DNA of 64,000 nt from a virus. Its lineage: Duplodnaviria; Caudoviricetes. The translations under genes were made by a program, and so were the position numbers. Below, piece by piece: positions 1 through 64,000 of the stretch. Numbering within the stretch: the first letter of the stretch is position 1; every line of letters starts with the position of its first letter. The notes under the pieces were generated by a model. It searched no databases and had not been told where the DNA came from. It saw only the letters and a list, made by a program, of their open reading frames with translations. The stretch lies in IMG/VR virus record IMGVR_UViG_3300017585_000267, positions 32,001 to 96,000 of that record; one strand, given 5' to 3'.

Positions 1-2
1 CG

Positions 3-194
3 GGTATGGTTGTCAGGGCTGTAGAAGGGTACCGTGGGCTTGACGCCCTCGGACAGGATGAACCTCATTCCCTCGTACTTGACGTCGAAGCCTTCCTCTT
101 TCAGTGCCCTGTACATGGAAGCCTCGGCCTTTGACCTGAAATGGATTCCATCGTAGGTCAAAGGCGTGGCGTTCCGTATCTTCCTATTCTCCAC
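3..194 (-). CDS. PD-(D/E)XK / DUF1064-like nuclease, N-terminal part (runs off window)
   Basis: Manual translation from GTG at 194: MENRKIRNATPLTYDGIHFRSKAEASMYRALKEEG..., matching the 'YDGIxFxSKxE' signature. Confidence 0.7.
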   Translation of the reverse strand, partial: MENRKIRNATPLTYDGIHFRSKAEASMYRALKEEGFDVKYEGMRFILSEGVKPTVPFYSPDNHT

Positions 195-567
195 CTTCCA
201 CGATGTCCTGCAATTCCTCGAGCCTGTTCTGAAGGCTTAACACCTGCTTCGAAAGTCCGAAGATCTTGTTGTTGGCCTCTTCCAGTTCCTGCTTGAGCTT
301 GCAGTATCCCTCGATGAGGGACTCAAGTTCCACATTCTGCCGCTCCTCCTGGGCCTTTGTGGTGGCCTCCTCCTTCTTGGGCGCGGGAGTCTCACGGAGT
401 TCCACCCAGTTCTGAATGAGCAAGTAAGGCAAGGTCTCTGGACATACGTCACAGAAGACGGACTTATCGACGGCCTTGCCTTCCTTGGTGGTGTAGCGAG
501 TCCTGAATTTCAGGGTTTCCCCCATTTGCACCTTCCTGTTGGTGCCTCTTACATAATACTCTTTCAT
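184..567 (-). CDS. hypothetical protein with C-terminal coiled coil
   Basis: 127-aa ORF in operon context with an A-rich leader. Confidence 0.7.
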   Translation of the reverse strand: MKEYYVRGTNRKVQMGETLKFRTRYTTKEGKAVDKSVFCDVCPETLPYLLIQNWVELRETPAPKKEEATTKAQEERQNVELESLIEGYCKLKQELEEANNKIFGLSKQVLSLQNRLEELQDIVEGGE

Positions 568-582
568 TTTAAGATGTTTAAG

Positions 583-1287
583 TTAATCAATTTCATTGTA
601 CCATTCAATCTCAGTCCCGAACCTCTTCCTCACATGGTCGTTTATGGCGGGCCACAGGTCAGGCGGGAACTTGAAGTCAGCCCTTGTACATGCGGCGGGA
701 TGTACGGTCAGGAAGCAATTGACCCGAAAGTCGATATACCTCTCGAATGACTGCGCGTCCTTACCCATCAGTACGCAGGCGATGTCTGGATTGTTTTGGG
801 ATGTCCTGAGGAGCAGTGAGCTTATGAATGGCCTCCACAGCAGGCAGTGCGAACCAGGTCTGCCTGTCCTGCAAGTCAGGGCCGAATTAAGCATCAACAC
901 CCCCTGTCTCTCCCATGTCTCCAAACTAGGGTCAAAGATAGTCAAATTGTGCGGCCTTGAGAAATCTATTACGGACTCCCTAAGCACCCTTAATGACGGG
1001 GATAACCTCCCTCCCGGGTCTATGCCTCCCGAGGCTGGATTGTACCTTATGGGAGGCAGCCTGTTGCCAAAGGCTATCCCAGTGGCGACGCCCCTTTGCG
1101 GATAGGGGTCCTGGCCGAGGATGATGACCTTGAGCCTTTCGTATGGACACAGCCTGAAAGCCTCAAAGATGTTCCCATAGGAAGGGCAGATGTCGTTGGC
1201 CATGGGGGCGAGCGACCTGAGGATTTTGGTGGCCTCCCCGATGTCCAGGACAGCAGCCCATCCCCCGAAGTATTCCCTGGCCGTCAT
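583..1287 (-). CDS. ung: uracil-DNA glycosylase (family 1)
   Basis: KVIILGQDPYP, SPSL, WERQGVLMLNSALT and HPA motifs. Confidence 0.95.
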   Translation of the reverse strand: MTAREYFGGWAAVLDIGEATKILRSLAPMANDICPSYGNIFEAFRLCPYERLKVIILGQDPYPQRGVATGIAFGNRLPPIRYNPASGGIDPGGRLSPSLRVLRESVIDFSRPHNLTIFDPSLETWERQGVLMLNSALTCRTGRPGSHCLLWRPFISSLLLRTSQNNPDIACVLMGKDAQSFERYIDFRVNCFLTVHPAACTRADFKFPPDLWPAINDHVRKRFGTEIEWYNEID

Positions 1288-2072
1288 TACAGTTCCCCTA
1301 TATATTGAAGGGCGACGTTCCGCAGGGACTCGTCGGTGGTATGCAAGGTAGGCTCCTCGACGCCCCTGATGGCAAAGGGACAGTCCTCGATGATTATCTG
1401 TATGGGAATGTGCCTATAGCTGTACACAAAGGCTTCCGAGCGGACATGAGGCATCACGATTTCGGCCTCCAGGGAAGCCTCGACCAGCCCCTTGCCGCAA
1501 TAGGCCTGTATGATGTCCTTCCTTTCCAGGAAGACCGAGGGAGCTATCCGCATCACGGGCCTCACGAACTGGTAGGTGAAGTCACCATTGCCGGGCTTCC
1601 ATGCCCTGTGGAGCCTCCAGGAACAGATCATGAGGGGCTTCATGTCCCTGTCCAGGAGTATCCCGGAGCTGCCGTAGTACAGGAAGTCCTTGCCTGGAAT
1701 CGCGACCTTCACCAGCCTGTCAAGGGGGAAGCCCTCGTTGAAGAGTGTCCTGAAGATTGGGTCCGCCGTCTTGTTGGTGACCTCATACCCATTGCAATAC
1801 AAGGAGACGACAAGAGTGTCCGTCTTCCTGCCATGAAGGTCAGGGTGAAGGATGAGCAGTCTGTTGTCGGACAACGCCGTTATGGCATTCCCCATGACAA
1901 ACAGCGGAACCTCGATGTCATCCCCGTCTATCGGGACTTCAAGGAACCTTCGGAACTGGGCGTTGCCGTCAACTATGTCGACAGGATTGGCCACTACGCC
2001 GGGATGCCTCCCATAGATGCTGCCATCTGTCCTCGCGAAGGCGTCCTTTATAACTACAGCGGTGTTCATCAT
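1287..2072 (-). CDS. conserved crAss-like hypothetical protein, last gene of the Ubl/E2/JAB/E1 cluster
   Basis: 261-aa ORF overlapping the E1 stop and abutting the ung start. Confidence 0.75.
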   Translation of the reverse strand: MMNTAVVIKDAFARTDGSIYGRHPGVVANPVDIVDGNAQFRRFLEVPIDGDDIEVPLFVMGNAITALSDNRLLILHPDLHGRKTDTLVVSLYCNGYEVTNKTADPIFRTLFNEGFPLDRLVKVAIPGKDFLYYGSSGILLDRDMKPLMICSWRLHRAWKPGNGDFTYQFVRPVMRIAPSVFLERKDIIQAYCGKGLVEASLEAEIVMPHVRSEAFVYSYRHIPIQIIIEDCPFAIRGVEEPTLHTTDESLRNVALQYIGEL

Positions 2073-3343
2073 GCGGTCGTCTTGAATATCATGTTGTGCG
2101 CGTCATACTCCGTGAAGAACGGGAAGTCATAGGGAATGGCCGGGGCGAGCTGGTTGGCAATGAAGTTGGTGAAGAGGTTGGTGATCACCGAGCCTATCAT
2201 GCAGGCCAGGTAGGTGGTCTGCTTCAGGGAGCACACGGTCTCGTCGGCCTCACCGTCTGAGAACAGGTAGTCCCTGTCATACCTCTCCATGCTGTAGTCG
2301 TCGTCACCGGCAATTGCGAACACCTGCAAGGTATCGATGCTCAGCCTTCCGTCTATATACAGGCACTTACGCCTTTCGTCAGGTGTCTTTCCCCGAAGGT
2401 GGTCCCTCCACTTGGCGAAGAACAGCTTCCTTGCGGACATGTTGTCGAAGCCGCAGATCATGATGTCGCTGGCCTCGTCAGTCTCCTGGAACTTTCGGTC
2501 TATCCCAAAGGCGTTGGTCATGTTGGTGTACTTCTTTATCATCTGCACCATGGCCGTCACCTTGGTCTTCCCCACGTCGTCCCTGCTGAACAGTTGCCCG
2601 GACATGTTGGAGGCTTCCACAATGTCGTCATCGTACAGGAACATGCCAGCGGGGGTCATCCTGGCAATCTGGAACACGGCGTTCGAGCCTATGCCCCCTA
2701 TGCCCGCCACTATGACCACGGACTTTCGGATGCTGTCATACCATTCGGCGCCTGAGAACCTCGACGTGGAGTCATCCAGGAGAAGGGTCGGGGAATTCGG
2801 GACTATCATGCCGGTGGAGTCGTAGGGTTCGCCCCTAGGCTGCTCGGCCCTCGACTCCTCCACGTGCTCGACCACCACGCTCAGTGGCGGCGTTACTGGG
2901 GAATCCTCTCCAAGATGCCTGTCATAGTCATCCCTTGGGGAATTCTCCACAATCCTGGTGACCCCCTCGGGAATCGGCGGTTCCTCTTCCGTCTCTCGGC
3001 CTTCCGTCTCAGCGAGGAGCTGGTCAACGCGTCTGACGATATCGTCCTCCAGGGCTTCGTCAGTCTCATGGGATTCCTCGGCAATGTTCTCCTGTTCCTC
3101 AGGGGGAACCATGGCCTGAGATTCATCGTTATCCACTGCCTGCTCAATCGCGACATATGTGGTATTTGGTCTATCCAGGGCCTCCCTTATGGCGTTCAGG
3201 TCAGTCGTTATCCTGAAAGGATATTCAGGTTCGTCCTGACGACGTTCCCCCTCGGGTTCGGCTGGGGTGAAGTCCATGGGATCCAAACCAGCCGAGGCGA
3301 GTATTTCATTCAGTTCTGTGTTGTCCATGTTCAATAGATCCAT
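2069..3343 (-). CDS. ThiF/E1-like adenylyltransferase with long acidic N-terminal extension
   Basis: SRF...VAGIGGIGS, YDDDIVEASNMSGQLF, DVGKTKV, CGFDNMSAR, YIDGR motifs; candidate catalytic Cys in ETVCSLKQT; start could be 3328. Confidence 0.9.
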   Translation of the reverse strand: MDLLNMDNTELNEILASAGLDPMDFTPAEPEGERRQDEPEYPFRITTDLNAIREALDRPNTTYVAIEQAVDNDESQAMVPPEEQENIAEESHETDEALEDDIVRRVDQLLAETEGRETEEEPPIPEGVTRIVENSPRDDYDRHLGEDSPVTPPLSVVVEHVEESRAEQPRGEPYDSTGMIVPNSPTLLLDDSTSRFSGAEWYDSIRKSVVIVAGIGGIGSNAVFQIARMTPAGMFLYDDDIVEASNMSGQLFSRDDVGKTKVTAMVQMIKKYTNMTNAFGIDRKFQETDEASDIMICGFDNMSARKLFFAKWRDHLRGKTPDERRKCLYIDGRLSIDTLQVFAIAGDDDYSMERYDRDYLFSDGEADETVCSLKQTTYLACMIGSVITNLFTNFIANQLAPAIPYDFPFFTEYDAHNMIFKTTA

Positions 3344-4506
3344 CTTTCAAGTTCATTGATGTACGCGGTGAGGTACGGGTTGTCATGGAGCGGATCCACG
3401 AAGGTCTTGAGCTCCTCCTGCATGGCCATGGCCTTCACCGACCAATAGGAGTCGTCGTCAAGCATCGGGTACATGTCACGGAAGGAATCGTCCTTGCCAT
3501 ACATGAGGCTGTACTCGACGGAGTAGTCCCTCCAGCTTGTGAAGGCATCCATGTCCACGCCCCCGAACTGCTTGTCATAGACGGGGACCATGTATTTGTC
3601 GACCCACTCCTTGAGGTTCGACTTGCCGCCGTGCATGATGAGGGAACAGGTGAGCATCCTGAGCACGAGCTCCCGTATGGACTCGTCCCCCACCATGTAG
3701 CTGGACCGCAAGTTAGCCACGTCGTTCTGGACGACGCCCTCAAGCTCCCTCTCGGAGAACAGTCCGGGCTCAGCCTTTTGGGGCTGCCAGGCATCGGAGA
3801 TTCCGGGAGACAACGTGACGGCAGAGGCCTTCTTCCTTTTCTCGATTTCCTCGAACCTCCTGTCCATGTCGTCGAAGGGATTGGCCACCGCAGGCTTCTC
3901 GATGTCGAGCATGAAGTACTCGACCTTGCTGCACACGTCTTCCTTCCTGACTTCCTTGCGGTCGTCGCCCGACTTGACTTCTCCCTCACCAAAGAACTGG
4001 TAGGTGCTCTCAAGGCAGGTCACGGTGATTTCCCTCTTGATCCTGACGTTCCTCGTTATGGCCGCGACGTAGTTTCCCGCATTGTCGACTATCAGGGAGA
4101 CGAAGTTGTTGGTGTCGTTGCCTTCAACTTGCAGCGTGTTGATGTCCTGGCCGCTGAAGAACGCACCGAGCCTGTGATGGGAATGTATCAGCCCGATCTC
4201 ACAGTCGAACAGTTCCATGTTTTGGGCCATGTATGCGGCCACGTCCTCGTTCATGTGGTATTCGGTCCATCCCGAAGTCCCGAGGTCCATGGGATAGAAG
4301 TCCTCGCACCTGATTACGAGATCGCCTCCCTCGAAAGAGCCCGTGTGGTGATAGAACAGCACCCCGGACCACTCGGTGCTGGGGAACTTCCTCTGCAAGT
4401 ACCTTATCTTGGATTCCACCGGCTCGGGAATCACCATCCTATACGTGGAGGACATTTTGACTGGCGCAGGGGAGTTCCCCGCCTGTAGTTGCTTGGTTTC
4501 TTTCAT
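3331..4506 (-). CDS. JAB/MPN+ (JAMM) metallopeptidase
   Basis: EWSG...IHSHHRLGAFFSGQD fits E...HxH-x7-S-x2-D; start placed at MKETKQ. Confidence 0.9.
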   Translation of the reverse strand: MKETKQLQAGNSPAPVKMSSTYRMVIPEPVESKIRYLQRKFPSTEWSGVLFYHHTGSFEGGDLVIRCEDFYPMDLGTSGWTEYHMNEDVAAYMAQNMELFDCEIGLIHSHHRLGAFFSGQDINTLQVEGNDTNNFVSLIVDNAGNYVAAITRNVRIKREITVTCLESTYQFFGEGEVKSGDDRKEVRKEDVCSKVEYFMLDIEKPAVANPFDDMDRRFEEIEKRKKASAVTLSPGISDAWQPQKAEPGLFSERELEGVVQNDVANLRSSYMVGDESIRELVLRMLTCSLIMHGGKSNLKEWVDKYMVPVYDKQFGGVDMDAFTSWRDYSVEYSLMYGKDDSFRDMYPMLDDDSYWSVKAMAMQEELKTFVDPLHDNPYLTAYINELERWIY

Positions 4507-5641
4507 TTTTGAATCTATAGTTAACCGTACGAAGTATCCTGTTGAGCAGGGGCATGGCGAACAGATGGTGCAGCAGCACGGTTGGAGCCTCCCTGCTCGA
4601 CCCGTCGTCATAGATGGAGAGGTTCACGTCCCGCCCCTTGAAAGTAAGCACATAGGCACCCTCATATTCACTGGGGATGCAGGTAGAGAAGCCCCGTGAA
4701 TAGAACCTCCTGTCCCGCACGATGGCCTTCACCAGTATCCTCAGATTGAAGCAATACCTGGCTGCGGTCTTACAGCCATCCACGAGACGATTGTTCACAT
4801 AATCTATGAAGCAATTCGAGATGTCCATCATGAAGTCATAGTACTGCATCCCTACGGAGAACGAGTTGTTGCAATAGTTGAACTTGAGATGCCCGTTGGT
4901 AAGGTAGTACCTGATGAAGTCCTGAAGCGCAGCCTTCCCGAACTTTTCGTTGAAGTGCCCTATCAGGGAATTCGAGAACAGGGAGTCGTCATACTCGTTT
5001 TCTATGAGGTATCCCTTGTTGCCGATCTCCTCGAGCCTCCTGTAGGGGACCCCTGTAAGGGACTCTACTGTCACGTACATGGAGAGCTCCTGGCAGAACA
5101 GCATCCACTCCGTCTCGTCGAACTCATTCTTGAGGGAGTTGATGGTCCCGACTATGGGACCCCTCCCGAGGCACGGGCTGTCGAAACGTGAGAAGTCCTG
5201 CTTGTTGATTCCCCTGAGGTGGCTATGGGAGTAGTCGCTGAGGAACTGCGTCATGGAATACCTGGCCCTGTTGAGGTAGAAGCCGTGGCTGCTGGGAGGG
5301 ATCTTCCCGTCAAGGCCCACCCTGACCAGCGCATAGAGGTCGTCGATGACAACGGATCTGTCGTTCTCGTTGGTCACGGTGACATGCGGCCAGTAGACAT
5401 AGATGGAGCAGTACAGCCTGGCGGCGCCTTCTATCACCTTCCCGATCCTATGGTCCGAGATGTCAATGGTAGCGTCGGGAAGCTGTCCCGCATCCCATGC
5501 ACAGCCTATATAGCGTTCCATCCGGGAGCTTTGCAGGTCGACGAACTGTTCCCCGAAGAAGTCCTGGAATACCCTGTATACCGCAGCTACCTTGAAGAAA
5601 ACCCTGTCATGGAATTGTTCTTTTGTCATTAGCATAGGCAA
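4439..5641 (-). CDS. putative prokaryotic E2-like (ubiquitin-conjugating fold) protein
   Basis: YSHSHL...FDSPCLGRGPI resembles the E2 HPN...CL active-site spacing; lies between the Ubl and JAB genes. Confidence 0.55.
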   Translation of the reverse strand: MPMLMTKEQFHDRVFFKVAAVYRVFQDFFGEQFVDLQSSRMERYIGCAWDAGQLPDATIDISDHRIGKVIEGAARLYCSIYVYWPHVTVTNENDRSVVIDDLYALVRVGLDGKIPPSSHGFYLNRARYSMTQFLSDYSHSHLRGINKQDFSRFDSPCLGRGPIVGTINSLKNEFDETEWMLFCQELSMYVTVESLTGVPYRRLEEIGNKGYLIENEYDDSLFSNSLIGHFNEKFGKAALQDFIRYYLTNGHLKFNYCNNSFSVGMQYYDFMMDISNCFIDYVNNRLVDGCKTAARYCFNLRILVKAIVRDRRFYSRGFSTCIPSEYEGAYVLTFKGRDVNLSIYDDGSSREAPTVLLHHLFAMPLLNRILRTVNYRFKNERNQATTGGELPCASQNVLHV

Positions 5642-5653
5642 TGGACTTTTGGT

Positions 5654-5696
5654 AAAATAAAATAAAGGGAGCGAATGGTCATCCCACCCGCTCCCC
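5654..5696 (-). terminator. intrinsic terminator between the Ubl and E2-like genes
   Basis: GGGAGCG...CGCTCCC stem followed by TTTATTTTATTTT on the minus strand. Confidence 0.7.
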
Positions 5697-5722
5697 TGGC
5701 ATTGAGTAAAACAGGACAGCCC

Positions 5723-6394
5723 CTACAGGTTGGCCTCGATTATGTCATCAATCTCCTTTGAAGAGAACGGCGCATCCGCAAGGTTCTGGTTGTCCTTGAC
5801 GCTCGCGAGTTTCCCTACCATCTCACCGAGCTTGGCGAGATCCTGGACATTGAGCAGGTCGGCTTCCACCGCAAGCCTCACTACGTTGAAGAGGTTGTCA
5901 CGAAGCTCCTCGGACTCCTTGGACTTGGGTTCCTCCTCGTTGTCTATGTCACAGTCCGTGCCCTCATCTTCGTCATCGTCATCGACATAGCCGTTGTCAC
6001 AGAGGAAGGTCTCGAGGGAATCCGTGGGCACCTGGGTGAAGTTCCGCCCATAGGCCTCCTGGATTCTGTCCTGAAGGCCCTGTTCCTTGATGATGGGATA
6101 GATCTCCGTGAACCTGTCCATGGCTCCCGAAGCGATGTTCTTGTGGGTGTTGGTGAGGAGGAAGACCAGGTTGTTCGTGGTTTGTCCCTTGTAGGGGACG
6201 TTGGCGGGCAGCGGAGAGGCGTCGTCATTGAGGGTGGTCTTGGTTATGCCCTCGGTAAAGGACATCCCGGTATAGTCGATGCCGTTCTCCCTGAAAGCCG
6301 CCTTGAGCTCCCCAAGGGTTGTTGCATTGGTAGTGATTTTGTACCTTTTTTGGTCTTTGGTACTGGCGACCATGATTGTGCGATTTGTTTCCAT
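5723..6394 (-). CDS. ubiquitin-like (beta-grasp) N-terminal domain fused to helical/acidic C-terminal region
   Basis: N-terminal beta-beta-alpha pattern (RTIMV..KRYKITTNATTLGELKAAF), ending LVFLL..KNIASG at residue 90; heads the E2/JAB/E1 cluster. Confidence 0.6.
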   Translation of the reverse strand: METNRTIMVASTKDQKRYKITTNATTLGELKAAFRENGIDYTGMSFTEGITKTTLNDDASPLPANVPYKGQTTNNLVFLLTNTHKNIASGAMDRFTEIYPIIKEQGLQDRIQEAYGRNFTQVPTDSLETFLCDNGYVDDDDEDEGTDCDIDNEEEPKSKESEELRDNLFNVVRLAVEADLLNVQDLAKLGEMVGKLASVKDNQNLADAPFSSKEIDDIIEANL

Positions 6395-6411
6395 AATCGT
6401 TGTATAGCTAG

Positions 6412-7488
6412 TTATTTGAACAATGTCTTTAGTCTTTTGAATTCCTGCTTGTCTTCAAGCACCAGGAAGTAATCCGAGAAATCCTTGACCTTGAGGCGGT
6501 CCCTGTCCTTGAAGAACCCGGTGTTAGGAAGTCTTTCAAGTAGCTCCGGGGTCACCTTCACCTCCTCCAGGCCAAAGTCAGGTATGACATAGGGAAGCCC
6601 CGTCTTCTCCGAGAGCCTCACTGCGTCCTCCTTGCCATACTTGTCCCTGTCAAAGGAGATGTAGACCTTCCGATACCTTCTCTTGAGTTCCTTCAGGGCG
6701 GTGTCGCTTATGCCGTAGCCCTCTCCTTGGGGGGCCACGGCGGGTATCCCAAGCTGTGACCATACGCACAGTGCGTCCTTGAGGGAGGAGCAGATCACCA
6801 TCCGCTCCCCGTACTCAGGGATTCTTGTCCAAAGGGAAATCACGGAGCTGTCCATGCTGTTGCACCACTTGAAGCCATCCTTGTTGAACGGCTGGTAGAT
6901 TTTCAGCGACAGCCTCCGCTCCTTCCTCTCGACGAACACGTATGCATACTTGTCCGCCTTGAACACCATCCTTCGGCCCTTGTCCTCAGGACTCTCCTTC
7001 TTGGTGATGATCTTATGTGAGATGGGATACACCTCACACTGCTTCAGGAGTTCTGGGTTCACCCCGTAGCTCCTCCAGTAGTCGTAGTCGTATTCCTGCC
7101 ACGGACGTACCCTCACCTCAAGCTTCGTGAGCCTGTCCCTTTCCTGCCTTGTGAAGGTCTTCACCCTCTTGGCCTTGAGCGTGACCTTGGCATCCGACAG
7201 CAGCTGTTCCTGTATCCTGGCCAAGGCCTGGGGGAACGTACAGTGCCAATACTGGCAAAGCAGTTCCATCAGGCCACCATTTTCTGCGGTGGCATAGTCT
7301 ATGTACCTGACATGGCCGTTCCTGGTGACATAAAGTCCGAAGGAGGGCTTGCTGTCCTTCCTTAGGGGAGAGTTTATGCAACAGGGAAGGACGTGGATGT
7401 CAAAGCAGCATGCCAGCACCTCGGCCTCGGAATAGTTGCCGAACAACTCTCCCATGCTGACGTTGGGACCTGTCTCACCTACTACCAT
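6412..7488 (-). CDS. DNA primase (Zn-finger plus TOPRIM)
   Basis: SPLRKDSKPSF Zn-binding region, ICSSLKD, SFDRDKYG TOPRIM and KDFSD motifs. Confidence 0.85.
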   Translation of the reverse strand: MVVGETGPNVSMGELFGNYSEAEVLACCFDIHVLPCCINSPLRKDSKPSFGLYVTRNGHVRYIDYATAENGGLMELLCQYWHCTFPQALARIQEQLLSDAKVTLKAKRVKTFTRQERDRLTKLEVRVRPWQEYDYDYWRSYGVNPELLKQCEVYPISHKIITKKESPEDKGRRMVFKADKYAYVFVERKERRLSLKIYQPFNKDGFKWCNSMDSSVISLWTRIPEYGERMVICSSLKDALCVWSQLGIPAVAPQGEGYGISDTALKELKRRYRKVYISFDRDKYGKEDAVRLSEKTGLPYVIPDFGLEEVKVTPELLERLPNTGFFKDRDRLKVKDFSDYFLVLEDKQEFKRLKTLFK

Positions 7489-7514
7489 AAGATCTACTTC
7501 AAGGTGTTCTCAGT

Positions 7515-8510
7515 CTATTCCCAAGGCATCTTGGGGGCGTCGTCGGCTGGAAGGTCGTCAAGGACGACCCCAGGATTGCCAGATTGGGGCGTGTCACCGT
7601 AGGAGTAGGGCTGTTCGAGGTTCGTGGCCTCCACGGAGTACTCCTGGAGAGGGCACACCTTGTAGGTGAACTTCTGTGAGAACGAGCTCTCGGGATTCCG
7701 ATAGAGGAAGATGAGCCTGTCCTCGGCCCTCTTGAGCACCTTGTCGTTGACATAGCCGAACATGAGCTGCGGATCCGTGGATATCACCTGGAACTGACCG
7801 CTCTCGGTCGACTTCACACCATAGGTGAGGTAAATCTTGTTGTTGGGCTGAAGCGCGATGGCCTCCCTGAGCTCGGAGAAGTCGCCCTTGAAGTAGTCCT
7901 TGACGTGCTCAAGCTGGAGGGTATATATGTCAAGATCCTCCCCGTCCCTGAGAAGCCACTCGTTTTTCTCATACGTGAAGGCATCACGTATGCCGAGGAA
8001 GGTATGCAGGAACGCCACCAACTGGGCCTCACCTTCCCAGGCGACCCTGTACTTGGCGTCGATCTTCTGGAGGTGAACCATGTTGTCCTTGCCTGTATAG
8101 GTAAGCCTCTTGCCCGCCTTGGCGTCCTCGGCGCTGGCGTTGGCCGAATTGCCGTACCTGTCTATCACGGTGAGAAGCTTGACTTCCTTGCCTTCGGAGT
8201 TCGTGAAGCTCCTTGCCGCCGCCGTGTTCCTCAGGAAGAAGGACACCTTGTTGATGACATCTATTCCATCATTGAGCTCGGGGACCGTCTTCACGATGAA
8301 GTCAATGCGGACGGTCTCCACGCCATCCTGTTCGCCGGTGTACTGAGGTTCGGCGACCTCCCTTCCATAGAGCTTCCCGAGCTCCTCCTTGGAGGGATTC
8401 ACGGCAAGGATTTGGGAAGCCCCTATGCCTACGTACCTTTTGAAGTCCCCAAACGATTCCGAGGACTGGTGGGTCTGGCCAATTGCCAGGAAACTGTAAC
8501 TGCTGTTCAT
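7515..8510 (-). CDS. putative single-stranded DNA-binding protein
   Basis: crAss replication-block position; YVG..AVNP N-terminus; acidic tail ending DDLPADDAPKMPWE. Confidence 0.55.
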   Translation of the reverse strand: MNSSYSFLAIGQTHQSSESFGDFKRYVGIGASQILAVNPSKEELGKLYGREVAEPQYTGEQDGVETVRIDFIVKTVPELNDGIDVINKVSFFLRNTAAARSFTNSEGKEVKLLTVIDRYGNSANASAEDAKAGKRLTYTGKDNMVHLQKIDAKYRVAWEGEAQLVAFLHTFLGIRDAFTYEKNEWLLRDGEDLDIYTLQLEHVKDYFKGDFSELREAIALQPNNKIYLTYGVKSTESGQFQVISTDPQLMFGYVNDKVLKRAEDRLIFLYRNPESSFSQKFTYKVCPLQEYSVEATNLEQPYSYGDTPQSGNPGVVLDDLPADDAPKMPWE

Positions 8511-8535
8511 TTTACCTTTGCTTTTATGTTTGACA

Positions 8536-9111
8536 TTAATTGAATGGGTCGAATTCAGGAACCGACGGTCCCTCGGGAACCGCTTCCGGCTCGGGTTCCT
8601 CAGCCACGGGGGCTTCTTCCAAGGCCTCAGGGAGGTCATCGGGAACTGCCTCAGGCTCGGACTCCTTAACTACTGGAGCCTCCTCAGGAGTCTCTGAGGC
8701 ATCGTCAGGAATTATGTTCGGCACAGTCTCCTCAAAAGTCGGAGTTACTTCCTTAGGAGTAGTGGCGGCAGAGTCCTCACAATGGTTGTACACCACATAT
8801 ACATTTCTTCCGGCATCGTAGTGCACGTTGGGGTTGGGCTCCCAGGTGGTCACCTTTACGGGCCTGCCTTCCTTGTCGAACTTGCCGGCCACCTCATTGA
8901 CCTCACGATGGCAGAGCTGGCTTGCCGCAAGGCCATACTTGGCCATCAAGCCAGCATTTTGGCTGTCTATGATCTCTTGGATGGTACGGTACTCCTCAGT
9001 AAGCTTCTGGATCTTGCTTACTATCCTTTTCTTCCTCTCTACGTCAGGCTGTACGACCTGCGCAATCCTTTTCACTGCGGCCCAGTCGCGGGTCGAAAGA
9101 ATTTTCTCCAT
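8536..9111 (-). CDS. hypothetical protein with Pro/Glu-rich duplicated tail
   Basis: Start MEKILST; EEAPVVKESEPEAVP / EEAPVAEEPEPEAVP repeat; ends FDPFN. Confidence 0.75.
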   Translation of the reverse strand: MEKILSTRDWAAVKRIAQVVQPDVERKKRIVSKIQKLTEEYRTIQEIIDSQNAGLMAKYGLAASQLCHREVNEVAGKFDKEGRPVKVTTWEPNPNVHYDAGRNVYVVYNHCEDSAATTPKEVTPTFEETVPNIIPDDASETPEEAPVVKESEPEAVPDDLPEALEEAPVAEEPEPEAVPEGPSVPEFDPFN

Positions 9112-9143
9112 GTTGCTTTGTGTTTTTGGGTTTTTGTTAAACT

Positions 9144-9974
9144 TTAAGAATTTTGGGTTTTCGTCATATCCAGGAATATCTGCGACATGTCCACCTTGAG
9201 GACGTTGTCCTCGTCCGAGGAGGCCACCATGAACCTCTTTCCCCGAAGGTGCAGGCACCTGGCCTCCCTAAGGGTGTTGTCGCCCCCCTCAAAGGAGATG
9301 TAGGTCTTCTTGCCCTCCCTGTAGATGTAGCCTATGGCGTCGGCCTCGCCGCAGATGATGGGGCCCATCTTCCCTGCGAGGTCCAGGGTCATCTCGCTCT
9401 GCTCCTGGCTGTCCTTCGTGATCTGCTTGTCCTTCACGTGGCACACAAGAATCAAGGTCTCGCAAAGCGGCTTGAACATGTTGATGATTTCCTTGATGGC
9501 AAGCCTGGTGTACAGGTAGCCCGAGCCATTGGGAAGCGTCCTGACGTCCGCATTGGGGTCAAGTATCGGCCTTCCGTCCTTGTCCTTGGCCACCATCCCC
9601 ATCTTGTCCTTCAAGTAGCCCCAGCCAGCTCCCATGGAAGTCTTCCTGTACTTGCTGGCCGCCACCGCGAGGGACATCTCCTCGAGCCTCGAGGCATTGT
9701 CTATGGTGATGTACCTGTACGGCAGCTTTCCGCCGTTCTCCCTTATCTTGTCCTCGATGGCGGACCTGATGTTGTATATGTCGGCCGCTCCCTTGGCCTG
9801 TATGACCATCGCGTCGAGGGCCCTGTAGCCATCCTCGAGGTCTATGATGAGGTTGGAGTCCAGGGAGGCCACTATGCTGCTCTTCCCAGTCTTCGGCTTC
9901 CCGAAGAGCACCAGGAGCCTCGGGTTGTAACTGATTGCCTTCCTACGTTCCGTAGGCAAAATGATGTTGCTCAT
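9144..9974 (-). CDS. AAA_24/Sak4-like P-loop ATPase
   Basis: Walker A GKPKTGKS, IIDLEDG and ITIDN motifs. Confidence 0.85.
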   Translation of the reverse strand: MSNIILPTERRKAISYNPRLLVLFGKPKTGKSSIVASLDSNLIIDLEDGYRALDAMVIQAKGAADIYNIRSAIEDKIRENGGKLPYRYITIDNASRLEEMSLAVAASKYRKTSMGAGWGYLKDKMGMVAKDKDGRPILDPNADVRTLPNGSGYLYTRLAIKEIINMFKPLCETLILVCHVKDKQITKDSQEQSEMTLDLAGKMGPIICGEADAIGYIYREGKKTYISFEGGDNTLREARCLHLRGKRFMVASSDEDNVLKVDMSQIFLDMTKTQNS

Positions 9975-10004
9975 AAATCGCTTCTGCTTTGATAATATTA
10001 AGTA

Positions 10005-10012
10005 CAAAAATA
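10005..10012 (-). promoter_or_regulatory. Bacteroidota -7 promoter element (TAnnTTTG)
   Basis: TATTTTTG on the minus strand about 30 nt upstream of the ATPase start. Confidence 0.55.
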
Positions 10013-10073
10013 CCTGGAGTTTTCCAGGTATACAATAGATTGAATGAGTCGCTTTGGATGGCGAAGAACCTTC

Positions 10074-11228
10074 CTAAGCCGGCTCGAACACTGTCCCCGG
10101 GTTGAGGCTGTCCTGCTCCACCCTTCGAACGTAGTCATAGACGGCGTTGAGGCCATTTATGTCGTCGGACCTCGGCAGCTCCGAGAACATGCTGGTGGCC
10201 CCGTCGAAGAACAGCGGGACTATTAGCCCCCCGGCGCCGTAGTCCCTGTCGTCAAGGAACTCCAGGAACCTTCCGTAGTTCTTCAGCCTCTCTATGCTGT
10301 AGCCGTTGTACTCCCTCTTCCTGAACTTGTAGGGATTGAAGAGGCCCAATATGACGTTGGCGTCACGTGCGGTGGTCTTGCAATCCCCCAAGCCACTGAC
10401 GGTGGGCCTCATCATGTCGACCTTGATGCTTTCCAGGCCTTCCTGCGCCTGGGCCTGGTGCTGGATGAACACGAAGATGTACTTGAGCTGCTTCCTCAGC
10501 GAGATGCCGTACTTCGACATCCTGTCTATGGTCTCCATCCTGCTGTTGCAGCCGCTCTCCTGCACGAGGTTCGCGCCGTTGTCAAGGATTATTATCCTGT
10601 ACTCGTCCTCGTCGTCCTGGGTGTATGGGTTGATGGGGTCGACCACGGGAACCTCCTCAACCTTGCCTGTGACGTCGTTCTTCCTCCTGACCACGGTGTA
10701 GTTCATGTGACCGTGCTCAAGGGCGTAGTTCCTGCACACCTTGTTGATTCCCGTGGGGTTCTTGGTGGTGTCGTCGAAGGACACCATCCTGTCATAGGCC
10801 TCTATGTACGGCCTGTACCTGGCGGACTCAAGGAGCTCGAAGATGTGGGGGTCACAGGGGTGGCTGCGGTCGGTGCTTCTGAGAATCTTGGGCGAGATGT
10901 GCACCCTGTCCAGCCTGGACAGCAGGTAGCACAGGAACTCGTCGTACTTCTCGGCGGCGCTCATCTCAAGGGAGAAGTAAAGCACCCGCACCTTGAGCTC
11001 GGGATGGGACATCATGAAGAACAGGGGCTCGTAGATGAACATGTAGTCGCTCAGCTTCGACTTCCCCACCTTCTGGTTCGCCGTGATCAGCACGAACTTG
11101 CCCCTCTCGAACCCCGGATATACATGCCTGGCCCGGGCGAAGGGGAACGGGAGGCAGTTGTACTTGCCGTCCAGCACCCTCTGCCTGCGGGCCTTGTATG
11201 CATCCAGCACTTCCTCGAACTTTCCCAT
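10074..11228 (-). CDS. dnaB: DnaB-like replicative helicase
   Basis: ITANQKVGKS Walker A, YFSLEMS, IIILDN, IQHQ, LGDCKTTARDANVILGLF motifs. Confidence 0.85.
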   Translation of the reverse strand: MGKFEEVLDAYKARRQRVLDGKYNCLPFPFARARHVYPGFERGKFVLITANQKVGKSKLSDYMFIYEPLFFMMSHPELKVRVLYFSLEMSAAEKYDEFLCYLLSRLDRVHISPKILRSTDRSHPCDPHIFELLESARYRPYIEAYDRMVSFDDTTKNPTGINKVCRNYALEHGHMNYTVVRRKNDVTGKVEEVPVVDPINPYTQDDEDEYRIIILDNGANLVQESGCNSRMETIDRMSKYGISLRKQLKYIFVFIQHQAQAQEGLESIKVDMMRPTVSGLGDCKTTARDANVILGLFNPYKFRKREYNGYSIERLKNYGRFLEFLDDRDYGAGGLIVPLFFDGATSMFSELPRSDDINGLNAVYDYVRRVEQDSLNPGTVFEPA

Positions 11229-11230
11229 GG

Positions 11231-11884
11231 CTATAGCATCGTCGTGGTCCAGTCCTCGGAACGGCTGTCGGGAACCTCCCCGGCCTCCTTCTCGTTGAGC
11301 GCGTTCTCGAGGTAGGTGGCGAGCTCAGACCTCACCACCTTCTTCACGGTGCATCCGAGCTCGTCAAGTATGGGGACCTCCTTCGAGATGAAATACTTGC
11401 TGAGCTGGCGGCTCCTCGGGGAGTTGTCCATCTCCCTGTTGTAGTCTCTGGCTGCGGCGAGCACCGCCTCCTTGAAATTCTCCTTGTCCCCGTACCTCTT
11501 GACCAGTCCGTCATAGGAGGCCATGAACTTCTTGAACTTCAGCTTCAGCTCCCTCGAGTTGCACCTGTAGTAATAGGGAGTGGGCCCGCTGTTCCCAATC
11601 ATCTTGCCTGGCGGCCAGAACTTCGCGAACTGCCTCACCAGGTCGTCCAGCCATTCCTCATCATCCACGACGCCCGTGGAGTCCAGGAGGATTTCGTCAA
11701 GCTCCTCACTCCACCTCTGGGTGACGAGATAGTCCCTGCCGTTCTTCACCATGATCTCCCTGTCCAGCAGGTCCTTTATGTCCTTCCCCACGTCTGGGGA
11801 TGTCCTCACCGCAAGGGCGAAGAGCACCTGCGGGATGGAGAGGTTGTGCTTCTCGGCAATCCTCTCATTGATTTGAAAATCCAT
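11231..11884 (-). CDS. hypothetical replication protein (possible initiator/helicase loader)
   Basis: 217-aa ORF directly upstream of DnaB; function inferred from position only. Confidence 0.55.
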   Translation of the reverse strand: MDFQINERIAEKHNLSIPQVLFALAVRTSPDVGKDIKDLLDREIMVKNGRDYLVTQRWSEELDEILLDSTGVVDDEEWLDDLVRQFAKFWPPGKMIGNSGPTPYYYRCNSRELKLKFKKFMASYDGLVKRYGDKENFKEAVLAAARDYNREMDNSPRSRQLSKYFISKEVPILDELGCTVKKVVRSELATYLENALNEKEAGEVPDSRSEDWTTTML

Positions 11885-11907
11885 CTTCAGTCATCTTTAC
11901 ATTATCG

Positions 11908-12180
11908 CTATAGTTTCAATATCTGCTCGCTTACGTCCCTGAGGTGCCTGTTGAGGTCCTCGAGGATGCAGTCGCACACGTCCTCATGGAGCCGTCTCCT
12001 GAAGGACGTGGACAGCTTGCTCTGGGGATCGCTCTTGCAGAACGCGATGGAATCCATCCCACTGCCAACGGTGATGGTGCCGTAGAGTTTCCTGAACTCC
12101 CTCATCTTCTCTATGAGCTCCTTGCACTTGCGCCTTTCGCCCATCAGTGCGACGGCCTTGTCAAATGTCTCTTCCGTCAT
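11908..12180 (-). CDS. hypothetical protein
   Basis: 90-aa helical ORF in operon. Confidence 0.65.
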   Translation of the reverse strand: MTEETFDKAVALMGERRKCKELIEKMREFRKLYGTITVGSGMDSIAFCKSDPQSKLSTSFRRRLHEDVCDCILEDLNRHLRDVSEQILKL

Positions 12181-12183
12181 GGT

Positions 12184-13392
12184 CTATAGACAATCGGTTA
12201 TGTCATTTACCTTCCTTATGAACCTGGGGTCATAGTCCCCCATCATGTCATTCACGATCTCCTCCTCCCTGGTGCCGCTGTAGTACGGGATGACTATCTT
12301 TGGGTGCCTGTGCCGGAGGAGACGGCCAATCCTCTGGACCTTTATGGTGTCCGAGGAGTTGACGTTGGCGAAGATTCCCCACTGGCAGTTCACCAGGTTC
12401 ACCCCTTCGTTGAGTATCTGGCAAGCCGTTATATGGTCTATCTTGCCTGAGTTGAACTCGTCGAGCAACTGGTCGTTCACCTTGTCGCCGTTTTTTGAGT
12501 GTATGCAGTGCGTCCCAAGGATTTCGGCCTGCTGCACGCTGCAACAGAAGGTGAGCGTCCTGAAGGGGGCCAGCTTCCCGAGGATTCCCAGTACGACCCG
12601 GTTCTTCGCGTTCGCGAGGAACTTCAGCCTCTCGCCGCAGAGGTTCAGCCAGGAATGCTTGGCCCACTCGCTGCGGGTTTTCTCGTAGAATCTCTTTCGG
12701 CGGTCTACCTCCTGATTGTACCACTGGAGCTTCTGCCTCTGGGTCGCCCTGAGGTCGGCCCTCTCCCCCGACTTCCTGTACTTCCAGGCCATCTCGTAGT
12801 CGTCTTTAATCACAGGGTTTCTCGCCTTGGGATTAATCGCCACCACCTCCCCCCTCTCCCTGTTGTCAAGCTGGAGCGGAAGCAGGTATATCTCGGGTTC
12901 AGGGAGGACTCCCCCATCGATCGCCTCCTGTGTAGTCACGGAGACGACGCCGACGTTGTAATGAATCCTGAGCCAATGCCTCAAGTTGTCCGGTATGGTC
13001 GCCGAGAGGCCTATGAGATGACTGAACCTGAGGGTGGACAGGCTGAGGAGCCTCGCGTCAGACCCGACATGGTGCACCTCGTCGGCTATCACCACGTCGA
13101 AGTACTCCTCCTCGTGCCTGTGGAGGGACTCGTAGCATTCCATGAGAACCTTCACCGGGAGCCCGGCGAAGCTGCCCCACTTCGAGATTTCATCGGACCA
13201 GGTGTCCTTGTGGACCCTCTTCGCCACAAGCAGGAGTATCCTGCATTCCCTCGAGGGGTCCTTCAGGCAGAGCTGCCGAACGAGGTCCAGGGAGAGCTTC
13301 GTCTTCCCGTAGCCGGTCCCCGCCTCTATTATGAGGTGCGGGGATGTCTTGAGTACCCTAAGGCACTCCTGCCTTACGTCTTCCCTGTTCAT
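12184..13392 (-). CDS. superfamily 2 DExH helicase
   Basis: AGTGYGKT, DEVHH, LSAT, LNEGVN and QRIGRLLR motifs; start MNREDV. Confidence 0.92.
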   Translation of the reverse strand: MNREDVRQECLRVLKTSPHLIIEAGTGYGKTKLSLDLVRQLCLKDPSRECRILLLVAKRVHKDTWSDEISKWGSFAGLPVKVLMECYESLHRHEEEYFDVVIADEVHHVGSDARLLSLSTLRFSHLIGLSATIPDNLRHWLRIHYNVGVVSVTTQEAIDGGVLPEPEIYLLPLQLDNRERGEVVAINPKARNPVIKDDYEMAWKYRKSGERADLRATQRQKLQWYNQEVDRRKRFYEKTRSEWAKHSWLNLCGERLKFLANAKNRVVLGILGKLAPFRTLTFCCSVQQAEILGTHCIHSKNGDKVNDQLLDEFNSGKIDHITACQILNEGVNLVNCQWGIFANVNSSDTIKVQRIGRLLRHRHPKIVIPYYSGTREEEIVNDMMGDYDPRFIRKVNDITDCL

Positions 13393-13622
13393 AGTGTAAA
13401 CAATGTCTTGGTTTCCCTCACCCTGGCGGAGATGTCGTTGCCCTCGTTGTCCCGCCACTTGTAGTAGCGCCAGTAGGTGACCTGTATCTTCCTGTGCTTG
13501 CCGTCAATCCACACGGCCCCGAACTCAAACCAGTACTTCGCGAGGAAATGCCTCACGACCAGGAACACGAGAACCGCAAGCGGCAGGATGAGCAACCACT
13601 GTACGCTGGCGTCAGTTACCAT
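13389..13622 (-). CDS. small membrane protein
   Basis: MVTDASVQWLLILPLAVLVFLVV... single TM segment; overlaps the helicase start. Confidence 0.6.
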   Translation of the reverse strand: MVTDASVQWLLILPLAVLVFLVVRHFLAKYWFEFGAVWIDGKHRKIQVTYWRYYKWRDNEGNDISARVRETKTLFTL

Positions 13623-13633
13623 GAGGCAGCGCA

Positions 13634-13705
13634 TCAGTCGTCCCCTCCTGACAGACAGAACAGGGCGACGATGAATACGATCATTACGTGTGACCAGATA
13701 ATCAT
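13634..13705 (-). CDS. 23-aa hydrophobic peptide
   Basis: MIIWSHVMIVFIVALFCLSGGDD with AAGGAG just upstream (manual translation). Confidence 0.4.
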   Translation of the reverse strand: MIIWSHVMIVFIVALFCLSGGDD

Positions 13706-13719
13706 AGCTCCTTAAGTTT

Positions 13720-13885
13720 AAAAGGCATCGGCAGGCGTCCTGGAAGAAAGTAAGGGAAATGGCAAAAATAAAGCCCAAGACGTATGCCGACACCGAAAGT
13801 CCTTTAAAAAGTGCCGAAGGATGGCCTATGGAAAACCCCTGAAAAGAACCAGAAACGGGGCGTACAGCCAGCCACCCTTCGGCAC
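13720..13885 (-). ncRNA. structured leader/sRNA made of two long hairpins
   Basis: 15-bp stem (13811-13825/13871-13885) and 20-bp stem (13724-13743/13775-13794); G-U pairs work only on the minus strand; each is followed by a U run; TATCTTTG promoter at 13909-13916. Confidence 0.5.
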
Positions 13886-13971
13886 GACATCCATGTAAAT
13901 TCAATATGCAAAGATAGGAAACAATTCCCATTATTGCCAAACAAAACCAAGGTTCAGCGGAGCGCCGGCCC

Positions 13972-14184
13972 TCAGTCCTCCCGGGACCTGCGCCTCCCTA
14001 TGCACCTGCTGGCCCACTTGAGCCATTCGCTGTCGACGAAGTAGGCCTGCTGCCCATACTCCGAGACACCCATGTCGTCATTTATGAGGTAGGAGTTGCT
14101 GTCAAAGCCGTCCAGCTCCATGTAGGACTGCGACTCAGGCCAGCACACCACCTGAAAAAGCCTAGGTCTCTCCATGTCAGCCAA
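13972..14184 (-). CDS. small conserved phage protein
   Basis: 70 aa, VVCWPESQ...YGQQAYFVD. Confidence 0.7.
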   Translation of the reverse strand: MADMERPRLFQVVCWPESQSYMELDGFDSNSYLINDDMGVSEYGQQAYFVDSEWLKWASRCIGRRRSRED

Positions 14185-14467
14185 TGTTAAGCAGCGAGGC
14201 GACCTTCCAAAGGACCCTCTTGAGCCTCATCTTCCACATCCAGCACCAGCTGTACGAGGGGCTGCCGCCCATAGCCAGCAGGCAGGTGTTCCTGCGGTCC
14301 CTTGCGAGGTGTCCATACCAACGGTCCTCGCAGGCCTTGGGTGTCCTCCCGATCTCGTCGGACACCATGATGAAGCACCTTGACATGTTCTGTGGGAAGG
14401 CCGTGACCTGCCTTATGAGCCTGAGGTCCTCGGCCTGCGTCCACTTTCTCTTTGGTGAAGTTGCCAT
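14177..14467 (-). CDS. Myb/SANT-like HTH protein
   Basis: KWTQAEDLRL...IGRTPKACEDRWY matches the Myb repeat consensus. Confidence 0.7.
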   Translation of the reverse strand: MATSPKRKWTQAEDLRLIRQVTAFPQNMSRCFIMVSDEIGRTPKACEDRWYGHLARDRRNTCLLAMGGSPSYSWCWMWKMRLKRVLWKVASLLNIG

Positions 14468-14573
14468 AGTTGTTGTTTTTAATGGTTGTTGAAAAATAAG
14501 TGACGCCATCCAGTGCCTGCCGAAAACAGCTCCAGTTGACTATTGAATGCCTGCACGGGAGGGTGTCACCTTG

Positions 14574-14645
14574 TAGCTCCAGCAGGAATCGAACCTGCAC
14601 CTGGGGTTTAGGAAACCCCCGTTCTGTCCGTTGAACTATGGAGCC
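14574..14645 (-). tRNA. tRNA-Arg(CCT)
   Basis: Canonical cloverleaf GGCTCCATAGTTCAACGGACAGAACGGGGGTTTCCTAAACCCCAGGTGCAGGTTCGATTCCTGCTGGAGCTA. Confidence 0.92.
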
Positions 14646-14680
14646 AAATGAGGGATGCCTTCAATGGGACAGCCCCTTTG

Positions 14681-14752
14681 CAATGGGCAGCGGAATCGAA
14701 CCACTGTCTCAAGGTTGAAGACCTTGCGTACTGACCGCTATACCAGCCCACC
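14681..14752 (-). tRNA. atypical tRNA (nominal anticodon TTC, C at position 33)
   Basis: Acceptor GGTGGGC/GCCCATT, D arm, T arm AGTGG-TTCGATT-CCGCT; anticodon arm CAAGG-TCTTCAA-CCTTG. Confidence 0.65.
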
Positions 14753-14866
14753 TTATAAAGCCTGGCGATCCTCACGGACAGCCAGGCCATTCCATAAACC
14801 GTAAAAAAAGTTGATGAACAAAAACTAAGCTATGAATAACCGCACTATGTTCCATAGCAGTCCTTG

Positions 14867-14874
14867 CAAAGCTA
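14867..14874 (-). promoter_or_regulatory. Bacteroidota -7 promoter element upstream of the tRNA pair
   Basis: TAGCTTTG on the minus strand. Confidence 0.5.
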
Positions 14875-14939
14875 CAAAATGAGGATGACAACCACAAAGG
14901 CCTTAACGCCATCCTTATGTACGTTAAAGGCCTGTGTAC

Positions 14940-15083
14940 CTATAGCCTCGAGATCAGTCCCTCAAGCTCGTCGACGTGCATAGACAGACGTTCCTTCATG
15001 CCGCGCAGCTGCTTCAACAGGTATGCGCACCTGTCCTTCTCGGCGATGAGTCTCTTCGCCTCGTTGAATGTACTGTAGTCCAT
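14940..15083 (-). CDS. small hypothetical protein
   Basis: MDYSTFNEAKRLIAEKDRC... 47 aa with an A-rich leader. Confidence 0.5.
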   Translation of the reverse strand: MDYSTFNEAKRLIAEKDRCAYLLKQLRGMKERLSMHVDELEGLISRL

Positions 15084-15091
15084 AATTCTTT

Positions 15092-15430
15092 TTAATTTTC
15101 TCGTTCAGCCAATCGTTCGGCGACTTCTTCAAGCTGGTCTGCTATGAGGCCACCGAGGTTCTCCAAATCCATCAAGTGCTTCTTGACGTCATCCTGTAGC
15201 CCCCGAAGCTTCCCGATGTCATCCATTACGACGGGAATGCCATTCGAGATGTCCGGAATGCTTCCGTCGGCCATTCCACGAAGCCTGAAGATGGTTCGGT
15301 CCAGCCTTTCACGGATGTTCCAGATGCAGTCAAGCAAGGAATCCTCATATACCTGAAGTTCCTTGAGGTCGCACCCAACAAGGTACAGCCTGTCCAAAGG
15401 CGAAAGGCCGCTCATATCGCACCCTCCCAC
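15092..15430 (-). CDS. hypothetical helical protein
   Basis: ORF coupled to the RNA ligase stop; start may be MSGLSP. Confidence 0.6.
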   Translation of the reverse strand: MGGCDMSGLSPLDRLYLVGCDLKELQVYEDSLLDCIWNIRERLDRTIFRLRGMADGSIPDISNGIPVVMDDIGKLRGLQDDVKKHLMDLENLGGLIADQLEEVAERLAEREN

Positions 15431-16875
15431 ATCTCGGTCCCTACAATCCCCCTGTCCATCTCCGAGGCCTCATGGGTCATGAACCTTACGCCCTTGTATT
15501 TGAAGGCTTCGGGAACCGGGTCATCCACAATCCTGAGGACGACTCCCTCCCTGGGAACCTTGTAGTCGCACATGGGCTCATTTTCCTCAAGGTGGAACAT
15601 TCCCTTGAGTTCCCCAAAGGCCCTTTCCGGGAAGGATTCGTCTTGATTGATGTCTGGAAACAGGGCTTCACAGGGGCCAGTCCACAGGATTTCAATGGGC
15701 ATCAGGATTGGGTGGGTTCCCATGTTCCCAACCGTCCACTCCCTCACCTCGTCCACGCCCCACTCCCTCTTGGTGCCGTCGGAACTTTCAGTGGTTATCC
15801 TATAAGGCATCAGCCTGCACTCGCCCCTCCTGCAACCGTAGTCATATCCCTGCTGTATGAAGGTGCCTGTGCCGGGGAGGTAGCCTACTATCTCGCCATA
15901 GAGGGACATCCCCTCCGGGATTATATCCTTCAGCTTCTCCGCCACATGGCTCCAAACGTCCACGTCATAGTAGCTTTTGGCGCCCTTGCAGACCCACCTG
16001 TTCTTTATGACGGTGCGCGAGGACCAGATGTACCTGTAATCAACGATGAAGTCCTCCCTGCGCAATGAGGGGAACGCCCTTGAAAGGAAGTTGCCGATGC
16101 ACCTCACCAAGGAGAACCCCTTGGGAATGCGGCACATCACGTTGGCCAGGATGACACTTGTGCCATGGAGCTTCGTAGTGATCACCAAATTGTTGTCAGG
16201 CCTGAGCACCCTTCCGAAGTTCTTCCCGAGGGGCTGCGTGTCGTAGTGGAACATGAACTCCCCGGGGATTATGGTGTCGAACCTTTTCAGCCTGTTGTTC
16301 CTTTTATCCTTAGGAGCCTTGAAGGACTTCTCCACCTTATAAGGCAGGTACGCCTGCACGAAGAGCCTCCCGTCCACGGTGTCGAAGTCCTCCCCTACGT
16401 GTGACGTAAAGTCATAGCCCTCGAGCTTGGGGCAATAGCGCACAAGCTCCCTGGTGGTGAAGAGGCAGCCGAAGGACTGTACCCCACGGAGCTTCACCGT
16501 CCTCACCCTGCAACTCTTGGTGAAGTAACCGGTCATTCCCCGAAGCCTCCCCTCAAGTTCCCTTCTATCCCCCTCTTCCTTGGATTTCCGCATCGCCTCC
16601 TCGACCTCAAGCCACTCGCGGTAGTTGGCGTTCCTCTCGGGCTTGTCGAAGAGGTTGTTCACCCTGAGGAATTCATGGGACAGCTGGCACTCGTTCGATG
16701 CGTAGAGCATCACCTCCCCCTCCTTCACGCGGTCCTTCCTGACCACGGTAGGCTGGCCAGCTATGTCCACCACCCCAAGGAAGTCGGATCCTTCGATTGG
16801 GGTCACCTTGGGTATCCTCACCAAGGTGCAGCAGTACTCATGCGAGCCTGCGCTTGAAAAGCTTATAAGTTCCAT
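15412..16875 (-). CDS. RNA ligase (Rnl2/DRB0094-like) with N-terminal OB-like domain
   Basis: Nucleotidyltransferase motifs I TKLHGTS, III YGEIVG, IV REGVVLR, V FKYK; N-terminal PIEGSDFL...VKLRGVQSFG. Confidence 0.85.
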   Translation of the reverse strand: MELISFSSAGSHEYCCTLVRIPKVTPIEGSDFLGVVDIAGQPTVVRKDRVKEGEVMLYASNECQLSHEFLRVNNLFDKPERNANYREWLEVEEAMRKSKEEGDRRELEGRLRGMTGYFTKSCRVRTVKLRGVQSFGCLFTTRELVRYCPKLEGYDFTSHVGEDFDTVDGRLFVQAYLPYKVEKSFKAPKDKRNNRLKRFDTIIPGEFMFHYDTQPLGKNFGRVLRPDNNLVITTKLHGTSVILANVMCRIPKGFSLVRCIGNFLSRAFPSLRREDFIVDYRYIWSSRTVIKNRWVCKGAKSYYDVDVWSHVAEKLKDIIPEGMSLYGEIVGYLPGTGTFIQQGYDYGCRRGECRLMPYRITTESSDGTKREWGVDEVREWTVGNMGTHPILMPIEILWTGPCEALFPDINQDESFPERAFGELKGMFHLEENEPMCDYKVPREGVVLRIVDDPVPEAFKYKGVRFMTHEASEMDRGIVGTEMWEGAI

Positions 16876-16920
16876 ATGGCAACAGTTGTCGTTTATGCCG
16901 TGACTATAAAAAATAAAAAA

Positions 16921-16965
16921 ATAAAAAACAAAAAACAAGGGGACACGGCAAGCCGCATCCCCCAG
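16921..16965 (-). terminator. intrinsic terminator
   Basis: GGGGATGCGGCTTGCCGTGTCCCC followed by TTGTTTTTT. Confidence 0.75.
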
Positions 16966-17046
16966 AAAGCGTCGACCAGTTTGTGGAAAACAAACAGGAC
17001 GTTTAAAATTTTTAAAGTTAAACAGTATTCACCGGCCGACGCCTTG

Positions 17047-17115
17047 AAGGGACGGCAGGGGTCGAACCTGCGTCTCCCGAAAACCGGGGCTCTCTCCCAA
17101 TTGAGCTACGTCCCT
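17047..17115 (-). ncRNA. tRNA-like RNA with truncated anticodon arm
   Basis: Perfect acceptor AGGGACG/CGTCCCT, D arm GCTC..GAGC, T arm GCAGG-TTCGACC-CCTGC; anticodon arm only CCCGGTTTTCGGG. Confidence 0.7.
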
Positions 17116-17122
17116 TGGCAGA

Positions 17123-17404
17123 CTATGCCTGCACTCGAACGATGTCCTCCTCACCGGGCCTCTCAAGCGTTACGAGCTGAGCCTTCGAGAGGTCAACCTT
17201 GTCCCCCACCCCAAGCTCGGAATCCCTGGAGAGCGGGATATAGGTCTGTCCGCCCGCCTTCATTATGAAGCATACGCTGTTCCCATACTGGGAAGCCACC
17301 ACTTCCGCGCTCTTCACCGAAGAGATCTCCTCGGCGTCAAATGACCGCAATGACTTCACGCTCCAGTTTCCGGCGTAGCTCTTGAGGGTCGAAAAGATGT
17401 TCAT
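17123..17404 (-). CDS. 93-aa conserved small protein, paralog 1 of 3
   Basis: MNIFS.LK.YA.W...VKSAEVVASQYG.SVCF.MKAGG..YIP shared with 21192 and 21747. Confidence 0.85.
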   Translation of the reverse strand: MNIFSTLKSYAGNWSVKSLRSFDAEEISSVKSAEVVASQYGNSVCFIMKAGGQTYIPLSRDSELGVGDKVDLSKAQLVTLERPGEEDIVRVQA

Positions 17405-17853
17405 AAGTTTCATCGCCAATGCCCTTTGGACTTGTTTTGGTACCTGGCTCACCTGTTGTTGTTGTTAAATGTAGTACTGAGGAATACTTCCGGCTGGCGC
17501 CGTACCCCAAATATCGGGGAAGTGTAATGGGCAGGTGTCGCTCTATGCGGCTCCCATAAATCCACGTTTCACTGGAATACAGTTCCCCGGGCCTTCCACA
17601 TGACGGCTGTATGGAACATAAAACGGCGGCCATGCCTCAAATGGAGTACTTCTTCGACAATGCCGACGTCCGTAAAGCCAATGACTGAATGGGCGCATTT
17701 TTCCTAAAAGGGAAGCACAAAAATGCCGGATGCGGGCCTGGGGTTCCCCATGAATGCCAGGGTACAGGCAGTAAAGTCGGGAAGAAATGGGTCGGGGGAA
17801 GGGATTATGGGGAAGAGCCGGGGATGAAGGGGATGGAAGACACTGTGAAACAA

Positions 17854-17887
17854 TTTGCAAGTTTAAAAAAAAGTGTTATATTTGCGG
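17854..17887 (+). promoter_or_regulatory. Bacteroidota sigmaA promoter firing into noncoding DNA
   Basis: TTTG (-33) and TATATTTG (-7, 17877-17884) followed by CGG. Confidence 0.7.
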
Positions 17888-17889
17888 TT

Positions 17890-18400
17890 GCCTTAGACTA
17901 CTAGTGAAAGTCTACACACCCCCCGAAGGTATGCGACACGACAAGTAAGGGGAGAAGGTGGCTGGTAAGGGAGGCAGATGTGACTGATACAGAATACGTT
18001 ACAGAAACAAGCTGCAAACATATCCCTGAGATATTGCTGCCAAGGGCAAAAAGGTTCTTTGATATAAGCATGGTCCGTTGCTGATGCACTCTAGAGACGC
18101 TGAGGGAAAAACGGGATCGAGATAAAGACCATTAGGTGTAATAACCCGCCCATGTGAAGTTCAAGGAATAAGCTGAAACCCAATGGGTTCAGAAAGGGAG
18201 ACGGTTCGTCCCCCTGGGTATACAGGTATCCTCTCTTCAGAGAGGTTCTTAAAAAACAATCTGAATCAACAAGCAACAGTTTCAACATTCTCCCCCGGTG
18301 ATAACACCTACCCAAGAAGAAGAGAGGATGAGCCGGGGGGCCTATTGTCATAACCCTGGTGAAACGTCCTTCAAGGTAGGTTTCAATCTCGAGACTAACT
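17890..18400 (+). ncRNA. putative ncRNA 1 (3' end uncertain)
   Basis: Downstream of a consensus promoter, no credible ORF; shares GGCTGGTA and AAACATATCCCTG with ncRNA 2. Confidence 0.35.
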
Positions 18401-18446
18401 CACTGATACTCAATAAATTATAACTACTATTAGTGATAGTTGAAAG

Positions 18447-18622
18447 TTAATATGGTACTTTCGGCTTAACGAATGTGCCATATTGCCATTTACTAATGTG
18501 GCATATTCCTTAAGGTGAATACCCCATGTAGGTTGTTTAAGCATTTTTCAATACCCCGACTCACGAATGTGCCATACTCGTCACGTCGACTTTGCCACTT
18601 AGGAGTTCACGAATATGGCACT
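18447..18622. repeat. iteron-like array, consensus GAATRTGSCAY, 23-bp spacing
   Basis: Copies start at 18449, 18472, 18495, 18518, 18566, 18589 and 18612. Confidence 0.75.
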
Positions 18623-18725
18623 TAAGTCGATGACGCCTAATTTTGGCCAAAATCATCCGATTTTTATCGACATAAAGGATTCACTTAGGAATTCCCCCTC
18701 CCCTGGATGGATTCCATGCCGCATA

Positions 18726-19338
18726 TACCTATTATATATAGGAGTCCCCGGGCAGGGACATCATACGGCTGGGGCGGGAGCCCAGGGTGGTGGCGAATAA
18801 TCCCCCCACAGGGTTTCGTCCTCCATGTCGCCCATACCTATTATATATATAGGCATGAAATTCCATCTACTCCTATTATATATATAGGAGTCCCGGTTAC
18901 GGCCAAACCCAAGCTACACCTATTATATATATAGGAGTCACAGGCCGGCCACTCCTATTATATATAGGTACAGGTCCCAGGTTATACCTATAATATATAT
19001 AGGTGCGGTGTCGTGGCTATACCTATAATATATATAGGAGTGTCGGCATCCATGTCCCGGTCCATATACTTATATTATATATATAGGAGTGGGACTGCCA
19101 CTACACCTATTATATATGGGGCCACAGCCCTGCCCACTCTTCATGGTCATGGAGTCCAGGCCATACCTATTATATATAGGGATTCCTGGCCAGGCGATAC
19201 ACCTATTATATATAGGAGTGCCGGGCTTCCCATACCTATAATATATATATAGGTATCCAGGCCATGGTCGAACCCGGACTACACCTATTATATATATAGG
19301 TGTGTCAGGTCGGCCATACCTATTATATATATAGGCAT
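18726..19338. repeat. array of 14 imperfect palindromes CCTAT(T/A)ATATA(TA)nGG with unique GC-rich spacers
   Basis: Cores at 18728, 18837, 18872, 18919, 18954, 18987, 19022, ~19069, 19106, 19166, 19202, 19235, 19284, 19319. Confidence 0.9.
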
Positions 19339-19379
19339 GGGACCATGCCGTCGCCTGTAGTGGAAAATCAAAAAAAGAC

Positions 19380-19413
19380 TTGCAGGATTGAAGAATCCTT
19401 CCTATATTTGCGG
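19380..19413 (+). promoter_or_regulatory. Bacteroidota sigmaA promoter firing into noncoding DNA
   Basis: TTGC...TATATTTG (19403-19410) followed by CGG, same as 17877. Confidence 0.7.
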
Positions 19414-19414
19414 C

Positions 19415-19750
19415 GACTCTGGGAGGAGCTGCATCCTCAGCCGTGCCGAGCCACCCCCTTACGGAAAGGGTCTAACAGGGCTGGTACAGACATCGGGTCG
19501 AGAATGGGAGCCGTCCCGATACGGAAACATATCCCTGCCTCGTAGCCAACTGCCCCGATACCAGAGAAACCGCAGGTTGCCATGACCCCAGCTCGACACC
19601 ATTGTGCAGCTTATGGAAAAATGGTGTCCACGAACAAACGTGGAGGCAATGCCAGAACCCCAGGCGGGAAACGCAACCGAGCAATGGCGATGAGACTTTG
19701 ACGAGGAGCCAGGGTCTCCAGGCAGGTTTCAGGCGATTTATTTTTTTTTC
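19415..19750 (+). ncRNA. putative ncRNA 2
   Basis: Promoter-led; hairpins ATCGGG/CCCGAT, GACACCAT/ATGGTGTC, CCACG/CGTGG; ends in a T run at ~19737-19749. Confidence 0.4.
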
Positions 19751-20664
19751 GACCTGAGCGTGCCAGGGGGCTCCTTTGCGAAAGAGAGTTCTATTCACTG
19801 ACGTTCATAGAAACTCTTGCCTTTCTTGATTCAGGAGCCCTTCCCCCTCACTCCAGCTCCACACTCCTGGGTACGCAGTTCATAAGTACACAGTTCAGTC
19901 AATCAGCCAATCAGTTGGTTGGTTCAGTTGAAGGAACCCAGGCTGTGGGGAATCAGGGTTCACACAACGGCTCTCCTGGGCAGGTGTGGCTGTGTCGACT
20001 CCCCGGGGGGAGGACCCCCCGGCCCCCCCCGGAAGCGAGTGTGGGTGAATAGACATCTTGTCCGCTACTTGGGTACTGCTGAGGTACTGGTTCGCTTGGA
20101 TGCACCACTTGAAGGGACCAAGGCTGTATGGTGGCGGGGTTCGCCCACTCCTTCCTCCCTGAGGACCCAAGGCTGAGGGCAGTCGCTTCCTGAGTGGACT
20201 CCTGGCTAAGGGTACTATGTTCACTTGGCCCTCTTGGGATGGTCCAGTGGACACCAACCAAGTGGCCACCCCTTGGAAGGGATGTCGCCTTAAGGAACCT
20301 CCTTTAAAGGGACTTCCGGTCATAAGGAAGTGATCCCATGAGGGCTTGGTTGGTTCTGTCCCTCCCCCGGTTAAGGCATATTCCCAGGTGCCACGCCCCT
20401 TGAGGGGACATCCTTAAGGAACTCCCTTGAATGAATCCTGAAGGGAGCCCTGTGAATGAAACCCCCAGGGAACCTCTTGAATGGACTTCACTTGAAGCAG
20501 GCCGCTTCATTCACTCCTTGAGGCCACTATGGGGACTGTCCTTTGGGAGCCTGCATTATTCCCCACCCCTGCCCCATGCCCCCTCCCTGTGAAGCAGTCT
20601 TTGCCGTCACGACCCTTGCAAGTCTGGCCGATGTTCACTAACTTTGTACAAAACCTAATGGCAC

Positions 20665-21096
20665 ATGCGAACTAAGGAAAGATTCTGCTTCATGTACCCA
20701 GACGGGATGTCGAGGCTCCTCAGGGGACGCCTGCTCGACCCGGCAGCCAAGGTCCTCCTGGGGCTCACGGGATACCTCGGGTACAACACCAACGTGGTGA
20801 AGCTCGACCCCATCAGGAGGACCTCGCTGGCTAACTCATGCAGGATACCCAGGACCGCTCTTGACGACGTGCTGGCCGCCCTTGTGGGGGAGGGGGTGCT
20901 GGGGATGCTGGATGGGGACACCTACGTCATGGACAAGTCCCTCTTCTGGAAGGGGGACCTCAACTCAAGGGACGCTCTGAAGATGAAGGACCTCGGGAGG
21001 ACCCTTGCAAGCTCACTCGAAGGAGCCTCCGTCCCGGTGGACCTTCCTGACACGGGAGGCTACTGGCAGCCGGATTCCTCGTTTGAACTCCGGTGA
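20665..21096 (+). CDS. RepL-like replication/maintenance winged-helix protein
   Basis: YNTNVV...L..LV.EGVL...YVM...FWKGD pattern; promoter TAACTTTG at 20639-20646. Confidence 0.7.
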   Translation: MRTKERFCFMYPDGMSRLLRGRLLDPAAKVLLGLTGYLGYNTNVVKLDPIRRTSLANSCRIPRTALDDVLAALVGEGVLGMLDGDTYVMDKSLFWKGDLNSRDALKMKDLGRTLASSLEGASVPVDLPDTGGYWQPDSSFELR

Positions 21097-21191
21097 AAAA
21101 AAATAAGGGAGCGACCCCATAAGGGGCCACTCCCACTGAAAGAAAAAAAACAAGGGACGCAGCCCGCATTGGACTGCATCCCCTGTACTTT

Positions 21192-21473
21192 TTAGGCCTC
21201 GACCCTCACGATGTCATCGCTGCCATCCCTGTGGAGGGTAATGAGCCTCGCCTTGGTGAGGTCCACGGAATCCCCTACGCCCAGGCTGCTCTGGTTGGAA
21301 AGCGGAATGTAGGTCTGCCCACCCGCCTTCATGAAGAAGCACACGGAGCTGCCGTACTGCGAGGCGACCACCTCCGCCGACTTGACGGCATTGATTTCCT
21401 CAGCCTCGAATGCACGGGATCCAGTCACGTTCCAGTTGCCAGCGTAGGTCCGCAAAGAAGAAAAGATGTTCAT
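21192..21473 (-). CDS. 93-aa conserved small protein, paralog 2 of 3
   Basis: High identity to 17123 and 21747; terminator at 21144-21186. Confidence 0.85.
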   Translation of the reverse strand: MNIFSSLRTYAGNWNVTGSRAFEAEEINAVKSAEVVASQYGSSVCFFMKAGGQTYIPLSNQSSLGVGDSVDLTKARLITLHRDGSDDIVRVEA

Positions 21474-21746
21474 GATGTTTGTGATTTAAGTTGTTAATGA
21501 TGAATGTTGACTACGGGAACCCTGTGTTCCCGCAAAAACCCGGGAAGTGTAATGGGGTGGGGGTTCCCTATGGGACGCCGCCTGTGGAATGCCTGCCGAC
21601 GGCGCTCCAACATGCAGACGTCGCTTCAGCCAGCCTTCCCTGTCCCACAAAAGGACGCCGCTCCCACTTGTCGTCGTTGCCGCCAGGCTTTAAAAAAATA
21701 AGGGGAAGAGGCCCGAAGGCCCCTCCCCCATTGCATTGAGACTGGC

Positions 21747-22028
21747 TTATGCCTCGACCCTCAGAATGTCCGCCTCCCCGTCCTTGGAGAGCACGACCAG
21801 CTTGGCCTTTGTGAGGTCTATGGACTGACCCACGGCTGCGGAGGCATCCCTGCTCATCGGTATGAACTTGGAGCCTCCCGCCTTCATCATGAAGCAGCAG
21901 GACGTCCCGTATTGGGACGCCACCACCTCGGCGGACTTCACTGCGTCTATCTCCTCTGCTGAGAAGCCCCTCGTTTCCTTTACGTTCCAGGATGCGGCAT
22001 AGGTCTTGAGTGAATTGAAGATGTTCAT
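21747..22028 (-). CDS. 93-aa conserved small protein, paralog 3 of 3
   Basis: High identity to the other two; terminator at 21692-21729. Confidence 0.85.
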   Translation of the reverse strand: MNIFNSLKTYAASWNVKETRGFSAEEIDAVKSAEVVASQYGTSCCFMMKAGGSKFIPMSRDASAAVGQSIDLTKAKLVVLSKDGEADILRVEA

Positions 22029-22167
22029 AATGTTTGAAACCCACTTACAACTGTGTCTCCACAGAGCCTTAAAGGGTACTGGCTTTTGGTTTACGGAATA
22101 ATGTTTTGGGGAATACCTTATGTAAGGACAGCCTGGGCCTTCCCCTGGACCCAGGCCATCCCGAAAG

Positions 22168-22425
22168 CTACTTCAGGCCAAGCAGGCCGTCGTAAAGTTC
22201 ACCGTCACAGGAGACCCTCATGATTTCAGGGACCCTGGACACCGCAAAGAACGCATAGCTGGAGCCATGGTACGTGCCATTCCTCCTGGCCTCGTAAATC
22301 CTTTGCTTCCTGAGGCACTCGGCCTTGGCCTTCTGCCTTAGGGCAATCCGTTCATCGGTGAACTTGGCGAGGTTAATCCTAACCCCGTCCTTTCGCTCCA
22401 CCTGGAGCAGATAGAACCATCTCAT
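22168..22425 (-). CDS. hypothetical protein
   Basis: 85-aa ORF in the small-gene region. Confidence 0.55.
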   Translation of the reverse strand: MRWFYLLQVERKDGVRINLAKFTDERIALRQKAKAECLRKQRIYEARRNGTYHGSSYAFFAVSRVPEIMRVSCDGELYDGLLGLK

Positions 22426-22426
22426 T

Positions 22427-22525
22427 TCATTTCATGATTAAGGTTATACATAGAGTTATTATCACAAGCAAGAGCGCAACAATCTGCGCCCTTGCCTCCT
22501 TGAGTTTCCTGTAGTCCGACTTCAT
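22427..22525 (-). CDS. 32-aa membrane peptide
   Basis: MKSDYRKLKEARAQIVALLLVIITLCITLIMK, fills the gap between neighbouring genes. Confidence 0.45.
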   Translation of the reverse strand: MKSDYRKLKEARAQIVALLLVIITLCITLIMK

Positions 22526-22527
22526 GC

Positions 22528-22872
22528 CTACACGAACTTTGCGTTGTCAGGCATCCTGTCCTTCCAGCAGTCGGGTATCTCGCCCTGGAACCACAGGTTG
22601 TCACAGGCTACCTCATGTCCGTCATTGAACTTGATGAGGTTCGTGGCTCCGCAGAGCCCGCTTGGGTATCCCTCGGCATGGGGCTTGAGGACGTAATGGG
22701 AGCCATCTATAATGGCGTACCCGTACCGTCCCCTCTCCTTGTCCCATTTCATCTGGTTCCTCCAGTGGTTGCAGGAGAAGCACATCCGGTGTTTCCGGAG
22801 TTCCCTGGCGCAGCTCTCGCGCCATTCTGCGGTGTTTTCGGTGGCACCGCACACCTTGCATTTGAAAATCAT
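22528..22872 (-). CDS. Zn-finger protein
   Basis: CKVC...CFSC and NLWFQGEIP motifs. Confidence 0.75.
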   Translation of the reverse strand: MIFKCKVCGATENTAEWRESCARELRKHRMCFSCNHWRNQMKWDKERGRYGYAIIDGSHYVLKPHAEGYPSGLCGATNLIKFNDGHEVACDNLWFQGEIPDCWKDRMPDNAKFV

Positions 22873-23017
22873 AGCTTTTTAGTTTAATGGTTTATGGTAA
22901 TGTGATACTCCCTGCCCCACTTGGGCAGGATGTATTTCCTGAAGTTGTCAAGGGATTCCCTTGAGCGGAAGCGCAGGTCTCTCACCCAATGGGAACCCCT
23001 CCACAGCGACACTGTAA

Positions 23018-23257
23018 TCATTCCTTGGCTTTCTTCGGGAACGTGCCCCTGTACACCTCACGCGTACAGAAGCCGAAGAACCAGGCCAGCATGCCCATGA
23101 GTACGGCCATGCATAGTCCCAGGGACGGGTTTCCTCCCAGCATCCCCGTGACCAGAAACCTCCAGGCCAACGCCATGAAGTTCAACGTCATGAGGCCGAG
23201 GCACATGATGACTACAATGCCAAAGGTCTTTTTGGTGAATCTGACAATCCTTTTCAT
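23018..23257 (-). CDS. small two-TM membrane protein
   Basis: MKRIVRF... with two hydrophobic segments. Confidence 0.6.
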   Translation of the reverse strand: MKRIVRFTKKTFGIVVIMCLGLMTLNFMALAWRFLVTGMLGGNPSLGLCMAVLMGMLAWFFGFCTREVYRGTFPKKAKE

Positions 23258-23362
23258 CTTTTTACGGTTTAATGGTTTATGGTTTGACTTTGTTTTACTT
23301 CTTCGACTGTCCGTAGTCAAGAAGCGGCATCAGGATGATGCAGAGCAGTATTATCCAGAACA

Positions 23363-23686
23363 TCAGTATGTCCTCCCAAGTTCAGTGTTTATGTAATCCA
23401 TTACGGAGTCCCTCGTCCACCTGAGCGCATGGCCGAACAGCAATGCCGCGTCGAGGTCCTCCTTCCTCATGTGATGAACCTGGCAGTCATCTTCAGAGGC
23501 CGCGTTTATGGAGCTCGCCGACGATACCATCAGCATTCCCCTATAGCCGTCTGAGGGCTTCATCAAGAAGTCCCCGAACTCATTGGTGTACTCTGTTTGT
23601 GCGCCTTCCATGCGTTCAGTCCATGTGTTGAAGTCCATGGTGTCAGTGGCGACTGCGAAAGTGCCGATTAATTGATCGATGTTCAT
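23363..23686 (-). CDS. hypothetical protein
   Basis: 107-aa ORF with an A-rich leader. Confidence 0.65.
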   Translation of the reverse strand: MNIDQLIGTFAVATDTMDFNTWTERMEGAQTEYTNEFGDFLMKPSDGYRGMLMVSSASSINAASEDDCQVHHMRKEDLDAALLFGHALRWTRDSVMDYINTELGRTY

Positions 23687-23732
23687 AACTTTTTTTGGTT
23701 TAAATTGTTTAACTTTGGTTTAATATTAAGGG

Positions 23733-24089
23733 TTAACCTTCAATCAGGAGAATCAGCTGATGATGCTCACTATCCACATCTAGGATGATAAGCCTCCCGT
23801 CCTCAAGGTGAACCAGCAACGTCGGGATGCACAATTCACCCAAATCCCACTGATCGAAACAGTCGAAGTCCGGGTTCCCTTCCGGGGTCAGCATATCTTC
23901 CCCATCCTCCCCATAGAACCCGCTGATGTGTTCCTGCGCCCGTTCCTTGATGTAGGCTACCAAAGACGCAGCGATGCGCCCATCGGGGAATGCAAGTACT
24001 GGTGATTCCCCGTTGGGGTACGTGAATGTGTACCTTGTGGTCTCCAAGATGGAGATTACCTCTGCAAAGCTAATAATCTTTGCTTTCAT
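23733..24089 (-). CDS. hypothetical protein
   Basis: 118-aa acidic ORF. Confidence 0.65.
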   Translation of the reverse strand: MKAKIISFAEVISILETTRYTFTYPNGESPVLAFPDGRIAASLVAYIKERAQEHISGFYGEDGEDMLTPEGNPDFDCFDQWDLGELCIPTLLVHLEDGRLIILDVDSEHHQLILLIEG

Positions 24090-24177
24090 AATTCATCCCT
24101 TTCCACCACACTCGAGCTGAAAGGGTAACGGCTTTAATTGTTATTAATATTTAGCTGTCTTTCGTTTCCAGGCACAG

Positions 24178-24477
24178 CTATTCCTGTTTTACAAGGAATG
24201 ACGGAACACACCATGTTGCGATGTATAGTCTGTCATTCCTCCAGGTAACTGTATCCAACGCTACTCCGTAATCGTATGAACACAGTACCTGGAAGTCCTC
24301 AAGGCTAATGTAGCCTTGTACCCTTATGGAGCTTTCTCCATTTCTGTCAAGCCTCACTTGGGTGTCCACGTGCTCAATGGCATTGAGTACCTCCCGTTAC
24401 TTTATGCCTTTAACCATGTCGGTGAGCTCCGACAGCGTGAGGTCTCTATGATGCCTCACGTCCTTTATTTCTTTCAT
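24178..24477 (-). pseudogene. hypothetical gene interrupted by an in-frame TAA
   Basis: MKEIKD...VKGIK*REVLNAIEHVDTQ... in one frame, stop at 24397-24399. Confidence 0.5.
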
Positions 24478-24541
24478 TGTACTTCATTTGTTCGTTTTCA
24501 ACGAGTTCCTGATACTCATCGAACCGGTCTTCTTCAGTATT

Positions 24542-24778
24542 TTATTTAATAGAAGTTGATAACAGTTCATCATATTCGGGAATCACACAATACTCCGCGA
24601 TTACTCGCACTCTGTCACAGTCATCACCCTCGACGACTTCAATGAGCCTATTTTGCCCGTAGTAGAGCTTCACAAGGGCAAGGCTCCCCAACTGCTCGTA
24701 GAGAGCTACCAAGACCGCATCCACGGTCACCTCCTCGCCATAAGACATAGGCACGAGGACTTTCTCAATTTTCTTCAT
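24542..24778 (-). CDS. hypothetical protein
   Basis: MKKIEKV... with an A-rich leader. Confidence 0.6.
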   Translation of the reverse strand: MKKIEKVLVPMSYGEEVTVDAVLVALYEQLGSLALVKLYYGQNRLIEVVEGDDCDRVRVIAEYCVIPEYDELLSTSIK

Positions 24779-24870
24779 TTTTTTATTATTTATGAATTTG
24801 GGTGAACGTAAACCCCAGTCACCCATTCCAGGGATGTATATATTCTATAATAGGCCTGACTATATCATTC

Positions 24871-25254
24871 CTATGGCCACCCGCTTGTAAAGGGAGCCAG
24901 ATAAGCTTCTACATCCGGCCATACCTTCTTAAGCCCTATGCAGGCATCGAGGAGTAGGGACTCATTATCTATCTCCAAATCCTCCAGGTAATCCTCAATT
25001 CCCCTACGACAGTCCTTCAGAATGAGGTCACCATCAGTCTCATCTTCATAGAGTTCATACACCTCATCCAATTCATTAAAGACAGTAAGCCTGGATTTAC
25101 CATCAACAACCCAGAGCTGAGCCCAGTAGTAACACTTCGCATCCCATGGGCGCAGGTTCAGGATATCTTTCTTGTAGCACCACGGCTGGTTGAACATGAT
25201 AAGGTTTGCGTCGTTCAGGATGTTTCCTACTTCGTCAAGAATTTTGTTGTTCAT
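24871..25254 (-). CDS. hypothetical protein
   Basis: 127-aa acidic ORF, first gene of the leftward arm. Confidence 0.65.
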   Translation of the reverse strand: MNNKILDEVGNILNDANLIMFNQPWCYKKDILNLRPWDAKCYYWAQLWVVDGKSRLTVFNELDEVYELYEDETDGDLILKDCRRGIEDYLEDLEIDNESLLLDACIGLKKVWPDVEAYLAPFTSGWP

Positions 25255-25495
25255 AGCTTTTGCTGTTTTATTCGGCAGGCGTTAGTAATCCAATCGTGGC
25301 AACTGCCTGCCAGCGTTTCCATACTGTGTATGTAGCAGCAGGTAATCCCTGCTGCAAAGCATGGGGAGGGGTACTCCCCCAACCCATCAAACATGGGGGG
25401 ATACGTATATAATAATCACCCCTCTTTATCCCCACGTCCCGTTTTCAAAAATTTCAAAAAATTTTTTTATTTTTGCGGAGTTAAACTTTGTCGAT

Positions 25496-25807
25496 ATGGT
25501 AAGATTCTTTAAGAAAGTCTATGGCTGGATTACCGGCTTCACGGCTGATAAGTACATGCACTTCATCGCGGGCGCCGCCATAGTTGGCTTCCTGTCTGCG
25601 GTGGGCAGCCTGTTCCCCGTTGACTCCGGCATGTTCACCGTGCTCTGCCCGGGCTCCTTCTTTTGGGGCATCGTCGCTAGTTTCCTGAAGGAAATCTATG
25701 ACATTGAGGTCAGGAAGGGCAAGTTCGACGAGGTGAGTATGGCCTTCACTTGCGCAGGCGCCTTCCTACAGTGGATAGCGGTCATCGTCCTCATGAAGTT
25801 TTATTAA
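25496..25807 (+). CDS. small membrane protein (DKxxH type)
   Basis: ADKYMHFIAG...KEIYD motifs with three hydrophobic segments. Confidence 0.7.
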   Translation: MVRFFKKVYGWITGFTADKYMHFIAGAAIVGFLSAVGSLFPVDSGMFTVLCPGSFFWGIVASFLKEIYDIEVRKGKFDEVSMAFTCAGAFLQWIAVIVLMKFY

Positions 25808-25856
25808 TGTCTTTCCCGTCCCTCGTCTTGGGAGATGGGATTCTTTTTCTCCTTGC

Positions 25857-26333
25857 ATGAAGAGGGTAAATAGGGATAGTAGGCTCAAGAGGAAGATGTC
25901 CTCGAAAAGGACTCCCTCGGGGAGGGAGTCCTCCCCTTCCTATATAAGGGAGCACAACGCCTTCATGAGGTCTAAGGCGAACGACTTTTTGCAGCGTATG
26001 GTATGCGAGCCGACCCAGGCCGAGGAGGTGTTCTCACGTCTCCTCAAGGCCTTGGGAGTCTACTTTATCCCCCAGTACCCCATATTCATAAGGAGGGACA
26101 CTGGGCTGATCGAGAGGTTCTACATAGCCGACTTCTACCTTCCCGGGAAGGACCTTGTGGTCGAGATTGACGGGGGCTACCACTCGAAGGACCTCCAGTG
26201 TAGGTACGACTCCTTCAGGACCGAGGACATACGGTCCCATTATCCCAATATGAGGGTGCTCAGGATTGACAACGCCAAGGTGCTTGACCCTGGGGGCCTC
26301 TATGAGTTCGCGAGGGATCTTCTCTCTATATGA
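25857..26333 (+). CDS. DUF559/Vsr-like endonuclease
   Basis: PTQAE, FYIADFY, VVEIDGGYH and VLRIDN motifs. Confidence 0.85.
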   Translation: MKRVNRDSRLKRKMSSKRTPSGRESSPSYIREHNAFMRSKANDFLQRMVCEPTQAEEVFSRLLKALGVYFIPQYPIFIRRDTGLIERFYIADFYLPGKDLVVEIDGGYHSKDLQCRYDSFRTEDIRSHYPNMRVLRIDNAKVLDPGGLYEFARDLLSI

Positions 26334-26574
26334 GGAACGTGAGCAGCAGCTCCCTAAGGAACATCTCCTCCACCGCATCTACGAGCTTGCCCTTATGATC
26401 CCCTTTCCAGGGGCCGTCGGCCTGGCTGGCTATGACGACACTGTCTCCCTCATGCAGTTCCATGAGGTATCTCCTGGAGTCCTTTCCCAGGTCGGACCCC
26501 TTCACTGTCCTCCTCAGCGACAGCCTCTTTCCCGTAAGCTCCCCGAGGGTCTTCACTATGTCTTCCATTTTCAT
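26326..26574 (-). CDS. small hypothetical protein divergent from portal
   Basis: MKMEDIVK... 82 aa; the only non-overlapping part of the long antisense ORF. Confidence 0.45.
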   Translation of the reverse strand: MKMEDIVKTLGELTGKRLSLRRTVKGSDLGKDSRRYLMELHEGDSVVIASQADGPWKGDHKGKLVDAVEEMFLRELLLTFLI

Positions 26575-26676
26575 GACGCTAATATAGGAAAAAATCGCAA
26601 AACTAAGGTTGTCTGTTAAGCAGTTGCAAAACTTTTCCGTCTTTCCTATCTTTGCATGAAATAAGCGTATAAGGAT

Positions 26677-29088
26677 ATGGGATATGCAAACAAGGGCTTT
26701 CCTGCACAGCAGCTTCCCTTCAGGGAGAAGACCAAGAAGTGGAGGAAGGCCAACGTGGACTTCGCGGACTCGAGGAGCCTGCTGCACTACAACCTCACGA
26801 GGAAGTCCGTGTTCAACATGAAGATAAACTACGACCTCCTCAACGGCAAGCTGCACATGGAGGACCTGAAGCTGATGCTGAACCCCTACGGCACCGCCGC
26901 TTCCTACATACCCGACAACATACAGCACTATCCCGTGATGAACTCGAAGCTGCAAGTCCTCAGGGGCGAGGAGTCGAAGAGGGTGTTCGACTTCAGGGTG
27001 GTGGTGACCAACCCCAACGCCATCTCCGAGATTGAGGAGAACAAGAAGGAGGAGATGCTCGTGAGGCTCCGGCAGATGGTCGCGGACGACTCCGCTTCGG
27101 AGGATGAGTTCAACCGGAACCTCGAGAAGCTCGGGGACTACTTCACGTACGAATGGCAGGACATGAGGGAGGTGCGGGCGAACCAGCTCCTCAACCACTA
27201 CATCAGGGAGCTCGAGATCCCACAGCTGTTCAACGCCGGCTTCCTCGACGCCATGTGCGTCGGCGAGGAGGTCTACCAGTGCGACATAGTGGGGGGCGAG
27301 CCAGTGGTCGAGAGGCTCGACCCGATGAAGGTGAGGATACTGAGGTCGGGGTACTCGAACAGGATTGAGGACGCTGACATAATAATCATAGAGGACTACT
27401 GGTCGCCTGGACGGATAATAGACACATATTGGGACCAGCTCTCGAAGGAGGATCTCAGGAGCATCGAGGAGTCTCCCAATTTCCTTGGGGGTTCCTACAC
27501 CGACGACATGGGGAGCGTCGACCCGAGGTATGGCCTCGTGCACGGTGCCGTCCTTGGGGACACGGACGCGGAGCTCGACCCCCTGAGCCTCTTTGACGAT
27601 GACGTGGACTCCTCGCTTCTGCCATACGACCTTGAGGGGAACGTTCGCGTCCTGAAGGTCTACTGGAAGTCCCGCAGGAAGATAAAGAAGGTCAAGTCCT
27701 ACGACCCGGTGTCGGGGGAGGAGCAGTTCAACTTCTACCCCGAGACCTATGTGGCCGACGCAGACAAGGGCGAGGAGGAGGAGTCCTTCTGGATAAACGA
27801 GGCCTGGGAGGGCATCAAGATCGGCACCGACATCTACATCAGCATGAGGCCGAGGCCCGTACAGTACAACAGGCTCTCGAACCCCTCGCGCTGCCACTTC
27901 GGGATAGTGGGCTCCATCTACAACATAAACGGCGACAAGCCCTTCTCCCTCGTGGACATGATGAAGCCCTACGCCTACCTGTACGACGTGATACACGACA
28001 GGCTCAACAAGGTCCTCGCGAAGAACAAGGGGAAGATCCTGAGGCTGGACTTCGCGAAGGTTCCCAAGGGATGGGACGTCGACAAGTGGCTGTACTTCGT
28101 TGAGTCCAGCGGCATAGCCGTGGAGAACTCCTTCAAGGAGGGCGAGTATGGTGCGGCCACGGGCAAGATAGCCGGGGCCATGAACACGGCCTCCTCTGGG
28201 GTGATAGACGCGAGCCTGGGGACCGAGATAGTGCAGTACTGCAACCTCCTGGACTTCATAACCAACAAGATGGGCGACATGGCTGGCATCTCGAGGCAGA
28301 GGGAGGGGCAGATCTCGAACAGGGAGACGGTTGGCGGCGTCGAGAGGGCCACCTTGCAGAGCTCCCACATCACGGAATACCTGTTCTTCACCCATGAGTC
28401 CGTGAAGAAGAGGGTCCTCGAGTGCCTCCTCGAGACGGCCAAGATCGCCATGAAGGGCAAGGGCAAGCGCAAGTTCGAGTACATCACCACGGACGGGGCG
28501 GTGAAGCAGGCCGAGATTGAGGGGGACGAGTTCGCGGAGTGCGACTACGGCCTCGTGGTCGACAACGGCACCGCCACCCAGGAGCTCAACCAGAAGCTTG
28601 ACGTCCTCACGCAGGCCGCCGTCCAGAACCAGTATGACCTCTCGACCATCATCAAGCTGTACAACACCACCTCCGTCGCCGAGAGGGAGAGGATTCTCGA
28701 GAACGACGAGAAGAGGCGCAGGGAGGAGTCCCAGCAGCAGCAGCAGCAGCAGCTCCAGTTGCAGCAGCAGCAGCTACAGCAGCAGGCGCAGCTCGAGCAG
28801 GAGAGGCTTGACAGGGAGTACAAGATGCATCAGGAGAAGCTGGAGACCCAGGTGCTCGTGGCGAAGATCAACGCCCAGGCCGAGGCCGACAGGCTCGCGA
28901 TGATGAACATGGACAACCAGGTGACGTCTGACCAGCAGTACCAGCTCGAGAAAGACAAGCTGGCGCAGGACGTCAAGGAGTTCGACGCCAAGCTCAGGCA
29001 GGACGAGGCGTCCCTGGAGCTCAAGAAGAGGCAGCATGAGGACGACATGAGGATCAAGGAGAGGCAGCTGCGGCAGCAGGGCAAGTAG
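26677..29088 (+). CDS. portal protein
   Basis: 803 aa, crAss-type (P.QQLP...K...W, IQHYP, GISRQREGQI..RETVGGVER), Gln-rich coiled tail; promoter TATCTTTG at 26647-26654. Confidence 0.9.
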   Translation: MGYANKGFPAQQLPFREKTKKWRKANVDFADSRSLLHYNLTRKSVFNMKINYDLLNGKLHMEDLKLMLNPYGTAASYIPDNIQHYPVMNSKLQVLRGEESKRVFDFRVVVTNPNAISEIEENKKEEMLVRLRQMVADDSASEDEFNRNLEKLGDYFTYEWQDMREVRANQLLNHYIRELEIPQLFNAGFLDAMCVGEEVYQCDIVGGEPVVERLDPMKVRILRSGYSNRIEDADIIIIEDYWSPGRIIDTYWDQLSKEDLRSIEESPNFLGGSYTDDMGSVDPRYGLVHGAVLGDTDAELDPLSLFDDDVDSSLLPYDLEGNVRVLKVYWKSRRKIKKVKSYDPVSGEEQFNFYPETYVADADKGEEEESFWINEAWEGIKIGTDIYISMRPRPVQYNRLSNPSRCHFGIVGSIYNINGDKPFSLVDMMKPYAYLYDVIHDRLNKVLAKNKGKILRLDFAKVPKGWDVDKWLYFVESSGIAVENSFKEGEYGAATGKIAGAMNTASSGVIDASLGTEIVQYCNLLDFITNKMGDMAGISRQREGQISNRETVGGVERATLQSSHITEYLFFTHESVKKRVLECLLETAKIAMKGKGKRKFEYITTDGAVKQAEIEGDEFAECDYGLVVDNGTATQELNQKLDVLTQAAVQNQYDLSTIIKLYNTTSVAERERILENDEKRRREESQQQQQQQLQLQQQQLQQQAQLEQERLDREYKMHQEKLETQVLVAKINAQAEADRLAMMNMDNQVTSDQQYQLEKDKLAQDVKEFDAKLRQDEASLELKKRQHEDDMRIKERQLRQQGK

Positions 29089-29106
29089 CCTTTTGGGATT
29101 ACGGTT

Positions 29107-29135
29107 AAGGGGGCTCATAGAGTCCCCTTTCTTTT
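29107..29135 (+). terminator. terminator after portal
   Basis: GGGGGCTC-ATA-GAGTCCCC followed by TTTCTTTT. Confidence 0.7.
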
Positions 29136-29162
29136 GTCCCCACCGGTCCTTTCCAGCAGTCC

Positions 29163-29777
29163 CTAGTCGATTATCTTGACGTACCTGTTCATGGTGTCCC
29201 TTATGTAGGGGTTCCCTTCCTTCACGTCGACCCTTACGACCGTGCGCTTCCTTTGGAACCACCTTGCCATGAAGCACTTCCTCGGCTTCCCGATTGGTTC
29301 CTTTGAGTTGGACACCAATATGTACTTCTGGCTGGTGAACTCGGGCTCGGCGGCTATCACGTTAGGGTACTCAAGGTGCAGCCTCATCCTGTACCACTGG
29401 TCCCCATACAGTGTGTCAAGCTGGAAGTGCCTGTCCCTGAAGATGGTGTCCCTCACCGTGATGGTGTCCGTCCTCCTGGCTACCGACGCGAGATACTGTA
29501 GGGACTGGATCTCCTTGTCCTTTATCCCCAGCTCTTTCCGTATGGAATCCATCTTGTGCATGATGGAGTCCTTGAAGTACTCGAGCTGCCCCACCTTCAG
29601 GGACAGCGCCCTGTTCGAAAGCTCCATGCCGTTGTACTGGTCGTCCATGGCCTCGAGGTTCTCCACCGCCCTTCCGTACCTTTCCCCCAGCTTCTTTGAG
29701 TGGCCTATGGAAAGGCACAGTCCCATGGTGAGGAGGACTATCGCCGCCACGGCTCCTATTATCAGCTTCTTCTTCAT
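29163..29777 (-). CDS. putative spanin-like lysis protein
   Basis: N-terminal TM, coiled coil and DTI..RDTIF repeats; next to lysis candidates. Confidence 0.5.
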   Translation of the reverse strand: MKKKLIIGAVAAIVLLTMGLCLSIGHSKKLGERYGRAVENLEAMDDQYNGMELSNRALSLKVGQLEYFKDSIMHKMDSIRKELGIKDKEIQSLQYLASVARRTDTITVRDTIFRDRHFQLDTLYGDQWYRMRLHLEYPNVIAAEPEFTSQKYILVSNSKEPIGKPRKCFMARWFQRKRTVVRVDVKEGNPYIRDTMNRYVKIID

Positions 29778-29921
29778 CTTGTCATGTTTTTCGCAAAGGT
29801 AGCGATTCCTGCGGGTCGTTGTCCTTAGGGATGCCTTTAGGTTTGTGCAGCCCTCGAGTTATCGGCCAAACACTTGGGGAGAATCAGTTATCTTTGCATG
29901 GAAATATAAAGTCTGGCAAGA

Positions 29922-30287
29922 ATGCTCACTGAAGTCGCCATAGCCCTTATAGGCATACTATCAAGCGTGATATCCAGCTTCGTCACGTTCCATGTGACCA
30001 AGCGGAAGTACAACGCCGAAGTGGATTCCAACCTTATCCAGAACATGCAGGACTCGTTGCAGTTCTACGATGAACTGACCAAATCAAACACGCAGAAGCT
30101 CAGGGAGATCGAGGAGGAGAACCGACTGCTCAGGCAGCAGGTGAGCGAGTTGCAGACACAGGTGGTGAAGCTCATGGGCAATATATGCTACGACGCCACT
30201 TGCAGGGCCAGGAAACTTCAGGAAGAGGTCGACAAAAAGGACAAGGGACATGAACCTTCTGTTGAAGCGCAGGGCAAGAAAGCCTAA
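29922..30287 (+). CDS. holin-like TM plus coiled-coil protein
   Basis: Single N-terminal TM and coiled coil; overlaps the next gene. Confidence 0.5.
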   Translation: MLTEVAIALIGILSSVISSFVTFHVTKRKYNAEVDSNLIQNMQDSLQFYDELTKSNTQKLREIEEENRLLRQQVSELQTQVVKLMGNICYDATCRARKLQEEVDKKDKGHEPSVEAQGKKA

Positions 30288-30681
30288 GTACACCATAGGC
30301 AGCCTCTACATCGACGGCAGCTATTTCTGTGACACCCTTGAGGACGCGGACAGGGGGCTCAGGCACTCGATGTCCGATGCGGAGATAAAGTCCGTCAAGG
30401 TAGCCGGGGAGACCGCAATCCCGACGGGGAAGTACAAGGTGCTCTGGACCTACTCCCCAAGGTTCAAGAAGATGATGCCCCTCGTAAACGGGGTGCCTGG
30501 GTTCTCGGGAATAAGGATACACTCCGGGAATACCAATAGTGATACGGACGGGTGCATCCTGTTGGGGCAGAACAAGGTAGTGGGCAAGGTAGTGAACTCG
30601 GTGGCCACCATAGACAAGTTCTATCCCATCATAGAGAAGGCCTCGAAGAAGGGTGAGTCCATCTACCTGGAAATAAAGTGA
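30250..30681 (+). CDS. DUF5675-family putative endolysin/peptidase
   Basis: YTIGSLY, CDTLED, TAIPTG, GIRIHSGN..DTDGCILLG motifs. Confidence 0.75.
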   Translation: MNLLLKRRARKPKYTIGSLYIDGSYFCDTLEDADRGLRHSMSDAEIKSVKVAGETAIPTGKYKVLWTYSPRFKKMMPLVNGVPGFSGIRIHSGNTNSDTDGCILLGQNKVVGKVVNSVATIDKFYPIIEKASKKGESIYLEIK

Positions 30682-31038
30682 TTACGCTTGTGGCATTGCC
30701 ACGAGTTTTTCTCAATGTTTTGTGATGTGTCATAAGTAATGTTCAATTAGGGTATAGGGAGGCGGCTGCGAAGTCCCCTCCCTATTTTTGTCTTTCGAAG
30801 CCCAAGGTTCTCCCTTTCCAACGACCTGACAAGAATTATTTGTTTATTTAAGAATTTTATATAACTTTGTGGCGTGCTTGTGAAAGTACGATTACAGGAT
30901 TAGCAGTACACCTTTTTAAGAAGGGAGGCTCGGGAAAATTTGTCGAAGATCGGATTGTCTTTACGAGTACTTGAATGATTTTGATTAGTCAGCATACCTT
31001 GGCCTCCCTGTTTTTTATGGACTTTAAGGATTTGAGAT

Positions 31039-31251
31039 ATGTCAACAAGGGACGAGCAGAAGTGGCAGGCCGAGAGTGACGCGAGGGTCATGGCCACCTA
31101 TCAGGAAATCCTGGGCGACAAGGCCAGGATGAACAGGGCCGTGAAGGAGGCCAAGCAGCAGGCGTCCGACCTCGCAAAGAGGGCGGTCGCCATGTCGAGG
31201 GCCGCCGGGGGTCCGTCAAAGACGTCCCGTACAACCTCGAAGAAGAAGTGA
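31039..31251 (+). CDS. small basic protein
   Basis: WQAESDAR...YQEI, 70 aa. Confidence 0.7.
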   Translation: MSTRDEQKWQAESDARVMATYQEILGDKARMNRAVKEAKQQASDLAKRAVAMSRAAGGPSKTSRTTSKKK

Positions 31252-31252
31252 C

Positions 31253-31399
31253 ATGGAGAAGGCGAGGACACTTACGGCGCTCATCTCCACGACGCTCAGC
31301 GGCCTTGTGAGGCTCGCGAATGAGAAGGGGATACAGAAGGAGGACATCGTGACCGTGATAAGCGGCCAGGAGCAGTATACCTTGCTATACTATGTTTAA
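31253..31399 (+). CDS. small hypothetical protein
   Basis: MEKARTL...ANEKGIQKEDIV...YTLLYYV (manual translation). Confidence 0.55.
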   Translation: MEKARTLTALISTTLSGLVRLANEKGIQKEDIVTVISGQEQYTLLYYV

Positions 31400-31414
31400 G
31401 GCACAGGGCTTCGC

Positions 31415-31627
31415 ATGGACGACAAGAAGACCATAGACTACAACGAGGAGCCAGTCCTGTACTGCGCCAGGTGCTACTCACTCAACATCAGGGACGTGGA
31501 TGGGGTTCCCGATTCAGACTACTGCAAGGATTGCAGCTGCACCGACATCAGGGAGACCTCCATATTCTCCTGGGAGAGGATGTACCAGATGAGGTACGGC
31601 CACAAGCTTGTGGAAAGAAGAAAATGA
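31415..31627 (+). CDS. Zn-ribbon protein
   Basis: YNEEPVLYCARC...YCKDC. Confidence 0.75.
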   Translation: MDDKKTIDYNEEPVLYCARCYSLNIRDVDGVPDSDYCKDCSCTDIRETSIFSWERMYQMRYGHKLVERRK

Positions 31628-31657
31628 CCAACATAACAACAACTTAATTCAAAAGCA

Positions 31658-32017
31658 ATGGAAGAGATGAATAAAAACAACGTTCAGGCCGAGCCTGATG
31701 CAAGCGGCAAGAAGCCCACGAAGCTCTACACCGAGGCCGAGGTCAACCAGGCATGCCAGCGGCTCTATCAGAGGCTCCTGGCCCAGATGCAGCGCATGGA
31801 CATGACGAACACCTTCAAGAGACTGGACTACCTGTTCCAGATACTCGACCACAAGGACATGTTCGAGCCCGAGTTCATCGCCGAGTGCGTGTCAGAGCTC
31901 ACCTCCGCCATGAAGGCCGAGGACGAACCCGAGGCTCCCAAGGAAGGCGAGACGGAGGCTTCTGAGGCTGGAGAGGCGGACAATGGAGAGACCCCGAAGT
32001 CCGCTGGGGAGGAATAG
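31658..32017 (+). CDS. conserved hypothetical protein
   Basis: FKRLDYLF motif, acidic tail. Confidence 0.75.
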   Translation: MEEMNKNNVQAEPDASGKKPTKLYTEAEVNQACQRLYQRLLAQMQRMDMTNTFKRLDYLFQILDHKDMFEPEFIAECVSELTSAMKAEDEPEAPKEGETEASEAGEADNGETPKSAGEE

Positions 32018-32019
32018 CG

Positions 32020-32433
32020 ATGGGAAGTCCAGCTCAGGCTTCCCAAGGGAAGTTCCGTAAACCCAACAACATGGTTGAGGTTCCCACTAGGCTGGATACA
32101 GACTTCTTCAAGTGGTGGTGCATATTCCTCAGGCCCTTCATAAACCTCACCAACAGGGAGATTGACGTGGTGGCCTCCTTCCTCAAGCAACGGTACGAGC
32201 TCTCAAGAAGCATCTCGGATGAGGCCATCCTCGACTCCGTGGTGATGGGCGAGGACGCCAAGAAGAGGGTCATCGAGGATTGTGGCATAACGTTGCAGCA
32301 CTTCTACGTGGTGATGAGCAACCTCAGGAAACGCAAGGTCATCGTCAATGACGTCCTCAACCCGAGGCTCATCCCAAACATCAGGAAGGACGACAACGGA
32401 AAGTTTCAATTGCTCATAGTGTTTGGGGAATGA
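32020..32433 (+). CDS. putative winged-helix protein
   Basis: LTNREIDV...HFYVVMSNLRKRKVI...LNPRLIP. Confidence 0.65.
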   Translation: MGSPAQASQGKFRKPNNMVEVPTRLDTDFFKWWCIFLRPFINLTNREIDVVASFLKQRYELSRSISDEAILDSVVMGEDAKKRVIEDCGITLQHFYVVMSNLRKRKVIVNDVLNPRLIPNIRKDDNGKFQLLIVFGE

Positions 32434-32732
32434 CTTACGAGGAGATATTCGAGCAGGTCGCGGGGAAGCTCGGCTTGCCTGTCAAGGTTGTGGAGAGGGC
32501 ATACAAGGCCTACTGGAGGGTTGTCAAGGATTATATAGCCTCCCAACCGCTCAAGGAGGACCTGACCGACGAGGAGTTCCTTGCACTGCGACCGCATGTC
32601 AACATACCCAAGTTGGGGAAGTTCTGTGTCACGCTTGACAGGTACAGGAGAGTCAAGAAGTACCATGAGATAGTTGAAATGAAAATAAAGAAAAGACAGG
32701 AGAAACAAGATGCTTCACATCAGGAAGGTTAA
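32430..32732 (+). CDS. HU/IHF-like DNA-binding protein
   Basis: VAGKLGLP..VVE...VNIPKLGKF. Confidence 0.6.
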   Translation: MTYEEIFEQVAGKLGLPVKVVERAYKAYWRVVKDYIASQPLKEDLTDEEFLALRPHVNIPKLGKFCVTLDRYRRVKKYHEIVEMKIKKRQEKQDASHQEG

Positions 32733-33123
32733 GCCCCTGTTCACGTCAGTCATAATCACTGGGGACAGGTTTGAGGACGACTGGATCGAGAACGGCCTTA
32801 TAGTGGCCAAAAAGGGGGACATAAAGGTTTGGCAGAAGGTGCTGTTCGTGGGCGATTCCGTAAGGAACCTACAGCCGGGCGACATGGTCATGGTGAACTT
32901 CGAGAACTACGCCAAGAGGCGTTACGACAAGAACTCCATACAGAACGACCTGGACAACAACCCCATAAAGAGCTATGACATCCATTGGCTCACCATCGAC
33001 GACGACGAGGGGAATCCGATGGAGTGCATAAAGATAAATGACAGGGACGTTGAGTATGCCTTTGAGGGGGAGGAGAGGCCCGAGCCTCAAATCGTGGCCC
33101 CGCAAAGCCAGCTCATCGTCTAG
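32710..33123 (+). CDS. GroES-like co-chaperonin
   Basis: VKPLF...VLFVGDSVRNLQPGDMV...NDRDV. Confidence 0.6.
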   Translation: MLHIRKVKPLFTSVIITGDRFEDDWIENGLIVAKKGDIKVWQKVLFVGDSVRNLQPGDMVMVNFENYAKRRYDKNSIQNDLDNNPIKSYDIHWLTIDDDEGNPMECIKINDRDVEYAFEGEERPEPQIVAPQSQLIV

Positions 33124-33253
33124 TCATTTATGCGACCCGATTTTATAGGCTAGGCACGTAGGGGGAGGGCGGCTGTGAAGCCCCTCTCCCCCATTTGTTA
33201 AGAAAATCGCTTAGGACGTTCGGACAAGGGGAAACATTTGGTAATTTTGCGCT

Positions 33254-33802
33254 ATGCGACTGATATCAGTTGAAAACTATGAGCTTAAGGTGGCCGACGA
33301 GGCCTTGCTGGTAAAGCCGATAAGGAGGCTGTTCAACATGGACAGGACCCTGAAGAAGGAGAAATTCTACCAGCAGATGAGCGTGCTGTTCTTTTGCTAT
33401 GACCCGAGGAGCAACTACTCCTACATAGTGGACGAGAATGACAGGCTGAAGGAGGTCCTCGCCCAGGAGGGAATCCGGGACTTCCGCATGACGGCGGAGT
33501 TCAAGGCCGCCGTGGCGGCGTACAGGAAGCTGTGCGTCACCTCGTCCTCGGTGCTCCTTGAATCCACCAAGGTCGCCATAGACAAGGTGAGCAGGTTCCT
33601 TCGGGAGGTCGACCTCAACGCCCTTGACGACCGTGGCAAGCCCATATATACAATCAACAACATAACCGCCGCGATAAAGCAGATACCCGAGCTCTCGCAG
33701 AAGCTGGCTGACGCCGAGAAGGCCCTCGCGAAGGAGATGGAGGAAGGGGGGAAGGCCCGTGGGAGCCAGGAGCTGACAATCTTTGACAACAACATGGACT
33801 AA
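33254..33802 (+). CDS. conserved crAss-like protein upstream of TerL (possible small terminase)
   Basis: 182-aa helical protein; role inferred from position only. Confidence 0.55.
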   Translation: MRLISVENYELKVADEALLVKPIRRLFNMDRTLKKEKFYQQMSVLFFCYDPRSNYSYIVDENDRLKEVLAQEGIRDFRMTAEFKAAVAAYRKLCVTSSSVLLESTKVAIDKVSRFLREVDLNALDDRGKPIYTINNITAAIKQIPELSQKLADAEKALAKEMEEGGKARGSQELTIFDNNMD

Positions 33803-33805
33803 GGT

Positions 33806-33991
33806 ATGGTACATTGGAAGATCACTGACAAGGACAAGGCCGACAAGCTTGGCGTAGGCATCATATGCGCACGAAATGGCGCGTCGTTCCTCAAGCTCAA
33901 CCTCGACAAGGTTCCCAAGGGAATGACTGCCGACCAGTACTATGACTGCATAATAAACGAGGGGGTAGCGGATTGCCATGACGTGGGATGA
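33806..33991 (+). CDS. small hypothetical protein
   Basis: 61-aa ORF packed between neighbouring genes. Confidence 0.55.
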   Translation: MVHWKITDKDKADKLGVGIICARNGASFLKLNLDKVPKGMTADQYYDCIINEGVADCHDVG

Positions 33992-35000
33992 CTTGGGAAT
34001 GAAGGGCAAGGCCGCCTTCATGGGGGTGGCCATAATGCACGGCCTCACCGACCTGGGGGACATAAGGCAGGCATACAATGCGTATGCCCAGGAGGCTCCC
34101 CAGGCTCCTGTGGGTGCCACGGGAGGGGCAAACCTCTATCAAGACGGCGGAGACAAGTACGACTTCGGCAGCTACTTCAGGAAGCTACAGGCTGAGAGGG
34201 CTGAAAGGGAGGCCCAGGAGCGGGCGGCTGAGGAGGACTTCCTCAATAGGTACTCAATGGCTACGGGAAATCCCGTGGAGGCTATTTCAAAAGATCTCGT
34301 CCCATTCTACCGGGAAAGTCCCAAGGACGCGGAGCAAGTCCTTCAGAACATTATAGACAAGAGGCGTGCGGCAGGCATCCCCGTGAGGATACGCAACAAC
34401 ACCTCAAGGACGGCTGAGCAGTCACAGCACTTGGAAAACGTGTTCGCACAAAGGATTGCCGAGAATCACAATGGCACTGTCGGCTATGCGATTCCCTGGG
34501 GGGACGAGGTGATAAAGGTCGACAACCTTGGTACATCCATCCCCACGAACGCGCTGGATTCCCTCGCGAAGTATGCGGGCATGGCGGGCATCCCTCTCAA
34601 GGAGGCCGTAGGGCTTGCCTTTCAGGAGACGAGGTTCGGGAGGGTTCCATACGGCAACATCGGGGACAAGGGCGTCAACGCCACGGAGCTGATGAACGCG
34701 AACTACTTCAAGAACTTCGGGAGCATCCCGGCTGAGTCCATCGTGAGGGACTTCGCCTACAACAATACCGACCGCTCGCTCCCTCCCCTGTTCCATGCGT
34801 TCACGTACTACAACGCCGGAAAGTACAACAGGGGTGAGGGCAAGACGCCTTCGGGCGAATGGAGGCATACTGCGGAGACGCAGGCCGCAGGAGACAAGGC
34901 CTTCGCGATCCCCGGAATCCAGCAATGGGGGGACACCGAGGGGAAGCGGTGGTACGCCATTGGGATGGAATTGGCGAAGAAGGCCGGCAGAAAGAAGTAA
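33978..35000 (+). CDS. hypothetical virion-associated protein (possible lysozyme-like C-terminal domain)
   Basis: WDDL.M..KA N-terminus, YQDGG motif, LAFQETRFG...YYNAG. Confidence 0.55.
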   Translation: MTWDDLGMKGKAAFMGVAIMHGLTDLGDIRQAYNAYAQEAPQAPVGATGGANLYQDGGDKYDFGSYFRKLQAERAEREAQERAAEEDFLNRYSMATGNPVEAISKDLVPFYRESPKDAEQVLQNIIDKRRAAGIPVRIRNNTSRTAEQSQHLENVFAQRIAENHNGTVGYAIPWGDEVIKVDNLGTSIPTNALDSLAKYAGMAGIPLKEAVGLAFQETRFGRVPYGNIGDKGVNATELMNANYFKNFGSIPAESIVRDFAYNNTDRSLPPLFHAFTYYNAGKYNRGEGKTPSGEWRHTAETQAAGDKAFAIPGIQQWGDTEGKRWYAIGMELAKKAGRKK

Positions 35001-35021
35001 GGAAGCTTTTGGAAGAGTAGA

Positions 35022-38000
35022 ATGGAGAAGTTCAACAAGTGCCAGACCCCGCTTGAGGAGCTGAGGCTGGATACGTATCCCCAGGAGGTCCAGGAGCAGT
35101 TCTGGGACTTCCTCGACACGGTTCCCTTCATAAAGTGGATGGTGAGCCCTGACAGGCCGCTCATATCGGAGTGTCCAAGGGACGATGAGGGCAAGGTGAC
35201 GATAGACGTGACTAGGCCCCCGATCCTTGAGAACACCAAGTTCTTCAGGCAGGCGGCCATTGCGTTTGCCAACAACGGCAAGAGGTACTCAACCCTGAGG
35301 CCCAACGCCAATCCCAACAGCGACTTTGGCAGGTGGCTTCGTGAGGAGCGCCGGAGGGGGTGGGAGGGGCTAATAGACCCGTCCACCGGCATGTGGGTCA
35401 CCGGTGACATGTATTGGCTTCTCAACTACTGTCCCATACACCAGGTGGTGAAGGACAGCAAGGGGATGGCGCTTCGCGTAGTGAACTTCCCCAAGTTCTG
35501 GGACGGCCAGTTCCTGATGACCCACTACATGCACCAGGCGAGGCTTCACGGCCACCATGCCGCCGAACTGGCCAGCCGAGGGAAGGGCAAGGCGCACCCC
35601 TACAGCCAGGTCGTCTATACTCCTGATGGTATGAGGAGGTGGGGCGACATACAGGTCGGGGACCTCCTGTTCGGGGACGACGGCAAGCCGACGAGGGTGA
35701 CCATGGTTCCCTTTGACGAAGAGGAGGACATCTATACTGTCACCTTGTCTGACGGCAGATCCCTCAGTTGCACTTCAGGACACCTGTTCAGGGTAAGGGA
35801 CTGCCTGGAACACTCTTCGGAATGTGTGATTGACCTGTGGGAGATGATGCACTCAGGCTATACCTACGAGAGTCATGGCGGAACTACCGCCTATCGCTAC
35901 TCCTTGCCAAACAACGGTGCCGTGGAGTTCAGTCCACAATCAGTCCCCATAGACCCCTATTCTTTGGGGCTTCTCTTGGGGGGCGGTCTTTTCTCCATGA
36001 GTTCCACGAATACCGTGGAGTTCACTTCGGAGGAGGGGGACATTGACATATATCAGAAAAGCATACCCTACAGGATTGGTAGTGGGAAGACCCCTTGCAG
36101 CCATACTATGGAGATTCCTGGAATCAAGGGCTTCCTAAAGAAGCATGGCATGTATAGTGAGTTCCCCCAAAGGAGATTCATCCCAAGGGAGTACATGTTC
36201 AACTCCTCGGATGTACGGATGGAGGTGCTCAGGGGACTTATGGATACTTGCGGTATAGTGGACAATGAGGGTGCGCCTACATTTACTACCGCCTCATTGA
36301 GATTGGCGGATGATATAAGGTGGCTCTGCCATAGCCTTGGCTACAGCTCCCTTTTGCCTACAGGGCACCTCGAGTACGAGGGTGGCCCGCTCAGGGCCGG
36401 CTACACCGTTGCCATTCTCACCAATGACGCCATATTTCGGCTGCCTCGGAAACTGAAGGAGCTTGCAGGCTTTCCTTCTGTACATGGCCAGGACGGGAAG
36501 GACTGGACGAGCATAGTCGACATAAGGTACAGCCACAGGGAGAAGGCCAAGTGCGTCATAGTGAACAATGACAGCCACTGCTACCTCATAGGGGACTTCG
36601 TGGTCACCCACAACACCTCCCTCGGGGGAGGCATGCTCAGCCGCAGGTGCATACTGGGGGAATCCCATGACAACAGGAGCGACGTCCAGTGTTGGGTCAC
36701 GGCGACAGACCGGACGAAGTTGATGGGTGAGAACCAAATCCTCTCGATCTTCACCGACAACCTCGACTTCTGCGCGAAGAATACCCAGTTCGCAGGCCAC
36801 AGGCTAACTTCGTCAAGGCAGGAGATGCTCTGGAAGATGGGCTACAAGAAGCCAGGGAGCGACGTGGAGCATGGGTCGAAGAACTCCGTCCAGGGAATCA
36901 TAACAGGCGTGAACCAAGACAAGCTCAATGGCTCCAGGGGAGTCCTGTACCTCATTGAGGAGGCCGGCATCTTCAGGGACCTCCTGAGCATGTATACCCT
37001 CATACGCCCCTCTGTCGAGCAAGGCGATGACGTGTTCGGAGAGATAATCCTTTACGGAACCGCCGGTGACGAGCAGTCCGACTTCCAGGACTTCCAGGAG
37101 ATCATCTACAAGCCCAAGGGCTACAATGTCGAGTCTCTTCCCAATGTCTTTGACAAGGAGGGGCAGGGCAGCCAGGAGTGCGCGATATTCTACCCGGCCT
37201 ACCTGAACAGGGACGACGGCTGCATGGATGCCGACGGCAATTCCGACGTAACCAAGGCCCTGCTCGGGTTGCTGGCGGACAGGTACAGGGTGAAGTACAA
37301 CTCCTCCGACATAACCGCGATTGCCAAGCGCATCTCCCAGTACCCCATAACCCCCCAGGAGGCCATTCTCAGGTCCCATCATTCCATATTCCCGATAACG
37401 GAGCTCATCGAAAGGCTGAACCAGATAGACAACAACCCTTCCGAGTACGACGACGTGTACATCGGGGAGCTCCTGGAGGGAACCAGCGGCAAGATGGAGT
37501 TCATACCGACCAATGACATCCCGATAAGGGACTTCCCGACGAAGGACAACAAGGTGAAGGGCGCATTGGAGATCTTCGAGATGCCCCAGAAGGACGGGCA
37601 GGGCGACGTGTTCTCGGAGAGGTACCTGGCAAGCTGCGACCCTTACGACGATGACTCGTCTAACACAATGTCCTTGGGGTCCATCTTCGTCCTCGATTCC
37701 TGGACCGACAGGCTGGTGGCCGAGTACACCGGAAGGCCCGAATATGCCGACGATTTCTTTGAGATCGCCCGCAAGCTGTGCTTCTTCTACAATTGCCAGA
37801 TGATGTACGAGAACAACAAGAAGGGCCTCTTTGCGTACTTCAGCAAGAAGAACTGCGTCTACAAGCTGGCGGACACCCCTACGTACCTCAGGGACAAGCA
37901 GCTGATAAAGGAGATTGGGTACGGCAACAAGCTGAAGGGGATAGCGATGTACGGGAGTGACAAGCCAGGCACCTTGAGGAACTATGGCTATACCCTGATT

Positions 38001-38297
38001 AAGGAATGGTTGATACAGAAGGTATCCAAGGTAGAGAAGGATGACCAGGGCAATGACATCGAGACCTCCATCCCAAACCTGTACTTCATCAGGAACAGGG
38101 CCTTGCTCAGGGAGCTCATCCTCTGGAACCCCAACATCAACGTGGACCGCATCATGTCCCTCATGCAGCTCATGCTCTATCGCCAGGAAAAGGTGATACT
38201 CTATCAGGGTGACCTCAGCAAGCCCTCAACCAGGGACAGCTCACAGGACCTCGACAACGACGAGTTCTTCAAGAGGAACTATCCGAAGGGGTTCTGA
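35022..38297 (+). CDS. terL: terminase large subunit containing an intein
   Basis: Walker A SRGKGK|TS, Walker B LIEEAG, GTAG coupling motif, nuclease CDPYD. Confidence 0.93.
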   Translation: MEKFNKCQTPLEELRLDTYPQEVQEQFWDFLDTVPFIKWMVSPDRPLISECPRDDEGKVTIDVTRPPILENTKFFRQAAIAFANNGKRYSTLRPNANPNSDFGRWLREERRRGWEGLIDPSTGMWVTGDMYWLLNYCPIHQVVKDSKGMALRVVNFPKFWDGQFLMTHYMHQARLHGHHAAELASRGKGKAHPYSQVVYTPDGMRRWGDIQVGDLLFGDDGKPTRVTMVPFDEEEDIYTVTLSDGRSLSCTSGHLFRVRDCLEHSSECVIDLWEMMHSGYTYESHGGTTAYRYSLPNNGAVEFSPQSVPIDPYSLGLLLGGGLFSMSSTNTVEFTSEEGDIDIYQKSIPYRIGSGKTPCSHTMEIPGIKGFLKKHGMYSEFPQRRFIPREYMFNSSDVRMEVLRGLMDTCGIVDNEGAPTFTTASLRLADDIRWLCHSLGYSSLLPTGHLEYEGGPLRAGYTVAILTNDAIFRLPRKLKELAGFPSVHGQDGKDWTSIVDIRYSHREKAKCVIVNNDSHCYLIGDFVVTHNTSLGGGMLSRRCILGESHDNRSDVQCWVTATDRTKLMGENQILSIFTDNLDFCAKNTQFAGHRLTSSRQEMLWKMGYKKPGSDVEHGSKNSVQGIITGVNQDKLNGSRGVLYLIEEAGIFRDLLSMYTLIRPSVEQGDDVFGEIILYGTAGDEQSDFQDFQEIIYKPKGYNVESLPNVFDKEGQGSQECAIFYPAYLNRDDGCMDADGNSDVTKALLGLLADRYRVKYNSSDITAIAKRISQYPITPQEAILRSHHSIFPITELIERLNQIDNNPSEYDDVYIGELLEGTSGKMEFIPTNDIPIRDFPTKDNKVKGALEIFEMPQKDGQGDVFSERYLASCDPYDDDSSNTMSLGSIFVLDSWTDRLVAEYTGRPEYADDFFEIARKLCFFYNCQMMYENNKKGLFAYFSKKNCVYKLADTPTYLRDKQLIKEIGYGNKLKGIAMYGSDKPGTLRNYGYTLIKEWLIQKVSKVEKDDQGNDIETSIPNLYFIRNRALLRELILWNPNINVDRIMSLMQLMLYRQEKVILYQGDLSKPSTRDSSQDLDNDEFFKRNYPKGF
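35592..36614 (+). mobile_element. intein (341 aa, Ala1, class-3-like) with degenerate LAGLIDADG endonuclease
   Basis: Begins AHPYSQVVYTPDG, ends VVTHN|T, inserted within Walker A. Confidence 0.9.
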
Positions 38298-38428
38298 AGG
38301 GGTAATAAGTGAAATACATCCTTTAGCTGCGCTTAGTAACTATTTTAGGTCCCATAGAAACATCGGACTATTAGTTATTTTTGCATCAAATGAAGAACTT
38401 AAGAAGTAGGACTTAAAGAGAAGATAAC

Positions 38429-39613
38429 ATGGAAGAACTGAGTTTCGACAACATCTTGGGGGAGAGCCAGATTGAAAATCTGTTCACCTACCAGGATGAC
38501 GCCCAGGCAAATGGGCAGGAAAGACAGGGGGATCCCGGGGATGACAGTCCCGAGGAACCCCAAAAACAAGAAGAAGACACTGCTGAGACCATAAATCCCG
38601 ACGAGCTATTCGTGGATGAAAAGTCAGAGAGCGTAGGTAGTGGAAAAAGCAATGAAGCCAACAGGGAACAGGAAGATGCCGACCTCCCGGCGAGTGACGG
38701 TACTTCTCCAAACAATCGCTTCTACTCTTCCATTGCCAAAGCTTTGAGGGAGGAAGGCATTTTCCCAGACCTTGATGATGAGCTCATTGAGAAGGCTTCC
38801 GGCCCTGAGGAATTCAGGGACTTGGTGGAAGCGCAGATTAAGGCAGGACTTGACGAAAGGCAGAGGAGGGTTGACGCGGCGCTCAACAACGGCGTGGAGC
38901 CCTCGGACATCAGGAAGTTCGAAGGGACCCTCAAGTATCTGTCCTCCATAAAGGAGGCGGATGTCATGGCGGAGACTGAAGATGGCGAAAGGCTCAGGAG
39001 GAACCTCATCTACCAGGACTACCTCAACAGGGGGTTCACACAGGAAAAGGCCCTCAAGTTCACAGAGAGGACCGTGGAGAACGGAACTGACGTGGAGGAT
39101 GCCAAGGAAGCCCTTGCCAGCAACAGGGAGTACTTCAAGGAAGGCTACGACAAGCTTCTCAAGGAGGCCCAGGAAGAGGCTGACAAGGAAAGGGCCGAGA
39201 GGGAGGCGAAGGCTGCCAAGGTCAAGGACTCCATTATGAAGGACAGGGGCTTGTTGGGAGACATTGAGTTGGATGCGAGCTTGAGGAAGAAGGCGTTCGA
39301 CACAATCTACAAGCCTGTGTACAAGGACCCCGAGACGGGAGACTACTACACTGAACTTCAGAAGTATGAGCGCGACAACCATGAGGACTTCATGAAGTAT
39401 GTCGGACTCATCTACACCCTTACCAATGGGTTCAAGGACTTTGATGGGTTTACCAAGGGTAAGGTGAAGAAGGAAGTAAAGAAAGGCCTCAGGGAGTTGG
39501 AGCACACCCTGAACAGCACGAGGCGGAACGCCAATGGCAACCTGGCCTTGGTCACAGGGGTGACAGATGACCCAGAGTCATTCATAGGCAAGGGGGTTAA
39601 GCTAGATTTCTAG
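38429..39613 (+). CDS. putative capsid scaffolding protein
   Basis: Acidic helical 394-aa protein directly upstream of the MCP. Confidence 0.7.
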   Translation: MEELSFDNILGESQIENLFTYQDDAQANGQERQGDPGDDSPEEPQKQEEDTAETINPDELFVDEKSESVGSGKSNEANREQEDADLPASDGTSPNNRFYSSIAKALREEGIFPDLDDELIEKASGPEEFRDLVEAQIKAGLDERQRRVDAALNNGVEPSDIRKFEGTLKYLSSIKEADVMAETEDGERLRRNLIYQDYLNRGFTQEKALKFTERTVENGTDVEDAKEALASNREYFKEGYDKLLKEAQEEADKERAEREAKAAKVKDSIMKDRGLLGDIELDASLRKKAFDTIYKPVYKDPETGDYYTELQKYERDNHEDFMKYVGLIYTLTNGFKDFDGFTKGKVKKEVKKGLRELEHTLNSTRRNANGNLALVTGVTDDPESFIGKGVKLDF

Positions 39614-39662
39614 GGGCCTGACAATGATAGAAACCACTTAACTTTATTTAAATTTAAAAAGT

Positions 39663-41174
39663 ATGGCCGGTAAATTAGGTAAATTTCAGACCCAGACTTT
39701 CAGTCACTGGAAAGGCTTGACCAAGGACAACCACCTTGGCAGCATCTATACTCTCTATCCCCAGAAGGCTACGAACCTCACGGTTCAGCTCCTCGCCTTC
39801 TACAGGGGCAAGACCCTGGACACCTTCCTCTCGAAGTTCCCCACGAAGGAATTTGAGTCGGGCGACGAGTACACATGGGATGTCGTAAGCAGCTCCTCGA
39901 GGAACATTCCCCTTGTGGAGGCCCGTACCATTGACGGTGCGGCCATCTCGGATGAGGTAGTCCTTGGTGCCAATGGCGAGCCGTTCTACCTCGTGTTTGG
40001 CGAGGACTGGTTCGCGGATCAGGAGGTGATTGTGGGTGAGCTCAACGAGGTCTATCCGCTGAGGATTCTTGGCGATGGCCGCAATGAGGGTACCAACACT
40101 GTATATAAGGTGGAGCTTATGGGAGGCATCACCTCTGGCATGCCCGTAGAGGAGCTTGCTGCTGGCAAGAGGTTCTCCGTTGAGTACGCCCCTGTGGAGC
40201 GTGAGCTGTCCAGGAAGGCCGGCGACGTTCGCTTCAGCTCCCCCGTGAGCATGAGGAATGAGTTCACGACGATCCGTATCCAGCACAAGGTCCCGGGATC
40301 CATGCTCAACAAGAAGCTCGCCGTGGGCATCCCCGTGACGAGGGAGACCAATGGCCGCTACGTGAAGGACACCGTGAACATGTGGATGCACAACGTTCAG
40401 TGGGAGCTCGAGAAGCAGTGGGCCGACTACAAGAACAACGTGCTCGCCTTTGGCCGCAGCAACCGCAACAAGAACGGCGAGTACCTCAACATCGGCAAGT
40501 CCGGTGAGGTCATCCGCATGGGCGCCGGCCTCTACGAGCAGATGGAGGTTGCCAATACGATGTATTACAACACGTTCTCCCTCAAACTTCTTGAGGAGGC
40601 CCTGTATCAGCTCTCCGCCGCCAAGCTCGACTTCGGCGAGAGGACCTTCATCATCAAGACCGGTGAGAGGGGTGCCATCCAGTTCCACAAGGAAGTCCTC
40701 AAGACCGTTAGCGGCTGGGTTGCCTTCCAGCTCAATGGCGACCAGCTGGGCATCATAAGGAAGACCCAGTCCCCGCTCAGTGAGAACGCTCTCTCGGCTG
40801 GCTTCCAGTTCGTGGAGTACCAGGCTCCCAATGGTGTCAAGGTGAAGATTGACGTGGATCCCTACTATGATGATCCCACCAGGAACAAGCTCCAGCATCC
40901 CAATGGTGGTCCTGCCTTCTCCTACAGGTATGACATCTTCGACATTGGTACGATGGATCAGCCGAACATCTTCAAGTGCGCCATCAAGGATCAGAATGGC
41001 GACTTCACTTCCTATGAGTGGGGTCTCCGCAACCCGTTCACTGGCCAGATGGGCAACCCGAACGCCAGCCATGACGAGGATTCCGCGACCATCCACAAGA
41101 TGACCACGACTGGTGTGTGCGTCCTTGATCCTACTAGGACGATGAGCCTCATCCCTGCAATTCTTCAGGGTTAG
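39663..41174 (+). CDS. major capsid protein (crAss HK97 fold)
   Basis: MAGKLGKFQ...HWKGLTKDNHLG...QLLAFYRGK N-terminus recognised as PhiCrAss001-type; 503 aa. Confidence 0.93.
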   Translation: MAGKLGKFQTQTFSHWKGLTKDNHLGSIYTLYPQKATNLTVQLLAFYRGKTLDTFLSKFPTKEFESGDEYTWDVVSSSSRNIPLVEARTIDGAAISDEVVLGANGEPFYLVFGEDWFADQEVIVGELNEVYPLRILGDGRNEGTNTVYKVELMGGITSGMPVEELAAGKRFSVEYAPVERELSRKAGDVRFSSPVSMRNEFTTIRIQHKVPGSMLNKKLAVGIPVTRETNGRYVKDTVNMWMHNVQWELEKQWADYKNNVLAFGRSNRNKNGEYLNIGKSGEVIRMGAGLYEQMEVANTMYYNTFSLKLLEEALYQLSAAKLDFGERTFIIKTGERGAIQFHKEVLKTVSGWVAFQLNGDQLGIIRKTQSPLSENALSAGFQFVEYQAPNGVKVKIDVDPYYDDPTRNKLQHPNGGPAFSYRYDIFDIGTMDQPNIFKCAIKDQNGDFTSYEWGLRNPFTGQMGNPNASHDEDSATIHKMTTTGVCVLDPTRTMSLIPAILQG

Positions 41175-41253
41175 TTTATAAGGATAGGGGGAGGAGTTTG
41201 ACCTCCTCCCCTGATTCCTATTATTATCAAATACAATACGGAGAAGTTTAAAA

Positions 41254-42264
41254 ATGGTGAAAAGACAAGTAGTAGAAGAGGGTATCAAGCTGGACGACAG
41301 CTTTGACATGCCAATGGAACAGGTCGAACTGGCGAAGGAAGAACCCAAGGAGACCCGTGTTTCCAAGAGAATGAAGGCCGTGGGTCCTTCGGATGAGGTG
41401 GTAAGCTGCCTGAGGAATGAGCGTGTAATCGTGAGGTTCGTTCCCAAGCCCACCGCCATGGTCCAAAACCCGAAGCATATCCTCTACGGAGGAATGGCCG
41501 AGACGGCTACAAGGACCTTTGTGGTTCCCAGGCTCTCTACGGGGATGTACAAGAATGTACTTACCGACAACGAGAAGGCTTTCCTGGAGAAGGCGATGGG
41601 CCTTGAGTACAACACCCTCTCGGTCTACAAGAAGAACGACAACTTTTGGGATGACAGCAACGAGGCAGGTATAGGCAGGGTGGTGCTGCACAAGCAGGAC
41701 AACTACTTGGATCTCAGCATTCCCGAGGACTACATCAAGTACAAGATCCTTCTTGCGAACAAGAATGAGATTGCCTCTTCGCTCCAGGAGCTTGAGGACA
41801 GGCCCAAGGCGACCTACCAGTTCGTGATCATCTCGGAGAACGCGGAGGCAAGGATGGCCACATCCAACATGAGCGTGACCATGCAATGCTACAAGGAATA
41901 TGGAAAGATTGAGGATGACTTCGATACCCTAAGGGTTCTCATTGAACTCCTCGAAGGAAGGCCGGTATCTCCCAAGGTAAGGCTTGATTTCCTTCAGAGC
42001 AAGGTCAATGAGCACATACAGGCGAAGCCCAAGCTGTTCCTTCAGGCGGTGAAGGATACGCTGCTTCCCACGAAAGTGCTTATAAAGAAGAGCGTGGAGG
42101 CAGGGCTCATAGGGACAAGGAACAACCTGTATTACCTGAAACAGGACGGGTCTCCTCTTTGTGAGATAGGTGAGGAAAGTACCCTCAACAACGCTGCGAG
42201 GTACCTTAACGCACCGAAGAGGCAGGAACTGCTGTTCATGCTACAGGCAAAGGTAAAGAATTAA
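41254..42264 (+). CDS. conserved crAss protein downstream of the MCP
   Basis: CLRNERVIVRFVP...LDLSIPEDYIKYKILLAN. Confidence 0.75.
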   Translation: MVKRQVVEEGIKLDDSFDMPMEQVELAKEEPKETRVSKRMKAVGPSDEVVSCLRNERVIVRFVPKPTAMVQNPKHILYGGMAETATRTFVVPRLSTGMYKNVLTDNEKAFLEKAMGLEYNTLSVYKKNDNFWDDSNEAGIGRVVLHKQDNYLDLSIPEDYIKYKILLANKNEIASSLQELEDRPKATYQFVIISENAEARMATSNMSVTMQCYKEYGKIEDDFDTLRVLIELLEGRPVSPKVRLDFLQSKVNEHIQAKPKLFLQAVKDTLLPTKVLIKKSVEAGLIGTRNNLYYLKQDGSPLCEIGEESTLNNAARYLNAPKRQELLFMLQAKVKN

Positions 42265-42278
42265 AACAGGATTGGAAT

Positions 42279-43100
42279 ATGACGGCACAGGAAATGTCAA
42301 ACAGCTTTGATGTTCTGTACAACAACATTACATCGAACCAGGCCCCTGGGATCAACGAGTACGAGAAGAGTGTCTTCTTGACCAAGGCCCAGGATGAGAT
42401 AGTGAAGAACTATTTCACCGCCTCCAGCAAGGGCAACAACCTCCAACAGGGGTTCGATGACTCTGCCAAGAGGCAGGCCGACTTTTCCATGCTGCTCAAT
42501 TCCAAGGCCCTTGCCGCGATAAGCTCCTCGGAGCTTCCCTCAAGCTGGAGCGCGATAGACAGCAGGAGCAGGAAGTACTTCTATCCGGATGACGTGTACA
42601 TCATCATCAACGAGGCCATAGTCACCCAGAGCTCCGGCAGCGACAGGATCCTCCAGGTGATTCCCCTCAGGTACGACGAGTACACGAGACTTATGTCAAA
42701 GCCCTATAAGAGGCCTCTCAAGAACCAAGCTTGGAGGCTTCTTACAGGTGCCATGACAAGGGGTTCGGTGGATGGGAAGATCGCTGAGGTGATGCTTCCA
42801 AACAGCAACCTTACGGTGGCTTCCAATGGATATACCATACGATATATCTCCAGGCCCCTGCCAATCATCCTTACGCCACTTGACGATGAGGGTGTGTCGA
42901 TAGGTGGCGGATATGTCGGCGGTAACTCCAGCGGGAAGGCGGTGAAGTCAAGTCCGGTGGGCCCCGCCGAGTGCCAGCTCGACGAGATCCTTCATGAGGA
43001 CATCCTTCAGAGGGCGGTGGAGCTTGCCAAGATAGCCTGGACTGCAACTGGCCAGGACAACATACAGGCCGAGATGACCGCCGGTACCAGGAGCGAATAG
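42279..43100 (+). CDS. tail ring (neck) protein, paralog 1
   Basis: MT.QE.SN.FD...YEKSVFLT.AQ...C.LD..H.DI. Confidence 0.75.
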   Translation: MTAQEMSNSFDVLYNNITSNQAPGINEYEKSVFLTKAQDEIVKNYFTASSKGNNLQQGFDDSAKRQADFSMLLNSKALAAISSSELPSSWSAIDSRSRKYFYPDDVYIIINEAIVTQSSGSDRILQVIPLRYDEYTRLMSKPYKRPLKNQAWRLLTGAMTRGSVDGKIAEVMLPNSNLTVASNGYTIRYISRPLPIILTPLDDEGVSIGGGYVGGNSSGKAVKSSPVGPAECQLDEILHEDILQRAVELAKIAWTATGQDNIQAEMTAGTRSE

Positions 43101-43124
43101 TGTGACATCTAACTTATTGAAGAT

Positions 43125-43919
43125 ATGACGGCGCAAGAAATGTCCAATGAGATGGATACCCTGCTGAATGCCTATTCGCAGAATCCGGACTTCGGCAAGG
43201 ACACCGACATGAGGGACATAAGGCTCGACGAGTATGAGAAGAGCGTACTCCTCACCCATGCACAGGAAGCCCTGATCAAGGCCTATTTCCAGAACAACAC
43301 CGCCAATGACGGCAATGGGTTCGACGACTCCGAAAGGAGGCAGATGGACTACTCCACCCTCATAACCAACAATGGTCTGGGCTCAGACCCCCTTTCGGAT
43401 GTGGCCAGCGTCTTTGATGAGGGGGCTCTCGCCTTCGCCTTCCCCTCGAATGTACTCTTCGTGCTCAACGAGAGGGTGCTGGTGAAGAACGCAGGTGCCA
43501 CCACCGAGGAATACGTAGTGATTCCAATCAACTACAACGACTACGACAGGCTCCAGAGCAAGCCCTACACCAAGCCGCTCAAGAAGCAGGCCTGGAGGAT
43601 GCTTAACAACGGCACCTACACAGGTGTCACTGGAACCAGGAAGTTCGTGGAGATAATCCTCAGGGACGAGCTGTCGGACGGGGAGTCGGCAATATATAAG
43701 GTCAGGTATGTACGGAGGCCAAGGCCCATCCTCACCGAGGACTTTACTGGCATGGACCTTAGCTTCGCTGGGGACACCGAGGAGGCTGCGGTCACTGGTC
43801 CACAGGACTGTGAGCTTGACCCCATCATGCACAGGGACATAGTGAACGAGGCCGTAAGGCTTGCGATAGCCAGCAGGGGGAGCCAGCCCACGACAACCAC
43901 CAGGTCAAACAGTCAGTAA
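43125..43919 (+). CDS. tail ring protein, paralog 2
   Basis: Same motif set as paralog 1. Confidence 0.75.
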   Translation: MTAQEMSNEMDTLLNAYSQNPDFGKDTDMRDIRLDEYEKSVLLTHAQEALIKAYFQNNTANDGNGFDDSERRQMDYSTLITNNGLGSDPLSDVASVFDEGALAFAFPSNVLFVLNERVLVKNAGATTEEYVVIPINYNDYDRLQSKPYTKPLKKQAWRMLNNGTYTGVTGTRKFVEIILRDELSDGESAIYKVRYVRRPRPILTEDFTGMDLSFAGDTEEAAVTGPQDCELDPIMHRDIVNEAVRLAIASRGSQPTTTTRSNSQ

Positions 43920-43931
43920 TCATCTTGGGAC

Positions 43932-44660
43932 ATGACGGTACAGGAACTTTCAAATGAGTTCGACACTCGGATAGCGGCTTACGTCAACCTCCATAAGTTC
44001 GAGGAGAATGAGTCCTTGGACTCCCTGGAGTTTGACGACTATGAGAAGTCCGTGTTCCTGACGATGGCCCAGGAAGAGTATGTGCTTGGCCTGTATAACG
44101 GGAAGAACAGGTACGGTGAGGGGTTTGAGAATACCGAGGAGCTTCGTAGGTACCTGGCGCCGCTCATCAAGGAAACCTATCCAGTGCTCACTCCCATAAC
44201 GGGAGTGTCCAACGTACCGCTGGGAATCTCCTCGAACAGCAGGTTCTTCACCCTGCCTGAGGACTTGTGGTTCATTACCTATGAGGCTGTGACTATAAGC
44301 AACGCGGGGAAGTGCAATGACGGGGCCACCCTGCAAGTTGTTCCGGTTACCCAGGATGAATACCACAGGGTGAAGGACAATCCCTTCAGGGGTCCCAACA
44401 AGCGGCGTGCCTTGAGACTGGACCTCTCTGACGGAGTGGTTGAGGTGGTCTGCATCTATGACGTGACCGGCTACTATGTGAGGTATCTCAGGAAGCTTTC
44501 CCCAATCATACTGATAGACCTCCCAAAAGGCCTTTCGATAAGGGAAGTGAGTGCCGCAACCGAGTGCGTCTTTCCTGACACCGTACAGGACAGCATCCTG
44601 AACCTTGCCGTGGAGATTGCCACAAGAAGCAAATCAGGTGGCAAGACTGCGGCATCCTGA
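43932..44660 (+). CDS. tail ring protein, paralog 3
   Basis: Same motif set plus NPFRGP. Confidence 0.75.
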   Translation: MTVQELSNEFDTRIAAYVNLHKFEENESLDSLEFDDYEKSVFLTMAQEEYVLGLYNGKNRYGEGFENTEELRRYLAPLIKETYPVLTPITGVSNVPLGISSNSRFFTLPEDLWFITYEAVTISNAGKCNDGATLQVVPVTQDEYHRVKDNPFRGPNKRRALRLDLSDGVVEVVCIYDVTGYYVRYLRKLSPIILIDLPKGLSIREVSAATECVFPDTVQDSILNLAVEIATRSKSGGKTAAS

Positions 44661-44727
44661 TATATTGGAGGCCCCAAGTTGCCAACAACGGGGGGCTATT
44701 GTTAAACTAAATTCTTTATTTTTTAAA

Positions 44728-45702
44728 ATGAACCAAAGCGTAAACCAAAACAGGCAGCTCTACGTAATGAACAGTTACGCGGCTGTCAGTGAGAGCAGCG
44801 CCACTGGAACCATTGAGGTCGACAGCATCGGCGAGGGTCGCCAGGCTAAGGTTTTCCTTAAGTACAAGGGTGCGGACACTGTTCTCAGGAGTGATTACAT
44901 TAGCCCCGCCAACATAGCCTATGTAAAGGCCGTGGCGGCTTCATCCATGGAGCCGAAGCTCAATGTGGTCACCGTGACCCTTGATTCCAACGTCAACGGC
45001 GGCGCCCCCGTGGCTGGCCAGGAGTATATGCTCCGCATCAGCTTCAAGCAGTTCTTCGGGATGTCTGACTCCGACACCTATGAGAAGCTTGTGTCTGTGA
45101 CCGCCACTTCAGGGGAGACTGCCGAGCAGCTTTACAAGGCTCTTGAGACGGCCCTCAACAAGAACTTCTCCAAGGAAGTGGGGGCCACCCCAACCAGCAA
45201 CCCGTACCTTGAGTTCTCTTCCAGCGCCTCCGGCCTGGTAATCACCGAGAAGGAGCAGGACTGGAAGAGGGGCAAGATTTCCGCAGAGAGGGTTCTCTTC
45301 GACGTCTATGCGGGAACCATCAACACCGGCACCTTGGTAGCACCTGTTGAGTCCGCCTGGGCAGTGATCACCAAGTCCTCCAGCACCACGACCATCTGCA
45401 ATGGCAAGGCCATCGCCGACCTTGAGTATTTCGCGATGGGTGAAAGGGGCGACCAGTACAGGGGCATGGGATTCCCCAACAACATCGACACGACCTACCT
45501 CGTGGATGCCTCCAAGCATTACGATGTACTTGAGATTCACTATGCCTTCTATGATTCCGGCGTGAACTCCTACAGGAGCGAGAAGGACATCACCATTGTC
45601 TGCGACCACGACAATGTAGCCCAGCTTAACTCCCTCATCGACGCCTTCGAGACTGCCACCGGCCTCACCATCGATGGCGTATCCACCGCGACCGGGGACT
45701 AA
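44728..45702 (+). CDS. auxiliary capsid (decoration) protein
   Basis: SVNQNRQLYV...IADLEYFAMGERGDQYR...SEKDITIV; terminator at 45724-45752. Confidence 0.7.
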   Translation: MNQSVNQNRQLYVMNSYAAVSESSATGTIEVDSIGEGRQAKVFLKYKGADTVLRSDYISPANIAYVKAVAASSMEPKLNVVTVTLDSNVNGGAPVAGQEYMLRISFKQFFGMSDSDTYEKLVSVTATSGETAEQLYKALETALNKNFSKEVGATPTSNPYLEFSSSASGLVITEKEQDWKRGKISAERVLFDVYAGTINTGTLVAPVESAWAVITKSSSTTTICNGKAIADLEYFAMGERGDQYRGMGFPNNIDTTYLVDASKHYDVLEIHYAFYDSGVNSYRSEKDITIVCDHDNVAQLNSLIDAFETATGLTIDGVSTATGD

Positions 45703-45867
45703 TCGTATCTGCATGAAATTCTTGGGGGATGGACCGTTCCGTCCCCCTTTTTGGTCTCTGTGGTATAAGGGGTTTCGTTAAGTCGGCGAAAATTTCCAGT
45801 AATGCCTTCAAAGAAATCCACATAAATTCGTATCTTTGGTGCAATAATAGGTTTGGTGGAACAGGGT

Positions 45868-46572
45868 ATGCTAGTAAAGGAAATCGTCTATATGGTCCTT
45901 GACCAGCTCAAGGAGATGAGCGATGACTCCTTCTATACAGAGGAGCATGTGCTATTCCTGTGCAAGAAGTTCAGGAGCTTCCTCATAAAGAAGGAGCAGG
46001 ACAAGGAGAAGACCAGCACCGACGTAGCTTCGGAATTTGAGTACCAGCAGATCTGCCTTGATCTTGAGAGAGTTGAGGCGATTGAGGGGCTTCCTTGTGA
46101 GGGCGGCTACTATCTCAGGACTACGGCGAGGATTCCCAAGATACTTGAGGGGACTTCCCCCAGGGTCTATCCGATAGACTACTACAGCAATCCCATGATC
46201 TCATTTATTCCACGTGACAGGATGAGGTTCGTGGGCAGCAACCCATTCCTGAAGAACATCATCTGGGTAAGTATCGGACCGGATCTCAGGCTGTACCTGA
46301 AAAGTCCCAATCCACAGTTCAATTACCTTCGCAAAATCAGGATGAATGCCATCTTCGAGGATTTTGACGAGGCGGCCGACTTGCTCTGTGATGACAGCGG
46401 GGATTCCTCGGCTTGCGATGTGCTGGACTCCACATTTCCCATAAGGGATTACCTTGTCCCTACGCTGATAGAGCTTGTCGTAAAGGAACTCAGCGGGTCC
46501 GTGTACAAGCCCGAGGACAAGAGGAACAATGCCCATGATGACCTTGGTGACCTGAGTACAACTAACAGCTAA
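45868..46572 (+). CDS. tail ring protein
   Basis: EIVYMVLD.LK..SDDS...YQQICLDLE...CDVLD..FP; promoter TATCTTTG at 45831-45838. Confidence 0.7.
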   Translation: MLVKEIVYMVLDQLKEMSDDSFYTEEHVLFLCKKFRSFLIKKEQDKEKTSTDVASEFEYQQICLDLERVEAIEGLPCEGGYYLRTTARIPKILEGTSPRVYPIDYYSNPMISFIPRDRMRFVGSNPFLKNIIWVSIGPDLRLYLKSPNPQFNYLRKIRMNAIFEDFDEAADLLCDDSGDSSACDVLDSTFPIRDYLVPTLIELVVKELSGSVYKPEDKRNNAHDDLGDLSTTNS

Positions 46573-46574
46573 AA

Positions 46575-47114
46575 ATGATGGAAGAGACATTCACGGAATT
46601 TTCACGACGCATCAGGAAGGCGTGTGGGAAGCATAACTTCAAGGTGAAGAACAGCTTTGGGGTAAAGGATTGCTACAACCGTGTAAGGAAGAACAAATGG
46701 TCCGACATAGGGATGCGATTGACCGATAGCCAATTCCTTGCCATCATAAGGGAAGTGAACATGCGCCTTGCGGACAATATAGTGAATGGCATTACAGTAA
46801 AGTTTCCTTCAGGGATGGGAAAGCTCGAGGCGCGAAGGATAGAGAAACGCCCTCGCGTGACGAAGGATGGAAAGCTGAAGGTCGTCAATCCAGTAGATTG
46901 GCAAAGCACGCTGAGGCTTTGGTATGAGGATGAGGAGGCTAGAAAGCAGAAGCAGCTGATCAGGTACTCCGGAAAGGTGGGTTACTGGATTAAGTATAGC
47001 AATGTGCTGGCCTACTACAACAACAGGAGCTTTTATGAGTTTGCCATCCAAAGGCCCATAAATCATAGGTTCAATGAGAATGTCAAGGAGGGTAAGATAA
47101 AGGTACTATGGTAA
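46575..47114 (+). CDS. IHF/HU-like protein
   Basis: VKFPSGMGKLE...PVDW..T..LW. Confidence 0.6.
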   Translation: MMEETFTEFSRRIRKACGKHNFKVKNSFGVKDCYNRVRKNKWSDIGMRLTDSQFLAIIREVNMRLADNIVNGITVKFPSGMGKLEARRIEKRPRVTKDGKLKVVNPVDWQSTLRLWYEDEEARKQKQLIRYSGKVGYWIKYSNVLAYYNNRSFYEFAIQRPINHRFNENVKEGKIKVLW

Positions 47115-47911
47115 AGGAGGTCAGATATACAAGCATCAAGAGGGTCCTCGACAACCTGCTTGAGCATCCGCTGCTTAGGGACTTGACCCTCGAGCAGGCA
47201 GTGAGGTACACCATTAGGTTCATTGGTCTCAATGGTTTCCCCAACCTTTATTCCGACAAGATTTCCGAAGTGGGGATTGAGGACTGGAGAGGTCTTCTCC
47301 CATGCGATCTGGTCAGCATAAAACAGGTAAAGGACAAGCGGACTGGGGTGTGCCTGAGAGCCATGACCGACAACTTCACGCCAGGATTACTCTCCACACC
47401 CTCCCCCTCTGCCCACGACCATAGACCTTCCCACGCCGACATGAGGAAGCTAGGCAGCATGAACCCTGCCCCGGATGGCATGGACAGGATGCATGGGCCA
47501 AAACCTCTTCCTCCCAGGGAACCCTCGTTCAAGACACAGGGCAGGGTAATATTCACTTCATTCCCGGAAGGGTGTGTACTGGTTGCATACAAGAGCATCC
47601 CGGTCGATGATGACGGCTTTCCCCTCCTCATGGACAACGAGACCTACCTCAACGCCCTTGAGGCCTACATAAAGAAACAGATATTTACAATCAAGTTTGA
47701 TACGGGCAAGATTTCTGCCGGGATACTTTCGAACGCCCAGCAGGACTATGCCTTCGCGGCAGGCGAGCTACAGGGGGAGATGACGATACCGTCCGTAAGC
47801 GAGATGCAGACAATCACCAATATGTGGACGACCTTGGTCCCAAGCATGAAGAGCTTCGATCGGGGCTTCGTGGATGCGGGTGACAGGGAATACATCAGAA
47901 ATCACGCATAG
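47108..47911 (+). CDS. tail ring 1 / tail tubular protein
   Basis: HPLLRDL...LPCD...Y..IPVDDDGFPL. Confidence 0.7.
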   Translation: MVKEVRYTSIKRVLDNLLEHPLLRDLTLEQAVRYTIRFIGLNGFPNLYSDKISEVGIEDWRGLLPCDLVSIKQVKDKRTGVCLRAMTDNFTPGLLSTPSPSAHDHRPSHADMRKLGSMNPAPDGMDRMHGPKPLPPREPSFKTQGRVIFTSFPEGCVLVAYKSIPVDDDGFPLLMDNETYLNALEAYIKKQIFTIKFDTGKISAGILSNAQQDYAFAAGELQGEMTIPSVSEMQTITNMWTTLVPSMKSFDRGFVDAGDREYIRNHA

Positions 47912-47914
47912 CGC

Positions 47915-49276
47915 ATGAATACGCTCATCAGATACAAGCTTGAGGCATTTGACCTTGTGGAGGCCCTCAACGGGAGGCTCTGCATCCTTACGCCTAGCTC
48001 CAGCAAGGCGGGGGAGACTGTTGCAACGAGCAATTCCTCGAAGTACTGTGGCTCCGGGTTTCTAAAGAAGGAAAGCTCCGACACCTACTACATCATGGTG
48101 GATGGCGAGAAGTACATAACGGACAGCAGCGGAACGGTAACCTCGTCCTATCGCCAGGGCTACATACTCCTGTTTGGCTCCACCATGACTACAGTGACGA
48201 GGGCTGGCTCGACTGGTACCACGACTTCCCGTACAAGCACGACCTTGAGGAAGGATGGCAAAGTGTCGACCACGACAACCGAAGTCGATGACGAGACGAT
48301 CCTGGTAAGCGGGACCACCATCAGGGACACCTTCGCCATCAACATCTTGCGGGAACTCCTAAAGGACGTAAAGGATCCCGCCGCATTGGCCAAGTCCGAG
48401 ATGGAGTACTACACTACGGCTGCATATGACTGGGCTGCCGTGATGATGGCGAACGCCGCAAAGGCGAGGGCTGAGCTTGATGACGAAAGGGATCCCCTTG
48501 AAGCTGAGGAGGTGCCGGTGACAGACCTTGAGGACAATACCCAAAGGCTCCTCAACAACATAATAGTGGCCCTCAGCAGGACCGACGAAATCACGCCCTC
48601 GGCTGCGGAAGGTAAGGATCCGACATACGCGGAGAGGATAACCCTCAAGGATGTGACTATGGCAGAGCTTCAGCTCGCGGTAGAGCAGTATCTCGGCAAG
48701 ACGACCACATCAACTACAGACTCCGACGGGAACATCACGGAAACCACTTCCTATGAAGGAAGAAGCGCATTCGCCAAGGACGTGACCGAAATACTCACCA
48801 ACATCTGGAAACAGTATTCAGGTGACGAGACCCAGCAGGGGACTTCAAAGGCGAACCGGGATTTGGTGGCCGCATTGACCGACATAAAGACCGCCATTGA
48901 GGACTTGACCGCCCAGGTGACGGACCTGAGCACCGAGACTGCTACGACAAATACGAGGCTGAATACCCTCAACTCCACCATAAGCAGCTATGCAAGTTCA
49001 ACCAAGTCCGCAATCAATACAGCACAGACCACTGCCGACAAGGCATCGTCAAAAGCCCAGACAGCATTGAACACCGCAACCTTGGCCCAATCTGACGCAG
49101 ACAGCGCCTACTCACTGGCATCGTCAGCCTCGGCTGCCGCAAGCGCCGCACAGGAGGACGCGGATGAAGCCTACGCCAAGGCGATCGCAGCCGCCAATGC
49201 CGCGTCAATTAATGCCACGGAGATAGAGGAACTCAGTTCAAGGGTGACCGCCCTGGAAGGAGGATCAAGTTCATAA
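47915..49276 (+). CDS. fibre/needle-like protein with C-terminal Ala-rich coiled coil
   Basis: AQTTADKA..AQTA heptads ending RVTALEG. Confidence 0.6.
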   Translation: MNTLIRYKLEAFDLVEALNGRLCILTPSSSKAGETVATSNSSKYCGSGFLKKESSDTYYIMVDGEKYITDSSGTVTSSYRQGYILLFGSTMTTVTRAGSTGTTTSRTSTTLRKDGKVSTTTTEVDDETILVSGTTIRDTFAINILRELLKDVKDPAALAKSEMEYYTTAAYDWAAVMMANAAKARAELDDERDPLEAEEVPVTDLEDNTQRLLNNIIVALSRTDEITPSAAEGKDPTYAERITLKDVTMAELQLAVEQYLGKTTTSTTDSDGNITETTSYEGRSAFAKDVTEILTNIWKQYSGDETQQGTSKANRDLVAALTDIKTAIEDLTAQVTDLSTETATTNTRLNTLNSTISSYASSTKSAINTAQTTADKASSKAQTALNTATLAQSDADSAYSLASSASAAASAAQEDADEAYAKAIAAANAASINATEIEELSSRVTALEGGSSS

Positions 49277-49292
49277 GTCAGGAGGATAGCAT

Positions 49293-52200
49293 ATGAGGAA
49301 GCTGGACAACCATATCTTTCAGGGATTGCAGATGGATGCGAGCGTAAGCAAGCAGCAGCCGCAATTCCTTTGTGACGCCCACAACATAAGGATACTTACA
49401 AGGGGTGAGAACACGAGCCTTTCGCTCACCAATGAGAAGGGTACCAAGGAGGCCCCGATATCGTTCCTTGGGGGCGGAACTTCCCTCAAGGGAATCTGCC
49501 TTGGGTACTGTACGTTGAATGAGTACGCGGTGCTGTTCACTACCTACCAGACTACTGTAAGCGGTTCACCTTACCTCAGGGACTATATATGGCTGCTTGA
49601 CTTCAGCAACATCAACAACATCAAGGCGACCAAGCTCTTTGAGGGAAACCTGAACTTTCAGAAGGATCACCCCATAAAGGCCTGGGGGGTCTATGAGGGT
49701 GACTTCGTGCAGAAGGTGTATTGGACCGACGGCTACAACCAGCCCCGTGTGATTAACATCAAGAGATACAGCCAGGCCAGCACAAGCTCCTCATCCAAAG
49801 CTCCTCTCGAGACGGCCTTTGACTTCGTACCCACGCTGGAGCTGAAGGATTCCATCGAGGTGCATAAGGTCTCTGACGCCTCGAGCCTCTTTGGGGCTGG
49901 TGTCATACAGTACGCCATAAGCTACTACAACAAGTACGGCCAGGAGTCCAATATAAGCAACGTGACCACCCTCTACAGCACCAGCTTCAACAACAGGGCT
50001 GGTAGTCCCGAGGAAAGGGTTCCCACTGCATTCAGGGTGGTGATAAACAACCCAGACCTAAGCTTCGAATACCTCAGGCTCTACTCCATCTTCAGGAGTT
50101 CCCAGAACGGAACCCCCTACTGCAAGAGGGTGGCCGACGTAGCGTTGGGTTCCTCGAAGAAGGTAGTCATCACGGACAACAACACTCTTGGGGAGGTCAT
50201 AGATAATACCGAGCTGCTTTATGTTGGGGGAGAGAGCATAGCTGCGGGAACCTTAGAGCAAAAGGACGGCACTATGTTCTTCGGGGACGTGCAGATTACC
50301 AGGCCGAACATCCCGTTGGGGTTCTCCATAAGCAACAATGTCTCCAGCAAGTCCAACTCCACGAGGAAGTTCTACGTTGACTGTGCGATAAGTAACGACT
50401 ACTACAAGTGGGGGAACACCCTCAACGCCTTCAAGATATCCAACAACAGCAAGGTCCTTCAAAATGCGGCAGCCTTCAAGTATGGGCAGTACTACAGGCT
50501 GGGGCTCCAGTTCCAGTACAAGACTGGAAGGTGGAGCGAACCTGTATACCTTGGGGAGGACGTAAGGATTACCAATCATCCATCAGTTGGAGCCTACTCT
50601 GGCGACGACACTGGGGGTGATACTTACACCAATGCCACCTCCGTTACGATAACTGGGATCAATACTGCCGAGGTCGGCGGAGGCGTGCAGCTCACAGCCA
50701 CCGTCAACCCCTCCGACGCGAGCGGCTATACTGTAAAGTGGAGTTCCTCTGATACGTCAGTGGCGACGGTAACCCAGAGTGGCAGGGTCACCGCAGTAGG
50801 TGAGGGCACTGCCACCATTACCTGCACAATCACCAATGCCGATGGCTCGACGGTGACGGACTCTTATGAGTTCACCGTGACGGCAGCCTCCGGCGGGGAG
50901 ACCACTGGAGATATCTGGTGGGAAATAGACGGTGAGACAGTCTCTGACGGGATGGTGTATGCGCTTAATCCACACGGTGGGACTTTCACGCTCTCAATCC
51001 ACAACAGCACAGGGACGGCGCTTGGCATCCTGAACCAGATTGACGCGACTCTTGATCCTGATGTATCCAGCCCCCGAAGTTGGAAATATGGGGATTACAC
51101 TGTCACTGTTACGTATGGTGCAAACACCTCTGGCGAGGATAATACAGGCAGCTCCATCTTCTATATGAAGATAGCTACTGACAATTATGACCTTGAGTTG
51201 CCACCAGCAATATCCTTTACACAGAAAGCTGTCACGACATCGGACTATACAATAGAAATCCGCGATGTCGATACAGGATTCGCTGTCTCGTCATGCACCC
51301 TCGACAGTAACGGCACAGCAACGTATGAGGTCTTTGTCAACGATGTCAACGCCGGTGATGGCAATTTTGACGTTACGGCGACAGTTCGTAATGAGGCAGT
51401 GGCACAGTTGCAGTATGACTCCGTTAGTGGGTTACTCTACATATCCGGTACTGGGGCGGGCGTTACGACCGTGACAGTGGAGTGTGAAGGCGAGCAGGCA
51501 ACACTCAAGGTAACTGTTACGGAAGCTGACGCAGGCTATACAATAGCGGTCAGCCCCATAAGCTATGGGTTCAGTGCGGCTGGCGGCTCAGTCGAGGTGA
51601 CCGTGACAAGCAACGGCACTCCGGTGATGGATGCATCCAAGTCGTCGCCTGCTACGGCGACCGCATTGACGAAGGTGACGGACGGCGTATGGAAGACTAC
51701 CGTAACAATGCCCGCTAACAACAGCTCGTCGGCCCTGGCCAGGGTGACGCCCATAACATTCACTGTGCAGGAAGACGCGACTGTGGTGGGTTCGTTCGGA
51801 ATCACACAGGATGCATCTTCGTCCGCCGCGTTTTACATATTTGTTGAGGACGGTCCTTCAGACGGGGTGCTTGAGATAGGGGAGACTGCGACGCTCCTTG
51901 CCTGCCTCTCTACCTCGCATGGTGTTGACGCCCAGTGGAGCATATCGAACTCCTCAGTGGCTTCGATATCGGCAACTGAAGGAGCCGAGATAGTGGTTAC
52001 CGCGCTGAAGGCAGGCACTGCGACGATAACGGCGCACGTTGACGGCTACGTCGATGCAACTTATGATGTGACTGTCAAGAAAGCCCCCGAGAGCATAGAG
52101 CTCCTGGATGAAGACACGGGCAAGGAGGTGAGCTCGTATAGCCTCAAGGCCGGCGGGGCAGGCGTATGCGAAGTCTATGTCAACGGTGTCAATGCCAGCA

Positions 52201-52940
52201 CAGGCGACTTTGCCGATTCCGTCTCCGTATCAAGCAGCGATACATCCGTGGCCGAGGGCGTGTACTTCGACAACAACGGCAAGCTCACTGTGGTGGCCAA
52301 GAGCGCCGGGACGTGCGAAATCACCGTCAGCTGCGGCAGCCTCACGGCGACGCTCGACGTCACTGTGTCAGGCACGGCGTACCGCGTCACCATCAACCCG
52401 TCACCGTCCGACGCGACCGTCAAGATTGACGGCGTGACGATAAGCCAAGTCGACGTCCCGGAGGGCACCGTGGTCAGCTACGAGGTCTCCAAGGACGGCT
52501 ACGTCACCAAGACCGGAAGCGTGACGGTCACCAAGGACGAGACCATCACGGTGACGCTCGAGGAGGAGACCGTGACAGAAGACATTACGGTAGAGGTTTC
52601 CAACGGAGCCAACTATCCAGTGAAGGTGTCCGTTGACTCGCAGGACGGCCTCGGCAACAACGTGACACTCACAGTCAGGAGTTCCTCCACGGAGACCAGC
52701 ACGCTGACGGTCGACAGGGGCTCTACGAACCCGCTCTCCGCGTCAGTGGTATGGCCTACCGGCACGACGGCCCTCGGCACGATGCAGGTCGAGTTCCTCG
52801 GCGACGCGTCGTACACGAACATCAACCCGAGCGACGGCCTGCTCGATGAGGAAGGGGGCTATACGGTGATTGCCACCATTGCAAGAGGGATCAGGCTCTC
52901 AGGCGGGAGGATATACATAAGCATAGAGCAAAACTCATAG
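49293..52940 (+). CDS. muzzle (tail stabilisation) protein N-terminal half fused to tandem Ig-like domains
   Basis: AHNIRI, TNEKGT, KVYWTDG.NQPRVINI, YRLGLQFQ..TG.WSEP, then Big_2/BACON/PEGA-like repeats. Confidence 0.75.
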   Translation: MRKLDNHIFQGLQMDASVSKQQPQFLCDAHNIRILTRGENTSLSLTNEKGTKEAPISFLGGGTSLKGICLGYCTLNEYAVLFTTYQTTVSGSPYLRDYIWLLDFSNINNIKATKLFEGNLNFQKDHPIKAWGVYEGDFVQKVYWTDGYNQPRVINIKRYSQASTSSSSKAPLETAFDFVPTLELKDSIEVHKVSDASSLFGAGVIQYAISYYNKYGQESNISNVTTLYSTSFNNRAGSPEERVPTAFRVVINNPDLSFEYLRLYSIFRSSQNGTPYCKRVADVALGSSKKVVITDNNTLGEVIDNTELLYVGGESIAAGTLEQKDGTMFFGDVQITRPNIPLGFSISNNVSSKSNSTRKFYVDCAISNDYYKWGNTLNAFKISNNSKVLQNAAAFKYGQYYRLGLQFQYKTGRWSEPVYLGEDVRITNHPSVGAYSGDDTGGDTYTNATSVTITGINTAEVGGGVQLTATVNPSDASGYTVKWSSSDTSVATVTQSGRVTAVGEGTATITCTITNADGSTVTDSYEFTVTAASGGETTGDIWWEIDGETVSDGMVYALNPHGGTFTLSIHNSTGTALGILNQIDATLDPDVSSPRSWKYGDYTVTVTYGANTSGEDNTGSSIFYMKIATDNYDLELPPAISFTQKAVTTSDYTIEIRDVDTGFAVSSCTLDSNGTATYEVFVNDVNAGDGNFDVTATVRNEAVAQLQYDSVSGLLYISGTGAGVTTVTVECEGEQATLKVTVTEADAGYTIAVSPISYGFSAAGGSVEVTVTSNGTPVMDASKSSPATATALTKVTDGVWKTTVTMPANNSSSALARVTPITFTVQEDATVVGSFGITQDASSSAAFYIFVEDGPSDGVLEIGETATLLACLSTSHGVDAQWSISNSSVASISATEGAEIVVTALKAGTATITAHVDGYVDATYDVTVKKAPESIELLDEDTGKEVSSYSLKAGGAGVCEVYVNGVNASTGDFADSVSVSSSDTSVAEGVYFDNNGKLTVVAKSAGTCEITVSCGSLTATLDVTVSGTAYRVTINPSPSDATVKIDGVTISQVDVPEGTVVSYEVSKDGYVTKTGSVTVTKDETITVTLEEETVTEDITVEVSNGANYPVKVSVDSQDGLGNNVTLTVRSSSTETSTLTVDRGSTNPLSASVVWPTGTTALGTMQVEFLGDASYTNINPSDGLLDEEGGYTVIATIARGIRLSGGRIYISIEQNS

Positions 52941-52953
52941 CGTACGGAGAACA

Positions 52954-55900
52954 ATGACTATGAAGGCATTGAAGAAAATCAAGGAGAAGGCCGTGTCACT
53001 CAAGGGTAGGCATGGCAGGAAGACAGGCCCATCGGCAATGGTGTCCATCAGTATGTTGACAAGATCCGTAGCCTCCAGCCAGTCCACCCTTGAATCGGAC
53101 AGAGCCGAAGTGGAGGAGTACCTCAATGACAACCTCATATCGAAATGGGGTTCCGCAAGCAGTCCGTTGATGACGGCGGCCCAAAGTGTAAGGCTGCTCA
53201 TGAAAGCCAATGGTACGACCAGTACCGATGCGAGTGTGTACCTGGATACCTGGGAATCCGCCATGCAGGACGTGGACAGCACCCTTGCGAGTTTTGCAGC
53301 TGCATTGAAAGATGTATCTAGCTACATAGCGAGGTACTATCCAGGCTTCAGCAAGACCTATACGATGATAAATAGCCTCAGGGAAGACATTGAGCACTGG
53401 ATTCCCCTATGGTCGCAAATCGAGCTTGTACAGGTGGCCTTTGCAGGCCTGGGAGACACGGAGGAGGATGAGTACCGGCTGGACGGCAATGATATGGGCG
53501 GCACCCCTACTGCAACCGACAAGTTCTACCAGTATTTCCACCAGAACAACTTTGGGAACCTGTGGCTGTTCCTACAGATGATCGGGGACGACGACCGCGT
53601 CCCACAGCCTGGCTATGGGACGTTCAACATCGACAACTCCTTCGAGGATATCATTGCCGTCATAGCTTCAGATGGTACAAGTGCGGACACTGGTTCTGGA
53701 GAGACCATCAACTACACAAGTATGCTGGAGTTTGAGGTCCCCTCATATAAGGTAGTGTTGAAGAACCTGAGCGTTCTTACAGACAATGGCTACCTTAGGG
53801 TAAGGCCAGTGTTTGTGCCCCCGTCTGATTCCGACAGGACCACCCTTTGCCAGGGAGTTCTCAACCCCACAGTCTACAATCCTGTCGACAGGGCGGCCTC
53901 CACACCATATGCACAGTCCTCCTGGTTCTTCAGGCCATGGGTGGACGTCTCGAGTTATACAGGCCTAAAGGCCAATCCGACGAAGTACACTGTAGGGAAC
54001 AATACATACAGACTGAGCGTCATTGAGTGCAGGGATTCCGAGAAGCTGTTCCCCCCCGGCAACAGGGGCTGCGAGATTGAGGGGGCTTGGCAGTATGACA
54101 GCGCCAGCACCCATGCCGAGGAGGATTCCTACGTAAGGCCTCAGTTCAGGGTGAGCCAGGAGGTCCAGACGCTGCATTCACCAGAAGTCGAGTTTGACGT
54201 CAATGGAACGCTGTCCAACGTCGACCTCAGCCAGTATAGCCTTGCCCTGATGGGGGACGCGGACTTCAAGGCCTTCCAAGGTGACATCAACATATTGACA
54301 TCTACGCCCCAGTTCTCATCAAGGGGTTCCGGATTTACTAAGAAGATGCAATCTGCTGTATTCAGCGATAGTGTGCCAGCGGGCTGCCTAGTCGCAGGTC
54401 TCTATTATAACGACGACCTTGTAAACGACGGAAGCTTGGCCAGCTACACCACCTACAACAACAGCAGGGTGGCATTTATGGTATATCCTTGGCAGTCCTC
54501 AGGTAGTCTCAACAATGACGCCCCCAGGGAAGACGAGACTACACAGACCGCAGTTCTCAGCCAAAAGAGGATGAGCAACATCAAGTTCAGCGAGACAAGC
54601 TGGAGGTCCTCGGAGTCCGTCATCCCCAGTGCGGCGATACCCTTCTTGGAGTGCTTCAGCTCCGAGGACACCATGGTGAAGCTGGGTACGAGCAACTACT
54701 ACGGCAATGTGGACACCCTGATCACCTTGCCATCGGTTGGAAAGGTGTTCGGCAAGATAGACTACACCAAGGCCTCTGACGGGGAACTGTTTGATACGGA
54801 CAACATCTACACTACCGATACCTCGCACACAATCACGTCGGGCTTTACTGTCTCAGGCCTTGCGAGCCAGAACAAGACCATGGAGAGATCCGTGAGGATG
54901 CGCTATAGGTCAACCCCGCATATAGCGATGAGACTCACCGCCCCCCTCACTTCAAGTGACTTCACTTACAATGCCCTTATAGTTGGGGAACTCAGGAGGG
55001 ACAGGAACCCGGAGACCGACTACGGAGGACAGACCTACGAGGCCCTGAAGAGCAACCAATGGATTCCTGCTGGTGAGCCAATAAGCCTTACAAGCTCCAG
55101 CGGCTCCACGCTCAGTTCCGTCACCGTGGAGTGGAAGTATGGAGACACTTGGTTCCAGAGGTACGACTGCCTGAAGACATATCCATACTCCCAGGAAGAC
55201 GAGAACATGATGGTGGAGATAGGGAGCTTCATGCTCGAGACCTATACCAACATCGATGGCAGGTACGACAGGAACAGGGGACAGGGAAGCAACCTGTACA
55301 TGACCCCCACGACGTTCAACTGCATCAATACGGTGTATTCTCAGCTCGACAACTTCTTCACCTACAGGTTGCAGGATTCCGATTACTATAACAACACCCT
55401 CTACCCCAACACTGTCTTTTTCTCGAAGCAGAAGGCCTCGATGGCCGATGTGGACAACTGGACCAACATGAGCCTTTCCAGCAGCTGTGAGCTTGATGGC
55501 GGGAAGGGTAAGGTAACTGACCTGAGGAGCTGGAACAATGAGCTCTATTGCTTCCAGGAAAAGGGAATCAGCAGGGTGCTCTTCAATTCCAGGGTACAGA
55601 TTCCCACAAGTGACGGGACTCCTGTGGAGATAAGCAACAACTACAAGGTCGACGGAGCCACATACCTCAGTTCCAACATAGGGTGCTACAACAAGTTCGC
55701 GATAGCCGACTCCATGGAGGGCCTGTACTTCGTGGCTTCCGACGGGATGCTGTACCTGCTTTCAGGGGAACTCAGGAACGTGAACGTAGCCCTCAACATG
55801 CAGGACTGGTTCAGTGGGCAGGACTTCGTTTCGGAGTGGAGGCCGACTGACAGCGATGGATCTCTCAGCCAAAGGGGATTGAGGCTGATGTATGACTTCG

Positions 55901-56535
55901 GCTACAAGGACCTCTACATCAGTTCCCCTTCGGAGACCCTTTGCTATTCGGACCTGCTTGGACAGTTCGTCTCCCTGTACGACTACAAGGCTCCCTATAT
56001 GATTTTTAACGTCGGCGAGAATCTGTACTCCGTAGCCCCTGACGCTTCAGGTAATAACTATCAACTGCCCGTCGTATGGGAGATGTTCGGAGGGGACTAC
56101 AACACTCTCTTTGGGAAGCAGTACAGGAGCGACTTCACCTTCATAAGCAACGCCGACTACCAAAGCGAGAAGGTGTTTTCGAACGTGGAGTTCAGGGGGG
56201 ATTTCTACTCAGGGATGAAAGCCCTGAACGCCTTGCAGCATGACAGCTGCTTTGACAAAATCAGGGTTTGGGATGAATATCAGGACACCCAGGAGCAGGG
56301 GCTGAAGTTCGAGAAGGTGCTGTTCTCCAACCTCAAGAAGAAGTTCAGGGTCTGGAGGACGATAGTCCCGAGGGCGTCCAAGTATGACTCGACCACGAAG
56401 GCCTACAAGTCAAGCATGGAGAGGATTCGAAATACCTGGTGCAAGATGCAGTTCACGATGAATGACCCAACTGCGTCTTCCCATTCTCCATATAACATGG
56501 AGCTGCATGACATGAGTGTGGTTTACTTCACGTGA
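52954..56535 (+). CDS. muzzle protein C-terminal half with a novel ~250-aa N-terminal domain
   Basis: GY.RVRPV, CQGVLNPTV, SSWFFRP, HSPE, GDTWFQRYDCLKTY, NIDGRYD, KKFRVWR, RIRNTW motifs. Confidence 0.75.
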   Translation: MTMKALKKIKEKAVSLKGRHGRKTGPSAMVSISMLTRSVASSQSTLESDRAEVEEYLNDNLISKWGSASSPLMTAAQSVRLLMKANGTTSTDASVYLDTWESAMQDVDSTLASFAAALKDVSSYIARYYPGFSKTYTMINSLREDIEHWIPLWSQIELVQVAFAGLGDTEEDEYRLDGNDMGGTPTATDKFYQYFHQNNFGNLWLFLQMIGDDDRVPQPGYGTFNIDNSFEDIIAVIASDGTSADTGSGETINYTSMLEFEVPSYKVVLKNLSVLTDNGYLRVRPVFVPPSDSDRTTLCQGVLNPTVYNPVDRAASTPYAQSSWFFRPWVDVSSYTGLKANPTKYTVGNNTYRLSVIECRDSEKLFPPGNRGCEIEGAWQYDSASTHAEEDSYVRPQFRVSQEVQTLHSPEVEFDVNGTLSNVDLSQYSLALMGDADFKAFQGDINILTSTPQFSSRGSGFTKKMQSAVFSDSVPAGCLVAGLYYNDDLVNDGSLASYTTYNNSRVAFMVYPWQSSGSLNNDAPREDETTQTAVLSQKRMSNIKFSETSWRSSESVIPSAAIPFLECFSSEDTMVKLGTSNYYGNVDTLITLPSVGKVFGKIDYTKASDGELFDTDNIYTTDTSHTITSGFTVSGLASQNKTMERSVRMRYRSTPHIAMRLTAPLTSSDFTYNALIVGELRRDRNPETDYGGQTYEALKSNQWIPAGEPISLTSSSGSTLSSVTVEWKYGDTWFQRYDCLKTYPYSQEDENMMVEIGSFMLETYTNIDGRYDRNRGQGSNLYMTPTTFNCINTVYSQLDNFFTYRLQDSDYYNNTLYPNTVFFSKQKASMADVDNWTNMSLSSSCELDGGKGKVTDLRSWNNELYCFQEKGISRVLFNSRVQIPTSDGTPVEISNNYKVDGATYLSSNIGCYNKFAIADSMEGLYFVASDGMLYLLSGELRNVNVALNMQDWFSGQDFVSEWRPTDSDGSLSQRGLRLMYDFGYKDLYISSPSETLCYSDLLGQFVSLYDYKAPYMIFNVGENLYSVAPDASGNNYQLPVVWEMFGGDYNTLFGKQYRSDFTFISNADYQSEKVFSNVEFRGDFYSGMKALNALQHDSCFDKIRVWDEYQDTQEQGLKFEKVLFSNLKKKFRVWRTIVPRASKYDSTTKAYKSSMERIRNTWCKMQFTMNDPTASSHSPYNMELHDMSVVYFT

Positions 56536-56670
56536 CGGCTCCTTCATAGGCAGGTCTGCCATGGTGATTGGGGAACTTAAGGGACAACCTTATGTTCCCT
56601 TTTCACTTTAATAAAGATTGTGGAGGGGTTAAGGGAATTGTTTATATTTGTGGCAAATAAGGAATCTTCC

Positions 56671-59600
56671 ATGAAGAAGAATAGACTATATACGGTGACG
56701 AAGGCCAACAAGGCTCACCTGTTCAGCTATGGCGGGACTGCAACCCAAGGAAGCGCGAATGTGGGTATAAACAATTCAGTCTCTTCATCTTCCAAGATGA
56801 ACTGGGGCAAGGCCGCATCCACTGTTGGAGGCACTCTGCTCAATACGCAGGGTACAGACAAGCTCCTGGATTACGCTGACCCCCTGTATTATCTTGCAGG
56901 GAGCAACGAGTCCCAGGTAGGCAATACCTTGCAATCGACTGGAAAGGGGCTGTTCAAGACTGGCGTACAGTCTGGCAATCCCTGGGTGATGCTTGCCGGG
57001 GGAGTGGCGCAAGGTGTGGGAAGTCTTACAAACGCTGCCTTTGGGCATTCCATAGAGAATGAGGATGCAGTAAAGAGCAACACCACGAGGCTCAACCAGT
57101 ACAGGGTAAGCGATGACAGCTACGAGTCCATACAGAACGCCTTCAACTCAAGCCCCCTCATGAAGCAGGACATAGGGAAGGTGTCCAATGGCTGGTTTAC
57201 GAACAAGGGAACCAAGAAGGCCAACAAGCTCACTGAGGCGCAGAACAATGCATACGCCTTTGCCACAAACTCCACCCGCAATGCGATAAACAACGTGAAG
57301 TCCAAGCAGAACGCGGCCTATGAGCTGAACTACTCCGCCTTCGGGGGGCCACTGTTCACCCAACAGAACAGCGGCATGGGAGCCATAGACTATGGATTCA
57401 TGAGTGACTACCTGGCTGCAAAGAATGCCAAGACGCAGACGGACAACAAGATAACCTCAATGCCCAACAGTTTTATAGGAATGGAAGGTGTCAATACATT
57501 TGCCGAAGGTGGGTCAATTCACATCAAGCATCCCGGAAGGCTCACTGAACTGAAGAAGAGAACCGGGAAGACCGAGGATGAGCTTTGGGCGACGGGTAAT
57601 CCGGAATACAGGAAGATGATTACATTCGCAAGGAATGCCCGCAAATGGAAGAAGGCCTACGGTGGGGCCCTGGACGAACTTGAGGATGGCGCCCCATTGT
57701 TTGCCTTTGGCGGGAGCCTTCAGTCCCATGGGTCTGATTGGTCCAACGGAGTGACCATGGTGAACACCGGAGGTACGCATGAGGAGAATCCCTATGAGGG
57801 GGTGAAGGTCGGGGTCGACCACAAGGGAATGGACAACCTGGTTGAGGAGGGGGAGGTCATTTATACATTCCCTGACAGTGACTTCGTTTACTCAAACAGG
57901 ATTACATGTCCTGAAGAGCTGAGGAAGAAATATGGAATAAGGGGCAAGAAGGACTTGACATTCGCCGAGGTGGCCAAGCGGGTCCAGGAGGAAAGCGCCG
58001 AAAGGCCCAACGACCCGATAAGCAAGGCTGGCCTCGAGGCGATAATGCAAGACCTTGCGGACAGCCAGGAGAGGCTTAAGGAGGAGGCCAATGCCGCGAG
58101 GGCAAAGGCTGAATTTGAATCCATGACCCCGGAGCAACAGGCGACCATTCTCGCGGCACGTCAGCAAGCGGTCTCCCAGCAAGCCGCCGTTCCCCAGGAA
58201 CAGCCAATACCCCAAGCTGGGACTGTGCCACAGGAACAGCCTGTAATGTCCACAGATGGGGGAAACATCCATGCCGAGGGCGGTCCCTACAATACATACG
58301 GGTACGTAAAGGGCTATGACAGGGGATGGTTCGGGGATGACGGCAAGTACACCCAGGACTACCTTGACAGGGTTAACGCCCTCACGGCGGAAGAGCTGCA
58401 AAAGCAGTTTGACCGCCAGTATGCCTTCTATCATGATGACGCGAACAAGGACACCGACAGGTGGAAGTCGATAGACGAGTTCTACAAAAGGAACTCGAAG
58501 TACAACGACGCGGCCTACAAGGTGACGGACGAGGACCTCAAGGACGCCATAAGGCTCGCCCAGGACTACAAGCCCGGCTATATGCATGACTTGGTGTTGA
58601 GGGCTACGGAGACTGTTCCCGAGGTGACCCCTCCGAACATTCCCCAGGGCGTCACTACTGATGCAGGCACATTGGCGCCAAATGAGCCAAGGGTGGCGGC
58701 TGCAAACAGATATTGGCTGAGGGATCCAAACGGCGGCGAGGCCACCCCCATCGACGACTACTTCGAGGGGGTGAACGGGAATGGCTATACATGGGCGCAG
58801 CTTCACCCTGACTATACAAGCGCCGGTGACGGGATTGTACGGGAGCCGGTGGACGTGGACGGGATTCCCACCACATACACCGACTATTACTTCGACCCCT
58901 CGGCAAGGCAGGCTGATGTGGCAGGTGTCTCTCCCAGGACAAGGTGGGAAGGCTGGAGGTACGCAGGTCTCTTCGGACCGGCGATAGGGCTTGGGATGCA
59001 GGCTGCCGGGATAGGCAAGCCAGACTATGCCGACCTTGACGCGGCAGTATCCCTTTCGGGTAGGGAGCCGATTGAAGCCAGGGTCGAACATATAGGAAAC
59101 TACATGAAGTACAGGCCCTTTGACAGGGACTATTACCTCAACAAGGCGAACGCCACCAACGCCGCGACACGGAGGGCGATCCTCAACTCCGGTGCAGGTG
59201 CCTCCAGGAATGCCGCGTTGCTGGCCTCGGACTACAATGCGGTGAACAACTTGGGTGACCTTGCACGGCAGGCCGAGGAATACAACCTCGCCCAAAGGCA
59301 GCAGGTAGCCCAGTTCAACAGGGAGACTGACCAATACAATGCCACTGCTGACAACAATGCCCATCTACAGTATGCTCAGGATTATAATCGCAACAGGCAG
59401 TACGCGGCATCCCTGGCACTCCGTGCGGCTGCTGAAAAGCTCAACGGCAACGCCGAATGGTACAATGGCATTTATGGGAACATCTCGGGCCTTGCCAACG
59501 CAATCTCGAACATAGGCAAGGAGAACGCCGCCCACAACATGGTGGCGAGGTCTGCGGCTGACGGGATCTACGGAAGCATGAATCCCGATACGGGCGCACT

Positions 59601-59691
59601 TGCCAGCGAGGTGCTGGTCACCGAGGATGACACAAGGGCCGGGAGGCGCAAGAACAGGAAAAACAAGAAGAAGGGAGGCTTGACTTACTGA
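56671..59691 (+). CDS. cargo (ejection) protein 1
   Basis: GGTHEENP.EGV..G.D....NLVEEGEV, RPNDPIS and IHIK...FARNARKW motifs; promoter TATATTTG at 56643-56650. Confidence 0.7.
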   Translation: MKKNRLYTVTKANKAHLFSYGGTATQGSANVGINNSVSSSSKMNWGKAASTVGGTLLNTQGTDKLLDYADPLYYLAGSNESQVGNTLQSTGKGLFKTGVQSGNPWVMLAGGVAQGVGSLTNAAFGHSIENEDAVKSNTTRLNQYRVSDDSYESIQNAFNSSPLMKQDIGKVSNGWFTNKGTKKANKLTEAQNNAYAFATNSTRNAINNVKSKQNAAYELNYSAFGGPLFTQQNSGMGAIDYGFMSDYLAAKNAKTQTDNKITSMPNSFIGMEGVNTFAEGGSIHIKHPGRLTELKKRTGKTEDELWATGNPEYRKMITFARNARKWKKAYGGALDELEDGAPLFAFGGSLQSHGSDWSNGVTMVNTGGTHEENPYEGVKVGVDHKGMDNLVEEGEVIYTFPDSDFVYSNRITCPEELRKKYGIRGKKDLTFAEVAKRVQEESAERPNDPISKAGLEAIMQDLADSQERLKEEANAARAKAEFESMTPEQQATILAARQQAVSQQAAVPQEQPIPQAGTVPQEQPVMSTDGGNIHAEGGPYNTYGYVKGYDRGWFGDDGKYTQDYLDRVNALTAEELQKQFDRQYAFYHDDANKDTDRWKSIDEFYKRNSKYNDAAYKVTDEDLKDAIRLAQDYKPGYMHDLVLRATETVPEVTPPNIPQGVTTDAGTLAPNEPRVAAANRYWLRDPNGGEATPIDDYFEGVNGNGYTWAQLHPDYTSAGDGIVREPVDVDGIPTTYTDYYFDPSARQADVAGVSPRTRWEGWRYAGLFGPAIGLGMQAAGIGKPDYADLDAAVSLSGREPIEARVEHIGNYMKYRPFDRDYYLNKANATNAATRRAILNSGAGASRNAALLASDYNAVNNLGDLARQAEEYNLAQRQQVAQFNRETDQYNATADNNAHLQYAQDYNRNRQYAASLALRAAAEKLNGNAEWYNGIYGNISGLANAISNIGKENAAHNMVARSAADGIYGSMNPDTGALASEVLVTEDDTRAGRRKNRKNKKKGGLTY

Positions 59692-59692
59692 C

Positions 59693-61228
59693 ATGGCTAA
59701 TTATTCTTTTGTAATCAACTCGACCTACGACCCCTTTACCCTTGGTGAGCTCATGACCCCTTACCAGGAGTATGGGAAGGCCTTCGAGAAGCAGGAAGAC
59801 AAGATTGAGGACATGACCGACAAGGCCGAGACCTTGAAGTACATAGCCGAGCAGGACCCCAACAGTGAGACCGCGAGGCTGTACCAAAGCATGAACGACA
59901 GGCTGACGGCTGCAAGGGATGAGCTTTACAGGAATGGCATGAGCATGGGAATACGGAAGGACATCCAGAACCTGCGGGGGCTATATACTGCAAACGCCTC
60001 GGAGATTACAAGGAGGTACAACGATCTGAGGGAATACCGGGACAGGATGACAAAGCTTGTCGACAAGGATCCCAGCGTCAGGTTCACCCCATCCTCATAC
60101 AACATAGGGCTTGACAGCTTTGCCGGGGGCAAGACCCCCTCAATGGACAGAATGAGCGGGGATGAGGTGGCGCAAAGGGGCGCACAGGCCATGAAGGCGT
60201 TTACAAGCAGGGAGTTCCGAAACTCCGTCGAGGGGAAGCTGATGGGAGGCCAGTACTGGAACTATGTGCAGGAGAACGGCATGGACAACAACGCCATAAA
60301 CGAGCTGCTTAGCCACCTCGGGGATGAGAGGTTCACTACCCTCAACAGCGTGATAGACGGAATCCGGAGGGAATATGTGGGAAAATTCGACGATGCAGAC
60401 AGCCAGTACTTCGACAGCAGGCTGAGGGAAGGTCTCAATGCAGGTGCCATCTATGATAGGAGGGAGTCTCCTACAGGAAACCAGGCCTACATAAGTCCAC
60501 TTGAAGCCGCAAGGGAGGAACGCTACAAGGAGCAGGCCGATATGGAGAAGGAGGCTCTGAAGTTCCAAAGGGGTGATGGCACAAGGATTATGAGGGGTGC
60601 CGATGGCAAGGACTACAGGGTGAGGGTCAACATCGACGGCAGTCTGTCGGCTGTCGAGGTGGCCCCGACGGACACCGAGGTGACAGATGCTTCCAAGAAC
60701 AAGATTTACAAAGACGCCTTCGGAGATTCCTTCATCTATGAAGGGAATGACCCCACGAAGGGAAGATTGTACAACACTGGTGGGGACACTCCCGTAAGCG
60801 ACATCACGATAGCCAATCCAGACGAGGCCTCCAAGGGGAAGAATCCCCTCCTAACAAGCCCCGTGAACCCTGCCAAAATTACGCTCATCGGCAAAGACAG
60901 GCCATACTATAACAGCAGAGGAGAGGAGATAAACTGGAAACAGCAGGACAACGAGATTCAGATTCCCCTTAAAGTGGGTTCAGACGATTACCAGAGGGCT
61001 GTAAGGGCGAATCCTGACAGGGAGAACGCCGAAAGGTATATCTACTATAGAATCGCAGGTTCAGAGAAACAGGAGAAGCAACGGCAGAAACAGATAGAAA
61101 AAGGCGTGGAGCCTGATGACATCTACGTAAGGGTTCCCAATCCAAACTATGACAGGGATGTGCAGCAGGCAGGCAGCGGCCAGCCAACTCCTGTGAACCC
61201 TCCGGTAGGCAGGGGCAGTGAAGGTTAG
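59693..61228 (+). CDS. cargo protein 2
   Basis: MANYSFVINS.YDPF...ELM.P N-terminus; follows cargo protein 1. Confidence 0.65.
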   Translation: MANYSFVINSTYDPFTLGELMTPYQEYGKAFEKQEDKIEDMTDKAETLKYIAEQDPNSETARLYQSMNDRLTAARDELYRNGMSMGIRKDIQNLRGLYTANASEITRRYNDLREYRDRMTKLVDKDPSVRFTPSSYNIGLDSFAGGKTPSMDRMSGDEVAQRGAQAMKAFTSREFRNSVEGKLMGGQYWNYVQENGMDNNAINELLSHLGDERFTTLNSVIDGIRREYVGKFDDADSQYFDSRLREGLNAGAIYDRRESPTGNQAYISPLEAAREERYKEQADMEKEALKFQRGDGTRIMRGADGKDYRVRVNIDGSLSAVEVAPTDTEVTDASKNKIYKDAFGDSFIYEGNDPTKGRLYNTGGDTPVSDITIANPDEASKGKNPLLTSPVNPAKITLIGKDRPYYNSRGEEINWKQQDNEIQIPLKVGSDDYQRAVRANPDRENAERYIYYRIAGSEKQEKQRQKQIEKGVEPDDIYVRVPNPNYDRDVQQAGSGQPTPVNPPVGRGSEG

Positions 61229-61256
61229 CGTAATCAGTTAAAGAGCAAGGCGACAT

Positions 61257-64000
61257 ATGAGCATTTGGAAGGACTTTTGGGGCAGCGTTGTCAATGCCAG
61301 CGCGAATACAGTCTTGAATCCCCCTGAATCGCGGGACTTCTATACAGAGTATAGCAAGGCGAAGACCGCCAAGGAGGATGAGAGGAGCCAGAGGCAGAAC
61401 GAGCTGGGAGTTGACGAATGGACCCCTTATTACTTCAAGGGGCTGAGCGGCCTCTCCAGCAAGCAAAGGGAGAAGTGGGAGCAGGACAACCTGGACTACA
61501 TAAATGGGTTGAAGGTGAAGCACCCCATGGCATCCGACGACGAGCTTGAGGCATACAAGAACAACAGGTTCAAGAACGACATACTCAGGAAGTCCAAGAG
61601 TCCCATAGTGCAGGGAATCTTCAAGGACGGCAACCTTACCGACCAGGAATGGGAAACACTCGACGACAACATCTCCAGGGCTGCGCTGGAGAACGACCTT
61701 GACGGGCTTAGCGATGACAGGGATTCCTACAAGGACAGTTGGTGGAAACACGCCGGGGATGTCTACCTTGGGGAGAACATAAAGAGCAGCCTCAGGGACG
61801 GTGCCAGGGAATACCTCAGGGGCAGCCAGAATCCCGAGGAGATAACCAATCAGGTATATGCCTGGGAGACGGACCCCCTCAAGAAGCAGGAGGCCGTCGA
61901 GGCCTTCGATTCACTCTCCTCGTCACTGTCGCAGGACTATGACATGATGGCCAATCCTGACAAGTACAAGGCCATACAGAACTATGGAAGGTTCAAGGAT
62001 ACCGAGGCCTTGAGGATGAGCAGCCAGGAGAAGGAGACCTTGCTCGCGGAATATATGGCCAATGTGCGGAGGGGTGGGGAGAAGTACGCCAACGAGGAAC
62101 TTGTCAATGTCTTCAAGGACAAGATGGAGGCCAGTCAAAGCAAGCTCGACGTGGCACTCAACGCAGGTAGCATGTTCATCGACAACTTCGCGTCCATGGC
62201 GATAGGTACGGTGGGCATCATGGATGGCCTGTTGACTGGTGGTAGCTTGGGAAGGGCCATCATGGGAGAGGATGAGGAAGATGCGCAGAGGCGTGAGGGT
62301 CAGGGCTACTTGCAGGGGATATTCGACAATCCCCTCGTACAGTATTCCTCTGGCATAATGGAATCCCATGTGTATGACATGGATGCCCAGAAGGTCTTCA
62401 AGGAACTCGGAATTACGGACAACCAGCTTTACGAGAAAGCAAGCGAAGAAGGCAAGCTCTTCAACAGCAAGACCCTTCCCAACCTGCTTGGGCAGTATGG
62501 TTTTACGGCTGCGTCCACGGCACTTTCCATGGGAGGTACGGCGGCTGCACAAGGGGCCATAAAGGGAGGGCTGTGGGCTGCCAAGGCCCTTGGTATGGCA
62601 AAGAACGCCACTACTTGGAACAAGGCGTTGAGGACCGCCGCCAAGTCGAAGGACATGCTCAACCTAGTGAACGGAGGCATAGTGGCCACCACGGAAGGCG
62701 CACAGATAGCGCAGCTTGACAAGGTTGAGAAGTACGAGGCCATGACTGAGGACATGTACAAGAAATACATCGACCGGACAGTCGAGGAAAGCCCTGCCGT
62801 AGCCAGCCAAATACTGATTGACAGATATGCCCAGGAGAACCCTGAAATGGCAGGCATGATTCCACAGGGTTCCCTCATGATGGATCCCGAGACTGGCAAG
62901 GCCGTACAGGTATTCTCGGAGGAGGACAAGGAACGGCTGAAGGATTTTATTGGCCAGGACAAGGAGGTGAAGGACTATATCCTTGGACAGTACACAGCCG
63001 CCCACAAGGATGAGGTGGCCAATGACATCAACAACATAAGGGACATAGCCGAAGACGGAGCCTTGGCGGACTTCGCTTTCCAAAGCGCCATCAATGGCGC
63101 CGTCAACATGGGACTCAAGGCCACCCTTCATTCAAAGGGAGTGCAGAAGGCCCTTCAGCGAACTGGACTCAAGAAAGCTCCGGCTGCAAGGTACGCGGAC
63201 AATGTGGACGTAAGTAAGGATGCTTCGGGCAACTGGGTGGCCACGGCAAAGAAGGCATCACGTGGAGCCTTGGTGAAGGAGAGGCTGAAGGAAAGCTGGG
63301 GTGAGGGACTTGAGGAGTATGTACAGGACGTGGGCTCCGGGTTTGGCAGTGGCTACACTGACGTGGCATACGAACAGTACCTCAACTCAAAGTATGGGGA
63401 CGAAAAGGGCGTGAACGCCGCCGTGGAGTACAGCTTCATAGATGCCCTCTCAGGTGCCCTGACGCAGGGCATGGAGAAGGCGGTGGCCTGGGACTCCGTA
63501 AAGGACGGCATCCTTGGCGGACTTAGCTCGCTCATAGGCGGCTTCAATGTAAACCAGAACTTCAGGCCAAGATCCTCAGGGACTACGGAAGGCCAAAATT
63601 GGTTTGAAAAGCTCAGCAGCAGGTCTCCCATAGTGTGGAGGGGCGCACTAAGTCCCCTTATAAATGGAACTGACGCAAAGCTGAGGCAGAGCTACAACGA
63701 CAGGGTTGCCGAGGAACTCAACAAGTTCTTCAATGACAAGGACGTCCAGGAAAAGCTCCTCAACACCGAAAGCGCCATGAGCTTCCTCAGGGACTACCAG
63801 GACGCGCTTGACGGCAAGGACGAACTCAAGGCGAGGGACGCGGAGTTCGGGCAGCAGTTCTCCGTGCTGAACACACTGAACGCCCTCAAGGGCACAGCCT
63901 ATTATGACGCCGTCATGACTTCCCTTGACATGAGGGAGGCCGTCGGCAAGCTCACTGACGACCAGATAAAGGAGCAGCTTCAGGACAGCAACTCCGATGC
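61257..64000 (+). CDS. large cargo/virion protein, N-terminal part (runs off window)
   Basis: ATG at 61257 (MSIWKDFWG...); frame appears open to the edge; Gly/Ala-rich segments and GEGLEEYVQ motif. Confidence 0.7.
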   Translation, partial: MSIWKDFWGSVVNASANTVLNPPESRDFYTEYSKAKTAKEDERSQRQNELGVDEWTPYYFKGLSGLSSKQREKWEQDNLDYINGLKVKHPMASDDELEAYKNNRFKNDILRKSKSPIVQGIFKDGNLTDQEWETLDDNISRAALENDLDGLSDDRDSYKDSWWKHAGDVYLGENIKSSLRDGAREYLRGSQNPEEITNQVYAWETDPLKKQEAVEAFDSLSSSLSQDYDMMANPDKYKAIQNYGRFKDTEALRMSSQEKETLLAEYMANVRRGGEKYANEELVNVFKDKMEASQSKLDVALNAGSMFIDNFASMAIGTVGIMDGLLTGGSLGRAIMGEDEEDAQRREGQGYLQGIFDNPLVQYSSGIMESHVYDMDAQKVFKELGITDNQLYEKASEEGKLFNSKTLPNLLGQYGFTAASTALSMGGTAAAQGAIKGGLWAAKALGMAKNATTWNKALRTAAKSKDMLNLVNGGIVATTEGAQIAQLDKVEKYEAMTEDMYKKYIDRTVEESPAVASQILIDRYAQENPEMAGMIPQGSLMMDPETGKAVQVFSEEDKERLKDFIGQDKEVKDYILGQYTAAHKDEVANDINNIRDIAEDGALADFAFQSAINGAVNMGLKATLHSKGVQKALQRTGLKKAPAARYADNVDVSKDASGNWVATAKKASRGALVKERLKESWGEGLEEYVQDVGSGFGSGYTDVAYEQYLNSKYGDEKGVNAAVEYSFIDALSGALTQGMEKAVAWDSVKDGILGGLSSLIGGFNVNQNFRPRSSGTTEGQNWFEKLSSRSPIVWRGALSPLINGTDAKLRQSYNDRVAEELNKFFNDKDVQEKLLNTESAMSFLRDYQDALDGKDELKARDAEFGQQFSVLNTLNALKGTAYYDAVMTSLDMREAVGKLTDDQIKEQLQDSNSD

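Follow-up and report, generated by a model that had tools for sequence, protein, structure and literature searches.

The 64-kb stretch of DNA analyzed here (the window) belongs to a 105,238-bp viral genome that is rated 100% complete, and the phage it comes from is a lytic, crAss-like phage of the gut. The region of interest matches the replication module of crAss-like phages. It encodes a 223-residue protein with a ubiquitin-like domain (Ubl-X), an E2-like protein, a JAB metalloprotease, and an E1-like enzyme (Table 1). The same order is annotated in Bacteroides phage crAss001, in which the primase Gp80 is followed by the hypothetical proteins Gp79 and Gp78, Gp77 with a metalloprotease domain, the ThiF protein Gp76, Gp75, and the uracil-DNA glycosylase (UDG) Gp74. 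Ubl-X is the ortholog of Gp79, and a search of PHROGs places it in PHROG 15560, a family that carries no name. When the 223-residue protein was used as a tblastn query, 74 phage records were matched, comprising Bacteroides crAss-like phages (Steigviridae) and phages of Flavobacterium psychrophilum.

Gene order is rigid in this cassette. In 20 to 21 diverse loci it is invariably Ubl-X, E2-like, JAB, E1, a gene of about 250 amino acids, and UDG, and the neighbors of the cassette are primase, helicase, and UDG genes. On the upstream side, the primase stop codon lies 17 nt from the start of Ubl-X, a gap so short that Ubl-X is probably cotranscribed with the replication genes before it. On the downstream side, the open reading frames (ORFs) for the E2-like protein, JAB, E1, the protein of about 250 residues, and UDG overlap one another, and Ubl-X alone stands apart.

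Table 1. Genes, protein segments, and RNA element at the Ubl-X locus, in window coordinates
Feature	Position	Strand	Basis
Ubl-X precursor gene, 223 aa	5723..6394	-	ORF and translation; ortholog of crAss001 Gp79
Ubiquitin-like beta-grasp and tail, residues 1-90, tail motif K-[NK]-I-x-S-G	6125..6394	-	AlphaFold2 (AF2) model, fold matches, conservation
Invariant Gly90 codon, proposed JAB cut site and conjugating end	6125..6127	-	Conservation, complex model
Variable linker, residues 91-93, prime side of the proposed cut	6116..6124	-	Mean conservation 0.42; pLDDT <50
Module of three helices, residues 94-133; R94 invariant, motif F-G-[RK]-N-[FY]-T; start of the proposed second product	5996..6115	-	AF2, conservation
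Acidic disordered linker, residues 134-158, poorly conserved	5921..5995	-	AF2, conservation
C-terminal helical module, residues 159-223, with a final conserved S-[DE]-[DE]-I-D-x-M helix	5726..5920	-	AF2, alignment
Intrinsic-terminator-like element, stem 5697-5665, T-tract to 5654	5654..5697	-	14 bp, G+C-rich
E2-like gene, likely start ATG 5635	4439..5641	-	Invariant Y-x-H-S-H ... P-C-x-G-x-G-P motif
JAB/JAMM metalloprotease gene, likely start 4506; longest ORF from 4611	3331..4506	-	Invariant E...HSH...S..D
E1-like ThiF-family adenylating enzyme, acidic N-terminal extension of ~190 aa	2069..3343	-	Pfam ThiF, invariant residues

The element that sets Ubl-X apart is a hairpin. An earlier, sequence-only reading of this DNA had placed an intrinsic terminator between the Ubl gene and the E2-like, JAB, and E1 genes, and a terminator-like site is indeed present there. 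Its stem has 14 pairs, 8 of which are G-C, the loop measures 5 nt, and the T-tract runs to position 5654. It has the makeup of an intrinsic terminator, that is, a G+C-rich hairpin followed by a U-tract, located 3' of a gene on the transcribed strand. The stem begins 26 nt past the Ubl-X stop codon. This is the top terminator-like site within the first 14 kb of the window, and sites of equal strength number 15 in the 64 kb when both strands are counted.

Related phages carry a hairpin in the same place. Of 59 distinct downstream sequences, 58 contain a hairpin of -15 to -25 kcal/mol that is closed at most a few bases from a T-rich octamer. When the coding strand of 54 distinct loci (666 kb) was scanned, 62 such sites were recovered, of which 53 lie no more than 250 nt past the Ubl-X stop codon and 9 elsewhere within 6 kb on either side. 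In crAss001, the hairpin reaches -28.4 kcal/mol (z -6.3) and is followed by U9; in Flavobacterium phage FpV4, which is outside the Crassvirales, a 14-bp stem is followed by U7; and in crAssphage cr106_1, a phage whose Ubl-X gene is split (see below), the hairpin stands after the ORF for the C-terminal half. The stem sequences are unrelated between lineages, which means that structure and position are what is conserved. The distance from the T-tract to the next start codon is also short, in the order of 10 to 25 nt: in the window it is 18 nt to the likely ATG of the E2-like gene, and in crAss001, FpV4, and cr106_1 it is about 7 to 18 nt. A promoter and a leader do not fit into so short a gap, so the enzyme genes would have to be read through the hairpin.

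In the proposed arrangement, the hairpin and U-tract would end or stabilize most transcripts, and the E2-like, JAB, and E1 genes would be reached through read-through only, with the result that the modifier, which is consumed, would outnumber the catalysts. An excess of modifier over enzymes fits a Ubl-X gene that is set apart by a hairpin. Of the rival explanations, the one that survives best concerns this element and holds that it is no attenuator: it could fully terminate the replication operon, with a phage-specific promoter serving the enzymes, or it could be an element for 3'-end stability or processing. The very strong stems and the perfect U8 to U9 tracts of several relatives speak for it, and the perfect U9 behind a very strong stem in some of them, including crAss001, looks like the sequence of an efficient rather than a leaky terminator. 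The hairpin is also the sole strong site within 6 kb on either side in nearly all relatives, as an operon boundary would be, and the sigma-70 scan does not extend to promoters of crAss-like phage polymerases. However, a promoter for the enzymes would overlap the hairpin or sit upstream of it, in which case its transcripts would meet the same terminator, and no conserved sequence motif is evident, the stems differing between lineages. On balance, an element other than an attenuator is considered rather unlikely.

The protein made from the gene before the hairpin has a clear ubiquitin-like fold, even though none of the Pfam, NCBIfam, and PADLOC profiles matched its sequence. An AlphaFold2 model built with 25 homologs as input shows a beta-grasp at residues 5-82 (pLDDT 82-93), with two strands, a helix, and more strands. 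A Foldseek search of the PDB aligned about 80 columns with ubiquitin, NEDD8, SUMO, ISG15, and UBX, each at probability 1.0, and an independent VIA search returned DIX, ubiquitin, FAT10, MoaD, and UBX with Z of 7-8.8 and rmsd of 2.2-2.8 A over 70-77 residues. The model and both searches thus agree on the beta-beta-alpha-beta-beta topology of ubiquitin-like modifiers. Every VIA alignment stops at model residues 81-88. The stretch at residues 86-92, which holds S89-G90, has pLDDT below 50. Beyond it, the model shows a three-helix module (model residues 91-133, pLDDT about 84), a disordered acidic segment at 140-158, and then further helices.

The sequence-only reading had ended the Ubl-like domain at Gly90, in the context KNIASG followed by AM, and a direct count of codons confirms this residue at nt 6125-6127. 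It had also described about 130 residues beyond Gly90 and no C-terminal glycine; the figure is 133, and the protein ends in ...EANL. In relatives, the part beyond the glycine measures 103-186 residues. Gly90 is not a free C-terminus as translated, so a free glycine end would need proteolysis.

Conservation around Gly90 is consistent with such a cut. Neither S89 nor G90 varies among 120 homologs at 45-70% identity. When 1.84 billion cluster representatives (50%-identity clusters) were searched with a profile, 1399 relatives were recovered; of the best 150 plus the query, all 151 keep G90 and 143 keep S89. In a 139-row alignment (A4) with a mean column identity of 25%, the sole invariant columns are E48, P63, G90, and R94. 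The fused form with S-G in place was found in 80 of 80 related viral loci in IMG/VR. A variable Gly90 would have spoken against the sequence-only reading, and the residue does not vary in any of these four sets; of the S-G pair that this reading had envisaged as invariant, the glycine holds throughout, whereas the serine is missing from a few of the 151. Averaged over each segment, the commonest residue has a frequency of 0.66 in the beta-grasp and 0.73 in the tail (83-90), which drops to 0.42 at positions 91-93. The position directly after Gly90 (P1') takes 14 different residues, and the spacing from Gly90 to R94 ranges from 2 to 7 residues across representatives. Conservation up to the glycine and freedom directly after it is the pattern expected of a processing site that is recognized on its non-prime side.

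Other ways of obtaining a conjugating end, or a second product, fare poorly. A glycine at the terminal or penultimate position occurs in only 20 of 151 representatives, so the true C-terminus cannot be the conjugating end of the family, and that candidate was rejected. This leaves Gly90 as the family's only conserved candidate end. An internal translation start at Met92 was considered as a source of the second product; methionine is the commonest residue there but is present in just 48 of 151, and a general mechanism of this type is unsupported. Three short homologs of 89-108 residues, which are possibly truncated at contig ends, were left out as evidence for standalone Ubls.

The neighboring JAB protein is the most likely candidate for the protease. 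Its Prok-JAB match in Pfam is 24.4 bits against a gathering cut-off of 25, and its JAMM motif (E45, H108, S109, H110, S118, and D121) is invariant in 21 orthologs. A complex of JAB residues 1-215 with Ubl-X residues 1-135 was predicted from an alignment of each. The pair scored 0.74, the median of 0.72, 0.77, and 0.74, against 0.00 for the highest of three controls. In the calibration of the score, its mark was reached by 58 of 80 solved complexes and by 2 of 110 mismatched pairs. The runs have at least 80% of contacts in common, with a partner pLDDT of 81-84. The confidently modeled interface sets JAB residues 45, 47, 108, 110, 118, and 120-121 against Ubl-X residues 81-92 and the beta-grasp surface, so that all five catalytic residues (E45, H108, H110, S118, and D121) are inside it. 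The predicted complex supports binding of the Ubl-X tail by JAB, and its score may in part reflect a likeness to solved ubiquitin-JAMM complexes.

The half that a cut would release has conserved features of its own. Residues 94-133 follow the pattern R-x-x-x-Y ... L-Q ... F-G-[RK]-N-[FY]-T-x-V-x-T-x-x-L, after which come a variable acidic linker, a helical module, and the final S-[DE]-[DE]-I-D-x-M. The median net charge is -13 past the glycine, compared to 0 for the Ubl part. Its place beside primase and UDG is no more than a hint of a replication or repair function. A search of the ESM Atlas returned nothing usable for this half. Three assignments were set aside as too weak: the scattered, weak families from a Pfam scan of 139 members, the calmodulin-like helix pairs from a profile search of PDB sequences (E about 0.1-1), and a SAP/HeH-like reading of residues 94-133, which came from the sequence pattern alone.

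The two halves are naturally separate in cr106_1. In this phage, a 92-residue Ubl ORF ends in ...KKIKSG-KF-stop, two codons past the invariant glycine. An HNH endonuclease gene begins one base after it in a different frame, and 15 bases past the HNH gene there is a 130-residue ORF that aligns to the C-terminal half from six residues before the counterpart of R94. This HNH gene is a member of a mobile family that matches 1065 phage records, and other crAss-like phages have it at other positions. A group I intron was rejected as the cause of the split, since Rfam gave no match at E<=1 there and the non-coding sequence beside the HNH ORF amounts to just 1 nt on one side and 15 nt on the other. 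The different frame of the HNH gene and the stop codon before it exclude an intein. The gene was split by a free-standing homing endonuclease, with both halves still open. Since both survive as separate, intact ORFs, covalent joining is dispensable. Of course, genes split by homing endonucleases can survive merely through the independence of their domains. The split lends support to cleavage in the fused forms, and it does not prove it.

These results also bear on the possibility that the fusion is never cut. The beta-grasp would then be a permanent docking domain, comparable to UBL-domain and UBX proteins, that tethers the acidic half to JAB, E1, and E2, and the substrate of the E1 and E2 would be a different carboxyl end, like that of the cyclase for CBASS Cap2. 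The fused form is the rule, the split being a single case among 74 phage records, and some sub-lineages end in L-G-[VMIL], with FpV4 ending in ...FG. In addition, residues 94-131 beside the junction are nearly as conserved as the Ubl itself and include the invariant R94, a pattern from which the two halves could act as one protein. Against this, the true C-terminus is unconserved, as described above, and in the window protein it is part of a predicted helix; cr106_1 manages without the linkage; and an invariant glycine on a disordered tail, modeled at the JAMM zinc site, has no obvious role in an adaptor. Nor was another candidate modifier found in the genome: Ubl-X is present in a single copy, and no second ThiS or ubiquitin match was found in the complete 105 kb. 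An uncut fusion is judged improbable.

If JAB does free Gly90, the next question is what the E1 and E2-like proteins do with it. The E1 carries a ThiF Rossmann domain (60.7 bits in Pfam against a cut-off of 28.1), and its invariants are GxGGIG, R228, D238, D240, D300, R305, and C371. Its best sequence matches are ThiF and MoeB enzymes. The E2-like protein, 400 residues long with an additional C-terminal domain, is encoded in 22 of 22 aligned cassettes. In these 22 orthologs, Y137, H139, S140, and H141 are invariant, as are, sixteen residues on, C157, G159, G161, and P162. Its model (pLDDT 84) consists of a helix, three long strands, a loop that bears the motif, and two helices, and the motif loop is placed as in UBC folds. 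Foldseek gave no significant match for this model, and a profile search of PDB sequences returned nothing. Among the 50 best rows of a VIA search over 48,161 chains, E2, UEV, or RWD structures form the majority, CBASS Cap2 and BubB included, at middling Z scores of 4-6. A UBC-type fold is probable.

The third rival accepts the cut at Gly90 and gives the Ubl a different purpose, as a removable N-terminal folding or solubility domain of the second product, or as a carrier resembling ThiS or MoaD in which Gly90 would be adenylated to serve acyl or sulfur chemistry (compare CysO-Mec+ and PdtH). This is highly unlikely, for although the E1 has the matches to be expected of it, operons of ThiS, JAB, and E1 that lack protein conjugation are known (PMC1779556), and the E2 assignment is only moderately supported, it would have to explain an E2-like gene in every cassette with an invariant His and Cys in a UBC-like loop position, the dominance of E2, UEV, and RWD folds among the VIA matches, the absence of sulfur-transfer or cofactor genes near the cassette, where primase, helicase, and UDG are found instead, and the lack of a rhodanese match in the E1 ORF or any other cassette ORF scanned.

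The preferred reading, by contrast, joins all of these parts in one pathway. Ubl-X would be a precursor in which residues 1-90 are a ubiquitin-like modifier and residues 91-223 a second, strongly acidic helical protein. The neighboring JAB would bind the beta-grasp and tail and cut after Gly90, thereby freeing the C-terminal half and exposing the Gly90 carboxylate. The ThiF-type E1 would then adenylate Gly90 and load the Ubl onto the E2-like protein at its conserved cysteine, from which it would be conjugated. The reading as a whole, in which JAB cuts at Gly90, E1 and E2 use the new end, and a read-through terminator favors the modifier, is given a probability of roughly 60%. The computational tests that were run all agree with the reading as precursor and attenuator and thus support it.

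A wider proposal builds on this reading and is put forward tentatively, as somewhat less probable than its converse. In it, Steigviridae crAss-like phages and some Flavobacterium phages would run a complete Ubl conjugation pathway of their own, for the benefit of the phage and not for host defense. The modifier would be made fused to an acidic protein of the replication module, JAB would release both in a 1:1 ratio, E1 and E2 would attach the Ubl to replisome, repair, or host proteins, and the read-through terminator would set the ratio of modifier to enzymes. Since crAss001 can be grown in culture and encodes Gp79 to Gp76, it makes the proposed cleavage, the targets of conjugation, and the role of the terminator open to direct test.

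To our knowledge, the only prokaryotic systems in which ubiquitin-like conjugation has been demonstrated to date are those that bacteria direct against phages (Bil, Bub, and CBASS). Here, the same toolkit is found in lytic phages of a highly abundant group of human gut viruses, across many lineages and two host genera, which points to a complete, undescribed tagging system owned by the phage. Literature searches that combined crAss001 or Crassvirales with ThiF, JAB, or ubiquitin found no published description of the cassette, and a 2023 review of the Crassvirales does not mention it. Several aspects are new: a lytic crAss-like phage that carries a full E1, E2-like, and JAB set in its replication module; a long, conserved, folded extension that would be released as a second product; a natural split form; and a conserved terminator between modifier and enzymes.

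The closest known system is BilABCD, which likewise has separate genes for a Ubl, an E2, a JAB deubiquitinase, and an E1. BilC, the JAB protein, cuts BilA between Gly97 and Ala98 and acts on a fusion of BilA to GFP as well (bioRxiv 10.1101/2023.09.26.559546). BilC preprocesses BilA to expose its glycine, and the same role is proposed for the JAB here. Twelve BilA homologs have overhangs of 2-9 residues after the glycine, and the two-residue overhang of the cr106_1 Ubl is the same kind of end as BilC trims from BilA. However, BilA overhangs are 1-9 residues long, whereas the extension here has 133 residues and is conserved and folded, and Bil is located in a bacterial defense island, whereas this cassette is in the replication module of a lytic phage. 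A further difference is the E2-like protein, with its 400 residues and additional C-terminal domain. In some Bil and Bub systems, the Ubl has an E2 domain fused to its C-terminus. In PADLOC (E<=0.01), neither the Ubl nor the E2-like or JAB protein has a hit to BilA, BilB, BilC, or any other Bil or CBASS profile. The E1 matches BilD weakly (28.6 bits), on par with Cap2 E1-E2 models. By these comparisons, the cassette is a lineage separate from the Bil and CBASS systems.

Type II CBASS is similar in combining E1/E2-type activity with a JAB (Cap3) that trims or reverses conjugation; the weak E1 matches to Cap2 E1-E2 profiles and the Cap2 structure among the E2-model matches are further points of likeness. 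It differs in that it conjugates the C-terminus of the cyclase, has its E1 and E2 fused in Cap2, and has no Ubl. Among phages, the nearest parallel is TAPI of lambda and T1, in which a Ubl, a flexible linker, and a small C-terminal domain adjoin the gene of a JAB peptidase (TAPK). For lambda, Iyer et al. (2006) predicted that the TAPK JAB releases the TAPI Ubl at its last glycine (PMC1779556). TAPI systems, however, lack E1 and E2 and act in tail assembly, whereas this cassette sits among replication genes, and the TAPI linker is rich in glycine, in contrast to the one invariant S-G of Ubl-X, behind which comes a helical module. By analogy with BilA and BilC and with the TAPI prediction, preprocessing by a JAB would therefore be a mechanism of a known kind.

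The hairpin has precedents as well. Intrinsic terminators within operons set gene ratios, as in the rplL-rpoB attenuator and in T-phi after gene 10 of T7, and partial termination has been measured at both. In those cases, as here, a hairpin and U-tract stand between an abundant product and genes reached by read-through. The difference is that partial termination at the Ubl-X hairpin is suggested by position and conservation.

Finally, the precursor resembles the ubiquitin fusions of eukaryotes. In UBA52, RPS27A, and polyubiquitin, a deubiquitinase cuts after the terminal glycine and the products arise in a 1:1 ratio; the fusion partners are ribosomal proteins, and the deubiquitinases that process them are mostly cysteine proteases. 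As is proposed for Ubl-X, the modifier of UBA52 and RPS27A is translated fused to another protein. The fused precursor described here would be the parallel, in a virus of prokaryotes, to these eukaryotic ubiquitin-fusion genes, with a concrete candidate cleavage site and a built-in second product.

In one phage, crAssphage cr106_1, the Ubl-X gene is found as two open reading frames, of 92 and 130 amino acids, which are parted by the gene for a free-standing HNH homing endonuclease. The insertion point lies two codons past the invariant Gly of Ubl-X. No other split Ubl-X gene occurs in the material covered, which comprises 74 phage records together with 80 viral loci.

Features discussed in the text, with their positions
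Feature	Position	Strand	Remarks
Split Ubl-X locus	L083:6001-7204		crAssphage cr106_1, NC_055871
C-terminal helical module, Ubl-X residues 159-223	window 5726-5920	minus	profile matches
Chain of overlapping enzyme genes	window 583-5641	minus	ORF overlaps
E1 gene; extension = residues 1-190	window 2069-3343	minus	
261-aa ORF between E1 and UDG	window 1287-2072	minus	
Hairpin + T-tract cluster	window 21107, 21154, 21702	minus	
	window 21186	plus	

The carboxyl terminus of Ubl-X varies among lineages. For example, 61 of the 120 close homologs end in LGV, and an L-G-[VMIL] ending typifies a large sub-lineage (homologs P0006-P0120); the homolog of Flavobacterium phage FpV4 (L082:5983-6852) ends in ...MFG. 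The Ubl-X of the window has neither type of ending. Judging from these terminal residues, the C-terminal product of some lineages may carry a second Gly-based end for processing or conjugation. In profile searches, the helical module in this part of the window protein matches the EF-hand helix pairs of calmodulin along an ...S-D-E-E-I-D-x-M pattern, but below threshold (E about 0.1-1), and these matches are too weak for interpretation.

Downstream of the Ubl-X hairpin, the E2-like ORF extends at its end 68-172 nt into the longest JAB ORF, varying with the start chosen, and the overlaps that follow are 13 nt (JAB/E1), 4 nt (E1/261-aa ORF) and 1 nt (261-aa ORF/UDG). Because the enzyme genes are chained in this way, the arrangement suggests that all genes 3' of the hairpin are translationally coupled. 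The 261-aa ORF has no family match in Pfam, PHROG, PADLOC or NCBIfam, yet its position is retained in nearly all relatives; its product is a candidate for an adaptor in the system or for one of the system's substrates. The E1 protein begins with an extension of about 190 amino acids that is strongly acidic and apparently poorly ordered; the length of this extension varies widely, with orthologs of 246 to 441 amino acids.

Other hairpins with T-tracts are clustered at 21.1-21.7 kb and are very strong (-22 to -25 kcal/mol). Since those at 21154 and 21186 are the two strands of one palindromic sequence, this hairpin could, from its symmetry, act in both directions.

The same cassette is present outside Crassvirales, in FpV4 (KT876724, Fipvunavirus; locus L082). 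Its Ubl-X is 289 amino acids long, with ...KSG|G, and is followed by a hairpin with U7, two proteins of about 420 amino acids, and ThiF. In FpV4 the UDG gene is found upstream of Ubl-X rather than downstream of it.

Follow-up and report, generated by a model that had tools for sequence, protein, structure and literature searches.

Temperate phages such as coliphage 186 (pR/pL) and P2 (Pe/Pc) carry face-to-face promoter switches. The crAss-like phages outnumber all other phages in the human gut and are widespread in other habitats as well. In the prototypic crAssphage, the predicted origins adjoin repL where the two gene arms meet (PMC10983915). The sigma-A consensus of Bacteroidota consists of a TAnnTTTG -7 box with TTTG or TTG about 19–21 nt upstream, and high-confidence Bacteroides small RNAs (sRNAs) have an intrinsic terminator at their end (PMC7366714). 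The window analysed here, a stretch of 64,000 nt, comes from a 105-kb, Steigviridae-like crAss-like phage genome that is GC-rich to an unusual degree and is estimated to be complete. The locus lies in a 3.2-kb non-coding region of this window, with a leftward replication-gene arm on one side and a rightward winged-helix gene on the other. Like the 186 and P2 switches, it holds promoters, predicted ones in this case, that converge over a short overlap (~105–130 nt) where opposite gene arms meet; unlike them, its module is duplicated, its predicted rightward transcripts are non-coding, and no repressor or integrase was identified near it.

The coding potential of the region was scored with a 3-periodic Markov model trained on the long genes of the phage. 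No coding signal was found at 17420-20650 in any frame, the score being negative throughout, and the ORFs of at least 35 aa within it scored at the level of shadow ORFs, while the small genes flanking it scored positive. The 39-aa ORF at 19582-19701 reached -0.35 per codon, and recoding of TAG as Q or TGA as W opened no convincing frame in the region. The first-pass annotation, which had proposed two promoter-driven transcription units without a credible ORF, was thus correct on this point, with negative scores in both units. The left boundary is formed by a minus-strand gene (17123-17413), the first of three paralogues of 93–96 aa (the remaining two at 21192-21473 and 21747-22028; 62–73% identity), whose protein family is conserved among Asinivirinae phages. 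In DAC15, the 93-aa gene is immediately followed by the start of the terminal repeat.

To describe promoters, we used a strict pattern composed of TTG, N18-21 and TAnnTTTG. It was matched 12 times in the genome, compared with 1.9 ± 1.6 matches expected from simulations, and the matches lie mostly just 5' of gene blocks in the correct orientation, including those of the portal gene, the tRNAs and the winged-helix gene (promoter at 20615-20646, plus strand). Within the non-coding region, the pattern is matched by the rightward promoters P_A (17854-17884, plus strand; TTTG, 19-nt spacer, TATATTTG) and P_B (19379-19410, plus strand; cTTG, 20-nt spacer, TATATTTG), where TATATTTG, at 17877 and 19403, respectively, is a TAnnTTTG -7 box. 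The identical promoter cores reported at these two positions by the first-pass annotation are present, and both belong to full matches to the Bacteroidota sigma-A promoter. The identical core spans 11 nt (17877-17887 and 19403-19413) and has no other site in the 105-kb genome, and the same TTGCA is found at -33 in P_A, P_B and the winged-helix gene promoter. Alignment of the promoter stretches of copies A and B gave z values of 3.1–4.4. The -7 region of P_A is almost the same as that of a promoter 5' of a Sigma70_r2 gene in two relatives (L003 and L004); a decayed gene 3' of P_A was considered and rejected, as a tblastn search with the L003/L004 gene found no trace of it in the whole genome.

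Downstream of each promoter, the first-pass annotation had listed a series of short boxes, all of which are present in the same order in both copies. In copies A and B alike, the 8-mer GGCTGGTA (17960 and 19479) and a 13-mer (18016-18028 and 19525-19537) come after a C-run and ahead of CTGCC. Their weights differ, however. The expectation was about 0.15 for GGCTGGTA and about 0.6 for CACCCCC, so that neither of these two boxes, of 8 and 7 nt, rises above chance, whereas the 13-mer at its colinear offset had an expectation of 1.8e-4 and was reproduced in none of 3000 shuffles. The two units are related, and the shared elements that stand out from chance are the promoter and the 13-mer alone. 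The transcribed parts of A and B aligned with z values of only 1.6–2.8. In the 105-kb genome, the 13-mer occurs at these two sites only. As a side observation, the sole candidate antisense target of the 13-mer in the phage mRNAs was a 2-mismatch site in the RNA-ligase gene.

The position of the 13-mer on the minus strand gives it a different meaning. A strict match to the promoter pattern, P'_A, faces P_A from the opposite strand (18015-18044, minus strand; CTTG, 18-nt spacer, TATGTTTG), with TATGTTTG forming a TAnnTTTG -7 box on the minus strand at 18022-18015, and this predicted promoter includes the reverse complement of the 13-mer. A degenerate counterpart, P'_B, lies at 19525-19568 (minus strand; -7 box TATGTTTC, upstream word TATCGGGG). 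P'_B fails the strict pattern, with TTGG placed 15 nt upstream and the last G of the box changed to C. A related contig (L169) encodes a 93-aa protein with 74% identity to that of the window. The same junction in L169 is a non-coding gap of 850 nt, in which two promoters (plus strand, 2531-2562; minus strand, 2697-2667) converge from ~105 nt apart. The plus-strand promoter of L169 has both the -7 box and a spacer word of 9 nt in common with P'_A, and an upstream 8-mer, TTGG and the -7 region in common with P'_B. Since the 13-mer corresponds to the minus-strand -7 region of a leftward promoter conserved in L169, it is best read as a DNA signal; in this view, the first-pass annotation had read on the wrong strand what forms the -7 box region of a predicted promoter.

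We consider the chances about even that the locus contains two copies of a DNA module of ~190–200 bp (17854-18044 and 19379-19568) rather than two structured RNAs. Each copy sets a rightward sigma-A-type promoter against a facing leftward promoter (degenerate in B) about 115–130 nt away. As P'_B fails the strict pattern in both its 15-nt spacer and the C at the last G, the pair of pairs may perhaps consist of one working module and one decayed copy.

The degeneracy of P'_B and the weak A/B similarity further downstream would also suit a neutral segmental duplication of the promoter module, with copy B in decay and its transcript lacking a role of its own. The neighbourhood is indeed rich in duplications, holding three 93-aa paralogues whose leaders and terminators are repeated as well. 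P_B is nevertheless intact, with its 11 nt identical and its -33 element in place, and the 13-mer is perfectly kept amid surroundings diverged to chance level, which argues for selection on the boxes. We therefore regard a neutral duplicate as rather unlikely. An antitermination role for the boxes appears to us far less probable still. As signals in the nascent RNA comparable to lambda nutL/nutR or HK022 putL/putR, they would render the polymerase resistant to termination, and the same boxes do follow each of two promoters in the same order and at similar distances; however, no conserved hairpin goes with them, no terminator stands out that would call for read-through, no NusG-like gene is found in the phage, and the sole significant box is better explained as an opposite-strand promoter.

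The facing pair is absent from DAC15, cr126_1 and crAss001 under the strict pattern, leaving L169 as the sole relative that shows one, and no comparable array or gap was found in three other relatives (L005, L006 and L078). Homologues of the region were found neither in Rfam nor in ~2.6 Mb of DNA from related phages, neither among phage records nor among plasmid records, neither by pattern scans of IMG/VR and metagenomes nor by blastn and nhmmer in 164 loci of relatives. A scan of IMG/VR for the leftward promoter returned 10 matches, which were all rejected as chance, none of them being accompanied by a 93-aa or winged-helix gene. A second contig with the locus (L165) is 100% identical. The data searched contained no close relatives of the phage and no known host for it, and in these data the closest portal relatives were 69–72% identical and the closest RNA-ligase relatives 64–65%.

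The rightward transcripts themselves are probably real and non-coding, as predicted from their promoters and coding scores. Predicted transcript A is placed at 17890-18400, with a provisional 3' end, and predicted transcript B at 19416-19750 (both plus strand), the latter up to a T-run. The first-pass annotation had interpreted them as paralogues of an undescribed structured RNA family, possibly replication primers or regulators. As a trans-acting, protein-binding or regulatory RNA family, this reading draws on the colinear boxes after two near-identical promoters, the non-coding nature of both transcribed regions, the succession of a C-run and a G-rich stretch at about +30 to +100 in both copies, and the potential of this G-rich stretch, in A as in B, to pair with CCCTG in the 13-mer across a loop of ~50 nt. 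The folding results point the other way. Compared with dinucleotide-shuffled sequence, the folding energy of transcripts A and B was at the shuffled level (fold z, +0.22 and -1.03, respectively); windows over the shared first 150 nt ranged from 0.07 to 0.95, and the mean of -0.42 equalled that of the coding control (-0.37). RNAalifold found no common structure of A and B (-9 kcal/mol over 179 columns). Hairpins proposed for copy B exist, but they are no stabler than those of shuffled sequence, and its CAGGG/CCCTG and CTGGTA/TACCAG pairings have no counterpart in copy A.

The terminal T-run of copy B is present at 19737-19749, but it is not preceded by a G+C-rich terminator hairpin, and no G+C-rich hairpin was found as a terminator 3' of transcript A. 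Of the features of a canonical intergenic sRNA, A and B thus have the promoter and lack the Rho-independent terminator. They resemble Bacteroides intergenic sRNAs such as GibS (PMC7366714) in their TAnnTTTG promoter and their intergenic, non-coding setting, and differ from them in having neither an intrinsic terminator nor an Rfam match. At the gathering threshold of Rfam 15, only tRNAs passed within the window; at E values up to 10, the stretch 16900-21300 gave just spurious microRNA-type matches on palindromes, so that the Rfam comparison proposed in the first-pass annotation yielded no family at the region. With background fold z, no common structure, no Rfam match, no homologue and no canonical terminator, with A/B similarity at chance level outside the promoter and the 13-mer, and with a conserved opposite-strand promoter that accounts for the 13-mer, a new structured RNA family is not supported, and we consider the trans-acting paralogue reading very improbable. 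A short conserved RNA element may have escaped a comparison of two or three sequences.

If the locus is instead a duplicated module of facing promoters, host RNA polymerase would fire rightward at P_A and P_B, producing non-coding transcripts that start near 17890 and 19416, respectively. Rightward and leftward transcripts would then overlap head-on by ~120 nt, and the two directions would interfere with each other through collision, promoter occlusion or antisense pairing. It is the placing of facing promoters at the boundary of the gene arms that would permit this mutual interference. Rightward transcription would also enter repeat-rich DNA, where it could help to open or prime an origin. 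The sequence shows the promoter matches, the lack of coding, the repeats and the homology of the leftward promoter to L169; from these we infer promoter firing, promoter interference and the identity of the origin, and for the rightward transcripts we infer a role in transcriptional interference, antisense control or replication-origin activation.

The DNA entered by the rightward transcripts has several origin-like features. An AT-rich inverted-repeat core, a candidate unwinding or operator core, lies at 18385-18515 (fold z, -6.0; sliding window z, -4.8); it includes the most AT-rich stretch (76% AT at 18400-18449), with nested inverted repeats and one palindrome of ~20 bp. Across 18440-18630, GTGCCATA-type sites are found in either orientation. 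They are followed by an array of ~14 AT-rich palindromes (18725-19340), each composed of CCTAT, an AT core of 5–9 nt and ATAGG and set apart from the next by unique G+C-rich spacers; pattern scans of IMG/VR and metagenomes found no match to this array. Six same-strand, iteron-like repeats of 11 nt (CTTGAAGGGAC, up to 2 mismatches) are spread over 19927-20486 on the plus strand, together with two CCTTAAGG sites. The CCTTAAGG 8-mer occurs three times in the 64-kb window (18508, 20288 and 20412), always in the non-coding region. Of what makes up an iteron-type origin, namely clustered direct repeats beside an initiator gene and an AT-rich unwinding stretch, the repeats and the AT-rich inverted-repeat core are present, the initiator and the origin activity being putative. 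The case for an origin is circumstantial. DnaA boxes were not found in the region, which has a single 1-mismatch site only, and the minimum of the cumulative GC skew lies near 26 kb, away from the region. Other types of element were rejected: a CRISPR-like element, retron or DGR for want of a reverse transcriptase (no RVT_1 match in the genome), and a plasmid-type partition site at the palindrome array for want of a ParB_N or CbiA/ParA match in the genome. Separately, an 18-nt inverted match links 17405-17422 and 19681-19698; the RNAs would be alike, not complementary, and the match is within the range of chance pairs.

The gene beyond the repeats (20665-21096, plus strand; P0121 start at 20692) has a positive coding score and encodes a winged-helix DNA-binding protein, its modelled core being a winged helix. 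It may be RepL-like. All of the top ten ESM Atlas clusters for the protein were RepL (10/10), and its two sequence relatives gave sub-threshold matches to RepL and Phage_rep_O. The protein itself had no Pfam match at E values up to 10, and the RepL HMM (PF05732) had no match anywhere in the genome. At the same junction, a relative (L171) has a Pfam-RepL gene with iterons upstream; the non-coding region there extends 465 bp 5' of the RepL gene, versus 3.2 kb here. The locus thus resembles crAssphage (PMC10983915) and the P1 lytic replicon in having a repeat-bearing, non-coding arm junction beside a possibly RepL-like winged-helix gene, and differs from them in that this gene is below the Pfam RepL threshold and the origin is a candidate. 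Given the modules, the AT-rich inverted-repeat core, the ~14 palindromes, the iteron-like direct repeats and the position between the arms, the 3.2-kb region is likely the replication and early-control region of the phage. The setting is therefore compatible with the replication control suggested by the first-pass annotation, although its structured RNA family was not borne out.

How such control would work is less certain. Priming akin to that of ColE1 or T4/T7, with transcript A as an origin primer or activator and the short leftward RNA from 18008 as an antisense regulator resembling RNA I, seems doubtful to us. As with ColE1 RNA II/RNA I, a non-coding transcript begins ~500 nt upstream of an AT-rich core (from its start near 17890, about 505–560 nt to the AT-richest stretch, 18395-18450), and an opposing promoter lies ~120 nt inside it; a purine- and G-rich stretch at +51 to +100 (GC skew, +0.69 in A and +0.31 in B) and the origin-like setting of iterons, inverted repeats and CCTTAAGG sites fit as well. 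Unlike in ColE1, the RNAs show neither defined stem-loops nor any gain in stability over background, and there is no short terminated antisense RNA, a minus-strand T-run at 17866-17873 having no adjoining terminator hairpin. The homologue of the leftward promoter in L169 appears to drive a block of small genes after a 420-nt leader instead of giving rise to a short antisense RNA. No RNase H was found in the phage, and crAss-like phages have their own replication machinery, represented here by a DnaB-like gene.

The candidate control region described here, unusually large and well marked by host-type promoters, a conserved facing-promoter module, three kinds of repeat and the adjacent winged-helix gene, bears on how crAss-like phages initiate replication and pass from one gene arm to the other. 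A broader reading of the duplicated facing promoters as origin control, in which the rightward RNAs would open or prime the origin and leftward transcription would throttle them, is one that we hold only tentatively, at low probability. If true, no origin controlled by RNA or by transcription would have been described in Crassvirales before this one, with a possible tie to a RepL-like initiator and plasmid-like persistence.

Judged by its sequence, the phage is crAss-like; the ORF at 39663–41174 matched the Pfam Crassvirus capsid model (1.5e-202) and showed 70–73% identity to the capsid proteins of crAss001 and cr85_1 (Steigviridae, Asinivirinae). The window covers bases 32001–96000 of one virus record of 105,238 bp. 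The record had no end repeats and an estimated completeness of 100%, and its G+C content was ~54%, compared with 29–48% in relatives. No close relatives were found: the best portal identity was 72%, and the sole other contig found to carry the present locus was identical. One of the closest portal relatives (L005, 71% identity) encodes a tRNA with a CUA anticodon at 3086–3158, called tRNA-Pyl by ARAGORN, which is probably an amber suppressor and hints at TAG recoding in that phage. The large terminase gene of the present phage (35022–38297, plus strand) carries an in-frame insertion of ~337 aa (~35616–36626) relative to crAss001 TerL; its weak Hint and LAGLIDADG matches point to a probable intein bearing a homing endonuclease.

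The arm to the left of 17413 is read leftward and carries replication-type genes; portal and structural genes occupy the arm read rightward from 26677. Between these arms lie, in order, a gene of 93–96 aa (17123–17413, minus strand), a 3.2-kb stretch without coding signal, P0121 (a winged-helix gene of 134–143 aa at 20665–21096, plus strand), two further copies of the 93-aa gene, and a block of small leftward genes. The three 93-aa paralogues (17123–17413, 21192–21473, and 21747–22028, all minus strand) are 62–73% identical and belong to a family with 834 database matches that is highly conserved among the crAss-like phages of Asinivirinae. The exact terminal repeat (1842 bp) of the cultured phage DAC15 has this gene as its first, so that the genome of the present phage may have its physical ends near the 93-aa genes. 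An intrinsic minus-strand terminator, consisting of a G+C-rich hairpin followed by TTATTTTTTT, occurs downstream of 93-aa genes in three copies (21097–21185 and 21692–21733), two of them in tandem directly after the winged-helix gene. At 17047–17115 (minus strand), the place of this terminator is taken by a tRNA-like element of 69 nt (45.9 bits with the Rfam tRNA model; not called by ARAGORN), whose acceptor, D, and T arms are normal and whose anticodon arm is cut to a 4-bp stem and a 5-nt loop, so that usual decoding is impossible. Upstream of two of the 93-aa genes is a ~50-nt element with GGGAAGTGTAATGGG (17505–17554 and 21530–21579); this 15-mer occurs exactly twice in the genome. Since the element does not match the sigma-A pattern, it may be a leader element or a promoter of another class.

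The first-pass annotation had proposed two related promoter-driven noncoding transcripts (17877–19750), and direct reading of the sequence confirmed all of its motif positions. The 11-mer (17877 and 19403) and the 13-mer (18016–18028 and 19525–19537) were each confined to their two sites in the entire 105-kb genome. The absence of a credible ORF was also borne out by a 3-periodic Markov score: the long genes of the phage scored ~+0.24 per codon and the small flanking genes +0.11 to +0.24, while all ORFs of at least 35 aa in 17453–20650 scored −0.09 to −0.51, inside the shadow-ORF range. No 120-nt window of the noncoding region was gene-like in any frame, alternative genetic codes brought no gain in its coding potential, and no sign of TAG recoding was seen in this phage.

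Both 11-mers contain the −7 box TAnnTTTG of the Bacteroidota primary sigma factor (consensus quoted in PMC7366714), with TTTG or cTTG 19–20 nt upstream. In 105 kb there are 12 matches to the strict pattern, compared with 1.9 ± 1.6 in simulations. Nearly all are correctly oriented and lie immediately 5′ of a gene block; the genes so preceded include the portal gene, the tRNAs, and that at 20665. TTGCA at −33 is common to the two rightward promoters (P_A and P_B) and three other central promoters, and P_A differs very little in its −7 region from the promoter that precedes a Sigma70_r2 gene in the two relatives closest by RNA ligase. We regard P_A and P_B as probable real promoters. A back-to-back pair of strict matches (26598–26654; plus strand 26623, minus strand 26630) occupies the second point at which gene orientation diverges, with the leftward small-gene block on one side and the portal gene on the other.

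The evidence speaks against the further proposal that the predicted transcripts A (17890–~18400) and B (19416–19750) form a structured RNA family, which we regard as unlikely. Folding was at background: whole-transcript z-scores were +0.22 and −1.03, respectively, 100-nt windows sliding over the common first 150 nt gave 0.07–0.95, and the mean window value over both RNAs (−0.42) equaled that of coding controls (−0.37). No common structure emerged (RNAalifold on the pair, −9 kcal/mol over 179 columns), and an Rfam search of the region returned no RNA family match even at E-values up to 10. The pairings suggested for copy B would cross one another, and their partner words are missing from copy A; the terminal T run of copy B is present and lacks a preceding terminator hairpin. 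Against dinucleotide shuffles, the A–B alignment reached z = 3.1–4.4 in the promoter stretch and 1.6–2.8 in the transcribed parts. In a colinear k-mer test, the 13-mer alone was significant (expectation 1.8e-4; ~0.15 for the 8-mer at 17960 and 19479, and ~0.6 for CACCCCC). That such shared words are nut/put-like signals is likewise unlikely, the 13-mer of copy A having a promoter counterpart on the opposite strand.

Read on the minus strand, this 13-mer supplies the −7 box plus its flank within a complete promoter match (18044–18015), which counts among the 12 strict matches; CTGCC and TACCAG, which the first-pass annotation had noted, correspond to the −33 and upstream parts of the leftward promoters. 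Relatives of the junction were reached via the 93-aa gene family, which is widespread in the phage subfamily. L169 is a contig of 53.6 kb, with a 93-aa protein 74% identical to that in the window. At the equivalent junction, it has an 850-nt noncoding gap with two strict matches facing each other (+2531–2562 and −2697–2667); the plus-strand promoter is directed toward the small-gene block, like the minus-strand promoter of the window. With module A, that L169 promoter has a 9-nt spacer word and the −7 box in common; with module B, the common elements are an upstream 8-mer, the −7 region, and TTGG. By our estimate, which is not a computed value, position-specific matches of such length between aligned promoters are very unlikely to arise by chance. 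Because the copy A 13-mer belongs to a leftward promoter and L169 has a facing pair with common words, the conserved unit appears to be a pair of facing promoters ~105–130 nt apart, with two copies in the window (17854–18044 and 19379–19568). The leftward promoter of copy B is degenerate (15-nt spacer, last G changed to C), and a neutral, decaying duplicate is a possible if doubtful explanation.

Transcript A would run into the most AT-rich part of the region (18400–18449, 76% AT), within a stretch dense in inverted repeats (18385–18515, fold z −6.0) that includes a palindrome of ~20 bp. Next come ~14 AT-rich palindromes (18725–19340), with fixed arms CCTAT/ATAGG, centers mostly 33–36 or 47–49 nt apart, and a (TA)n core that varies from 5 to 9 nt, which speaks against a rigid dimer site. 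When IMG/VR and metagenome contigs were scanned for the exact pattern of two adjacent palindromes, there was no match, and the phage lacks Cas, ParA, and ParB genes. An 11-nt repeat has six same-strand copies 3′ of module B, and the CCTTAAGG site occurs three times in the 64-kb window, each time inside the noncoding region.

The signals from P0121 were mixed. It had no Pfam match and only two sequence relatives, with sub-threshold RepL, Phage_rep_O, and winged-helix matches. Its model, built around a winged-helix core, matched solved structures only weakly, and its 10 nearest ESM Atlas clusters were all RepL (cosine 0.96, TM 0.6–0.67). In a related contig (L166), a P0121 relative is again followed by a convergent 93-aa gene (82% identical), and in another (L171) the same junction is occupied by a true Pfam-RepL gene, preceded by a sigma-A promoter and ACTTAAG-type repeats. 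In prototypic crAssphage, origins were predicted beside repL, where the two arms meet (PMC10983915). Given these surroundings, the P0121 signals, the neighborhood in relatives, and the crAssphage prediction, we read 17420–20650 as the probable region of replication and early control.

A ColE1-like primer with an antisense regulator, a narrower form of the facing-promoter mechanism, is conceivable here but tentative. The most likely reading, to which we give about an even chance, is the broader one, in which host polymerase would start at the facing promoters and the opposed rightward and leftward transcription would interfere over ~120 nt. Rightward noncoding transcription would then enter the repeat-rich DNA and may help its opening.

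Follow-up and report, generated by a model that had tools for sequence, protein, structure and literature searches.

A crAss-like phage of the gut type (54% GC, whole genome 105,238 bp) carries, within its minus-strand early/replication arm, a non-coding plus-strand island of 3.2 kb in which 14 oriented copies of a TATA-rich motif are lined up; we consider this array, with a probability of roughly 0.4, to be a DNA platform in which phased sites of host type bring a host architectural factor to an origin of the RepL type. The array lies in the window (the whole stretch of 64,000 nucleotides that was analysed), and its position and that of its cores are as follows:

18726..19338, plus strand: array of 14 oriented units AYACC-TATWATATATA(TA)-GGWRY (pattern search and repeat listing)
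18730-18740, 18839-18851, 18874-18886, 18921-18933 and 18956-18966, plus strand: AT-only cores of units 1-5
18989-19001, 19024-19036, 19070-19085, 19108-19117 and 19168-19178, plus strand: AT-only cores of units 6-10
19204-19214, 19237-19251, 19286-19298 and 19321-19333, plus strand: AT-only cores of units 11-14

crAss-like phages are among the most abundant gut viruses, and we know of no replication origin or cis-acting control region that has been mapped in them; the island offers a concrete and testable candidate for such a region.

The 14 TATA units between 18726 and 19338, as listed by a first-pass annotation of this DNA, are real: the pattern CCTATWATATATA (with at most one mismatch) matches 13 times in the window, always on the plus strand and always within 18728-19331, against 0.02 matches expected, and none of 100 shuffles reached 13. 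Across the 105,238-bp genome exact CCTATWATATATAKR occurs 12 times, every time in the array (reversed-pattern control 0), and 12 of the 14 cores are exact. The AT-only core measures 10-16 nt, changing by TA steps, and is framed by CC on the left (13 of 14 units) and GG on the right (all 14), these flanking pairs being invariant or nearly so (information content 1.6-2.0 bits); the unit at 19070-19085 has a degenerate left side (ATAC-TTATATTATATATATA-GG). Core and flanks together amount to a conserved motif of ~21-26 bp, in which the flanks vary too. The longer palindromes ascribed earlier to many of the units were found perfect through five flank positions in three of the 14 (ACTCC..GGAGT, ATACC..GGTAT and ACACC..GGTGT), whereas the usual right flank GGAGT is not complementary to the usual left flank AYACC. 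Since the DNA hairpins of single units range from -0.4 to -5.5 kcal/mol and the outer flanks covary no more than their composition predicts (p 0.17-1.0 for the phage units; 0.07-0.70 for 45 other sites), the proposal of a cruciform or hairpin structure is doubtful at best.

The start-to-start periods (109, 35, 47, 35, 33, 35, 47, 37, 60, 36, 33, 49 and 35) reproduced the earlier values exactly, and the corresponding centre-to-centre distances are 110, 35, 47, 34, 34, 35, 47.5, 35, 60.5, 36, 35, 48 and 35; Tandem Repeats Finder reports only 2.3 copies of a 35-bp period. Measured between the 5-nt flanks, seven of the 13 spacers are 12 nt long, the others being 15, 23, 24, 24, 40 and 88 nt. The description of these spacers as GC-rich applies to 12 of them (GC 0.58-0.83) and fails for one (0.33), that of non-repeating spacers stands (36 of 300 shuffles reach the observed similarity), and the quantisation in multiples of ~12 bp is approximate (12, 23-24), as the period was fitted after the fact and 15, 40 and 88 fit it poorly. 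The linkers are thus constrained in length but not in sequence, and the combination of conserved cores, shuffle-like linkers and a linker of exactly 12 nt in 7/13 cases is what selection acting on sites and spacing would be expected to produce.

The surroundings of the array contain the following features:

17453..20664, no strand assigned: non-coding island of 3.2 kb without any ORF of coding-like codon usage
17854..17884, plus strand: promoter-like P1 (TTTGCA, 17 nt, TATATTTG), a sequence match
18396..18455, no strand assigned: AT-rich 60-mer (25% GC), candidate DNA-unwinding element
18467..18625, no strand assigned: four copies of a private ~19-bp palindrome (ACGAATGTGCCATACTCGT type; repeat families D4, D5 and I11)
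18638..18645, plus strand: TAATTTTG box, putatively -7-like, 90 bp upstream of unit 1 and pointing into the array
19380..19410, plus strand: promoter-like P2 (CTTGCA, 19 nt, TATATTTG), directly right of the last unit
20410..20483, no strand assigned: 25-bp tandem repeat (CCCTTGAATGAA type), about 2.4 copies, ~200 bp upstream of the RepL-like gene
20616..20646, plus strand: promoter-like P3 (CTTGCA, 17 nt, TAACTTTG), ending 18 nt upstream of the RepL-like ORF
20665..21096, plus strand: RepL-like winged-helix gene of 143 aa (134 aa from the second Met), codon score 0.31
21107..21186, minus strand: two terminator-like hairpins with T runs, from sequence
17123..17401, minus strand: 93-aa paralog, copy bracketing the island on the left
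21192..21473, minus strand: 93-aa paralog, copy bracketing the island on the right
21747-22028, minus strand: 93-aa paralog, third copy of the family

All ORFs within 17453..20664 have codon-usage scores between -0.48 and +0.06 (as compared to 0.36 +/- 0.13 for long genes), and hidden coding was rejected, as recoding of the island (TAG=Q, TGA=W) produced no convincing ORF. The island is situated directly upstream of the replication module (RNA ligase, helicases and primase, with PolA further on), and the minus-strand hairpins at 21107..21186 would end leftward transcription ahead of it. The AT-rich 60-mer has a 40-bp duplex stability of -41.8 kcal/mol, beyond the 99.9th percentile of the genome (least-stable 0.1%), and is adjoined by clustered repeats: ACGAATRTGSCA matches six times on both strands against 0.69 expected (0/100 shuffles), all inside 18469-18620, which makes the four ~19-bp palindromes candidate iterons (initiator-binding repeats) or operators. 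The TAATTTTG box conforms to TAnnTTTG, which we take to be the Bacteroidota -7 consensus, and an 11-mer (TATATTTGCGG) is identical in P1 and P2. Taken together, the AT-rich 60-mer, the palindromes, the Bacteroidota-type promoters and the RepL-like gene resemble, as judged by sequence, an origin/control module. Two observations count against the origin reading, namely that the GC skew of the phage turns at about 26 kb (at the gene-orientation switch) and not at the array, and that no DnaA-box cluster was found (13 matches vs 11.2 expected). A DNA similarity search of phages with 17000-21000 gave no match, and no relatives of the RNA ligase were found in IMG/VR.

The island has a single coding-like gene, the RepL-like one, which is encoded on the strand opposite to its neighbours. 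ESM Atlas puts its 143-aa product with RepL clusters (score 0.96, 194 shared features, TM 0.63/0.69), the AF2 model has a winged-helix topology at low confidence, and distant relatives match RepL, HTH_36 and Phage_rep_O, all below threshold. The protein itself has no Pfam match, Foldseek against the PDB returned only generic winged helices (nothing at E <= 0.001), a word-indexed search found the protein itself only (encoded identically on two contigs; its relatives lie on contigs of 6-7 kb), and tblastn against plasmids and phages gave no match; it is from the language-model and predicted-structure search, together with the sub-threshold HMM matches of its relatives, that we call it RepL-like.

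Origins of the lambda type and of the P1 RepL type consist of palindromic iterons, an AT-rich region and a winged-helix initiator, and to our knowledge include no 14-unit array. The island is similar to these origins in that its ~19-bp palindromes adjoin the AT-rich 60-mer with the RepL-like gene within 2 kb, and in that its promoters could activate the origin by transcription. It differs in that the P1 origin lies inside repL, that the TATA units are distinct from the candidate iterons, and that the TATA motif is also present in chromosomes in which no RepL-like homolog was found. An excerpt of a study of P1 states that RepL replication needs an AT-rich element preceded by GC-rich DNA (PMC9948254), and the steep AT/GC alternation in the island is comparable to the surroundings of AT2 described there.

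The motif recurs in bacterial chromosomes. In a scan for two copies, which covered one genome per species, Bacteroidales accounted for 10 of the 14 loci, and whole-genome counts of the 13-mer in five such MAGs (chosen for having motif pairs) were 25, 6, 14, 17 and 25, with 0-1 in the reversed control. Across 80 other genomes, sampled evenly from the order, the counts were 0-5, like the control, so the host link holds only for a few lineages. Five loci (L189, L227, L224, L228 and L169) also share the flanks beyond the search pattern (AYA ahead of CC, GGAG[T/C] behind the core), and most of the chromosomal copies are found shortly past a stop codon. In one MAG (G005) 17 of 23 sites fall between genes, usually at 2-23 bp from a gene end; where the two neighbouring genes run in the same direction, the motif follows transcription seven times and opposes it six times, which argues for reading at the DNA level. 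Neighbouring genes include murE, a PBP gene, recA, lpxB, rpoZ and an RNR gene, and form no coherent regulon. A literature search with the motif strings retrieved only chance strings in unrelated papers. These chromosomal occurrences point to an undescribed extragenic repeat family in Bacteroidales; moreover, the shared motif suggests a host factor used by both phage and chromosome, and may help to narrow down the host of this 54% GC crAss-like phage. A haloarchaeal TATA-box idea was dropped in view of the median protein pI (6.4) and the crAss-like nature of the virus.

In the MAGs the motif behaves much like REP/BIME elements, as it is a short imperfect palindrome, over-represented, mostly extragenic, near gene 3' ends, lineage-restricted and sometimes found in tandem clusters; over-representation as an extragenic palindrome applies to the MAGs and not to the phage. 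The REP/BIME elements of E. coli and other enterobacteria bind gyrase and IHF (which serves here as an analogy only), and we know of no REP arrays in phage genomes. Unlike REP/BIME, the motif has an unrelated sequence, and the phage units all face the same direction rather than alternating. A REP/RAYT link was rejected, since PF01797 is present in three of the five MAGs, with genes flanked by other, GC-rich palindromes.

Given that the motif is over-represented and mostly extragenic in some Bacteroidales chromosomes in which no RepL-like homolog was found (alignment of the RepL-like protein against the five MAGs gave 0/5 matches), the reading factor is most likely host-encoded. We infer that the array is bound by protein and that the island acts as an origin, and we propose the following scheme. 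The array would be a cis-acting DNA element of the origin/control island of the phage, in which GC-rich linkers keep 14 directional motifs of ~23 bp at intervals of about 35 bp, or of 35 bp plus multiples of ~12 bp. A host-encoded protein (e.g. a nucleoid-associated or topology-modifying one) would load side by side on these sites and build a nucleoprotein or supercoiling platform beside the likely origin core (the AT-rich 60-mer and the four palindromic repeats), and this platform may help the RepL-like initiator to open the DNA of a 54% GC genome. The first-pass annotation, which had offered a phased protein-binding platform (origin-linked, or a sponge for a host protein) among its readings, thus agrees in this part with the composition of the island and with the recurrence of the motif in some Bacteroidales chromosomes; its CRISPR-like label and its packaging role find no support. 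Against the platform, a core length of 10-16 nt shifts the flanks relative to each other, which a rigid dimer would accommodate poorly; neither the 35-bp nor the 12-bp step is a multiple of the 10.5-bp helical repeat; and AT islands of 11-16 bp are too short for classical unwinding elements.

As an alternative that we regard as unlikely, the array would work at the RNA level: rightward transcription (starting at the -7-like box at 18638, or reading through from P1) would generate an ncRNA with 14 AU-rich hairpins, either a stable regulatory RNA or one that captures a host RNA-binding protein or RNase as decoy or sponge. Small RNAs, as envisaged in the first-pass annotation, may also arise from the array, as host-type promoter boxes point into it. 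All units are indeed on the strand of the island's own promoters, the four palindromes sit where an operator of the 18638 box would be, a variable (TA)n length would be harmless in a hairpin loop, and the RNA hairpins of the units (-3.7 to -10.5 kcal/mol) are somewhat stronger than the DNA ones. Moreover, the position of the chromosomal copies just past stop codons is one where REP-like RNA hairpins act, and in another crAss-like phage, phi14:2, long intergenic stretches among the early genes exceed most genes in transcription, according to an excerpt of the preprint (bioRxiv 10.1101/2020.03.07.982082). On the other hand, the outer stem lacks covariation and the invariant CCTAT/ATAGG pairs are uninformative, a directional motif shows no orientation bias with respect to transcription in G005, and a fixed 12-nt linker has no obvious rationale in RNA. 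Two candidate ncRNAs flanking the array fold no better than shuffles (z -0.65 each) and have no significant mutual similarity (score 26 vs a shuffle maximum of 27). Rfam (E <= 1) returned nothing but a tRNA-like element and chance matches, among them a miRNA match that spans two units at chance level (28.3 bits vs a gathering score of 73).

Distinctly unlikely, in our estimation, is a selfish or neutral array, be it a minisatellite or the product of repeated insertions of a tiny mobile palindrome (spreading in Bacteroidales chromosomes as well), tolerated in a non-coding island. Such an account would accommodate the young tandem arrays of chromosomes (L189, L227, L232 and L179), in which the spacers are near-identical, the (TA)n length polymorphism (typical of slippage) and the lack of an array in any phage relative searched. 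Furthermore, three loci of Porphyromonas MAGs (L227, L228 and L169) have TATA units between repeated IS5-TIR-like sequences, in the manner of the MITE-with-minisatellite BrickBuilt of Porphyromonas gingivalis, for which an excerpted description gives tandem short repeats in intergenic DNA, with a 23-nt unit placed between leader and tail segments and IS5-like terminal inverted repeats (PMC4596501). Identity with BrickBuilt was rejected, as the 23-mer unit given in the same excerpt (AGAYCATARTATCCTCTCRTRTG) is different, and around the phage array neither leader nor tail nor, in the repeat listing, terminal inverted repeats were seen. Neutral decay would hit cores and linkers alike, which is at odds with exact cores next to shuffle-like linkers; independent insertions would not yield seven linkers of exactly 12 nt, and the RAYT genes of the MAGs are associated with other palindromes.

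We attach a similarly low probability to the bolder idea that the phage built a 14-site DNA sponge out of the host's dispersed extragenic motif, soaking up a Bacteroidales DNA-binding protein during amplification. If true, the decoy would consist of DNA and not of protein or RNA, and it would serve to rewire the host chromosome, to feed the phage origin or to do both at once. Somewhat less probable still is a pure DNA decoy with no origin role, in which the 14 sites per genome copy titrate a host protein from ~20-50 chromosomal sites and so reprogram the host. The sharing of the motif with over-represented chromosomal sites in MAGs without a detected RepL-like homolog speaks for such a decoy, as does the size of the array (14 sites, vs 2-8 in any chromosomal cluster seen), and unique linkers would stabilise a long array against deletion. 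It is opposed by the want of a coherent regulon at the chromosomal sites, by the confinement of motif enrichment to few lineages, and by the failure of the one specific candidate tested, NrdR. NrdR boxes are tandem 16-bp TATA-rich palindromes upstream of ribonucleotide reductase genes, and the array is similar to them in its ACAC..TATATATA..GTGT palindrome pairs and in linkers conserved in length and not in sequence; one motif pair of G005 lies 39-85 bp upstream of an RNR gene. In an NrdR box, however, C4 and G13 are 8 nt apart and box linkers measure 15-16 or 26-27 bp (PMC13584703, in excerpt), whereas the inner C and G of the phage units are 10-16 nt apart and the linkers mostly 12 nt. NrdR (TIGR00244) was found in 0/5 motif-bearing MAGs, which are incomplete (the control was positive in 9/14 genomes), and an NrdR-box sponge was rejected on these two grounds.

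A partition centromere serving a carrier state, or a recognition site for packaging (a role also put forward earlier), seems to us highly improbable. In the F plasmid sopC each of 12 tandem units of 43 bp has a palindrome, and the array is like sopC and the EBV oriP family of repeats in having a dozen or more tandem units with one palindromic protein site each. Those units are near-identical throughout and served by a dedicated ParB-like protein or EBNA1, unlike the phage array, and Pfam scans of 45 + 26 phage proteins revealed neither a ParA/ParB (or ParR) operon nor any ParA, ParB or integrase family. crAss-like phages are reported to persist without lysogeny (PMC8375218, in excerpt), which would suit a carrier state; against packaging, the terminase and portal genes lie 7-16 kb from the array. 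The CRISPR-like guide array processed into small RNAs, suggested only by a superficial repeat-spacer look (unique spacers of uniform length), is effectively refuted by anatomy: CRISPR arrays have near-identical repeats of a fixed ~23-47 bp, unique spacers of ~26-72 bp and cas genes, whereas here the repeats are AT-only hairpins in units of ~21-26 bp that vary by TA steps, the spacers are unique but mostly 12 nt, the unit occurs singly at gene ends in bacterial chromosomes, and no Cas family was found among 61 phage proteins (PHROGs) or 45 + 26 (Pfam), in agreement with the absence of cas genes noted earlier.

Among phage relatives no TATA array was seen at 80 portal loci, 30 loci of the 93-aa family or 12 RepL-like loci, nor in the whole records of five relatives, and k-mer cluster scans gave unrelated small repeats only (L057, L089, L058, L140 and tRNA T-arms). 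Nothing comparable to the array occurs in the long intergenic regions of phi14:2, and an IMG/VR scan with a 17-mer returned 32 loci with one match each, which we take as chance. The closest relative (L145) has an island of 1.86 kb at the syntenic place, with one copy of the 13-mer; as 1.66 Mb of crAss-like loci contain two matches and two control matches, this copy could be due to chance. The triplet of 93-aa paralogs, two of which bracket the island, is present in relatives too.

The interval 18726-19338 holds 14 units, all on one strand, each with a 10-16-nt core of A and T only, which starts as TATT or TATAA and continues as (TA)n; CC precedes 13 of the 14 cores (usually as AYACC) and GG follows every one of them (most commonly as GGAGT). 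With one mismatch allowed, CCTATWATATATA matched 13 times in the window, always on the plus strand and within the array (0.02 expected; 0 of 100 shuffles reached this number), the 14th unit having a degenerate left side; a longer unit pattern had 12 exact matches in the whole 105,238-bp genome, again only in the array (reversed control 0). The inter-unit periods listed in the first-pass annotation proved exact, and its description of GC-rich, non-repeating spacers was borne out: the linkers are GC-rich, and their mutual similarity is that of shuffles (observed value reached in 36 of 300). Seven of the 13 linkers are 12 nt long; the others measure 15, 23, 24, 24, 40 and 88 nt. Since these lengths are constrained and linker similarity stays at shuffle level, cores and spacing are kept and linker sequence is free, which argues for a function of the array.

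The array lies in a 3.2-kb island (17453-20664) where a codon-usage score trained on the phage's long genes revealed no coding-like ORF (-0.48 to +0.06, vs 0.36 +/- 0.13 for the long genes), and none was rescued by reading TAG or TGA as sense. The island's only gene is a 143-aa ORF (20665-21096, +), on the strand opposite to every neighbour. The surrounding features are as follows.

17123-17401, 21192-21473 and 21747-22028 (-): 93-aa paralogs bracketing the island, 66-73% mutually identical, without a Pfam family
17854-17884 (+): promoter-like site of Bacteroidota type, TTTGCA-N17-TATATTTG
18396-18455: AT-rich 60-mer, 25% GC
18467-18625: four copies of a private ~19-bp palindrome
18638 (+): -7-like box directed into the array
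19380-19410 (+): second promoter-like site, containing the identical 11-mer TATATTTGCGG
20410-20483: 25-bp tandem repeat
ending 18 nt ahead of the 143-aa ORF: third promoter-like site
21107-21186 (-): two terminator-like hairpins that would halt transcripts running leftward into the island's right edge

Bacteroidota promoters follow the consensus TTTG...TAnnTTTG. The AT-rich stretch is within the seven most AT-rich 60-mers genome-wide (40-bp stability past the 99.9th percentile), and the palindrome gave 6 strand-matches against 0.69 expected (0 of 100 shuffles had as many). Both copies of TATATTTGCGG (17877-17887 and 19403-19413, +) head long non-coding stretches and together flank the array; the sequences downstream of them are unrelated to each other and fold no better than shuffles. 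A tRNA-like element (17047-17115, -; Rfam tRNA 45.9 bits, no call by ARAGORN) has the left 93-aa paralog on one side and a terminator on the other; only 3 nt align in place of the 7-nt anticodon loop.

The 143-aa protein had no Pfam or PHROG match, and a word-indexed search returned only itself; exhaustive HMMER searching yielded seven matches, four of which are small proteins that match HTH_36, RepL and Phage_rep_O below threshold. Its single-sequence AF2 model has the element order of a winged helix at low confidence (pLDDT 50), and Foldseek retrieved with it generic winged helices alone, none reaching E <= 0.001. Two ESM Atlas comparisons placed it in RepL clusters, one of features (score 0.96 with 194 features in common; all ten best matches fall in a single family) and the other of predicted structure (TM 0.63/0.69, which passes the naming bar), and RepL-like appears to be the best available label. 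Related crAss-like contigs encode a 26%-identical homolog, also on the strand opposite to its neighbours; a gap of 640 bp precedes it, and small repeats lie immediately upstream. According to PMC9948254, replication by P1 RepL relies on an AT-rich element that follows GC-rich DNA, not on the IHF or DnaA sites. The island context argues for a candidate origin/control island of a RepL-type replicon.

The source virus (CheckV 100% complete, without end repeats, 54% GC; the window spans its positions 32001-96000) is, judged by its genes, a crAss-like phage; its major capsid protein shares 70-73% identity with the crAss001 and cr85_1 counterparts, and its portal, terminase and capsid match crAss-type PHROGs. 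The minus-strand left arm comprises replication genes: within the window a UDG-superfamily glycosylase, primase, DnaB-like helicase, SF2 helicase, Sak4-like protein and RNA ligase, and further left PolA, NrdD, an NrdG-like protein and ThyX. The NrdD (1085 aa; genome 27393-30650, -, equal to L304:8393-11650) matches an intein-splicing domain over residues 456-760 at Pfam E 3.5e-7; the score, 30.6 bits, falls short of the curated 35.8-bit cut-off. In the same arm, adjoining ThiF-family (E1-like) and prokaryotic JAB-domain proteins (2069-3343 and 3331-4611, -; JAB match 24.4 bits, just under the cut-off of 25) hint at a pair acting in ubiquitin-like conjugation or deconjugation. At 1091 aa, the large terminase subunit (35022-38297) is unusually long.

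No array was found in the crAss-like relatives examined. In L145, the nearest of them (portal identity 72%), gene order is the same (93-aa copy 2, a 1.86-kb island, copy 3, helicase); the opposite-strand gene of its island is a different one, and the 13-mer unit pattern occurs there once. This copy is notable for its location and only suggestive, proving nothing, because in 1.66 Mb of crAss-like loci pattern and control each gave 2 matches. The 93-aa triplet also occurs in the related contigs L128, L129, L130 and L145, and a variable island separates copies 2 and 3 both in L145 and in this phage; in another such contig, a 15-bp tandem repeat (TAAGATTTTAAGGT type) is present in ten copies directly upstream of the 93-aa gene (L140:5681-5821).

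Outside these phages, a 17-mer pattern occurred in IMG/VR as single copies only, at chance level. Scanning for two copies 15-45 nt apart gave 66 metagenomic loci, mostly AT microsatellites; in a few, with ordinary chromosomal gene context, the units share the phage array's flanks outside the search pattern (e.g. five units of ACACCTATTATATATAGGAGC spaced 35-38 bp in L189; L179, L169, L181 and L209 are alike). The same scan in one genome per species gave 14 loci, 10 of them from Bacteroidales MAGs. Five of these MAGs, picked for having motif pairs, carry the 13-mer 25, 6, 14, 17 and 25 times on many contigs (reversed control 0-1). In 80 further genomes sampled evenly from the order, counts are control-like (0-5), which confines the enrichment to certain lineages. 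The motif, TATACC-TATTATATATA-(GGTATA/GGAGT), is over-represented and mostly extragenic in some Bacteroidales MAGs (G001, G004, G005; loci L245-L302), its left part TATACCTATTATATATA being the best-conserved stretch in all three MAGs examined. In G005, 17 of 23 sites are intergenic by crude ORF calls, most of them 2-23 bp off a gene end, beside housekeeping genes that are unrelated to one another; where the two adjacent genes are co-directional, the motif runs along transcription seven times and against it six.

Hairpins of the array units are weak (DNA -0.4 to -5.5 kcal/mol; RNA -3.7 to -10.5 kcal/mol), their outer flanks show no covariation beyond composition, the dominant right flank GGAGT is not complementary to the dominant left flank AYACC, and the motif is directional, without orientation bias relative to transcription on chromosomes. 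Together these properties favour protein recognition of the double-stranded units over selection for a hairpin or cruciform; the first-pass annotation had offered both a protein-binding and a cruciform platform, and the latter loses ground on weak hairpins and absent flank covariation. The chromosomal copies argue that the putative reader of the units is a host factor rather than the RepL-like protein, whose targets are more likely the four private palindromes or the 25-bp repeats. In our best reading (probability about 0.4) the array is a phased platform made up of host-type sites; read by that factor, it would organise or supercoil DNA next to the origin core. A transcribed array is conceivable because host-type promoter boxes point into it, and long intergenic regions of phi14:2 are reported to be highly transcribed (bioRxiv 10.1101/2020.03.07.982082); a multi-hairpin RNA is nonetheless unlikely, given the lack of covariation and the unbiased orientation. 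A selfish minisatellite seems less probable again, and a pure DNA decoy stands below it; a partition or packaging site is improbable, and a CRISPR-like array, the initial description, we consider hardly credible.

Turning from the platform reading to the chromosomal element, a string search of a paper library found no description of it. The RepL-like protein was found in none of the five motif-bearing MAGs, a result that is weak since the MAGs are incomplete, and that hints that the element may not depend on this protein. G005's sole tandem motif pair (L249, G005:C6) lies ~39-85 bp upstream of a ribonucleotide reductase large subunit gene (1298-2458, +). Its resemblance to NrdR boxes failed on testing: the critical C/G spacing is 8 nt in such boxes (PMC13584703) vs 10-16 nt here, and NrdR was found in none of the five MAGs. 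REP/RAYT identity was rejected, the Y1-transposase genes present in three of the five being flanked by other palindromes. In Porphyromonas MAGs (L227, L228, L169) the motif is arranged as a 36-42-bp minisatellite with repeated IS5-TIR-like sequences on both sides; the BrickBuilt 23-mer differs from the chromosomal unit, so that identity was also rejected, but the Porphyromonas loci have the same MITE-plus-minisatellite layout as BrickBuilt (PMC4596501).
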